Shown: positions 1-47,326 of the stretch, piece by piece
Position numbering within the stretch: the stretch's first letter is position 1
How the letters are laid out: each line of letters opens with the position of its first letter
Assembly: GCF_006345805.1 (NCBI RefSeq)
Contig: NW_021834549.1
Location: 1 to 47,326, forward strand
DNA from: Octopus sinensis
Taxonomy: Eukaryota
Direction of reading: 5' to 3'
DNA: 47,326 bases
Made by a program: the position numbers and the translations under genes
Notes under the pieces: generated by a model
What the model was told of the DNA's origin: nothing
Databases searched by the model: none
What the model saw: the letters and a program-made list of their open reading frames with translations, nothing else

Positions 1-36
1 AGATAGATAGATGAAATAATAGATAGGTAGATAGTT

Positions 37-120
<84 letters not shown>
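1..120 (+). repeat. (GATA)n microsatellite
   Basis: Direct reading: near-continuous agat/gata repeats. Confidence 0.97.
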
Positions 121-784
121 CACATTTTCTGCATATACTTCCACTCCGCCCACGCACTGACATATTCTCAAACAATAATTATATTCTTACACATGCCCCC
201 TTCTGCATAAAGAAATCCCACATACACACATACACTATTATATTCTCATGCATAAATTCTCACGCATGCTTTCACATTACTATTCTGACATACACATCCA
301 CAAACATTTCCACATACATTAATTCATACATTCTGGCTTACACACACACACACACACACACACACACCACACACACACACATTATATGTAAACACGCATA
401 CACATGTAGTTGCTTCCCTTGTGCTTTCCATTTATTTTGGTATCTCATTAAGGAATCAACGCAATGACATTTAATGAGGACACATCTGACACTACCCAGC
501 CAATATTTGACCCGGTTTCGATCCCAACTTGAGGCAACTCGGATCGAAGTTTATTTAATTACGCCTATCGGCCAGTTTAATCGATATCGATCATATTGAC
601 AAACAATTCAATCAGTATGATGGTGGACGAATTTCCAGTTAATGATAAAGAAGAGGGTGGAAAGCGGTGTGGGTTGCGTGGGTCCATCGACTGACCATAA
701 CAACGCCAGCGATAGCCGCTGCTGTCAATAATGGTTTCTGTTTTAGACACAACCAAGCATTCCAAGTTGAGAGGTTAGTCAATG

Positions 785-940
785 CCATCGATCCCACTAT
801 TCGGCTAGTATTTTTATTGACCCCGAAGGATGAAAGACAAAATCGACCTTGATGTGATTTGAACCTACAAGCTGAAGCACTGGAAGAAATACTGCTTGGT
901 ATTTTGTCCGACGCGCTAACAACTCTCCCAGTTGCCTCCC
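785..940 (-). mobile_element. Degenerate tRNA-derived SINE, family C (head ggcggcgagctggcagaa)
   Basis: Contains ccccgaaggatgaaagacaaaatcgacc..atttgaac, the reverse complement of the body of the better copies at 23733 and 37421. Ends approximate. Confidence 0.75.
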
Positions 941-1004
941 ATCCGCACAGCTACAGGCAAAAATTTTAATTTTGGCACAAGGTCACAAAATTGAAGTGAG
1001 GAGA

Positions 1005-1150
1005 CAAGTCGATATAATCGACATTATTACTTAACTAGTCCTTTATTGACCCCAAAAAAAGGAAAAGCAAAGATGACCCGGGTGGCATTTGAACTCGGGC
1101 CGTAAAATGTCCGAACAAATGCCAATAGTATTCTGGCAGCTGCCTGCCAT
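1005..1150 (-). mobile_element. Degenerate SINE family C
   Basis: gtcgatataatcgac...ttgacccc...gcatttgaactc matches the family C body. Ends approximate. Confidence 0.65.
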
Positions 1151-1429
1151 ATATAGCTACTAACAACAATAACAGCACAACGGCATCAACGACGACAACA
1201 ACAGCAACAGCTTATTCTATCGATCACTTTTGCTGAAATCGCTAAGATATGGGAACGTAAGCAAACCAACACCGGTTGTCAAGCAGTGATGGAGGACATA
1301 TACAAACACATGTATACGAAAGATTAAATCAGTGTTTCTCAAAGCGGACGCTTATCGGATGGTCGGACAAGTTGTTTTGAGAAAATTTGGTTTAAATATT
1401 TGACAACTCAGCACCATCCATTGGAGTGG

Positions 1430-1665
1430 GGCGACGTTTTGCTCGTATATATATATATATGTATGTGTGTGTGTATGTGTGTGTGTGTGTGTGTGTGTGC
1501 GTGCGCACAACAGTTTCCACACATACGGTTTCCGTCCACCAAATTAATTCACAAAGCATTGATGAACCCTGGGCTTCAGCAGAAGACACTCGCCCCAAAT
1601 GTCACTCAGTGGAACACAACCCGAAATCACGTGGTTGCAAGGTGATCTTCTAAACAACACGGCCA
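1430..1665 (-). mobile_element. SINE family B (head ggctgtgtggtaag), 5' half plus internal TA/TG microsatellite
   Basis: tttccgtccaccaaat...agaagacactcgcc...gtggaacacaacccgaaatcacgtggttgc is the reverse complement of the head at 23940 and 32886. Confidence 0.75.
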
Positions 1666-1923
1666 ATTACTTTGTAGCAGAAAGACGCCAAAGTAGAAAC
1701 AACAACAAAAACACATTATTTTATTTTTTTTTTTTGCAGTTTGATGCCAAAAATAAAATTCTTCAGTGTTTCCAAGAAAGCGTTCTTGTTGTAGTGTGGC
1801 TGAATTCATACCTTACCAGACTTAACATCGAACCCCAATCTGACCCTTGGGTATCTTTAGAAGAGCGTGTTCCATTACAAACATTCGAATCAGATTTGTA
1901 GCTTAGAGATTAAGGTTAATCTA

Positions 1924-2487
1924 CTGGGTTGTCCGGAAAGTTCATGCGGATTTTTAAAGGAAAGAAAAAGGTCAATAAATACTTGCCATTACATTTTTTA
2001 ATCAACAAAATATGAACCATTTTGTTGCACAATGCGTCTCCATCTTTCCTTTAACTTGAAAATACCCTCTTCCCAGAATTGAGGTGTTTTCATGGCAAAG
2101 AATTCATCAAGGTATCTTTTTACGTCATCCAAGGAATTGAAATTTTTACCATTAAGACTATTCTGCAGAGACCTGAATAAGTGGAAATCCGAAGGAGCAA
2201 TATCTGGTGAATATGGAGGATGGGGTAACACATCCCAGCCGAGCTGAGGCAATTTTTTGTCTGGTTCCCAAGCATCAAGTGCCGAAATGAACTTTCTTAT
2301 CTTCCATTTTAAGGGTTACAAATTAACACAGGTTTATAGGAACATAAACCTTCTTCCACGAAAAGATAGCTTAAACTGTGCTCAAATGGAGATGTAGTCA
2401 AATCCTATTTTATGGACTCAATCATGTTCTAAAATAAGTCGAAAGGTAAGCTACTATAAATCGGCACGAACTTTCCGGACAACCCAA
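1924..2487 (-). mobile_element. Internally deleted mariner transposon (564 bp)
   Basis: ~30-bp TIRs (ctgggttgtccggaaagttcatgcggattt / aaatcggcacgaactttccggacaacccaa) flanked by TA (1922-23, 2488-89). Minus-strand ORF 1998-2252 contains the mariner motif PHPPYSPDIAPSDFHLF. The N-terminal start MEDKKVH (ATG at 2307) is joined out of frame to it. Confidence 0.95.
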
Positions 2488-3629
2488 TACTTCTTCACAG
2501 ACACAACTATAAAGAAAAGCCGTTTCTAAGTGTACCATTTTACTTGTAACTTAACCTCTAAACCAACCAGGGGTCCTTTTTTAAAACAGTGTGTTGTTGG
2601 AATGCTATATTAATCAATTAATCTATTTATTTGTTTGCTTATTTTATCTGTTCATTTTCTGACGTGGGGGTCAGAAGATTCGCGTCTATCTAAATACTTG
2701 AAACGATTTTTATAGCCTCAGAAATTACACATCATACATACATACATACATACATACATACATACATACATACACACAACATACATACTACACCATACAT
2801 ACACGCACATACATACACCACTACACACGTACATATATATATATATATATTATATATATATTATATATATATATATAATATGTATTTATGTATGTATGTA
2901 TGTATATTATGTATGTATATGATTATAAATATATGCGTGGGTATATATGTATAAATAATATATAATATATATATATATATAATCGCAAGAAATCTCGACG
3001 TTTATCTAATTATACAACAACAATATATATATATATCACTTGAACCTATACATAAAGTATGCTACTTATAGTAATTATTCATACAATTGTCAATATTCAT
3101 TATTATTTATTATCAAACATTAAACTCTATAAACAATTTAAAGGAACATTAATAGTGAAAAGATGGTGGAGTAATTTCCAGTAATAAACCAGTATAGCTT
3201 CCTCTGTTTTTATAGAAATATAAATCTATAGCAATCAATCCTAATGTTTCACTTACCTTCAAATGAAAAAAAATGAAGGGCAAAGACATCTGTCGTTTAT
3301 TTTATGTATCTTATACATTAAAGATTATTAGCATAAAAGGATTTCTACACAAACATACACACACATACAAGCACCTATACACAGATACAGATATAGCATA
3401 CGTACGCACGCACGCATATTCGCCACAGAAACACACACACACACCACACACCCACATATTGTGTATATATATTATATCTAAGGGTTTACAACGAGTTGAC
3501 CACATACCTTTATACATCAAAGGGTATAGCTATTTCTTCTACTAAAAGGGCTATCTCATAAAAACAATTTTGGAAGGCAGACACAACAGGCAAGAGAGAA
3601 TGAATTGACTGCAATTATCATCATTTTTT

Positions 3630-3745
3630 AGTTATCCACGACGTACGTTTCGAAATCAAGTTTTAAGGAAAGCATACGATTAAATATTAATATTAATAAT
3701 AAATAATTCTTCACCGAAACTTCTTTTTCTTCAGCGTAGAATACT
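3630..3745 (-). ncRNA. Type I hammerhead-like motif (left arm of fold-back 1), degenerate
   Basis: Minus strand reads CTGAAGA (3734-3728), ~75-nt stem II, then GAAAC-GTAC-GTC (3651-3640). The G10.1 position is A in this arm. Confidence 0.6.
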
Positions 3746-3870
3746 AAAATAATAACTGATTATATATTGAATCCTGAGATACCAGAAGGCACCATCCATC
3801 ATATAGAGCTTTGATCTAATTGGAGTTGGTCCTTCTGGTATCTCAGGATTCATATATATCAATGATTAAG

Positions 3871-3980
3871 TATTCTACGCTGAAGAGAAAAGAGTTTCGG
3901 TATAGAATTTATTTATTATTTATATTTAATATTAATTCGTATGCTTTCCTAAACTTGATTTCGAACGTACGTCGTATAAA
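3871..3980 (+). ncRNA. Type I hammerhead-like motif (right arm of fold-back 1), degenerate
   Basis: CTGAAGA-G at 3880-3887, extended stem II, GAAC-GTAC-GTC at 3963-3973 (one A of GAAA missing). Confidence 0.55.
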
Positions 3981-4334
3981 AAAAATGTATGATAGATTGC
4001 AGTCAATTATTCTCTCTTGCCTGTTTGTGTCTGCTTCCAAAGCTGTTTTTACTGAGATCCCCTTTTAGTATAAGAAATACTATAACCCTTTGACTGCTTT
4101 TCTAAATTCGCATGTGGTGGGGCAACTCGTTGCTAAACCCTTATTGCTTACATTACTTAAATTTTCCTCGAATGAGCTTTTACATGCCGAAGACACTTGG
4201 TGTAATTGATATTTTTCCAAATAATTAATTTCACCCTTCTTATTACGGATACTATATATATATATATATTTTATTTAGTTTCAGCTCACAAGCTGTGGCC
4301 ATGCTGGGGCACCGCCATTTGCTGGGGCACCGCC

Positions 4335-4376
<42 letters not shown>

Positions 4377-4464
4377 ATATATATATATAAATATATATAT
4401 TATATATATATATATATATTATACATATATATATATATATATGCCTTTTATATTTCTTTTTATC

Positions 4465-4935
4465 TTGTACTTGTTTCAGTCATTGGATTGCGGCTAAGCT
4501 GGGGCACCGCCTTAATGGGTTTAGTCGAACAAATCAAACCCAGTATTTATTTTTCGTTTTTAAGACCAGTGCTTATTCCATCTGTCTCTTTTGCACAGCC
4601 GATAAGATATGGGGATGTAAACAGACCGACACCGATTGTCAGACGATGGTGAGAGTGACAAAGCTACACACACATACATTGAAACATACATACCTATGTG
4701 TGTGTGCGTATGTGTTCGTGCGTGTGTATGTGCATGTGCGTCTGTGTGCTCGCACTCATACACACACATATATACACAAGACGGGCGTCAAAATAGTGTT
4801 TGTTTACCAGATACACTCACAAGGCCTTGATCGGCCTGGGGACAAAAGTAGAAGACACTTGCTCAAGATGCGGTGGAGAGAGAATGAGCCCAAAACCGAA
4901 TGGTTGCAATGCTAGTGTATTGGTTGGTCAAAAGC
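4465..4935 (-). mobile_element. Near full-length degenerate SINE family B
   Basis: Tail (ttgtttcagtcatt..gcggc..ctggggcaccgcc), internal CA/TG microsatellite and head (agaagacacttgctcaag) in reverse orientation. Confidence 0.8.
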
Positions 4936-5236
4936 CAAAACAATGCAAAATGACATATAGGATTGAGTAGAGAGGTAAAGAAAACAGAACGAAAATTTCC
5001 ATTTTATAATTTCTAATTTTCCGAATCGATCGTCTATCGTCAGGAGAAAATGGAGAATGGCATGGAGCTGGTAACTGTTGGTCGAGTGTACGGGAGTAGG
5101 TCGGGACACGAGCAGACAACTACTGGTGTGAAATTTTCGTTGTTGTCTGTTGGTCGATTTCTACACAGCAATCTTCTGAAGGAGGGACCGGAGATCATTA
5201 AGTGTATGTTCAGCATCTCTCTACAGATCGTCCAGT

Positions 5237-5600
5237 GGAGGCGCAATGGCCCAGTGGTTAGGGCAGCGGACTCGCGGTCATAGGATCGCGGTTTCGATTC
5301 CCAGACCGGGCGTTGTGAGTGTTTATTGAGCGAAAACACCTAAAGCTCCACGAGGCTCCGGCAGGGATGGTGGTGATCCCTGCTGTACTCTTTCACCACA
5401 ACTTTCGCTCACTCTTACTTCCTGTTTCTGTTGTACCTGTATTTCTGTGTCACGCTGAATATCCCCGGGAACTACGTTAAGGGTACACGTGTCTGTGGAG
5501 TGCTCAGCCACTTACACATTAATTTCACGAGCAGGCTGTTCCGTTGATTCGGATCAACCGGAACCCTCATCGTCGTAACCGACGGATTGCTTCCACCACT
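5237..5600 (+). mobile_element. Full-length tRNA-derived SINE family A with 12-bp target-site duplication
   Basis: Head ggaggcgcaatggcccagtggttagg (A box) and ggtttcgattccc (B box). TSD agatcgtccagt at 5225-5236 and 5601-5612. Confidence 0.93.
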
Positions 5601-5732
5601 AGATCGTCCAGTAGATTGCAGTAGTGACTCAGTCATTAACAGAAACATTTGTAAGTTAATAAGTTAATTAAGGCGATTACATTACTCCTATTCTTTTGCC
5701 ATTTATATATCATCGAAATATGGCAGTTTCAG

Positions 5733-5770
5733 GAAGTACATGCTACCTCTTAAATATGAACGTTCATTTG
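5733..5770 (+). CDS. Putative micro-exon 1 of a host gene (38 nt, phase 2->1): (R)KYMLPLKYERSF
   Basis: Acceptor gcagtttcag, donor TTG|gtatgt, open in the frame that continues into the next candidate exon. No homology evidence. Confidence 0.4.
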
Positions 5771-6071
5771 GTATGTCCTGACACGCTGACGTTTGAGGAA
5801 ACCTATTGGATAGTTTTATTTAGGAGAACTTTTTGAAATCACATTATGCTGACGGCTTTATCTGCCGCCTCATCGGATCTGTTGTGTAACGGGGACATTT
5901 CGTTTGAAAGAAGGCGATGTTGGCTCTTGTGGTTTAACACAATCATTTGATATAGAGGATACTTTTATTAAAGTTCACGATATTGCAAGCATTTGTCCAT
6001 AGCCGCTAATTGAGGATGAATGGTGCCTTCCCAACATGGTCTCTGAAAGACCTTCAAATATATACATTAAT

Positions 6072-6142
<71 letters not shown>

Positions 6143-6190
6143 TACATATACATATATACATTTATATATATATATATACATATATACATT

Positions 6191-6222
<32 letters not shown>

Positions 6223-6454
6223 TACATTATTTTTTACTTGATGAAACTTTAGTCCTATGAATCGATCCAGTACTTCTTTTATAAGCTTGAAACATTATAT
6301 CGCTTTCTTTTGCCGAACCGCTAATGTTTCGGAAATGTAAACACACCAACACCGGTTGTTACGTGGCGGTGGGAAACAAACACACACAAAGACAAACACG
6401 CCCACACAGACACGCACACACACACACACACACTCACGCACGCACGCACATAAA

Positions 6455-6685
6455 TTGATGAGCGTCAGAAAGGCAAAATTTACGTAATCACCTTCAGTAG
6501 CTTACGACTGTTTCTGCTACAAGGAGCAGTGCATTCAGAACTGAGTGACTGTATAACATCCTATAGCTAAGCTGGAGAAATTAACTTCATTTTAATAACT
6601 CCAAGGAGATATAATTAAGAGAAATAGCTGTAAGTTAATGAAAGTGATCACGTTAATCCTGTTCTTTTGTGATTCATTAATGTAC
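6455..6685. repeat. Small fold-back with two degenerate outward-facing hammerhead 3' halves
   Basis: Minus GAAAC-AGTC-GTA (6514-6503) with stem II tgct/agca and CTGA at 6538-6535; plus GAAAT-AGCT-GTA (6621-6632). Outer arms about 70% complementary over ~50 bp. Confidence 0.55.
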
Positions 6686-7030
6686 GTACGTATGTATGTA
6701 TGTATGTATGTATGTATGTATGTATGTATGTAGTATGTATGTATGTATGTATGTATGTTGCTGTATTGGTGCTCCTGGTCTATTAATATTTGGCTTTCTC
6801 TAAAGTGCCTCCTTGCATCTTTCTCTTATGTAACTATGTGTGTGTATCTGTGTAAGTGCTTGTTTTCAGGGTGATGCTACAGCATGGTCGTTACTCAATG
6901 ACTGAATCAAATGAATGTAGATGAAGAATAAACATACATTTATATGTCTGTCTCTGTGTGTGTGCGCATGTGCGTGCATGTGTGTATACATACATACATA
7001 ATACATACATACATTACATACATACATAAC

Positions 7031-7100
<70 letters not shown>

Positions 7101-7314
7101 TGAGTGTATTTTTACCTTGTTAACAATTAACACGGAAAAATAAATAAATAGTTACCAGGGCAGCAAAATCTCACAAGTAAAGATATATACACTTTCCCGA
7201 AGAGAAGATTGCATTGTTTATACCATTTATTCTTTTGAATAGTATCAGTGGAATTTTCGAAACATGTGTAGAAAGTAAAAATACTTGTTTAAACCTGCGT
7301 TAACTCCATTTTTA

Positions 7315-7348
<34 letters not shown>

Positions 7349-7414
7349 GTGTGGGTATATATATATATATATATAAATGTGTGGGTATATATATATATAT
7401 ATATGTATTCACAC

Positions 7415-7453
<39 letters not shown>

Positions 7454-7685
7454 TACACACAAATGCACACTTTACGTATACAAATAAACACCTCAGTTAC
7501 AGTGCTGTAAAAATTGTAATTAAGAAGGATAAAATTTTAAGATCAAAAAAAGCCAATAAATTAGCGAGAAAGAAGAACGATTTCCTTCTCTTTTGATTAA
7601 TTGTTTGTCATTTTTTAGCTGAACACTGCAGGGGTTACAACGAACGTGTCAGCTGATTGTTAAACTTCCATTAATACAAGCCAAT

Positions 7686-7733
<48 letters not shown>

Positions 7734-8094
7734 ATTTCTTTGTTGTTTTTTTTATAGCATTTAGAATACATAATATTCATGTCTTAAGTATTTAGTCTCT
7801 CGTATAATTTTCTTTCTCTCGGTTGATGTAATCATATAAATTTTAGCAAAGGAAAGAGCGGGATCGTGTGACAAAAGGGGATGTATATTTGGTTGACACC
7901 GGCTCATGCTGGCGAGGTGAACCAAAGAGTTAAGTGAATTTGATGAATGAGACGTAATTGGTGGGGGTGGGTGTTTCTGTTACTTGTGTGGGGGGGTATG
8001 GGGTGTCAGAAATAAGTTTTGATGCTTATGAAGTCACAGAAGTCTAAGAGAGCCGTATCGATAAGACTACTACTACTACTACTACTGTTGTTGT

Positions 8095-8540
8095 TGTTGC
8101 CATTTAGCTTCGAGTTAGACATGATAGAGCAGTCCGATGAGGCAGGGATGTCCAGCTATGCTATTTTCTTTTTCATACATAATATTTCTAGGACTACGTG
8201 ATTTAGAGTTTTCTTTTCCTTTTTTAAGACGGTTGGCTGTGATGACCTGAGGAAGATTTAGTTGCTATTTCTAGGAGTTGAAGCAACCACATAGAAGTTC
8301 CTTCTTTGGTTCGAATACTTTAAGATCACATATTTGCTAACGGGAAAGTTTAGATGTTCTTATGTTTATACCTTTACTAAGTAAATTTTTACAAACATAG
8401 TAAAATTTGATAGACGGAATCCCATCCGGAAGGATATTCCTTTTCGCGGTTGGGGTAGGAATATGAGGATCTGAGGGAGATTTAGCCTCTATGTCTAGGA
8501 GTTAAAGCAACCACGTAGAGATTCTTACTTTGGTTCGAGG
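8095..8540 (-). mobile_element. Family D repeat (ctagaaatagcagccaaatctccctc type), one longer and one partial copy
   Basis: Direct repeat gatttag..ctat.tctaggagtt.aagcaaccac.tag at ~8250 and ~8475. Related copies near 17500, 20800 and 23540; (CAA)n tail. Confidence 0.6.
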
Positions 8541-9193
8541 TTGTTTAAAATTACAAAATTACTGGGAGGAAATTTTGAATTTTACAATGTCATGCCTCCA
8601 CCAAGTTTACGATTCCCCTTATATAAACGGAAACTGTATGGAAGCCCGTTCAAGAGACTTTTGTTTCATAGGTGGTAGACATAATCCATCACCCAGCTTC
8701 AAACCGCAACCAGGCCTTTTGGTGCTTTTAGCAGGATCCGTTTTCTTCCTCCGATCTGTAGATAATCTCTTTATCTCCCACCAATCTCAAAAGAGATATA
8801 GACACTGTGCCTCCCATCCTGACTAAGGGAATAAACTAATAAGAATTGATAATGTTATATGACTTCAGCCAAAAATGAAAGCTGTGATGCGAACTTGGTT
8901 TACTAAAAGATCTATAAACTTCCTTTCTATTTATGATTCATTTGACGGTTCCATATTTAGACGATAAATATGCATTACAAATGGAAATGAACATTGAAGG
9001 TTGGTTAGGATTCCCATAATTCATTTCAGTAAATGCTATAAGAAGAAAAGAAGTGAGGTGGTGGGGGGGTGAGAATTTATTTCTGCAAATTAGCAAGGGA
9101 ACGTATTTGGAAATATCAATTTCCAATAGATATTTGTGGGAATCCAAAATATTTATCAGTTTCTTGGCTTTGTGCTACCAATTTCACAATTAG

Positions 9194-9235
9194 AGAAGAA
9201 TGATGAAGAAACAAATATAGCTGGATATTACGTAT
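9194..9235 (+). CDS. Putative micro-exon 2 (42 nt, phase 1->1): (E)KNDEETNIAGYYV
   Basis: Acceptor tttcacaattag, donor TAT|gtaagc (alternative donor TAC|gtatgt 4 nt upstream). Confidence 0.4.
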
Positions 9236-9711
9236 GTAAGCAGCAGTAACAAGTGACGAACATTCCTAGGGGAAGAGATGCGACGGAGAAACAAAACTAA
9301 AAACAAAAAAAAACTCTTATAATGAATATTTACCCAAAATGGTTTAAAGTTCATGCAATCTTATCTTGAAGCTAGAATTTTTGCAATCTGAAAGAAAATA
9401 AGCTGACAGTTTCCGGCAAATATTGTCATATTAACGAGACAAGCTGAGTGTTCCGTTTTAGGAACGCAGCTGATCTAAATGAGAGAGTGACCCGGGATCT
9501 GGCATATTTTTGTAACGTTCACTTTCACTACAAATCAATCTAACATGATCATTCTGATATACAAGTCAATTAAATATATGTGATATATAATTGTGTGCAT
9601 GTGCTTCTGTTTATGTATGTGTGTTCGTATATGTGCATGTGTATATATGTGTATGTGTATATATGTGCATGTATATATATATATATATATTATATACATA
9701 TATACATATAA

Positions 9712-9742
<31 letters not shown>

Positions 9743-9879
9743 TGTATATATATATACATATATATATATACATATATATGTGTGTGTGTGCACGCGCATG
9801 TGTATAACCATGTATATACGCACATATTGATAAATAGAAAGACAGAAAGGTAGATAGATAGAGAGAGAGACAGGCAGGC

Positions 9880-9992
<113 letters not shown>

Positions 9993-10310
9993 TCGAGAAA
10001 AAGAGTTAGAAAGAGAGAGAGAGAGGGAAGCAAAGACAGAGAAGGGTCAAAGGGAGAAAGACATACATAGTCACTCTCACCCCTGTTTGCTAAAGATCAA
10101 TAGAATGTGAACACAGCAAAAACATAAATTCCTTTATTGATGTTTCGGTCATTACTGTTCGTGTTGTTGTTCTTGTTGAAAACGATGATGATGTTGCAAC
10201 TGTTGTTGTTGTTGTTATTGAAGTTGTTGTTGTTGTAGGTGCTGGTTCTGGTGATATATTGATGTTGTTGTTTTTGTAGTTTCTCCTTCTGACGTCAATA
10301 ATAAGTTTAA

Positions 10311-10390
10311 TCAGCAAACTGCATCTAGAATGTTCTTCTGGTCTTCTGATGGGTTGTTTGACCCTGTTTGAACTTCCATATTGTTTTCAT
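10311..10390 (-). CDS. Possible antisense exon with short coding end (D)ENNMEVQTGSNNPSEDQKNILDAVC*
   Basis: Long polypyrimidine tract plus CAG acceptor (10391-10393 on the minus strand); stop at 10311-10313. No partner exons identified. Confidence 0.25.
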
Positions 10391-10630
10391 CTGTCGAAAA
10401 TGAAAACGAAAGGAAAAAAGAAAGAAAGAGAGGATGGATTTTGTGGGTGTGTTGTTTATACATCAGTTTTAAAGCTATACTACACGAAATAATTTCTTTA
10501 TGTTTCCAAAAATATTTTATCCAAAAAAAAAAAAATGAAAAACTGATAGGAAGAAACGAAATCATATAACCTTTAGTGATGTTCCTGATGATCCTATTTA
10601 CTGTTTCTGCTGCTGCTGCTGTTGCTGTTG

Positions 10631-10997
10631 AGCGAACGGTCTTCGTCCCAGAGCTCGCAAGATGGGAGAAATCCGAAACGTGGTCCTTTGCTATTCGTAA
10701 GACCCGCAGAAGAGAAAGCAGGTCAACACCCCCGACACCGAGAGCATCGACGGATGGATGAATGCCCATCCAGGCTCAGCAGTTGCGTAGGAAGTCGGGA
10801 ACAAGAAACAGGAAGAAAGAGTGAGAGAAAGTTGGCGCGAAAGAGTACAACTGGGGTCGCCACGACCCCCTGCCGGAGCCTCGTGGAGCTTTAGGTGTTT
10901 TCGCTCAATAAACACACACAACGCCCGGTCTGGAAATCGAAACCGCGATCCTCCGACCGCAAGTCCGCTGCCCTAACCACTGGGCCATTGTGCCTCC
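10631..10997 (-). mobile_element. SINE family A with alternative 3' tail (tail 2), embedded in (CTG/TTG)n
   Basis: Head and body are the reverse complement of the 5237 copy up to the cttcctgtttct segment; the sequence then diverges. Confidence 0.88.
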
Positions 10998-11202
10998 ACT
11001 GCTGCTGCTGCTACTGCCACTGCTGCTGCTGTTGTTGTTGTTTAGCACCGGCTTAGTTCTGACCGGGATAACCTATGATCAAGTACATTATTATTTTATT
11101 TGTTTTAAACATTGTGTATCTAGGATAATATTTTTCAACGTGACTGTCGCTTCTCAGGACATTCCAGTCGTGACCATCCAACCACTTTCTCCGTCTATAT
11201 AT

Positions 11203-11523
11203 GGAACACTTCGTCGGTTACGACGGCGAGGTTCCCAGCTGATACGATAAACGGAACAGCTTTCTCGTGAAATTAACGTGCAAGTGGCTGAGCACTCCAC
11301 AGACAAGCGTACTCCTAACGTAGTTCTCAGGGCGATTCAGCGTGACACAGAGTGTGACAAGGCTAACCTTTTTGAGTTCCAGGTACAACTCACTTTAGCC
11401 AGCTGAGTGGACTGGAGCAACGTGAAATAAAGTGTCTTGCTCAAGGACACAACGCGTCGCCGGGAATCGAACTCACTACCTTACAATCGTGAACCGAATG
11501 CCCTAACCACTAAGCCACGCGCC
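11203..11523 (-). mobile_element. tRNA-derived SINE family A2 (different head, same 3' domain as the 5237 SINE)
   Basis: Head ggcgcgtggcttagtggttagggc...gttcgattcccgg...gtgtccttgagcaagacactt; 3' part gtctgtggagtgctcagccacttgcacgttaatttcacgag is shared with 5490-5590. Confidence 0.88.
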
Positions 11524-11879
11524 TTTTATACATAATGTACGGAGAACTACGTTATTGAATGCGTCGTTCCTTCTTTTATATCTTGAGATTGGTTAAATTC
11601 CATTTCAGAGATATATTTCAGTGGTATTTCTAACAAGCCTACCGGTTGGTATAACGTATCCATATTTTACATTATAGTTGGACATTCTCTTTATTGGCTG
11701 TCAACTGGAGATGTTGACTGTCAATAATATCACCTTTACAGTGATGGCGAAAACTCACTGAAAATCTGATCTCTTATGAACCACATTTAAGCTCACTTTT
11801 CCCTCCAATTCTTAATTATGTATCCAGCAAGCCTAACCAAAAGCCGTACATTTCCTCCCACCATGCAGCGAGTATTTTG

Positions 11880-12150
11880 CTTTATTCCTTTCGGTGGACT
11901 TATTTCGTGTTCTCGACTTCTTTTACATACCTTCGCCATATCCTTGATGAAGCGCTCTCTGCTTCCCTCTGCAGTTCTTGAATCCCTGTTTTCTTATCCT
12001 TCCGAAATAGAATATCGACCGGGTAGGACATCATAGATATAACTACAGACCTGTGATATCGCGGCTCTACTAGGAGCCCTGTATACTGCCCATATTTCTC
12101 TTTCATACAGCTCCCTAATCCCTTCATATTTTAGGCTTTTCCTTGCAAGT
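11880..12150 (-). pseudogene. Relic of the C-terminus of an RLE-type non-LTR retrotransposon (HERO-like)
   Basis: Frameshifted K.KYE.. followed by EAESASSRIWRR, resembling the EAE.AS.W.W C-terminus I recall for HERO-clade elements. Confidence 0.4.
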
Positions 12151-12360
12151 TTCTTTTATCGGGTTTACTTGTCCCAGTCATTGAACTGCGACCACAGAGG
12201 GCCCCACTTTGAAGGATTTAATGCAACAAATCGACCCCAGTAGTTTTTTTTTAAGTCTGGTACTTATTCAGTTGTTCTGTTTTGCTGAACCGCTATATTG
12301 CAGGGATGTAAACAAAACAACACCAGTTGGGTGACAAACAGAAACAGAGACTCACACAGA

Positions 12361-12406
<46 letters not shown>

Positions 12407-12434
12407 CAGTAAAACAATTAAGATTTTTTCTTGG

Positions 12435-12473
<39 letters not shown>

Positions 12474-12800
12474 ATAAATTCTTTAATAATTCTAAATATA
12501 ATTATAATATAAAAGATTATAATATAAATGATTCCTATTATTTTTATAATAATAAACCTAACATTAAGAATTATGATAAGTTTTATTTAGGTAATTTTGG
12601 TATTAATATAATACAAGACAAAGTCTTTTTACTACTTTTTACTATTTACTGTTTTTGTACTTTATTGATTTCTAGAATAAGGTTTTTTATAGTACATGCT
12701 TTCTATATGGTGTGAATAACATCTTTCATTATTGAATTAATAGAGGTTTTTCTCTAAATTGTATACATACATACCTACATATATATATATATACACGCGC

Positions 12801-12862
<62 letters not shown>

Positions 12863-12960
12863 CACTTAGGCATTGCGATAGTAATGACCTGATGTTAGGA
12901 GCATATATATATTCTTCAGAACGAGGCGTTAATCGAGTACAGAGCAGTAATAAGAAAATA

Positions 12961-13174
12961 GGATGACAAAGGAATAAACAATTATGTTATGAAGTTCATT
13001 AGCTTACACCTGTTTCTGCTATAAAATGCAATACACTCGTAGCTGAAGTTCTCGAGTATCACCTTATAACTTCATCGGAGTTTCAAACATGAAGTACAAT
13101 TTTATTTGAAACAGCTGTAAAGTAATGGAACTCATAACATAATAATTTATTCCTTTCTCGTCCCATTTTTTATA
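12961..13174. repeat. Small fold-back (~55-bp arms) with two outward-facing degenerate hammerheads
   Basis: attatgttatgaagttcattagcttacacctgtttc pairs with gaaacagctgtaaagtaatggaactcataacataat. Plus GAAAC-AGCT-GTA at 13108-13119; minus GAAAC-AGGT-GTA at 13016-13005. Confidence 0.7.
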
Positions 13175-13819
13175 TGACCAATGTGCCACGCAATGGGACT
13201 GAACCCGAAACCATGTGGTTGGGAAGCAAACTTCTCACTACACAGCCACGCCTACATGTCTTCCGAAAAACACCATCACCTCAAGAATCTGTATATTCTC
13301 GTCAAATCATACCACATCATAGATTTGGGACGTTGCTTCGTTATTACGATGTGGCTTGGGAACAAGAGTATTTTCTCCAAATCCACATGGAGCTTCCAGA
13401 CAAGATTGCTATTCAGAAGTATGGATCATAGATTCCTTTTGCTTGTGCTGCACCATTGCCTCTTCTCGCCTGTCCAGTAGAAAAGAGGATGCAACTTGTT
13501 TCTGATTCATATGGCACTGATGTCACTGTGTTGCAGTATGTATTAATGCAGGCCAACAGCAAGGATACTTAATATTTGTATTAGCCACCAGATACCGTAG
13601 TTATCATAACAGCAACTTTTATATTGGCTTTCGGAACAAAATATCATATTTTGATATAAACACTTGTTTATATCAAAAGCCAATATCAGAGTTTCTCTCA
13701 TGATAACTGCCGCAGTATAGTTTGTTCTACATCCTTGTATTTGTAGGAATATCTCTCAGTATTAATATTGCCTCTGTCGCTAATAAATATCTACCCAATT
13801 AAAATGGTTTGTGTGCGGC

Positions 13820-13925
13820 CAAAATGCTTTCGATCGATGCATAACCTTGGGTGTTTTGCCAAGTACACCAATAACCACAGGAACAATTGTCACCTTTGCG
13901 TTGCGCAGTTTTTTCAGCACTCTAA
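13820..13925 (-). pseudogene. RLE-domain tail of a non-LTR retrotransposon (R4/NeSL-like)
   Basis: KKLRNAKVTIVPVVIGVLGKTPK matches the conserved V.P.VIG.LG..P motif at the end of restriction-like endonucleases. Confidence 0.65.
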
Positions 13926-13934
13926 CTGGGTCGA

Positions 13935-14123
13935 GGCGGTGAGCGGACAGAATACTTAGCTCGTCAGCCAAAATTACGTTCTGAGTTCAAATTCCACCGA
14001 GGTCGACTTTGCATTTCATCCTTTCGAGGTCGATAAAATAAGCACATGTTGAACATTTGGGGCGATGTTATTGATAAACCTCTTCCCCTAAAACTTCTTG
14101 CCTTGACTGCCAAAATTTGAAAC
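13935..14123 (+). mobile_element. SINE family C
   Basis: ggcggtgagcggacagaat...gttctgagttcaaattccaccgaggtcgactttgcatttcatcctttcg. Confidence 0.85.
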
Positions 14124-14125
14124 AA

Positions 14126-14147
14126 TTATTATTATTATTATGAATTA

Positions 14148-14207
<60 letters not shown>

Positions 14208-14230
14208 CGTTGTTGTTACTATAAACTTTC

Positions 14231-14290
<60 letters not shown>

Positions 14291-14291
14291 G

Positions 14292-14350
<59 letters not shown>
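14126..14350 (+). repeat. (TAT)n microsatellite directly upstream of a candidate exon
   Basis: Direct reading. Confidence 0.97.
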
Positions 14351-14352
<2 letters not shown>

Positions 14353-14354
14353 AG

Positions 14355-14417
14355 ATTCACCAAAGGAGAACTACGAAAGGCGGGCGTCTTTACACAACAC
14401 ATTCATACCTTCGCGAG
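14355..14417 (+). CDS. Putative micro-exon 3 (63 nt, phase 1->1): SPKENYERRASLHNTFIPSR
   Basis: Acceptor ttattacag, strong donor GAG|gtaagc, locally GC-richer, open in all frames. The phase-1 frame contains the PKA consensus RRASL. Confidence 0.5.
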
Positions 14418-15132
14418 GTAAGCGATCCACATAAAGAGACCCGAGCAACCAATCAAAATACTTGAGCTTGAGTGACAATAAACGACACTGAACCATTACA
14501 TTCCTCCCAACTACCACTACCACTACCACTCACATCACTATTACCACCACTGATTAACCAATTAACCAAACAAACTAATCAACCGTGATTGCTGCCATCT
14601 TGCAAATTGTCCAGTGGTTACGACCAGATACAATGAGATTCGAAGAGATTCGACAACATATAGTCTGCTTTAAAAACGCTTCGCGTATTAACTGTTTGAC
14701 GTAATAATCTCATGTTACACAAAAACTTGTGCGTGTAATTTACAGAATGTTTTTGTCGTTTTTTTTTAATTATAATTTTCCAGTGTTTTCCATAATGGAT
14801 CCTGCGATTACTTTAGGTTGTATGACAATAAATAAAAAAAACTGTTTTCTTTTGGAATAAATCATTCGTTAAGGAATCATGAACTAACACAGTGTTGTCA
14901 TTTTAGTGGTTTTAATGTTAATTCTATTTTCCCGTATATATTTCAGGCAATTGTATTTTGTCTATACGTATGTGGTGTGTTTGCGTGTCTGTGCATGAGT
15001 TTGTATGTGTCTATTTTCCGTCTCCCCTACTACTACATATCACTCGGTATATGCTCTTATGTCTACGCATCTTCAGACGTTCGTCTTTTTGTCTGATGCC
15101 TCTACATTTATTACTTTTTTGTAAGAATCCCT

Positions 15133-15559
15133 GGATCTTTTCGGTTTGAACGGCAGTTTTTAACATAAATTCTAGGTAACTAAAAAATTTTAAACTTCGT
15201 TTCATATACTGGTAGAATGTGTTTATAAAACATCTTTTTCTCTTGGATTTATTGAGAAAATTCTATTGTTTGTAAGATATTTGTTGTTGTTTTTCTTCAA
15301 TTTCTGCAATTTCAACCAATCAATGACGTCCATTGAGGTAAAAAAACATTCTGTGCCGTATGAATATGTCCCTCGTTTAAGAAACAGATTGGGTTTATTT
15401 ACATATGTGAAGAAAAAAAGATGCCCTTCCCCCACCCCAACCCTAACCCTAACCCTAAAACAGATTGAAATGCAATAGGTTGACACTAGGGTCATAATTA
15501 TGGGTGACAATTTCATATGACACCGCTAGAAAAAACTGCCGTTCAAACCGAAAAGATCC
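15133..15559. mobile_element. Non-autonomous DNA transposon, Merlin-like (427 bp)
   Basis: 28-bp TIR GGATCTTTTCGGTTTGAACGGCAGTTTT and perfect 8-bp TSD gaatccct (15125-32, 15560-67). A GG terminus with 8-bp TSD fits Merlin/IS1016. Confidence 0.85.
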
Positions 15560-16043
15560 GAATCCCTAAGCATCTTGTCGATTGAAACGTCACTTTAGCC
15601 AAAATAACGACTGACACTATCTCAGTTGTAAATATCCAGCTCTTACAATGATCGTTTGCCACAAACAGATTGTTTTATTAACTCTCCGGTTTTGTTTTAC
15701 TTCTTCCTTCCAGCCAGTTCCTCCTTACATCATTTATAAACTATTCCGATCACTATGGACGTGGAAATGTCTAAAATCATGCTTATACTTCATGACTGCA
15801 ACATATAAGCAGGGCCTATAAAAGAGTTGATTATCTGATAAAAAAAATACACACACAGTTTCCCTTGTATTTTGAGAGAAGCATCCTCTTCTTGGGACCC
15901 GAAAGTTCCGCCTTGCAAAATTCCTGTTGGTAGATACACGTTCATAAATGCAGGAACGAAATTTGCTTAGAGATGCAAACCCAGGTCTAAACTTTTTTAC
16001 AAACAAGGTCAATATTTTCAATCATAATATCAAAACGAAAATT

Positions 16044-16104
<61 letters not shown>

Positions 16105-16164
16105 ATTATTATTATTATTATTGTTGTTATTATTATTGTTGTTGTTGTTTTGTCTTAGTATAAA

Positions 16165-16640
16165 AGATGGGCTACAGCAAATATTCTGCTCAATACCACA
16201 GATTTGCTTGTCAGTTGTTTGACCTTAACCAGTTGAGCATGTCCCTTAATGGCTGACGATATGTGCATCTCTGATCACAAGCAGAAGCAGTGGGGGAGCA
16301 TCATAGCCGTGTGTTGAAAGGAATTTTTAGATGTTTGGATAATTCACCTTTGGAAACATGGGTGTTTTGTTCAACATTCTTAAACAATCCTTATTCATGT
16401 ACCTTTCGAGCGGGATGGGTTACTCGACCTGAAGAAAATTCTAACTGGGCCCCACCTGCAAGGTCATGTGCTGTTTATCTTGATATGAGATCACCATGTC
16501 ACGCACATATGATTGTGATGCATGTGCCAGGTGTACCTTTATCAGTCGGGTAGTCATGATGAGTATACTGGGCTTCGTATATTTTTACCCCAGTGTCACT
16601 TTGATGGCATGCACTGCTCTCTCACTCAATAATAATAATG
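16165..16640 (+). mobile_element. 5'-truncated retroelement 3' end (probable LINE 3' region) with (AAT)n tail
   Basis: Non-coding segment ending cactgctctctcactcaataataataat, between microsatellites; recognised as a common repeat from memory only. Confidence 0.55.
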
Positions 16641-17279
16641 ATAATCGTTATTATTATTATCATCATTATCATCATCATCCTCATCATTATTATTATATTT
16701 GTATATCACTCAAATCAGATAAACCCAATAATGGTAATGCTTTATATCAGTCTAAAACAGTTTCCAAGTTCGTTCGTCTTCGCGATGACGTATTTCAGGA
16801 GGATGTTCAAAGCGTTTTCAATGTCCCTCAAAAACTTTAGTGGGTGCGCTTGCACCCCCTACTTTCCCTGTTCTTGAGCCAATGGTCTAATTTCTCTGTT
16901 TGCCCGCCTACTTCCTATTCTAACCAAAATATTTACCTTCGCTAATCCGGCTGTTGATGGAACGTGAAACATTCCATGATAATACTATAACTATCGATTT
17001 TCCCGCAGTCAACCATAAGAAACGTCCAAGCTTTACGACCACGTAGTGCAACGAAAAAAACATTCTTTAGCAAACCATGTGTTGGTAGCAATAGTTAAAT
17101 CCAAGTATAGATCCTATCCAGTCAGTTTACTGCCAATTAGTCGGTTATCTTTTGATTCCACTTTCATATTTAAAATCAGCGCCCACTTCAAATAATAAAA
17201 AAAACCCAGAAAAATACGAAGTTGTTCACAATTTTTATTCTTTCACAATCTAGGAAGGCATCAACTATTATTCCGTTAA

Positions 17280-17471
17280 CTCTTTAGCATTTAAACTGAT
17301 CACATCTGCTCCAAACTGGTCAAATCCAAACTGGCATACCTACCTGACTATGTCATTCTCAAAATAAGCAATCACGTCATCAAAATCCCGAAGCTACGAG
17401 ATAATGCATAATGAATTCAAATGAACGTGAATAAATAAGCATTACATTTGGCTGAACAATTTGCTAAAGGG
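17280..17471. mobile_element. piggyBac-type MITE (192 bp)
   Basis: TTAA (17276-79) ctctttagca ... tgctaaaggg TTAA (17472-75). Confidence 0.85.
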
Positions 17472-17684
17472 TTAAAGCATCTGCATGGTGCTTCGACTTG
17501 CTAGAAATAACAACCAAATCTCCGTCGAATCTGGCTTTATCTATTTGTATAAGGAGAGGTCACCGCAAGTGGTGTAATCATAGATACCCCTGAAAAACCT
17601 GGATGGTCACGGCTGGAAATCCTTTGTTTATTGATCTGCTTAGAGTTGATAGGGGGACTAAACAACAGCAAAGAGCGGTATATA

Positions 17685-17820
<136 letters not shown>

Positions 17821-17840
17821 TATACTTACAATGTACGAGT

Positions 17841-17993
17841 GGCTGTGTGGTAAGTAGCTTGCTTACAAACCACATGGTTCCAGGTTCAGTACCACTGCGT
17901 GGCACCTTGGGCAAGTGTCTTCCACTATAGTCTCGGGCCGACCAAAGGCTTGTGAGTGGATTTGGTAGACGGAAAGTGAAAGAAGTCGGTCGT

Positions 17994-18086
<93 letters not shown>

Positions 18087-18745
18087 CATACATATATTAT
18101 AGGATAAAATTTTTCGAAAAACATTTTATCAATGGCCAGCATATTAAAAAATACCTTTAAAGGTTAAATTTATAAACAACTTATAAACACGGGCAAAAGA
18201 AACAAATTCTAATGTCAATAACCACATATTTTAACACTATAAACTCGCGTCTCGAAGTAAACCGACAGAAATTTCTAAAAAAAAATTCCGTTATTACCGT
18301 ATCGGTCCCAATTTCAGAGTTAATTCGTAAGAATTTTCTCCTCGTCAGTCATAAATACGTAAGGCATAAATGAAATACTTACCTATACCCATGGAAGAAG
18401 CAAGCATCAAGTCATGAGCAGACCTAAGTACCCCAAATATATCCGTATTGTCTTTGTAAGTTCGTATGAGTCAGCACACATTGTTGGTACATAGGTACGC
18501 TATGACTGACTCTACCTTGCTGCTTTAACTATTTAAATGAGTGATTGTTTCGGATCCTGAAAATCTTATTATATATATATATATATATATAACTGTATAA
18601 TAATATATCATAATAATATATATTCTCCGATGTATGTATATATTTATGCATATTTGTGTGTCTGTGTTTGTCCCTCCACCATCACTTGACACCAATGTTG
18701 GTGTGCTTACGTCCTCGTAACTTAGCGGTTGCGCAAAGGGAACCG
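17841..18745 (+). mobile_element. SINE family B split by a ~490-bp insertion in its internal microsatellite
   Basis: Head 17841-~18000, foreign sequence ~18085-18575 flanked by TA repeats, tail ~18655-18745. Confidence 0.8.
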
Positions 18746-18909
18746 TGTGTGTGTGTGTGTGTGTGTGCGTCTATAAGAAAAACTTATATTTACTAACACA
18801 AAAGTATGCTATTAAAATAAATTATTTTTTGTATATCTTTTTAAAACACACTGTCGCCCAAATGAAACACTGACAAACACACGTACACGCACACACACAC
18901 ACACACACG

Positions 18910-18949
<40 letters not shown>

Positions 18950-19624
18950 CATACACACAGAGACACACACACACAGCCTGAGCGATATTCTTTTATGGAG
19001 AGTAAGAAAGTTTACCATCAGAAAATGAATAAGACAGACAAATAAAGATTGAGAAATCTTTTCTGTTGATCTCACAGATTTTGAAATTCAAATTCCAGTG
19101 ATAATATTCAAATTTGAAATAATGATGTACTTTTTCACGCTAAATCCGAATTTGTGATTTATTTATTCCAGAAACAGTTTTAGAAAAATGTAACAGTCGT
19201 TTAAAAATTTGATCATTTTTACCAAATCAGAAAACAGGATTTGGACGCTAAGCATTTTGTGCGTGATAAGCTATGTATCATAAGATGAAAATAAGCATTG
19301 GATGCCAAGGTTTTAAACAAAATGAAAGTTATGCGTGGGAGTTAATACATATATAGAGAATGAGTGTCAAAGAGTAAGGTAAATATATACAGAGATAGAT
19401 TGGTGTTGATAGATAGAGAGTGGGAGATTTGTCTGTCTAAAAGTTGAGTTATTTCTCGTAAAGAATTATATTATTATTTATGTATGATATTGTCTTTAGG
19501 ACGCAGATTTCGGAAGTCAAATGATGCACCGTTTCAGAGCCTATGGGGCTAAACACTCATACATAACTACCATATACGCTCGCATTTATGTAGTAGATAC
19601 ACACGCACGCACGCACACACGCGC

Positions 19625-19719
19625 GCGCACATATATAAACATATATATATATATAATATATATATATTATATTATATATATATATTATATAATATTATAT
19701 ATATATAATATATATATAT

Positions 19720-19757
<38 letters not shown>

Positions 19758-19780
19758 TTATATATATATATATATATATA

Positions 19781-19835
<55 letters not shown>

Positions 19836-19839
19836 GTAA

Positions 19840-19881
<42 letters not shown>

Positions 19882-20070
19882 ATAATAATATATATATAAT
19901 ATATTATATATATATATATATTATATACATATATATACTATATATATATATATATATATACATATATATACTATATATATATTATATATATTATATACAT
20001 ATATATATATATATATATTATATACATATATATACTATATATATATATTAATATATATATATATATTATA

Positions 20071-20119
<49 letters not shown>

Positions 20120-20174
20120 ATATATTATATATATATAATATATATATATTATATATATATATATTATATATATA

Positions 20175-20240
<66 letters not shown>

Positions 20241-20251
20241 ATATATATTAT

Positions 20252-20285
<34 letters not shown>

Positions 20286-20310
20286 ATATATATTATATAT
20301 ATATATTTAT
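19625..20310. repeat. ~680-bp degenerate (TA)n array
   Basis: Direct reading; frequent single-base interruptions. Confidence 0.95.
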
Positions 20311-21029
20311 TTTATTGAAGGAGCTTCTACAGGACTAGAACTGTTTCATTCAAAAGAAATCATCAGGAAGCCTATATATACATACGACGGGCTTCCACAA
20401 AATTTCTGTCTACTAAATTTATTCGCAAGGTACTGGTCGGCCAGGATCCATGGTAGAAGACTCAAAATCCCACACAGTGAGACTGAACCCAAAACTACAT
20501 AACTGCAAAGCGAACTCCTTAACAATGCAGCCCGGCCGGCGTTGCTGCCGTTATCTTCTACCTTCAGTAAATATGTTGGTATCTATACAATCCACATTTG
20601 CCATCGCTTCCTGTATGTCACTGTCTTTTGCTATTTCCGCCTACATTCAAATTCTGCTGTTCTCCCATACTTCGCATAATAGTTTCTCGAGGAACGATGT
20701 CTTAGAATACCTATTTCTAACAGGAATCGCCACACTCATACACATTCTCCACCATGGATAACATTCCTTGTGCTAAAGTACAATAACGATGGAGCCTCTA
20801 TGTGGCTGTTTGGTCTGGTAGAAATAACAGTCACATTTCCTACAAATCATACGCTACGATATTTAGAAAGGAATTCGTATTAGATAATGTAGGTTGAGTA
20901 TACTTCCCTAGAAAAAATGGAGAAGGCAAGATGGTCATAGCTAGAAAGCCTTTAATTACATCTCAATTAAGATTTATTTGGCGGCTAAACAACATGTAAT
21001 AATACCTTTATGTTTTTGCACAAATTATT

Positions 21030-21545
21030 TTATTTAACCGTATTTGCAATCATTGGACTGCGGCTATGCTGGAGCATAGCCTCGAAGGGTTTAGTCGAAC
21101 AATCTGACGCCATTAGTAAATTTTAAGTCTATCAGCTTGTTTTGCAGAACTGTCAAGTTACGAGGGACGTAAGAAAACATACCGGATGTGAAGCGGTGGT
21201 GGGGACAGACACAAAGACACAAACACGTAATTACGTAAATATATATGTATATACGTATATAGATACACAAATATATATGTATATACGTATATAGATACAC
21301 AAATATATATGTATATACGTATATACATACACAAATATATATGTATATACGTATATACATACACAAATATATATGTATATACGTATATGCATACATAGTT
21401 TTCGACAGTTTCCATCTACCAAATCCGCTCACAAAGCATCAATCGGCCCAAGTCTGTAATAGAAAACATTTGTCCAAAGTGACGCGCAGGGGATGGAACC
21501 CGAAACCACGTGGTTGCCGAGGGAACTTCCTTACCACTCAGCCAG
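21030..21545 (-). mobile_element. SINE family B with a 32-bp minisatellite in the linker
   Basis: Tail ~21030-21220, about 5 copies of aaatatatatgtatatacgtatatagatacac (~21238-21390), head ~21400-21545. Confidence 0.8.
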
Positions 21546-23732
21546 CCTATTTAGAAACGAAAAAGAAAACGGGATATCATAGATGGAAAGATTTTAATCG
21601 TGTCTTCTCATTTAAGACTGATTCAGTGGTTAAGCAACAACAACCTGCTGACATCTTTATTTTGGGGTACAAAGTATTTGATGAAAACCTTATTTACTAA
21701 TGTACAATTAGATGGGAAAATGCGAGCAAGAGAAATAATATTCTTAAGATTATAAATCTGGAAAAGTTTAGGACAAGTTATTACACCTGGTAAGGTACAG
21801 AACAAGAAAATTTTTACTTAAAATATTGCAGCTAAGAATAAAATTTCAAATAAAATATTTAGATTTTGAAAATATTAGCTTTTATTAAAACTAAACATTT
21901 TATTACAAATTATTACTTCTATTTGAAATTACTTCTTACTTCTATTAAAAACTAAAAATAACTTAATTAAAATATTTTTTGCACTTCAAAAAAAATTTTT
22001 TTTAATTATTAATTAATAATTAGAAATTTGAAAATTGGTTACAAAAAATAATAGTAGTACATAATTAGTTAGTACAATAGAATAATACAAAAATTAGCTA
22101 TAAATTACAGTAAAATCTACCTTTAACAACAAATTCACACTAAAATTTGCTTGAGTTATTGCCAAGTCTTCACATTATTAGTCTTGACCCAATGCCTATT
22201 TTTTTACATAAAGAATTTGCCTACCATATATACTATTCTGCTTTGCATAAAACTTTAGCTACATTGGCACTTCTGGCTCTCATTTTTAAATATTCTAGTG
22301 TCAATATTTTAACAAAATGATAGCACCTTTTTTAATTATAATGTTACTTCGTAGATTAAAATCAAATAATTTTTAATATTCAAATTTTATCCTTAGCAAT
22401 ATTTTAAGTAAAAATGTTCTTGTTCTGCACCTTGCCAAATGTAATTACTTGTTCTGCACCTTGCCAAGTGTAATAACTTGTCCTGTAATTTTCTCTTGGT
22501 CGTATTTTTCCATGTAAACCATGTTTTTCCAGGCTATGCTATTATGCTAATTTATAATGCGTCAAGTATGTCAATTAGCGGCATCTTTGATAATTTTTTC
22601 CTTACCTCAATGATGTTGGTGACATATACTAAAAGTCCCCTTGTAGAGCTACATTCATAAAAACGTATAGAACTATAGTATCACCTTCAAATTTGAGAAA
22701 TAAACTCATAACTTTTATCTTTTAAAATTTCATTGCATGAGATTGATACCATGAAATTCCTTGAATTGAGCTCTATCATTTAAGCTTAATTAAAATATAG
22801 TTTGTTTTTAAAATAAAACAGTTAATTATACTTAAGTTCAATTTTTTGCCTTACTTATATTTTTTCTCATGATATTTTACCTCAACTTTTTTTGATACAA
22901 ACTTTTGTTGCATAGGACCAAAACTATGAAATTCTTCATGCTTTCTTCCATCATTGAAGCTAAGATAAATACTGGACTAAATCTCAAATCGTTAATGACA
23001 AAATGTAGCTAGGGACCAGCCCTCTTCAAAACTGTTAACAGTTTTCCATTTGGTTAAGGACTGAATTAGCGACAAGCTCTGAAGAGTGCTGCGTGTGAGT
23101 AAATTGCCGCCTAAAGAATATTTTTCAACTACTACCGTAGTTGAATGATACGAGGAATTCATACAATACATCAAAAATAACGAAATGGCACTACATGCGA
23201 GAATAATTAAATATATTTCCGATTTTTTTCGTTGAAAAAGACGGTGTACCCACTATATTCGAGGTCGTATTGTATTCGAGGATATATGCTGTCGTGTTTT
23301 TTTAAACGTACACAGAATTTTAAAAACTTTATTTATCAGTTTGTATTATTGCCCAAGATTATTTATTTTGAATACTGATGTTTATATTGACTCTTAAGCT
23401 TTTGCTCGGCGTAACAAGGATAATGTCTTATCGATAATCCGATTCTTACTTTTGTTATGGCTGCGTTAAAGCCATATTCCTTGTCGTCTGTTGATATGTA
23501 ATAAATGAAGTAATAAAGAAAACTGTATGTTGTTGCTCGACTTGCTGAAAATAGCAATAAGCTCCTCAAGTCACACATGGCCACGTTTAAGAAAAGAATA
23601 ATACACATTCAGCAATGTAGTCTGAGATATATAAAAGGACGAGAAAGTCCACTCAATAGTGGCTGACCTCGGGTTAAAAAATAACATATAAAGATGGACA
23701 CTTTTTCATTCATGATAATATATTCATGTATA

Positions 23733-23928
23733 GGCGGCGAGCTGGTAGGATCGTTAGTACACCGGACAAATTGCTCAGTGTCATTACGTTCGGAGTTCAA
23801 ATTCCACCGGGGTCGACTTTGCCTTTCATCCTTTTGAGATCGATTAAAAAGTACCAGTTCAACGCTGGGGTCAATGTAATCGACCCACTCCTCCCCGAAA
23901 CTGCTGACTTTGCACCAAAATTTGAAAT
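23733..23928 (+). mobile_element. SINE family C
   Basis: ggcggcgagctggtaggatcgttag...gttcaaattccacc..gtcgactttgcctttcatcc. Confidence 0.9.
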
Positions 23929-23939
23929 CAATATTATAT

Positions 23940-24091
23940 GGCTGTGTGGTAAGTAGCTTGCTTTCCAACCACATGGTTCCGGGTTCAGTCCCACTGCGTT
24001 GCACCTTGGGCAAGTGTCTTCTATTATAGCCTCGGGCCGACCAAAGCCTTGTGAGTGGGTTTGGTAGACGGAAACTGAAAGAAGCTCGTCG

Positions 24092-24179
<88 letters not shown>

Positions 24180-24380
24180 TTGTGTGTCTGTGGTTGTCCT
24201 CCCAACATTGCTTGACAACCGATGCTGGTGTGTTTACGTCCCCGTAACTTAGCGGTTCGGCAAAAGAGACCGATAGAATAAGAACTAGGCTTCCAAAGAA
24301 TAAGTCCTGGGGTCGATTTGCTCGACTACAGTCGGTGCTCCAGCATGGCCGCAGTCAAATGACTGAATCAAGTAAAAGAG
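23940..24380 (+). mobile_element. Full-length SINE family B
   Basis: tRNA-like head (ggctgtgtggtaag; ccgggttcagtcccactg), internal (TA)n(TG)n, tail ending aagtaaaagag; closely similar to the 32886 copy. Confidence 0.92.
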
Positions 24381-25416
24381 TATGTATTTGCGTATGTATG
24401 TATACATGTAGGAATGTATGCGTGAATATAAGCATGCAAGAATTAATGTATGGATTTATGTATGGGTTCATGTGTGTATGAATGTCTGTATGTGTGGATG
24501 CACGTGTGCATGTATGTGCGTGTATGTGCCTTTCCGATGGCCGATATATATTCTTTTAACAACAGTGTCATACTACGCCCAAACGTAATATAAAGATATT
24601 TTTGGACAGCTGCTAATTTTACGTACAATATTTTACACAGAGATGTGGTATTATTGGCAGTTCCTTTCGCATCTTGGGGAATTTAAACGTTTCCCTGATG
24701 AGCTACACGTCATGTTAATGCAAGTGTCATCATTGAGTTTATGGAAGATAGCTTCTTTTTTCGCTATGCAGCGTGTTTCTCTTCTATGGCATTTCTGCTA
24801 TTCACTAGCCCAGCAAATCTGGATCGCAGAAAAGGTTATTGGGAAGTGCATACTCCTTGAGTTCACCAGCGACTTGTGGTATAGTCTTTTCTCCACTTTT
24901 GGGCATTTGGTGTTTAGTTTTGTTTCTGATTTTTTTAGTAGATACCGAGTGTTATTATACGATACAAATGCGTTCTCACTTGACCTGAACCTTCTTCCAC
25001 CTTCTTTTCGGACAGAGCTTGTCCGTATAACTCCGTATAACTTATAACTCCGTATAACTTATACGGACAGAGCTTGTCCGTATAACTCTTTCGTTGAAAA
25101 CTTTCTTTAATGTCATGAACTTTGCGTGGAGTTTCATATCTATGGGGCGGTTTCTGCTAAAGCACAGTCAAATAGTCTAAACTTTTGTATTAAACTTGTG
25201 ATATTGTCTTGTTGTAAGAGGAAAATTCTAGGTGCCATCGTTTGGTATGGTATTCTTTGTTCATTCTTTGTTCTCAGCACCTATGTACATAATTTCCTTC
25301 ATAGCTAGGTATCGTAACACTCATTGGGTGGAACAAATGGAGAAGCGTCATTTATCACGTTTATATATTTGTTGTGCAAGATTTTTTATGTGAAGTCGTG
25401 TGTTGAAACAGATATT

Positions 25417-26118
25417 GTTATATTTCGGAATGGTCATTTTGCCAGTTTAGCCAATAAAAACACACGCACTATATATTTGGTGTTATTTTGCTTCAGTGTT
25501 ATTTATTTTTTTACATTAATCTTAATCTTATTTCGGCCAGAGTTCTTTCGTCACACTCCTGTGACCGCATCAGTGGTCCTTTGTTTTCTTCTTTCTTACT
25601 TGTGTCTCTCCTTACTAACCGTCAGCCATTTTGTATTTCTATTGTATGTCTTCATTTGCGCATGCTTATATCTCTATGTGCGTCTATGTTTATTTAGTGT
25701 GTGTGGGGGGATGCCTGTAATATTTGTATCTTCTGTTTATATACGTTCATGTAATTTGTTTTTGTTGTTGTTGTTGTTGTTTTTGTTTATTCTTATTTTG
25801 TTCATGATACAAATATTACAGGCATCCCCCCACGTACACTAAATAAACATAGACGCACATAGAGATATAAGCATGCGCAAATGAAGACATACAATAGAAA
25901 TACAAAATGGCTGACGGTTAGTAAGGAGAGACACAAATAAGAAAGAAGAAAACAAAGGACCACTGATGCGGTCACAGGAGTGTGACGAAAGAACTCTGGC
26001 TGAAATAAGATTAAGATTAATGTAAAAAATAAATAACACTGAAGCAAAATAACACCAAATATATAGTGTGTGTGTTTTTATTGGCTAAACTGGCAAAATT
26101 ACCATTCTGAAATATAAC
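25417..26118. repeat. Fold-back element 2: arms 25417-25730 / 25806-26118, 75-bp spacer
   Basis: About 7 substitutions and 1 indel in 314 bp by manual count; the ORF track shows the same peptides on both strands. Confidence 0.97.
25960..25999 (+). ncRNA. Variant minimal hammerhead-like motif (mirror copy on minus at 25537-25576)
   Basis: cca-CTGATGCG-GTCAC aggagt GTGAC-GAAA-GAAC-TC-tgg: stems I and II pair, but the core has CG in place of A9 and stem III is one substitution away from the palindrome AGATCT. Confidence 0.5.
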
Positions 26119-26795
26119 GTCATTTATCAAATATGAACATTTCCTTTGGTCAAATATTTATCAAATATGAACATATCTTTTGGTCATTTATCAAATATGA
26201 ACATTTCTTTTGGTCAAATTCATACATACATCAACTAAAAATATTATTTCTCAGAATTCTAAATACTTCTCATATTGACCTTCCGATCATCCATAAAGAA
26301 ATTATTAGTTAGATTAGTGTATCTTGCTTTTGAAAACTCTGGAACATAATCGGAGGATCTTTATAAAAAATTTACTGAATTTAGTGCCAAAATATATGGA
26401 AGCACAAACAGACTTCATGAAGTATTTCTTTCGAAACAGTAATTCTGATTTCAGTTTCAAGTTTGAGGTCTCTTGACAAGGTCTTTATGAGTATTTCAAT
26501 GGCTGGAAGTAAGGTGCCGTATGCTTTTGTCAAGATCAGTGACTCTAGTAATCATGAGAGTGAAATAGACCCGTACGTCTTTCTGTAGTTAAGCCATACT
26601 ATCACAAAATTTGTGCAGCATTTTCTTACTTCAAACAGCACAGCTTGATTTCACAAAAGTCGTTCCACACACGCCTTTTTTTCTTTATTGACTGCTCATC
26701 AGCTGCCGTTTTGTTAGAGCTGCTATGGCACGAATTGTTGGAAACGGCTTGGGTAAATTTTGTACTTAATGTTTAATTAAGAGATGGGCCTATAG

Positions 26796-27214
26796 TTTCT
26801 TATTTCTTTACTGCCCACAACGGGTTACTCACAGAGGGGACAAACAAGGACAGACAAACGGATTAAGTCGATTATATCGACCCCAGTGCATAACTGGTAC
26901 TTATTTAATCGATCCCGAAAGGATGAAAGGCAAAGTCGACCTCGGTGGAATTTGAACTCAGAACGTAGTGGCAGACGAAATACCTATTTCTTTACTACCC
27001 ACAAGGGGCTAAACACAGAGAGGACAACAAGGACAGACAAACGGATTAAGTCGATTATATCGGCCCCGGTGCGTAACTGGTACTTATTTAATCGACCCTG
27101 AAAGGATGAAAGGCAAAGTCAACCTCGGCAGAATTTGAACTGAGAACGTAGCGGCAGACGAAATATCGCTAAGCATTTCGCCCGGCGTGCTAACGTTTCT
27201 GCCAGCTCGCCGCC
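26796..27214 (-). mobile_element. Head-to-tail dimer of SINE family C
   Basis: Full unit 27214-26985 followed by a unit lacking the first ~40 nt (26984-26796). Confidence 0.9.
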
Positions 27215-27329
27215 TTATGGGCCAATAGTTTCTATTAAGTGTTTTCATTCTTGGCTTCAGAGTTGTTTGTGCTATGTATGGCAAGCCAATTTAGTGTGCC
27301 AATCTAGTCTTCCATAGTTCTTTTAAGTG

Positions 27330-27790
27330 CACAAACAAGTCGATTAAGTCACATTCTTGTGAAAGACTTCACAATTAGTCAGCACCTGCCCAAAAATGTT
27401 ATCACGGTATTACCTCCTAATGCGGTACAAAAGTGTCTCTAAAACAATGCCATCCGAAAAAAAGACTATCCTGGGATAAATATAAAGAACTCCTGTTATT
27501 AAATACATACATAAACATTAATACAAAGAATATTGGTGGAACATACCCATCAAAGTTTTTGCCAAGTGCAGACCTAACAAGCTGGATATCTTTTTTCAGG
27601 ATGGACAAGAAAAAGTATGTACCGAGTTAGAGGCTAGCAGCCCTGCTGAGGTGAATAACTTCGAAAACCAAAGAGAAAGGAGATAACTGCAGCCAACTGC
27701 TTCGAAGCCTCCAGCTTCTGTACCCAGCTTATAACTTCACATTTATACCAATAACAGTTGGTGCACTTGATTTTCTGAATAAATTCATAA
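27330..27790 (+). pseudogene. C-terminal relic (zinc knuckle region plus RLE) of a non-LTR retrotransposon
   Basis: Frameshifted pieces STCPKMLSRYYL, YWWNIPIK, PNKLDIFFQD..KVCTELEASSP, LLRSLQLLYPAYNFTFIPITVGAL follow the CCHC / PD-(D/E)xK order of RLE LINEs. Confidence 0.75.
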
Positions 27791-27941
27791 GTGACCATCT
27801 GTCTCAAGTTCAAAATCTAAATTTATTTTGTTATCTACATTCCAACGACAGAGTTTGGTGCCCTTGTTAGAAACCAACTTCTCCCTTACAGAACAATTCC
27901 AAGTAATTAAAAACAGAAGAAAACATACAAAAGTACCTACC

Positions 27942-27985
<44 letters not shown>

Positions 27986-27989
27986 ATAT

Positions 27990-28250
27990 CACCGTGATCA
28001 CCGTGACCGACCAGGCTATCAGATGTTGCTACACACCGCTGATCACAATACGCTTCGCATTCTTCTAGCCTTCAAATGATGCCACCCCGCTGGCTAAGCG
28101 AGCAGGCCAACAGAAGAAAGAGTGAAAGTTGCAGCGAAAGAGTACAGCAGGGATCGCCACCACCCTCTGCCGGAGCGTCGTGGAGCTGTAGGTGTTTTCG
28201 CTCAATAAACACTCACAAAGCCCCGTCTGGGAATCGAAACTACGATCCTA
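27990..28250 (-). mobile_element. SINE family A, 5'-truncated, with a third 3' tail
   Basis: Body matches 5290-5420; the tail ends in repeated cacggtgat. Confidence 0.85.
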
Positions 28251-28252
28251 CA

Positions 28253-28283
<31 letters not shown>

Positions 28284-29859
28284 GTCCTACTTGAAATCCA
28301 GATTCTCCCTGAGTTTCATTTTAGGCGAAAGGTTATAATTTTTTTCCACTTCACATAAAGTCAATTAAAAAATTAACTCATGTTTGTTTTCCTTAACTCT
28401 GTTCTACGAAATGGATTAATTTTTTAAAAATAGAAATATTATTATTTCTAAGTCTTTCTAAAGGAGATTAATTTTTTTCTTTTGGTTTTCTTTAAAATAA
28501 ATTTTTAACTAAAAATTTATTGTATTTAGTTCAAATTAAAATATTTTTTTGTATTTCGAATTTCAAAACAACTTAAAATTTTTTTTTTAATTTTTATAAG
28601 ACCTGTCACATATTAATAATTAGAAAATACAATTACAAAATACTGCAGTTTTTAAACCGAAGAAATTGTTGAAAACACTACGATGATGCACTTATTCTAA
28701 AACTTCACCTTAGAATTATTGTAAATTAGAATGATAGCCTAAGAAGTTTTGAAGCTCACTCCCTGGCACCAATAATTGTGTACGTATCTGCTTAAAACAC
28801 CCATTAAGTATTATAAGAAAATGTTGAATGTCTAAATGTATTAGTGTAATGGACACTGTATCACTGCCTGACAATGAACTACTATGCGTAGTCTAGATGT
28901 TATCATTGATTTAAGTGACTACTGATTGTCTTAAGATAAACTTGCATACACTTTTTTGTCGCAAACGAAAAACCTTATATAAAAAATGAAGCATATACTG
29001 GAATATTTTATCTAATTTTTTATTTAACGTATTTGCACTAAACAACTTTTACAAACATAAAGATATACATTAACAACAAGGAGAAATAGACAACCAGAAA
29101 GCCCCTCCTCTGAACGGTACCACTCTATCTACTTATGAGGATGCAGACATGACAGAAATGAATAGGAGGACTTCTTTGAAAAAACGGAAGATCTAAAGAA
29201 AACAACCAGAAAAAGTAATAAAGTGCGAAAAGGGTGCTTTGAAGAGGAAAGACTCACCGCTGAGGAAGAACTACAATAATGAATCTAGTACGACAATGAA
29301 TCTAACATAAAAAAGAGCTACAAATACTCGTTCAAAACATTGCTTATATGCAGAATATGTATCGTGTGCAACTCATTCACTCTACCTTGCTGCAGAAAAA
29401 GGAGCGTCTATTCTAACCGACGTTCTTGAATATGTTGGCATTTTGCATAAGCTGTGGCTTTTTTTCCTTAGATTTCCACGTAGATTCGGAATTTTTAAAA
29501 CAAAGCATCTACATTTTCTCTGAACGGTTCAAGTGTAACTAGACGGTAATTAGAAACAGAGATACGAGTATTTTACAGACTCTCGGATATACTTTTGAAG
29601 GTTCAGAGAAGACCGAATGTAAGTCAGATGCAAAAATTTATTTCAACTAAAGTGGTAAATTTAGAATATACTCTTTCAGCGGTTGTTTGGGAAGGAGTTC
29701 TGTTGCAGTTCTACAAAGTAACTAAGAAGCTAAAAATTTAGGTTTGTGATAGCTTCAAAAATAATTTTCTGATATCGTCTTTATTTTCATTTGTTAAAAT
29801 CTCCGGGAAAATTCAAATGACAGAATGGTGCATAATCAGAAGTAGAAGGCTTGTGTAAA

Positions 29860-30200
29860 AATATCACTTCAAATTGTTCTGATACTTCCAAACGCATTGT
29901 TAGAAAGAAATGTTTAAATGAAGCAAGCAGTAATATTTCTTTGAGAGAGATTCAGAAATTCAGAATAGAAGTTCCAAATGAACTCCATGACTGCTATGTA
30001 ATCCAATTCAGGAAGGAAATTGGCCCATATGAGCAGATTGTGAAAGGATTCAAGTTTCTCCCAAAACTGGTGATCAATTTTGAAATTGATAAGGCAATAT
30101 TAAATTTATAGTATCGTAGAACGATCATATCGATTACAAATTGCCCAAACGTTATTGCCTGCGAAGGAACCCCCATAACAGTTCAAGCTTCAGGGCTCTA
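29860..30200 (-). pseudogene. Highly decayed Chapaev/Transib (RAG1-related) transposase C-terminal region
   Basis: YGGSFAGNNV (~30149-30178) and, ~95 codons downstream after frameshifts, SEQFE (~29868-29882). Motifs and spacing resemble the GN..R and SEQ..E.H blocks of this superfamily as I recall them. Confidence 0.4.
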
Positions 30201-31004
30201 AAAATGTAGGCCGCTATTTCTCTTAGGTGTTCTCCCAGTGCGATATGCAGCAGTATACTGACAGTTGTTAATAGCTCATACAATTTTCATGCAGTTTCTA
30301 AGATATCGATAAATCTTAATATAAGAAATGTTGTTTTTCCTACTCTTGTCAAAATTTTAATGAAAAACTGGAAAAATTAGTTTCTAACTGTAGTTTTAAA
30401 TTGTTTTTCTACTGCATATGTAAGCGAGTGTATATGTTTGTGCGTGTATCTGTATAGTAAATAAGTATTTATATATGTAAATATTTGTACGTGTGTTTTT
30501 TATCTGTATCTATGTGTATGCATGCATGTATTTTTTGGATGTTTTTCTTTGAATTGTCAGAATTCAAGCCGTTTACTCACAAAGTGATATGTTTTTTTTT
30601 TCTGGTAGACTCAGAGTGTTCCAGATATTTGTGACTCAATGTATGCATTTATTTAAGTGTATGCGTGAATGTACCTGCGCACATGCTCAAGAGAAGAATT
30701 TTATAGGCTGTTGATACTATCAGATGTATTTTTGATGTTGATTTTGCTCGGTAAAGTAAAATATTTGTCATCGAACGTAGCTTACTTGTGCAATTTGCTT
30801 CGCATTTAAATGTGAGCAGTTATGAAATCTTACGTCGCAGTAAATCTTTACCTCTTCGTGTAACCAATTGGAGACCTTTCATAGCATTTTTGTAGGTTTG
30901 GTACTATCCTTTATTCAATTCAGCAGTCTGCTGGAATATCTCCTTATAGTGCCTCGACCGCGATATCTGACAAAGGTTTCCTTACTTAGTAATGTGTCTG
31001 TCAG

Positions 31005-31045
31005 AAGTATCAGAAATACGGCTTGCCGACTGGACTAAACCCGAG
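31005..31045 (+). CDS. Putative micro-exon 4 (41 nt, phase 1->0): (E)VSEIRLADWTKPE
   Basis: Acceptor gtgtctgtcag, strong donor GAG|gtaatg. Confidence 0.4.
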
Positions 31046-32339
31046 GTAATGTTTAATCTGGTCGCCAGTTTAAGTTTTTAAAAAGAAAATTTATTTTTAT
31101 TTTCTTTACCTTTAAAATATCGTATAATACTTCTGCTTGTCGTTGTTGTGTTACTTAGCCCGTCGGTAGCGTTTTTACATGATTAGAGAAAAAGATGGAG
31201 AAAGAAAAAGAGGGAGAGAGAAGTGTCCATGACGTGAGGTAGGGCGAACGTAACATTTATTACGTGGTTAAAAAAGGTAGTTGAAGATAGTGATATAGAG
31301 ATATATAATTTCAGCAGAGGGGCAATGTCCTGATGGTGATATTAAAGAAAGGTAGAGAGAGAGAGAGTGGAGGGAGAGAGGGGAGAAAGAGTGGGAGAGA
31401 GAGATGAGGATGATGATGTGGTGGTTGTGGTAGAGGTGGTAGTTGTGGTGGAGGTGGTGAGTGCATAGTGAAAAGTGTATTTTTTATATTACCTATCACT
31501 TAATGCATGCGCATAATTGCAATTCCATGAAATATTCACGCTTATTTACGCGGCAGATATATGCAATTTAACCAGAGGTTGTATCATACGTACGGGATAC
31601 TTTTTTTGTTTGTTTGTTTATGGGGGAAATGGAAAAATACGTGTGAATATTTATTTCATGAGTGCTGTGTATTAAGTCTATAAAATTGTCCTTAAAATAT
31701 ATAAATTGTATATATAAAGTATCTTAAGTCACCATCGTATTCCAATTTCTTTCACTTTTCAGTAAATACCAGATGATCTTTCCATACAGACACAACACAG
31801 GCTACGCTTTCAGGTTTTTTGGATAAAGTTTTCAGAAATAACCCAATAGGTTTATCATTAATTCCGTAAAATATTCACGGGCCCCCGCTAGTAAAGTGTA
31901 ATATTCTGCATAATATATTCACACTGTTTTCCATTAGCCAAATCAGTATCAACCAACGAAAAAGAAATTGATGAATCCAAACACGAAATGAAGTGACACA
32001 TTTCCCCTTCACTTTGTCTATATATACCGATTCAAGCAAAAGGTTTTTTCGTCCTTTTTTAAATTTATGCATGTATTCGTCCGAATGGATCCTAGTGAAT
32101 ATGAACGATAATGAAAGGTTTGAGAACTGAAACATTGCAAGTTCTCGACCTAGTGTTGAACATCACAAGAAATTTATGCATTCGTTTCAGATAGTTTCTA
32201 TTTCCGTTCTCACCCTCAAGACCTTTATTTAATAGGGCTGTAGAGTTATTCTGTGGATGAGTTGAACCCACTGCACACGAATATTTTCTTTTCTTCGTTG
32301 TTAATAAAGTTATGATGCAAATTATTATTATTATCATCA

Positions 32340-32381
<42 letters not shown>

Positions 32382-32798
32382 TATTATTATTATTTCATAG
32401 TAATAGTAGAGGTAGCAGCAGTAGTAGTCGTAGTAGTTGTCCCAAGGTCACTAGGCAAAATGTTTAGCGCAGAGAGGAAAATGTTTAGCGGCATTTCTTA
32501 TAGATCTTAAGTTCTGAGCTAGTAGTAGTAGTAGCAGTAACTGTTATTATTGTTGCTTCTACTACTACTAACAGCTCTTCAAACGTGCTAAGATTGTGCT
32601 GTGACACTCCTCGATGTTATAACTGAAGTATAACTGAAGGAAGTAATTTTCATTTGGAGTTTTATTTCACACGGGGCCTTTATCGAACAGTTTGGAAAGA
32701 CAGCGTTCCACTGAAATTAAACAAGGTCAGTTTCCGTTTTATTTCTAGTTTATTTTACCATCTAACGCTAAGGCAAAAATGGCGGCTTCTTTTTTCAG

Positions 32799-32867
32799 GA
32801 CAACACCCCTCAGGAAGATTACATTGAGCAAAGCAAAACACACCAAACAAAAGAATACAAAATGTAA
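32799..32867 (+). CDS. Putative terminal coding exon (phase 0): DNTPQEDYIEQSKTHQTKEYKM*
   Basis: Acceptor gcttcttttttcag; TAA at 32865-67; phase matches the preceding candidate exon. Confidence 0.42.
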   Translation, partial: DNTPQEDYIEQSKTHQTKEYKM

Positions 32868-32885
32868 AACAAAACATTAACGAGT

Positions 32886-33279
32886 GGCTGTGTGGTAAGT
32901 AGCTTGCTAACCAACCACATGGTTCCGGGTTCAGTCCCACTGCGTGGCATCTTGGGCAAATGTCTTCTGCTATAGCCCCGGGCCGACCAATGCCTTGTGA
33001 GTGGATTTGGTAGACGGAAACTGAAAGAAGCCCGTCGTATATATATATATATATGTATGTTTGTGTGTTTGTGTGTCTGTGTTTGTCCCCCTAGCATTGC
33101 TTGATAACCGATGCTGGTGTGTTTACGTCCCCGTCACTTAGCGGTTCGGCAAAAGAGACCGATAGAATAAGTACTGGGCTTACAAAGAATAAGTCCCGGG
33201 GTCGATTTGCTCGACTAAAGGCGGTGCTCCAGCATGGCCGCAGTCAAATGACTGAAACAAGTAAAAGAGTAAAAGAGTA
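32886..33279 (+). mobile_element. Full-length SINE family B
   Basis: Same head, linker and tail as 23940-24380; tail repeat gtaaaaga x2. Confidence 0.92.
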
Positions 33280-33639
33280 CAAGCAAGTGACACAAGATTA
33301 ATAAATGATGGCACTCCAGCAGAGAAGCGTAACATAGTAAACACCACGCTTGATAACAACAGTGGAATTGCACAAACTACATCAAATGTATATGAGTACG
33401 AAGCGTTATCTTTCACAAGCGTTCTTTCGAACAAAAACACTCAATATGTAATAATTTGCTGAAAGAACGAAAGCGTTGCGTATTTTATCCACATGAGAGG
33501 TGCTAGCATATCAGTTCTCAAAGAGGCGTACGAGTGGAGGAAGGTAACTTATTTGTATCTTGCCAAGATCACGTAAAGTCTGAATCTCCTTTATTGGAAG
33601 AGAAAGGGCATACGGCGCCATGGGTACCATCTTTTAAAC

Positions 33640-34670
33640 TCAGTACTAAAGTGTAACTAAGGAGAAAAGGTGCAAGCCCATTTTATCCCAACACATATGA
33701 GTAGAAAAAATACAAGGGTTACAGTCTCGGACATTTGTGACGGCCTGGACTTCTGGCTTGTCAATTTCATAGCACAATAAGGCAGGTAGTCAGTACCGAA
33801 GTAACTTACAGAGATATGAGTTCGTACAAATCTTCATGACACAACAAAACCATAAAATAATACTAATACTGTACCCTGTAGCAAAAATAAACCATCCAGA
33901 TTTCGGTCCTAAGGTGACACTAGACAGAATCCTGAAGTCGGCAAAGGATTGCGCTATTTTCAATATTGCAAACGAATCTTGAAATTCCAAAACCCTTTTC
34001 TCCAGGCTTCAACTGGCGGACACAATGAGATACACACACAGCAGCAACAACAATAACAACAAGGAGAAATAGACAACCAGAAAGCACTCCTCTGAACAGC
34101 ACCACTCTATCTACTTATGAAAATGCAGACATGGGAGAGGCCGAAATGAATAGGAGGACTTTTTTGAAAAAACGGAAGATCTAAAGAAAACAACCAGAAA
34201 AAGTAATAAAGTACGAAAAGGGTGCTTTGAAGAGGAATGACTCACCACTGAGGAAGAATTCATTTCTTATGAAGGGGCGGTCATATCTTGTGAGTGACAG
34301 CCAGCTTCCTTCTTCTTGTGAGTAAGACCCTGCGAAATGAAATCCATAGTCCTTCGCAAGATTGACATAGATCTAATGAGACATTTATATGAAATACACA
34401 AGAAAGTTCCTCACACACTGTAGATATGAAAATAAATGAGATCACATTTAGACAGCTTAATAACAGAATATTAGTACAATTTTCGGCCAGACATTATGGA
34501 GGCATATATGTCAACGACCGACAAGACTCTGGCAGAGCTTCTCATGGAAGATTCTGGAATCTCCATCAATGAACAATACATGGAGGAAGTAAAGAGGTTA
34601 CTGAATCAAATGGACTCAGCTACAACAATGCGAAGAAGCTCATTGTCAGTAACGGTGTCTAACAACATCC
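33640..34670 (+). pseudogene. Decayed coding-like repeat, possibly LINE ORF1
   Basis: Broken peptide-like stretches (FIPTHMSRKNTRVTVSDI; MEAYMSTTDKTLAELLMEDSG); 34054-34262 is duplicated at 29071-29275. Identity is inference. Confidence 0.3.
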
Positions 34671-34711
34671 GATAGAGTGATACACTTCATTTGCCAATAT
34701 ACATCGTTATA

Positions 34712-34930
34712 CGAGAGGGGGACGGGCTGAAAAGTTCCTTAATTTGGGTAAAAGAAAATACAGGAAGATCAGTTAATTATGATTTTATTCAACTTATACA
34801 GCTTTCAGATTCACACTTATTGCAGCGGTCCTTCAGTTTTGGGTTTTTTTTAATCCCTGTAAAGGAACTCGGAAGGTTGGGCCTCCAGTCTAGCCTTTCG
34901 CGATACCAAGGAACTTCTCAGCACCCCTTA
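34712..34930 (-). mobile_element. Mariner-derived MITE
   Basis: TA-flanked termini cgagaggggg..ctgaaaagttcc / ggaacttctcagcacccc; same family as 41838-42061 in the opposite orientation. Confidence 0.85.
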
Positions 34931-35289
34931 TACATCAATTCAGTTTATTTTGAGTTTTTCCTCATATTTAATTATCACTTTATTTACACATTTGCAAAAA
35001 GAGATAGGTTGGGACCTCATTATTCTAGAAGTTCACCCATGCACAAAGCGTCACCAGCAACGATTGGTACACCAATTCGATATCACAGCCAAAACTCAGA
35101 CGTAACCTCGCCTGTTCCTTCCGCTATCTTCGTAACGTTAACGTAGATGAAACCCTTTTTCGATTTACTGTTGTCGCCGATCATTTCCATTGTCACAGGT
35201 TCAAATCCATTCATTGATGTATTATCATGAGTTTGCATATCTTTATTCTTTATTTTCCTTTTCATTTTTATTCCTATTTTTTACTATTT

Positions 35290-35650
35290 ATCTTTTACTT
35301 GTTTTAGTCATTGGACTGCAACCATACTGGGGCACCGCATTAAAGGGTTTAGTCAAACAAATCACCCCTAGTATATTTTTTTGTAAAGCTTGGTACTTAT
35401 TCTATCGGACTCTTTTTGCCGAACCGCTTGCCATCGGTTGTCAAGTAGTTATGGAGATCAAATGCAGATTCAATCACACAAACACACACGTGTGTTGTGT
35501 CGGGCGTGACGGGTTTCTTTCAGTTTCTCTTAATCAACTCGCAAGGCTTTGGCTGGCCTGCTATATAGTCCCAAGGTGCCACACCATGGGACTGAAACCA
35601 GAACCATACGGTTGAGAAGCAATTTTCTGACTACACAGACACGCCTGCGC
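35290..35650 (-). mobile_element. Degenerate SINE family B
   Basis: Tail gtcattggactgc..ctggggcaccgc and head cccaaggtgccac..gggactgaacc in reverse orientation. Confidence 0.75.
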
Positions 35651-35667
35651 CTAAAACTGAAAATATA

Positions 35668-35740
35668 TGTCTCTAGTTGGTATTGAACTATCAACCTTCA
35701 GTTTAACAGTCGAATGCGCTACTTATCCATACAACTATCA
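35668..35740 (-). pseudogene. tRNA-Asn(GTT) pseudogene or tRNA-derived fragment
   Basis: Minus strand agcgcattcgactGTTaaactgaaggttgatagttcaataccaactagagaca aligns with eukaryotic tRNA-Asn from the D arm to the acceptor stem. The 5' acceptor strand is missing and the T loop is mutated. Confidence 0.6.
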
Positions 35741-36514
35741 TCATGATTGCTAACTGCTGTCAGGGATCCCATTAATAATGCATGGCCAACCAAACAATGC
35801 AAAAAAAGTTGCCTCAGTAAGCATATATAACGCTTTTACATACATATGTAAGTATTGGTGGTATATATGTATATTGAGACAATAAATCGCTCAACTTCAA
35901 AGCCAACTAGACAGTGTATTTGTAATTTATATCTGTTATTCCACTGTGGTCGAACGTGTAACATGATACACTATTGGTAAGTACTGATTCACTCAAAACA
36001 CCGCTTACTATTATGGTCATACTTAGAATAAGTAAAATTATATCTGTCAATTGATAAACGCTTCCAATCCGCTAATGATATTGAAATATAAATTAACCTG
36101 TCTATTTACCTTTTTATTGAGATTCTAAATGTTGCTCCCTCCTACTTCGGTCCAATGTAATTTTTTTAAGTGAAATAATCTTTTTTTTTTACGTATTACA
36201 TTTCTCTGCTCGGTTATAGATACACAACTGTTAACGCTACTATCTAATGCACATGTAATATGCATTACATAATGCGTATGACTATTCTCATCTTTGTGTA
36301 TATATATATATATATTTAAATAAGTGAATGAATTATCCTATGTTTATCGTCAGCATTGAAAATTCGTTGAACCGAAACCAGGGTAGCAAATTCACGTCAG
36401 AAACACAGTTGAAGCGACCTGTCCAAGGGTAGAAACTCCGGGTTCATGTGCAGAAATTTGTGTGTTATATATGAATAAATGAAAGAATGGAGTCGAACGA
36501 AGATGTTAACAAAA

Positions 36515-36611
36515 TTCCTTTACTCTCGACATATGTTTCGAAGACAACATGGTTTCATTCCAAAGGAATAAAGGGTGCATTATGCAATCTTCTCATCAGG
36601 AAAGAAAGGGA
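36515..36611 (-). ncRNA. Type I hammerhead ribozyme, intact core (left arm)
   Basis: Exact reverse complement of the 37152-37248 motif; CTGATGA at 36599-36593, GUC triplet at 36530-36528. Confidence 0.85.
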
Positions 36612-37151
36612 GCCTCTCTCGACAACAAGACAAGCAAACATTTCGATGACTGCCTACATGGTAAACAAAACGATAATGAGTGTTTTTAAAAAAACCGTTA
36701 GAAGAATTGACGCCAAAGATAGATAGTAGGAAGAGAAGGGTTAAAGGAATAATATGTAGGGAACAAGTGGAGAGGGAAGGGTACGTTGATTGAAAGAATG
36801 TTCGAAGGCTTAGGAAAGAATTTCGCTATTTACATACAAATGTAAACACTGGCAGAAATATACTTTCTACTCATATAAATGATAACGATAGTCACTGTGG
36901 TTTGAACAATTAGCTTAACGCGCACTCCACTTCAATAGTGAAATTCTTTCCTTAGCCTTCGAACATTCTTTCAATCAACGTACCCTTCCCTCTCTACTTG
37001 TTCCCTACCTATTATTCCTTCAACCCTTCTCTTCCTACTATCTATCTTTGGCGTCAATTCTTCTAACGGTTTTTTTAAAACACTCCTTATCGTTTTGTTT
37101 ACCATGTAGGCAGTCATCGAAATTTTTGCTTGTCTTGTTGTCGAGAGAGGT

Positions 37152-37248
37152 TCCCTTTCTTTCCTGATGAGAAGATTGCATAATGCACCCTTTATTCCTT
37201 TGGAATGAAACCATGTTGTCTTCGAAACATATGTCGAGAGTAAAGGAA
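37152..37248 (+). ncRNA. Type I hammerhead ribozyme, intact core (right arm)
   Basis: Stem I cctttctttc / gagagtaaagg; CTGATGA 37164-70; stem II GAAGAT..GTCTTC enclosing two hairpins; GAAA 37224-27; stem III palindrome ACATATGT; GUC 37233-35 (predicted cleavage after 37235). Confidence 0.85.
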
Positions 37249-37282
37249 TTTTGTTAACATCTTCGTTCGACTCCATTCTTTC

Positions 37283-37332
<50 letters not shown>

Positions 37333-37420
37333 TTTGGTCATTTTTACGTTGAAACAATTGTAAACCATGGAATAATTGTAATGCCAGATACTCCATTTTT
37401 CACTTATTTATTTATACAAA

Positions 37421-37628
37421 GGCGGCGAGCTGGCAGAGTCATTAGCACGATGGACGTAACGGTTAGCGGTATTCGCGCGTCGCAACGTTATGAGTTCATA
37501 TTCCGCCGAGGTCGACTTTGTCTTTTTTCCTTTCGGAGTCGATAAATTAAGTACCAGTGAAATACTGAGGTCGATGTAATCGACATAATTCTCTCTCCCA
37601 AGCTGTCCTTGTGGAGAAAATTTCAAAT
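37421..37628 (+). mobile_element. SINE family C
   Basis: ggcggcgagctggcagagtc...ccgccgaggtcgactttgtc. Confidence 0.88.
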
Positions 37629-38110
37629 CATTATTTATTTATACATACACGCACACATCCATACACAGATGCATACGTTGTGGGGCAGTTAACTCCCCTA
37701 TCAGTACATAGACTGGTGCCATACATACGCATATATATATATACATACATATAGGTTCTCCTATCGCACCTACACTCGCACATATACAAACATAAGCATG
37801 TCCGCATAAATGAAGGGGACGTGTACATGAAAGTCGCACTTATGCACCAGACAGTCTCACACTCATATCCATATATATATACGCATACATATATATACAC
37901 ACGCACACATACATATAAAATATATATATACATACATATACATATACTCACACACGTACACATTCACAAAATTAAAAAGGAAAGAAATTAAAATATATAT
38001 ACATATAAAATAAAAAATTTTAAGACATAATATTAAAAAATGTTAAAACATATGGAAAGCTTGTGCCAGAACATAGAAAAATGCGGATTCTATCCGTGAT
38101 CTTGGGGGGC

Positions 38111-39780
38111 TCAAAACCGTAACAGGTATTTTGTTACACGTGGACATGATCCAAAAAGTTCAGTTCTTAAATTTAGACATGTAGCGGGGTCCAAAGAACG
38201 TTTCCTGATGAGCCATCTTTCCATATTACAAAGACCACACTTGCCACTACCGTTGGTATAAGGTTTACACTTGGCCAAGATCTTCCAGTAAATCCTATAG
38301 CTGACATCTTGTTCTTTTAAGAACCATATATGATTGGATAATTTGTTAGTTTCTCATTTATCCCAGTGTCTGAAGCTTAAGGTGTGATTGTTGAACCTTG
38401 CTTTGAAATTCCCTCCATGAGATCCACATGGGTCGTTAATAATGACCTCGGTTATACAGGCTCCATTTAGCGGGCACAAGGTCTTTATCCCTGCAGGAAC
38501 AGCCGACTTTGAGTTGTTGTTTTGCATGTTTTTAAAATTTGAGGTTGAGCTAAACTAATTTTTAGGTTATGCCTATTAAAGAGTTTCCTATATTTATGAT
38601 GTATTGGAAAATATCTATCTATAAGTGACAAAAACTATTTACCTATATTAAAGGTCACTTCGAGGGAGTAAGGGGGTGTGAACCAGATAACTTTCATGTG
38701 TCTGTTTTCTTTTCTTTATTTCTAATAGCAGCTGTGTAAGTTATTTCCTCTTTAAATCCATTAGCTTTAAGGCCTTTTTTATATACTGGGGCAGCATTAT
38801 TAAATATGTTTATATTGGAGGAGAGGCTAGAAATTCTCCTAATATTCTTAACTAAATTCTGTGGGGGCGGACAGGAACTTGCATTAATGTAAATAACTCT
38901 ATCGTTGGGCTCCCTATAGGGTTTGTAAATAGTCTTTTGTAAACTTAGAAACACGTCAAAGAAATTGACAACCGTCAGGCTGGTATCTATTGTTATGTTA
39001 AGATCGAATGTTTTCATAAGATGGATAATATCTTTCTTTAACCGATCTTGCACTGGTCCATTGGTATTCTTAACTAAAGATAGAGCATCATCCCTATAAA
39101 TAGCGAAATATACACCAGGAAAAGCTTTTCCTAACGTGTCAAGCAGGAATAGCCCAATGAGATTGCATATGCCTGCTCAATCATATGACCCCATGCTCAC
39201 ATCGGAAGAACCCTCTGTGTCAGCAGTCTTGACCTTCTCTGTGTTCTCGCTGAAGAGTAAGGTCTTTCTAGCATGGAGGATTATATCTTTATCTTGTTCA
39301 CTAATCTCTGTAAAATCGCTTGCGAAAGTGAGGGCTTTATCTAGCAGTTTTCTAGAAATAGATGCATAGAAGTCTTCAATATCAAATTGTGTAAATGTTG
39401 TTTTATTCTTATTTCTAATTGCTTTAAACCAGTTAAGAACTTCTAAACTATTGGAACATTGTACTAAATTAGTTGCCCCTCTAACTTTAGCATTGATGTT
39501 TCTTAAAATGCCCTTACTAGTTATACCAATTTCTTATTTTGCAGGGTTATTTAGTCTGCATTTAGGATTAGACAGGAAGTTCTTTTTGTGGTCCTTCATA
39601 GTTATAAAGGCCACTTTTTTTTTGGAAGGATCTCTATTCATTTTTATCTAATTTAAACCTAGCTGTGGTGATACTAGCTTCTTTATTAATGTCGTTCTAA
39701 ACTTGTGGTCTAGCTTTAGTGCAATTACTAATAATATTGTTATGTAGGAGTTGTGAGTATGTGATGTTGTCTACAACGTA
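38111..39780 (-). mobile_element. Decayed Penelope-like element: reverse transcriptase plus C-terminal GIY-YIG endonuclease
   Basis: In order on minus: AFITMKDHKKNFLSNPKCRL.NPAK, FTQFDIEDFYASIS, MGSYD, YRDD (39098-39087), YKPYREPND..IYIN, WFTPPYS, CSCRDKDLCPLNGAC, FKARFNNH, WKILAKCKPY..G.GKCGLC, LN.R.E. Several stops and frameshifts. Confidence 0.93.
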
Positions 39781-39784
39781 TAAG

Positions 39785-40272
39785 CAGTGGCAGATCTACT
39801 ATAAAACTAATGAAGCTAAAGCTTCAGGGCCCCTAATACCCGAGGGACCCCTCTGATCAACTTAATTTTATTTCATTCTGTCAATATTTTTCTTTTTCTA
39901 TTTTGCCTTGCAGACATGGCCGATAAAACGAAATAGACTGAGAAAAAAGTTTTGTCTTTACACCAGTCTCCTAAAAATGACAAAGTAAAAAAAGCATGTA
40001 TGTATGTATGTATGTATGTATGTATGTATGTATGTATGTATGTATGTATGTATGTATGTATGTGTATGTATGTATGTATGTATGTATGTATGTATGTATG
40101 TATGTATGTATGTATGTATATGTATGTATGTGTATGTATGTATATGTATGTATGTATATGTATGTATATGTATGTATATGTGTATGTATGTATGTATATG
40201 TATGTATGTGTATGTATGTATATGTATGTATATGTATGTATATGTATGTATGTGTATGTATGTATATGTATG

Positions 40273-40304
<32 letters not shown>

Positions 40305-41085
40305 TGTATGTATGTATGTATATGTATGTATATGTATGTATGTATATGTATGTATATGTATGTATATATATATATATATATGTATGTATAAATAATAAAA
40401 ATAATATGACAATTTCAGCGTCAGGTATGTATGTATGTATGTATGTATGTATGTATGTATGTATGTATGTATGAATGTACGATTGCATGAATGTATGTGC
40501 GTTTGTGTGTGTGAATATATATAGCGATAACTAGAAATAAGCAGAAAAAAGTTTTATTCTCTCTAGTTTAAGTTCCATTTCAGTCTCCAAGTGCAACATG
40601 GTTCCAGGGAAGTGACAGAGAAAAGTAAAAAAAACATGCACGTATGTAGATGTGTGTGTATGTATGCATATATGTATGGCAAACTGGCCCGTAACAATTG
40701 ATAATGGGTTTATACAAAACTGTTTAATGCAAAACAGTTTTTTTTCAAAATTAAAAAAAAAACCAGACAATGTATATACTGAATTCAACAAGACTTACAA
40801 GATTTACCGAAGTTTCTCAAACATGTATTTTGAAAAAAGATTGAAAAATGGTCAAACTGTGATGAAATCCTGATTAGTTTATTCAAAGAGCAAAGGCTCT
40901 TTTCTAAGTGCCAAGTATCACTTACAACGGATGGGTTTTCTGATTGGATGAATATACTCAGAACTCTAGAAAATCATGAAGACAACTTGGAACATAAAAG
41001 GACGATGTTGAGCTGCCTAACAAGAAAATCAAATAAAAACCCTGTGGATCAGCAACTTGGGGAACAGTTGAAAAAATATGCAGCA
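39785..41085 (+). mobile_element. 5' part of a hAT transposon (ZMYM1/Tip100-like TTF zinc-finger region), interrupted by microsatellites
   Basis: Terminus cagtggcagatcta; broken peptide RLKNGQTV..*LVYSKS and LTTDGFSDWMN...LENHE..LEH...M (40840-41075). Confidence 0.7.
39996..40475 (+). repeat. (GTAT)n/(GTATAT)n compound microsatellite
   Basis: Direct reading. Confidence 0.95.
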
Positions 41086-41101
41086 CCCTCTGATCCTCGC
41101 A

Positions 41102-41642
41102 GTTCGGTTGGAGAGGATGCTTGAATTTGTTCGAAAGCTTCGTAGCGCGGTCTTTCCTCTTGTCCTTGAGGGCTTGGGATAAAAATTGGCCCTTTCTCAT
41201 CTTGTATGAGGAATACCGTATGTCTTCATGCACTACCTGCCTGATAAGAAACTCAGACATTCCCATACCCCTGACGATGGGTTTGATTGACTTGGAGGGA
41301 TCATTGTCAATCATGGCCTGGATCTCACCAACAAATTCAGGAGTTCTGTTCTTATCAGAATGATCAGAGTGAGTTTTCCGAGCTGCCGTCCCTTCGCAGT
41401 CACCATTAGACTCATCCAACTCTTTCTGAATCCTCTGCACTGCCCTAAGATTGACACCCAAACACTCCGAAATGTTTGTAAGTCATTTCCAAATTTCTGG
41501 CAGAGTAAATTACATCATGGTGCTGTTTTTCTCATAGACGGTGCCCAACTGACCCTACTAAAGCGTGTAGTCGACAAAATCAAAAACAACAATACGCATG
41601 CGTGAAATTAAAAATATAAAATGGTGACAATTTACTCATCGC

Positions 41643-41648
<6 letters not shown>
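41102..41648 (-). mobile_element. 5' half of a Tc1/mariner element (DD37D/maT-like), truncated before the catalytic domain
   Basis: TA-flanked terminus agggtgcgatgagtaaattgtcacc; peptide RTPEFVGEIQAMIDNDPSKSI..EDIRYSSYKMRKGQFLS..KHPLQPN (HTH plus linker). Subfamily assignment from memory. Confidence 0.85.
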
Positions 41649-41719
<71 letters not shown>

Positions 41720-41781
41720 TGATTGATTGATTGATTGATTCTAGTTTCAGCTCACGGGCTGTGGCCATGCTGCGGCACCGC

Positions 41782-41837
<56 letters not shown>

Positions 41838-41839
<2 letters not shown>

Positions 41840-42061
41840 AGGATGGTACTGAAAAGTTCCTGGATTTTAGATACCGCGAAAGCCCTGGTTGGAAGCCCAA
41901 CCTTCCACGTTCTTTTACAGGGCTTAGAAAACCTGAAGGACCGTTGCAATAAGTATGTGAATCTGAGAAGGGAATAAGGCTTAATAGAATCATAGTTAAC
42001 TGATCTAACTGTATTTTCTTTTACCCAAAGCCAGAAACTTTTCTGCGCGCCCCCCCCCCTG
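41838..42061 (+). mobile_element. Mariner-derived MITE
   Basis: TIR-like ends; internal LQGLENLKDRCNKYVNLR resembles the mariner transposase C-terminus. Confidence 0.82.
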
Positions 42062-42477
42062 TATATACACATATGCGTGTGAAAGAGAGAGGAAGAGAGA
42101 GAGAGAGATAGTGATAAAGAGAGAGAGTGAGAGGGTGGTTGTGTCTGCGCGTACATGGATGGTGGTAACCGAGCTAGTGAAACAGCTTTGCAGAAAGTCA
42201 TACAAAACTTCGTGTCACGAAATATCAACCTAACTCTCTCTATCGACTAACGAAAAGAACCAGACAAGGAGATTAGTGTTGATTGTTGGGGGCCACACGG
42301 CAACGCGACTATTCATGTCTGCACGCCTGGAAAACTTGTATAAATAGGATATTAATACATAATCCCATTTATTAATCCATTGTCATCAGTAGTTCATATT
42401 TATTTCCCATTGAAATCTGTTTATTCTTGCTTTGCCTTTCCTTTTCTATAACTGTGTCTATACAAACATACACGCAT

Positions 42478-42478
42478 G

Positions 42479-42555
<77 letters not shown>

Positions 42556-42627
42556 ATTTGTCTATATATCTATCTATCATCTATCTATCTATCTGTCTGT
42601 CTGTCTGTCTATCTGTCTATCTATCTG

Positions 42628-42696
<69 letters not shown>

Positions 42697-42760
42697 GTCT
42701 ATATATCTATCTATCATCTATCTGTCTGTCTGTCTGTCTGTCTATCTGTCTATCTATCTG

Positions 42761-42797
<37 letters not shown>

Positions 42798-42889
42798 GTC
42801 TATATATATATATATCTATCTATCTATCTGTCTGTCTGTCTGTCTATCTGTCTATCTATCTGTCTATCTATCTATCTATCTATTCATCT

Positions 42890-42926
<37 letters not shown>

Positions 42927-43020
42927 ATATCTATCTATCTATCTATCTATCTATCTGTCTATCTGTCTGTCTATTCCTCTTTCTATCTATCTCTGTCTCT
43001 CTATCTGTCTGTCTGTATGT
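42478..43020 (+). repeat. (CTAT)/(CTGT) compound microsatellite with higher-order repetition
   Basis: The block tttgtctatatat..ctgtctgtctatctgtctatctatctgtc recurs three times. Confidence 0.93.
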
Positions 43021-43089
43021 ATGTATGTTTGTCTCTTTGTTTGCCTGTCCGTCAGTCCGTCCATCCTTCCTTAAGTACGTGTGTGTGTT

Positions 43090-43256
43090 TGTGTGTGCGT
43101 ATCTTTTATCTTGTTTCAATCGGACTCTTTTTGCCGAACCGCTAGTCACGGGGACGAAAAGAAAGCAATACTTTTGTCAAGCGGTGTGAATGGGATCAAA
43201 CACAATACACACAAACACATTGGCATGTGTGTATGCGTGTGTGTGTGTGTGTGTGG

Positions 43257-43314
<58 letters not shown>

Positions 43315-43410
43315 ACAGTCTTTCGGTTTCCGCCAATCAAATCCATTCATAATGTCATAGCAAATATTTGCTCAGAGTGGGACTGTACCCGGAATGGTGT
43401 AGTTAGGAAA
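43090..43410 (-). mobile_element. Degenerate SINE family B
   Basis: atcggactctttttgccgaaccgcta tail, TG linker, gtttccgccaatcaaatcc head remnant. Confidence 0.65.
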
Positions 43411-43990
43411 TAAACCATTCTTAGCGTACTATTACGCCTGATACATACATCCATCCATACATACATGCATACATAAATACATACATACATACATACATAC
43501 ATACATACATACATACATACATACATACATGCATACATAAATACATACATACATACATACATACATACATACATACATACATACATACATACATACATAC
43601 ATACATACATACATACATACATACGACCAGTACATTTGTGACTAAAACAAAAACAACAGGCACCAGTTAGGAGAATCGAACCACGCTTCTTAAGCTTGCC
43701 AGACAATCGTACTAACTATTACCTCATGTGGATTCTGAACGAATTTCGTAGCCGAAATGATAAATATCAGCTTCATAATCTAATTTTCTCGCATGTTCTA
43801 TGAGACAGGCATATAGTTAAGCAATATCTGCTACCGATGGTTAAATACTCCTTAAATTATTTGCGATTCTCGTGGAAGATGAGAGAAAATTAACTGGTTG
43901 TTTACACAATGACGTTCGTTAGACTGCTAGTTCAATTTTCATAGTAATATCTATCTTCTGCCTAAAACCGCACTTGAAGATGTCTCGCGT

Positions 43991-44032
<42 letters not shown>

Positions 44033-44678
44033 TGTGTGTGTGTGTCTGTTAGCTTGAGTAGTCATTGGAATATAACTCAAAATAGAGAGTGTGTGTGTGT
44101 ATGAAAGGGAGAGAGAAGATGGGATAGAGAAAAACGAGGACAGAGAGAGAGATGGGGTGAGAGAGAGAAAAACGAAGACGAGGACAGATGTAGAGGGGCG
44201 AACTGATAGAGAGAAATAAAGAATGAAAGGATGACGAAGAGAAAGACTGAGTTAGTGAAAGGGAGGGAGAGGAGGAGAGAGAGAATGGAGGAGAGAGAGA
44301 ATGGAGGAGCGATCGTCTGCTTAATGCTCGTAAAACTTTGATAAGCTTCTCATCTCTACAGGATATTTTCCTCTCTTAGTAGTTAGATGGAAATGTAAAA
44401 TGTATGGAACATACAACGTATAAACTAAACTTGTTCGATATAACTTTTCAGCTAAGAATCGTTGAGTATGTGCAATCAATATATAACTACAAAGAAGTTC
44501 GGTGACTTATCCGATAATCGCTTGCTCTATCATTGATCAAATATTCACAACGCTTATACGTATATAGAGATATACATACAGACCGAAACGAAATTTAAAT
44601 ATATGAGCACAATCACAAATACGTGTGTGTGTGTGTGTGTGTGTTCGTTTGCATGTATGTTTGCGAGTATTTCCCTCT

Positions 44679-44711
<33 letters not shown>

Positions 44712-44817
44712 CGTTAGCATATATGTTTGAAAGTATTTCCGTGTGTATGAGTGTGTGTGTATGTTCGTTTGCATATATGTTTGCGAGTGTTTTCCTCTGT
44801 GTGTGTGTTGTGTGTGT

Positions 44818-44871
<54 letters not shown>

Positions 44872-44940
44872 GTGTGTGTAAGTTTACTAAGCGTTTGACT
44901 ATCCTGAAAGATATATGTTATACGCAAAGAAAAAGACATA

Positions 44941-45738
44941 CGAGGGCTGATCAATAAGTATCCGGACCTGTTGCCATAGTAACGAAGCTAGAGCACACAG
45001 AATGAAGTCGCTTGACATAGATTAATTGACCTTGAACTCTGCTATGCATGCGCACTAAGTTTTAACGTTGTAGCTCACTTTTGCTGTTTACAGCAATGCC
45101 TGGAAGGAACGTGTGTAGCATGTCATCATAGCATTGACGACGACGGAGAAAGTTGTCATGGTGATACCTGTTTCAGAGGCCTACGCAAAGTTTTGGGAGA
45201 TCTGCAACCAGCAGAACTGAGAAAAACATCGCAGATGTGCGTGCAGTTGTGAGGGGAAATTATCGAATCACCATCGGTGAGTTATCAGAGGATGTGCAGA
45301 TTGGTTACGATTCCGTTCAGTCCATTATCACTGAAGATTTGGGCATGAGACGCGTGTCTGCCAAGTTTGTGTCAAAACTGTTTACAGCTGACCAAAAAGA
45401 CACTTGGGTTTCAGTTGCACAAAATCTCCTTGATTGTATCAAGAACGAAGAAATCTTTTTGAAAACATTGCGTAGGCCTCTGAACAGGTATCGCCAAGGT
45501 GCTGACAAAATTTGATGCAGATTCTCTGCTCAACTTTCTTTCATGGGCAATGCGATGATCACACGCTACGCACCTTCCTTCCAAGCACTGTTGTAAAATG
45601 CTGAAGTGAGCTATAACGCTAAAACTTAGTACGCATGCACAGCAAAGTAGAAGGTGAATCTGTGCCGAGCAGCTTTACTCTGCGTGCTTTAGCTTCGTTA
45701 CAAGGGTAACAGTCCGGATACTTATTGATCAGCCCTCG
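44941..45738 (+). mobile_element. Internally deleted mariner with long (~195 bp) terminal inverted repeats
   Basis: TA flanks (44939-40, 45739-40); perfect 27-bp outer TIR cgagggctgatcaataagtatccggac; ORF 45237-45515 encodes HTH and linker RITIGELSEDVQIG..SVQSIITEDLGMRRVSAKFV; no DDD domain. Confidence 0.93.
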
Positions 45739-46224
45739 TATAAATAAATTTATTGATAGACTTATAGGTATCAATGTATGTATGTATTATGTGTGTATGT
45801 ATGTATATATGTATGTAGGTATATATATATATATAATGTATGTATGTATGTATATTGTGGTGTGTGTGTGTGTGTGCAGACAGAGAGGCGGGGGCAGAGA
45901 AAAAGGTATATGTATGTGTGCGTGTAAAGTGAAAGAATTGATGGCGACTTTAACTCGAGCAAGTCTACCACTACAGTGTTGCGTTTCGAGGACTATATAT
46001 CTCTTCAGGCGGTGCAGTTAGACTGAAGCTGTCAGTGGATAGCTATAACGTGGGATGAATATAAAACTATCACAGCACCAAGTAATTCTTAATTCATATA
46101 GCTATTTGTTAAGTAATTTTGGTGTAAAATATTTTGCTAAAAATAATTATGACGATCCCATGGGAGTACAAACATCCTGTTACCAACTATATATGTCTCT
46201 ATGAAGTTAATTCCTCTATGGTTG

Positions 46225-46390
46225 AGCACGCGTGGCCTAGAGGATATTACCTTCACAATTGTGAGATCGTGCGTTCGATTCTCGAACCAGACGGTGCATT
46301 GTGCTCTTGATCAAAACGCTTCATCTCACTTTGCTCTGCGATCACCTCAACATTTGACGTGTGACACAGCGTGGATGACTGTGCAACTAA
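46225..46390 (+). mobile_element. Degenerate SINE family A2 head
   Basis: gcacgcgtggcctagagg..gcgttcgattctcg..ttgtgctcttgatcaaaacgctt. Confidence 0.55.
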
Positions 46391-47039
46391 ACAAATAATA
46401 TCGATTTAATGGAGGGAGGAGCTAACGAGCTGCACAAAGAGTTGATCGCTATAAACAAATCATCTGTACAGGTTGTTAAAAAAAAATTGCAGAACCATAT
46501 TCTTAAACTTGAGAGACTTCGGTTAATTCCATGTTGAGCACATTGTAATACTTTGCCTAGTATGACAATTCCATGTGATTGAGTAATGATGTTTTTATTC
46601 TTTTATTCTTTTGCGTGTGTCAGTCATTTGACTGCGGCCGTGCAGTGTTTGAAGTGTTTTAGTCGAACTAATCGAACCCAGGGACATATATAGTTAATGC
46701 AGTATGATAATTATCACATGTATTTACAGATAAATTCCTCTATTTACATAATATTGATGCCTCTTTCATTCTTTTGTTGTCTTGCCATATCTATCAATAT
46801 ATATATATATATATATATATATATGCTCAAATAAAGGTTACGAACCTCATTCAGGGATACCAAAATCCTATGAAAGAACTGGTCAGTTTCCTATACAAGG
46901 AATGTTGAACATTACAGTTAATACTAAAATGCAAGGTAACTATATAAACCGTGGTTTATATATATTTATTTATTATAAGATGGGAAAAGAGAGAGGTAAC
47001 AAATAAATTATTTTGTATTAATTAAAAAAATTGACAAAC

Positions 47040-47080
47040 ATTCTTTACAGCTGTTTCGATTTCAGACCTTCAGAAAATTA
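47040..47080 (-). ncRNA. Single degenerate minimal hammerhead motif
   Basis: Minus strand tttt-CTGAAGG-tctgaaatc-GAAAC-AGCT-GTA-aaga; A9 and stem II are imperfect. Confidence 0.45.
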
Positions 47081-47189
47081 ATAAAATTAAAAATTATTTG
47101 TAAGTCGATTCTCTTCAGAGGTAGTTTAAGATATACAAAATAGGTATTCAATTCCTACATGCTGAGTAAACGGTTGCAAACCGTTAACA

Positions 47190-47225
<36 letters not shown>

Positions 47226-47326
47226 CATCATATCATCATCATCATCAATCATCATTCATAATCATCATCATTTTTATTATTATTATTATCATTATATTAT
47301 TATTATATTATTATATACTAATGGGC

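What the first reader, a model, noticed from the sequence alone, without database searches (positions are those of the whole stretch)
36466..37297. 832-bp fold-back with two identical, catalytically intact hammerheads and a branched stem II
All core nucleotides are present in both arms (CUGAUGA, G10.1-C11.1, GAAA, GUC), with a 10-bp bulged stem I. Stem II is unusually long (53 nt) and contains two internal hairpins (tgca-taa-tgca; tttattcc-ttt-ggaatgaaa), unlike the very short stem II of typical minimal PLE hammerheads. By manual count none of the ~10 arm differences falls in the ~100-nt ribozyme; most lie in the inner 220 bp. This is suggestive only, because the numbers are small. The element lies ~3.6 kb downstream of the putative stop codon, so the plus-strand copy could cut read-through transcripts.
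Basis: partly seen in the sequence, partly recalled or inferred. Interest (0 to 1): 0.88.

Follow-up and report, generated by a model that had tools for sequence, protein, structure and literature searches.

The report
Head-to-head Penelope-like retrotransposon ends with hammerheads
The fold-back is two broken tail-ends of an abundant Penelope-like retrotransposon that landed head-to-head in a (TA)n microsatellite, each carrying the family's conserved hammerhead ribozyme; this is a real but ordinary kind of insertion, seen hundreds of times in this genome.

Summary
The inverted repeat and both hammerhead (HHR) cores are real. Arms 36466-36830 and 36934-37297 differ at 10 sites, and stem II is 53 nt. 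This is not a stand-alone element. It is two 5'-truncated, ORF-less 3'-UTR fragments of a Penelope-like element (PLE) with Hydra-clade hallmarks, joined head-to-head inside (TA)n. The composite runs 36299-37297. The extra 167 bp on the left arm is the element's own 5'UTR, so that arm was copied across a 3'UTR-to-5'UTR junction.

The genome holds about 4000 exact long-stem-II HHR motifs. Of 84 listed HHRs of this superfamily, 24 lie in 12 head-to-head pairs, with no tail-to-tail or tandem pairs. Covariation across sister families supports helices I, II and III, with 90% of cells paired against 36-54% in slid controls. Of 22 elements chosen only by RT similarity and long ORF, 20 keep an intact HHR 430-680 nt after the stop.

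No ORF of this family lies upstream in the window, so the "3.6 kb downstream of a stop codon" link fails. HHRs on opposite strands and inverted truncated copies are already described for PLEs. My verdict is a new member of a known kind, of modest interest.

The parts
36299..36316 (.). Left (TA)n tract, the target microsatellite. It merges with the TA-rich outer end of the left copy.
   Evidence: Sequence read. Other copies of the family are likewise flanked by (TA)n.
36299..36465 (-). The 'tail' of the left copy: the first ~167 nt of the element's own 5'UTR, joined in sense to the 3'UTR end. It ends at TA-rich 'site 2' (..TTATTTAAATAT), which lies 48 nt before the ATG in full-length copies.
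   Evidence: It matches 92-96% to sequence lying directly upstream of the ATG in full-length family members (L042, L087 and others). The homologous arrangement occurs in the K1 sister family (L117, L119, L122).
36466..36830 (-). Left arm: 3'UTR positions U102-U465 of the PLE, a 5'-truncated copy.
   Evidence: It is 97-98.6% identical to other genomic copies.
36508..36619 (-). Hammerhead of the left copy. The core runs 36599 to 36528 on the minus strand, and the predicted cleavage is after C36528.
36831..36832 (.). Two-base head-to-head junction between the two truncated copies.
36833..37297 (+). Right copy: 3'UTR positions U1-U465. It ends at TA-rich 'site 1' (..CATTTATTTATATA). Bases 36833-36933 are the fold-back's 'loop': 3'UTR sequence present only in this longer copy.
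37144..37255 (+). Hammerhead of the right copy. Helix I pairs 37144-37163 with 37236-37255. CUGAUGA is at 37164-37170 and helix II at 37171-37223. GAAA is at 37224-37227. Helix III with the palindromic AUAU loop is at 37227-37234. C17 is at 37235.
   Evidence: Covariation is shown.
37298..37329 (.). Right (TA)n tract, the target microsatellite.

Best explanation
What is shown:
- The fold-back is a composite insertion of one family (here called family A) of Penelope-like retrotransposons (PLEs).
- Two 5'-truncated copies of the element's 3' end lie head-to-head inside a (TA)n microsatellite. Neither copy has any ORF.
- Each copy carries the family's type-I hammerhead. In intact members this sits in the 3'UTR about 60 nt before the 3' end.
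- The left copy also carries the first ~167 nt of the element's 5'UTR beyond its 3'UTR end. It was therefore copied from a template in which a 3'UTR is followed by a 5'UTR, meaning a tandem or circular, more-than-unit-length RNA.
- In the sampled pairs of this family, one arm ends at the 3'UTR end (site 1) and the other at the 5'UTR site (site 2). Both sites are TA-rich.

What is inferred:
- The endonuclease breaks the (TA)n target. The two (TA)n 3' ends anneal to the two TA-rich sites of one template RNA, and each primes reverse transcription.
- Both cDNAs stop at arbitrary points and are then joined head-to-head.
- The hammerhead serves the element's RNA, not this locus. Helix III is only 2 bp with a palindromic loop, so it probably cleaves as a dimer. 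It would cut multimeric transcripts to unit length, possibly followed by ligation to circles, as proposed for PLEs and retrozymes.
- At this locus the two ribozymes are passengers in dead fragments. A transcript of either strand would contain only one sense hammerhead.
For: Family and copy structure:
- The arm sequence is a dispersed repeat: 1416 first-look candidates, with the 46 scored matches at 97-100% identity.
- Other copies extend more than 2 kb upstream with variable 5' truncation.
- That upstream sequence encodes an RT/EN ORF.

Protein identity:
- The 35-sequence alignment shows RW(K), DKT, YRDD, a CxCx5C linker, GIY..YIG and CxxC-E...N...CxH. These are the Hydra-clade hallmarks listed in PMC8557442.
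- The AF2 model (pLDDT 76.8) hits telomerase RTs first, at E=6e-10.
- The two best fold hits for the EN domain are GIY-YIG nucleases, Hpy188I and T4 EndoII, but they are weak.

Insertion architecture:
- There are 12 head-to-head HHR pairs, 0 tail-to-tail and 0 tandem among 84 HHRs.
- 3' ends are bimodal: 18 arms end at site 1, 23 at site 2, and 2 are true tandems.
- All 15 family-A inverted pairs have one tailed and one untailed arm; 14 end cleanly at the two sites, and the untailed arm of L027 stops at position 429.
- The tail equals the 5'UTR.
- L093, from a sister family, has 209-nt arms that are 100% identical and flank a near-full-length ORF. Only the inverted arm carries the tail.

Hammerhead:
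- The exact motif occurs 4008 times against 12 in the control.
- 20 of 22 RT-ascertained elements have an intact HHR, and variation falls only at the free positions N7 and H17.
- 90% of cells are paired against 36-54% in slid controls. Seven pairs show compensatory changes.
- Loop III stays palindromic or wobble-palindromic: AUAU, ACGU, AUGU, AUAUAU.
- The cofold dimer scores -54.0 kcal/mol against 2 x -23.3, with an 8-bp intermolecular helix III.

Literature:
- Inverted 5'-truncated copies, a one-sided tail and (TA)n targeting are described in PMC8557442.
- Dual HHRs 100-700 bp apart on opposite strands, and dimer dependence, are described in PMC4209133.
Against: - Rfam's hammerhead models give no hit.
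- Pfam and PDB sequence searches do not recognise the RT or EN.
- GIY-YIG identity at fold level is only suggestive, at E about 0.15.
- The CxCx5C linker of the homologs is absent or degenerate in this genome's copies.
- Cleavage has not been tested, and PLE hammerheads cleave poorly in vitro (PMC4209133).
- All copies retain the sequence downstream of the cleavage site. The reverse-transcribed template was therefore either uncleaved or religated, and the data cannot tell which.
- No pair of direct HHRs was seen within 3 kb among the 84 listed motifs, a window shorter than the ~3.6-kb unit. The two partial tandems seen, L021 and L023, came from the separate 30-locus sample.
Confidence: 0.88

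Rival explanations
1. It is a non-autonomous retrozyme: a short non-coding repeat whose tandem copies are cut by their hammerheads and circularised into small circRNAs.
For: It has a type-I HHR with a 2-bp helix III and a palindromic loop, as in metazoan retrozymes. A 2026 preprint derives animal retrozymes from PLE pLTRs. The window fragments themselves are non-coding.
Against: There is no tandem array: 0 same-strand HHR pairs within 3 kb among 84. Both arms are collinear at 94-98% identity with the 3'UTR and 5'UTR of an RT-encoding element, with variable 5' truncation. The two HHRs lie on opposite strands, so no transcript carries two sense ribozymes.
Confidence: 0.04
2. It is a fold-back or TIR DNA transposon, or a hairpin-RNA gene (miRNA/siRNA precursor), in which the inverted repeat is itself the functional unit.
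For: It has long, 97% complementary arms. Rfam gives sub-threshold hairpin matches: MIR2118 at 47 bits and MIR408 at 26 bits. A read-through transcript would form about 365 bp of dsRNA.
Against: The Rfam hits are to plant miRNA families, far below their gathering scores of 85 and 64, and reflect only the generic hairpin. The inner break-points differ in every genomic pair, for example U102/U1, U255/U291 and U257/U342, so no defined hairpin is conserved. The outer ends are asymmetric, with a 5'UTR tail on one arm only. The arms are retroelement UTRs.
Confidence: 0.04
3. It is an assembly artefact: a palindromic chimera on a small unplaced contig.
For: The window is a 47-kb unplaced contig. Inverted duplications are a known artefact of long-read assembly.
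Against: The arms differ at 10 positions and are asymmetric, with an extra 101 nt on the inner side of one arm and 167 nt on the outer side of the other. The same architecture recurs on assembled chromosomes: 12 pairs in 60 Mb of C1, plus L003, L014-L016, L020 and others.
Confidence: 0.02

Closest known systems
Hammerhead ribozymes of Penelope-like elements (Cervera & De la Pena 2014, PMC4209133)
   Same: Both are type-I HHRs in the terminal repeats or 3' end of PLEs. Both occur in thousands of dispersed, mostly truncated copies grouped in consensus families rich in compensatory changes. Pairs 100-700 bp apart on opposite strands are reported. Helix III is short with a palindromic loop, implying dimer action.
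   Different: Here the core is 'canonical': G10.1 directly follows A9, with no extra bulged nucleotide, and a 2-bp helix III with a tetraloop is present. Helix II is much longer, 53-54 nt with a 12-position lower helix, an internal loop and a distal hairpin, against 7-8 bp in the described min-HHRs.
Hydra clade of C-terminal-EN PLEs (Craig et al. 2021, PMC8557442)
   Same: Both have a single ORF with RT plus a C-terminal GIY-YIG EN. Both show DKT instead of DKG, an RW(K) motif, no CCHH, and CxxC/CxH around the conserved E and N. Both insert into (TA)n and have a canonical HHR near the 3' end. Both show inverted 5'-truncated copies and a one-sided tail. The clade is reported in Mollusca among other phyla.
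   Different: The elements here are about 3.6 kb, against under 3 kb. A long asparagine-rich low-complexity insert separates RT and EN, giving an ORF of 880-914 aa against about 700 aa. The CxCx5C linker is missing or degenerate. The tail is about 167 nt and is identifiable as 5'UTR, against 30-40 bp in the paper. Phylogenetic placement with reference Hydra sequences was not done.
Metazoan non-LTR retrozymes (Cervera & De la Pena 2020, PMC7229834; Li et al. 2026 preprint 10.64898/2026.07.22.740005)
   Same: They have the same ribozyme class and the same helix III logic, and a proposed HHR-cut, ligated circular RNA as the template for reverse transcription. Retrozymes are proposed to be PLE derivatives.
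   Different: Retrozymes are 150-450-bp non-coding tandem repeats. This is a dispersed, 5'-truncated fragment pair of an autonomous element.
Twin priming of LINE-1 (inversion with 5' truncation; from general knowledge, not looked up here)
   Same: Both ends of the target break prime reverse transcription, giving inverted segments joined internally.
   Different: In L1 the second primer anneals internally, so the two segments are different parts of the RNA. Here both arms cover the same 3' region and start at two fixed TA-rich sites 156 nt apart across a unit junction.

Membership tests
Hammerhead ribozyme, type I | Conserved core: C3 U4 G5 A6 N7 G8 A9, G12 A13 A14, A15.1-U16.1, and the cleavage triplet N-U-H | tested here: met
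   Both arms read CUGAUGA ... GAAA ... GUC. Sister families vary only at N7 (U/A/C) and H17 (C/A).
Hammerhead ribozyme, type I | Three helices around the core with helix I open-ended, supported by compensatory changes | tested here: met
   88-90% of cells are paired against 36-54% in slid controls. Eight pairs (alignment A1) and 7 pairs (A3) show changes on both sides. Caveat: A1 and part of A3 were ascertained by a core pattern, so core invariance there is by construction. The stems and the 12 RT-ascertained rows were not.
Hammerhead ribozyme, type I | G10.1-C11.1 closing pair of helix II | tested here: met
   G37171-C37223 in the window. GC in 25 of 31 sequences and G-U in 6 sister-family members.
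Hammerhead ribozyme, type I | Match to curated Rfam hammerhead covariance models | tested here: not met
   No hammerhead hit at gathering score, nor at E<=10 on 36300-37450. My inference is that the 53-nt helix II and the 2-bp helix III are the cause.
Hammerhead ribozyme, type I | Site-specific self-cleavage giving 2',3'-cyclic phosphate and 5'-OH ends | not testable with these tools
   Only folding was possible. The HHR-consistent monomer fold is -20.9 against an MFE of -23.3 kcal/mol. A dimer with an 8-bp helix III is favoured by 7.4 kcal/mol.
Penelope-like element (PLE) | Reverse transcriptase of the telomerase-related type | tested here: met
   This was tested on family members elsewhere in the genome; the window arms have no ORF. 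RT motifs 1-7 are seen in the alignment. The top Foldseek hits of the AF2 model are TERTs, E=6e-10 to 1e-7. Pfam RVT_1 does not hit.
Penelope-like element (PLE) | GIY-YIG endonuclease fused to the RT | tested here: inconclusive
   VVY...YIG...R..NH...E...N motifs are present. The model has beta-beta-alpha-alpha-beta-alpha topology with pLDDT 86.6. The two best fold hits are GIY-YIG nucleases, but at E=0.14-0.16. There is no Pfam hit.
Penelope-like element (PLE) | Insertions are 5'-truncated, in partial tandems (pLTR) and/or with an adjacent inverted truncated copy, with a tail at one end only | tested here: met
   matching the description in PMC8557442.
Hydra clade of PLEs | C-terminal EN, DKT motif, RWK motif, no CCHH, and CxxC and CxH around the conserved E and N | tested here: met
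   Alignment A2 has invariant D107 and K108 followed by T, R22/W23, and C840/C843/E846/N859/C868/H870.
Hydra clade of PLEs | CxCX5C linker upstream of the EN | tested here: inconclusive
   It is present in the homologs (CNCRxxxxxCP). It is absent or degenerate in this genome's L092 ORF, where a low-complexity insert sits instead.
Hydra clade of PLEs | Insertion into (TA)n and a canonical HHR near the 3' end | tested here: met
Hydra clade of PLEs | Phylogenetic grouping with reference Hydra-clade RTs | not tested
   No reference sequences were available; the paper's supplements are not held.
Non-LTR retrozyme | Short (150-450 bp) non-coding units in head-to-tail tandem arrays, each with an HHR | tested here: not met
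   There are 0 same-strand HHR neighbours within 3 kb among 84. The copies are dispersed and collinear with an autonomous element.

The most novel reading that the evidence does not exclude
The inverted-twin insertions follow a strict rule. One arm starts at the 3'UTR end and the other 156 nt further on, inside the 5'UTR of the 'next' unit. This would mean that both ends of the endonuclease-made break prime on one and the same more-than-unit-length template. If that template is a circular RNA made by hammerhead cleavage and ligation, these ordinary-looking fold-backs are genomic footprints of a circRNA retrotransposition intermediate in an autonomous PLE. The unusually long, covarying helix II would then be a lineage-specific adaptation of that ribozyme.
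Probability: 0.25. Interest if true: 0.6.

Novelty: new member of a known kind. Interest (0 to 1): 0.3.

Why it matters
For the window itself it matters little. The fold-back is a dead pair of retrotransposon ends, and any annotation should mask it as PLE-derived repeat rather than as a ribozyme gene or hairpin RNA.

For PLE biology the family is a useful natural data set:
- It offers thousands of young copies.
- Sister lineages have intact ORFs and a strongly covarying hammerhead with an atypically long helix II.
- Insertion end-points show the template carried a 3'UTR-to-5'UTR junction, with two fixed TA-rich priming sites.

That bears on the open question of what PLE hammerheads are for, and whether PLEs retrotranspose from multimeric or circular RNA.

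Tried and rejected
- Rfam at gathering threshold and at E<=10 gave no hammerhead. It gave only sub-threshold plant-miRNA and snoRNA hairpin matches, which I rejected as generic hairpin hits.
- Pfam on 20 window ORFs and on PLE ORF fragments and full ORFs gave nothing useful.
- A PDB sequence search with the 880-aa ORF gave nothing.
- I first took window position 36833 (U1) as the element's 5' end, because many copies aligned from there. Conserved upstream flanks showed this was an artefact of defining the unit from the window.
- I first read U466-632 as an unexplained 'tail'. It was resolved as 5'UTR.
- I looked for the HHR in 3' regions of homologs from other species (Argonauta hians locus L094 and two short contigs, L095 and L096). 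No convincing motif turned up, so there is no cross-species covariation.
- The supplement of PMC8557442 with Hydra-clade HHRs is not held.
- A literature search for octopus PLE hammerheads found nothing specific.
- The arm-difference test for selection is uninformative. The left arm is closer to other copies (98.6% to L011) than to the right arm (97.3%), so most differences are private changes of the right arm.
- The RNAfold z-score of the monomer is unremarkable at -1.23.
Full report
**1. The observation**

The window holds an inverted repeat with arms 36466-36830 and 36934-37297 and 103 nt between them. Aligning one arm to the reverse complement of the other gives 10 differences, 9 substitutions and one indel.

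Each arm carries every core nucleotide of a type-I hammerhead. On the plus strand:

| Feature | Coordinates |
|---|---|
| CUGAUGA | 37164-37170 |
| Helix II (53 nt) | 37171-37223, closed by G37171-C37223 |
| GAAA | 37224-37227 |
| C-AUAU-G | 37228-37233 |
| GUC | 37233-37235 |
| Mirror copy, minus strand | 36599 to 36528 |

One arm difference (37151 versus 36612) lies in the distal part of helix I. The core, helix II and helix III are identical between arms.

The Rfam library does not recognise either copy, at gathering score or at E<=10. The only matches there are sub-threshold hairpin hits to plant miRNA families.

**2. The arms are a dispersed repeat, and longer than the fold-back**

The genome is 2.7 Gb. 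The 168-nt outer arm segment has 1416 first-look candidates, and the 46 scored matches are 97-100% identical.

Mapping 30 loci onto a unit built from the window showed two things.
- The left copy continues 167 bp beyond the inverted repeat, to about 36299.
- The 'loop' of the fold-back is simply extra 3'UTR sequence present in the longer right copy.

The window therefore reads U102-632 on the minus strand, two bases, then U1-465 on the plus strand. Other genomic copies run more than 2 kb further upstream, with a different 5' end in each. That is the signature of a retroelement copied from its 3' end.

**3. The parent element is a Penelope-like element**

The upstream sequence encodes one long ORF. 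Sister families in the same genome have uninterrupted frames of 880-914 aa. More than 8000 first-look RT candidates exist, at 71-94% aa identity among those scored.

Pfam and PDB sequence searches see nothing. A database search found 91 homologs of about 700 aa, mostly on 2.5-3.5-kb contigs. The best named one is from the octopod Argonauta hians.

The alignment shows RW(K), an invariant DK followed by T, RT motifs including GLYRDD, a CxCx5C linker in the homologs, VVY...YIG...R..NH, and CxxC-E...N...CxH. These are the features Craig et al. 2021 list for their Hydra clade of C-terminal-endonuclease PLEs. That clade also has (TA)n targeting and a canonical 3' hammerhead (PMC8557442).

- An AlphaFold model of the 880-aa ORF has pLDDT 76.8. 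It finds telomerase reverse transcriptases as its best structural matches, at E=6e-10, ahead of group II intron, DRT and retron RTs. This fits the known sister relation of PLE RTs and TERT.
- A separate model of the C-terminal 134 aa has pLDDT 86.6. Its two best matches are the GIY-YIG nucleases Hpy188I and T4 EndoII, but only at E about 0.15. I call that inconclusive at fold level.

**4. The fold-back architecture is the family's normal way of inserting**

Among the first 100 listed long-stem-II hammerheads on chromosome C1, 84 belong to this superfamily. Of those, 24 sit in 12 minus/plus (head-to-head) pairs less than 3 kb apart. None sit in plus/minus or same-strand pairs.

In the 30 family-A loci the 3' ends fall at just two places:

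| End point | Arms or loci |
|---|---|
| Site 1 (...CATTTATT[C/T]ATATATA) | 18 arms |
| Site 2 (...TTATTTAAATAT) | 23 arms |
| Continue past site 2 into the ORF | 2 loci (L021, L023) |

All 15 inverted pairs combine one tailed arm (site 2) with one untailed arm. In 14 of them the untailed arm ends cleanly at site 1. In L027 it stops at position 429. If the two arms chose sites independently, this outcome would have a chance of about 2e-5.

Craig et al. describe exactly this architecture: 5'-truncated copies, often with an inverted 5'-truncated copy adjacent, and an extension ('tail') at one end only. Cervera and De la Pena already noted dual PLE hammerheads 100-700 bp apart on opposite strands.

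**5. The 'tail' is the 5'UTR**

In full-length copies the order is 3'UTR end, then tail, then ATG. This holds in family A (L042) and in a sister family (L117, L119, L122). The tail makes up the first ~167 nt of a ~200-nt 5'UTR, and site 2 lies 48 nt before the ATG.

So tailed copies, including the window's left arm, were reverse-transcribed across a head-to-tail junction. The template was longer than one unit, either a tandem transcript or a circle. L021 and L023 are genuine partial tandems of the classical pLTR kind.

L093 shows the whole arrangement in a very young insertion. Its 209-nt arms are 100% identical and flank a nearly full-length ORF, and only the inverted arm carries the tail.

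Both priming sites are TA-rich, and the insertions sit in (TA)n. I infer priming by microhomology between the nicked target and the RNA. The one-of-each rule suggests both break ends prime on one template molecule. These last two steps are inference.

**6. Is the hammerhead under selection?**

Arm differences cannot tell. Inserted copies decay neutrally. The left arm is nearer to other copies (98.6%) than to its partner (97.3%). The informative comparison is between lineages.

The exact pattern CTGATGAG-N35-65-CGAAAC-N2-8-GTC occurs 4008 times, against 12 for the reversed control. The N4-34 version occurs 429 times against 24. Long helix II is therefore the dominant hammerhead type in this genome.

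To avoid circularity I took 22 elements chosen only by RT similarity and long open frame. Of these, 20 have a complete hammerhead 430-680 nt after the stop. Their cores differ from the window's only at N7 (A or C instead of U) and at the cleavage base (GUA instead of GUC). Those are the two positions known to be free.

| Alignment | Sequences | Cells paired | Slid controls | Pairs with compensatory change |
|---|---|---|---|---|
| A1 | 37 | 87.8% | 38-51% | 8 |
| A3 | 31 | 90.0% | 36-54% | 7 |

Six of the seven compensatory pairs in A3 fall in a 12-position lower helix II. Examples are GC/AU at two positions, UA/AU, and GC/GU/AU.

The alternative GCAU/AUGY pairing, which excludes it, is kept in 36-37 of 37 sequences. 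RNAfold also prefers the unbranched form. Helix II is therefore one long interrupted hairpin: a lower helix, an asymmetric internal loop (AAUGCACCC), and a distal UUAUUCC/GGAAUGA hairpin.

Helix III is A-U plus C-G with a loop that stays palindromic or wobble-palindromic across families (AUAU, ACGU, AUGU, AUAUAU). ACAUAUGU is an 8-nt palindrome. Cofolding two copies gives -54.0 kcal/mol against 2 x -23.3, with an 8-bp intermolecular helix III. This is the dimer logic described for metazoan type-I and PLE hammerheads.

**7. What the ribozyme probably does, and what it does not do here**

The cleavage site lies 62 nt before site 1, yet every copy retains the downstream 62 nt. The reverse-transcribed RNA was therefore uncleaved there, or cleaved and religated. 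Either fits the published proposal that PLE hammerheads trim multimeric transcripts to unit length, with possible circularisation. The data cannot choose between them.

At this locus the arms have no ORF, and no ORF of the family lies upstream on the plus strand. tblastn finds only a different PLE on the minus strand at 38207-39647. Pfam finds nothing in the 24-35 kb ORFs. The suggested role in cutting read-through transcripts from a stop codon 3.6 kb upstream has no support. A transcript of either strand would contain one sense ribozyme and one antisense copy.

**8. Verdict**

The sequence features are real and non-random. The thing itself is an ordinary inverted twin insertion of an abundant PLE, and both the ribozyme class and the architecture are already described.

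Not found in the searchable literature are three points:
- this cephalopod-type family and its very long covarying helix II;
- the identification of the tail as 5'UTR;
- the two fixed priming sites and the one-of-each rule.

These are modest additions of interest to PLE specialists. I did not build a full-length consensus of the element, and no step needed to be referred.

Noticed in passing
window 38207-39647 (minus strand): A second, different PLE-like ORF. The RT part is 36% identical to the L092 protein over 308 aa, and there is a C-terminal EN piece with CxxC...E. Its 3'UTR is only about 120 nt before TA-rich sequence, and no hammerhead motif was found in it.
   Followed up: partly
window 47046-47118 (minus strand): A hammerhead-like motif of another family (CUGAAGAG...GAAAC-AGCU-GUA, with a long helix II and a palindromic loop III). 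It resembles a family seen at G000:C1:51573410. It lies close to the end of the window.
   Followed up: no
window 37415-37600: A repeat unrelated to the PLE, matching loci L002 and L003 at 76-87%. Its GGCGAGCTGGCAGAG... start suggests a SINE-like element.
   Followed up: no
loci L097-L100, L108, L114 (sister PLE families, genome G000): Families with long open reading frames carry G10.1-U11.1 instead of the normally conserved G10.1-C11.1 closing pair of helix II.
   Followed up: partly
L092 and L093 ORFs, residues ~470-545 and ~620-750: This genome's PLE proteins are 880-914 aa against about 700 aa in homologs. The difference is long asparagine/serine-rich low-complexity inserts between RT and EN, which the model predicts to be disordered. 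The CxCx5C linker of the homologs is missing there.
   Followed up: no
L093 2281-2489 and 5746-5954: 209-nt inverted arms that are 100% identical flank a nearly full-length ORF, which points to very recent activity of that sister family.
   Followed up: partly
genome G000, one search list: Several other hammerhead families with short helix II are present, for example CUGAUGAG-GCAACGGAAAUUGCC-GAAAC-UGAC-GUC. In total the short-helix-II pattern gives 429 exact matches against 24 in the control.
   Followed up: no
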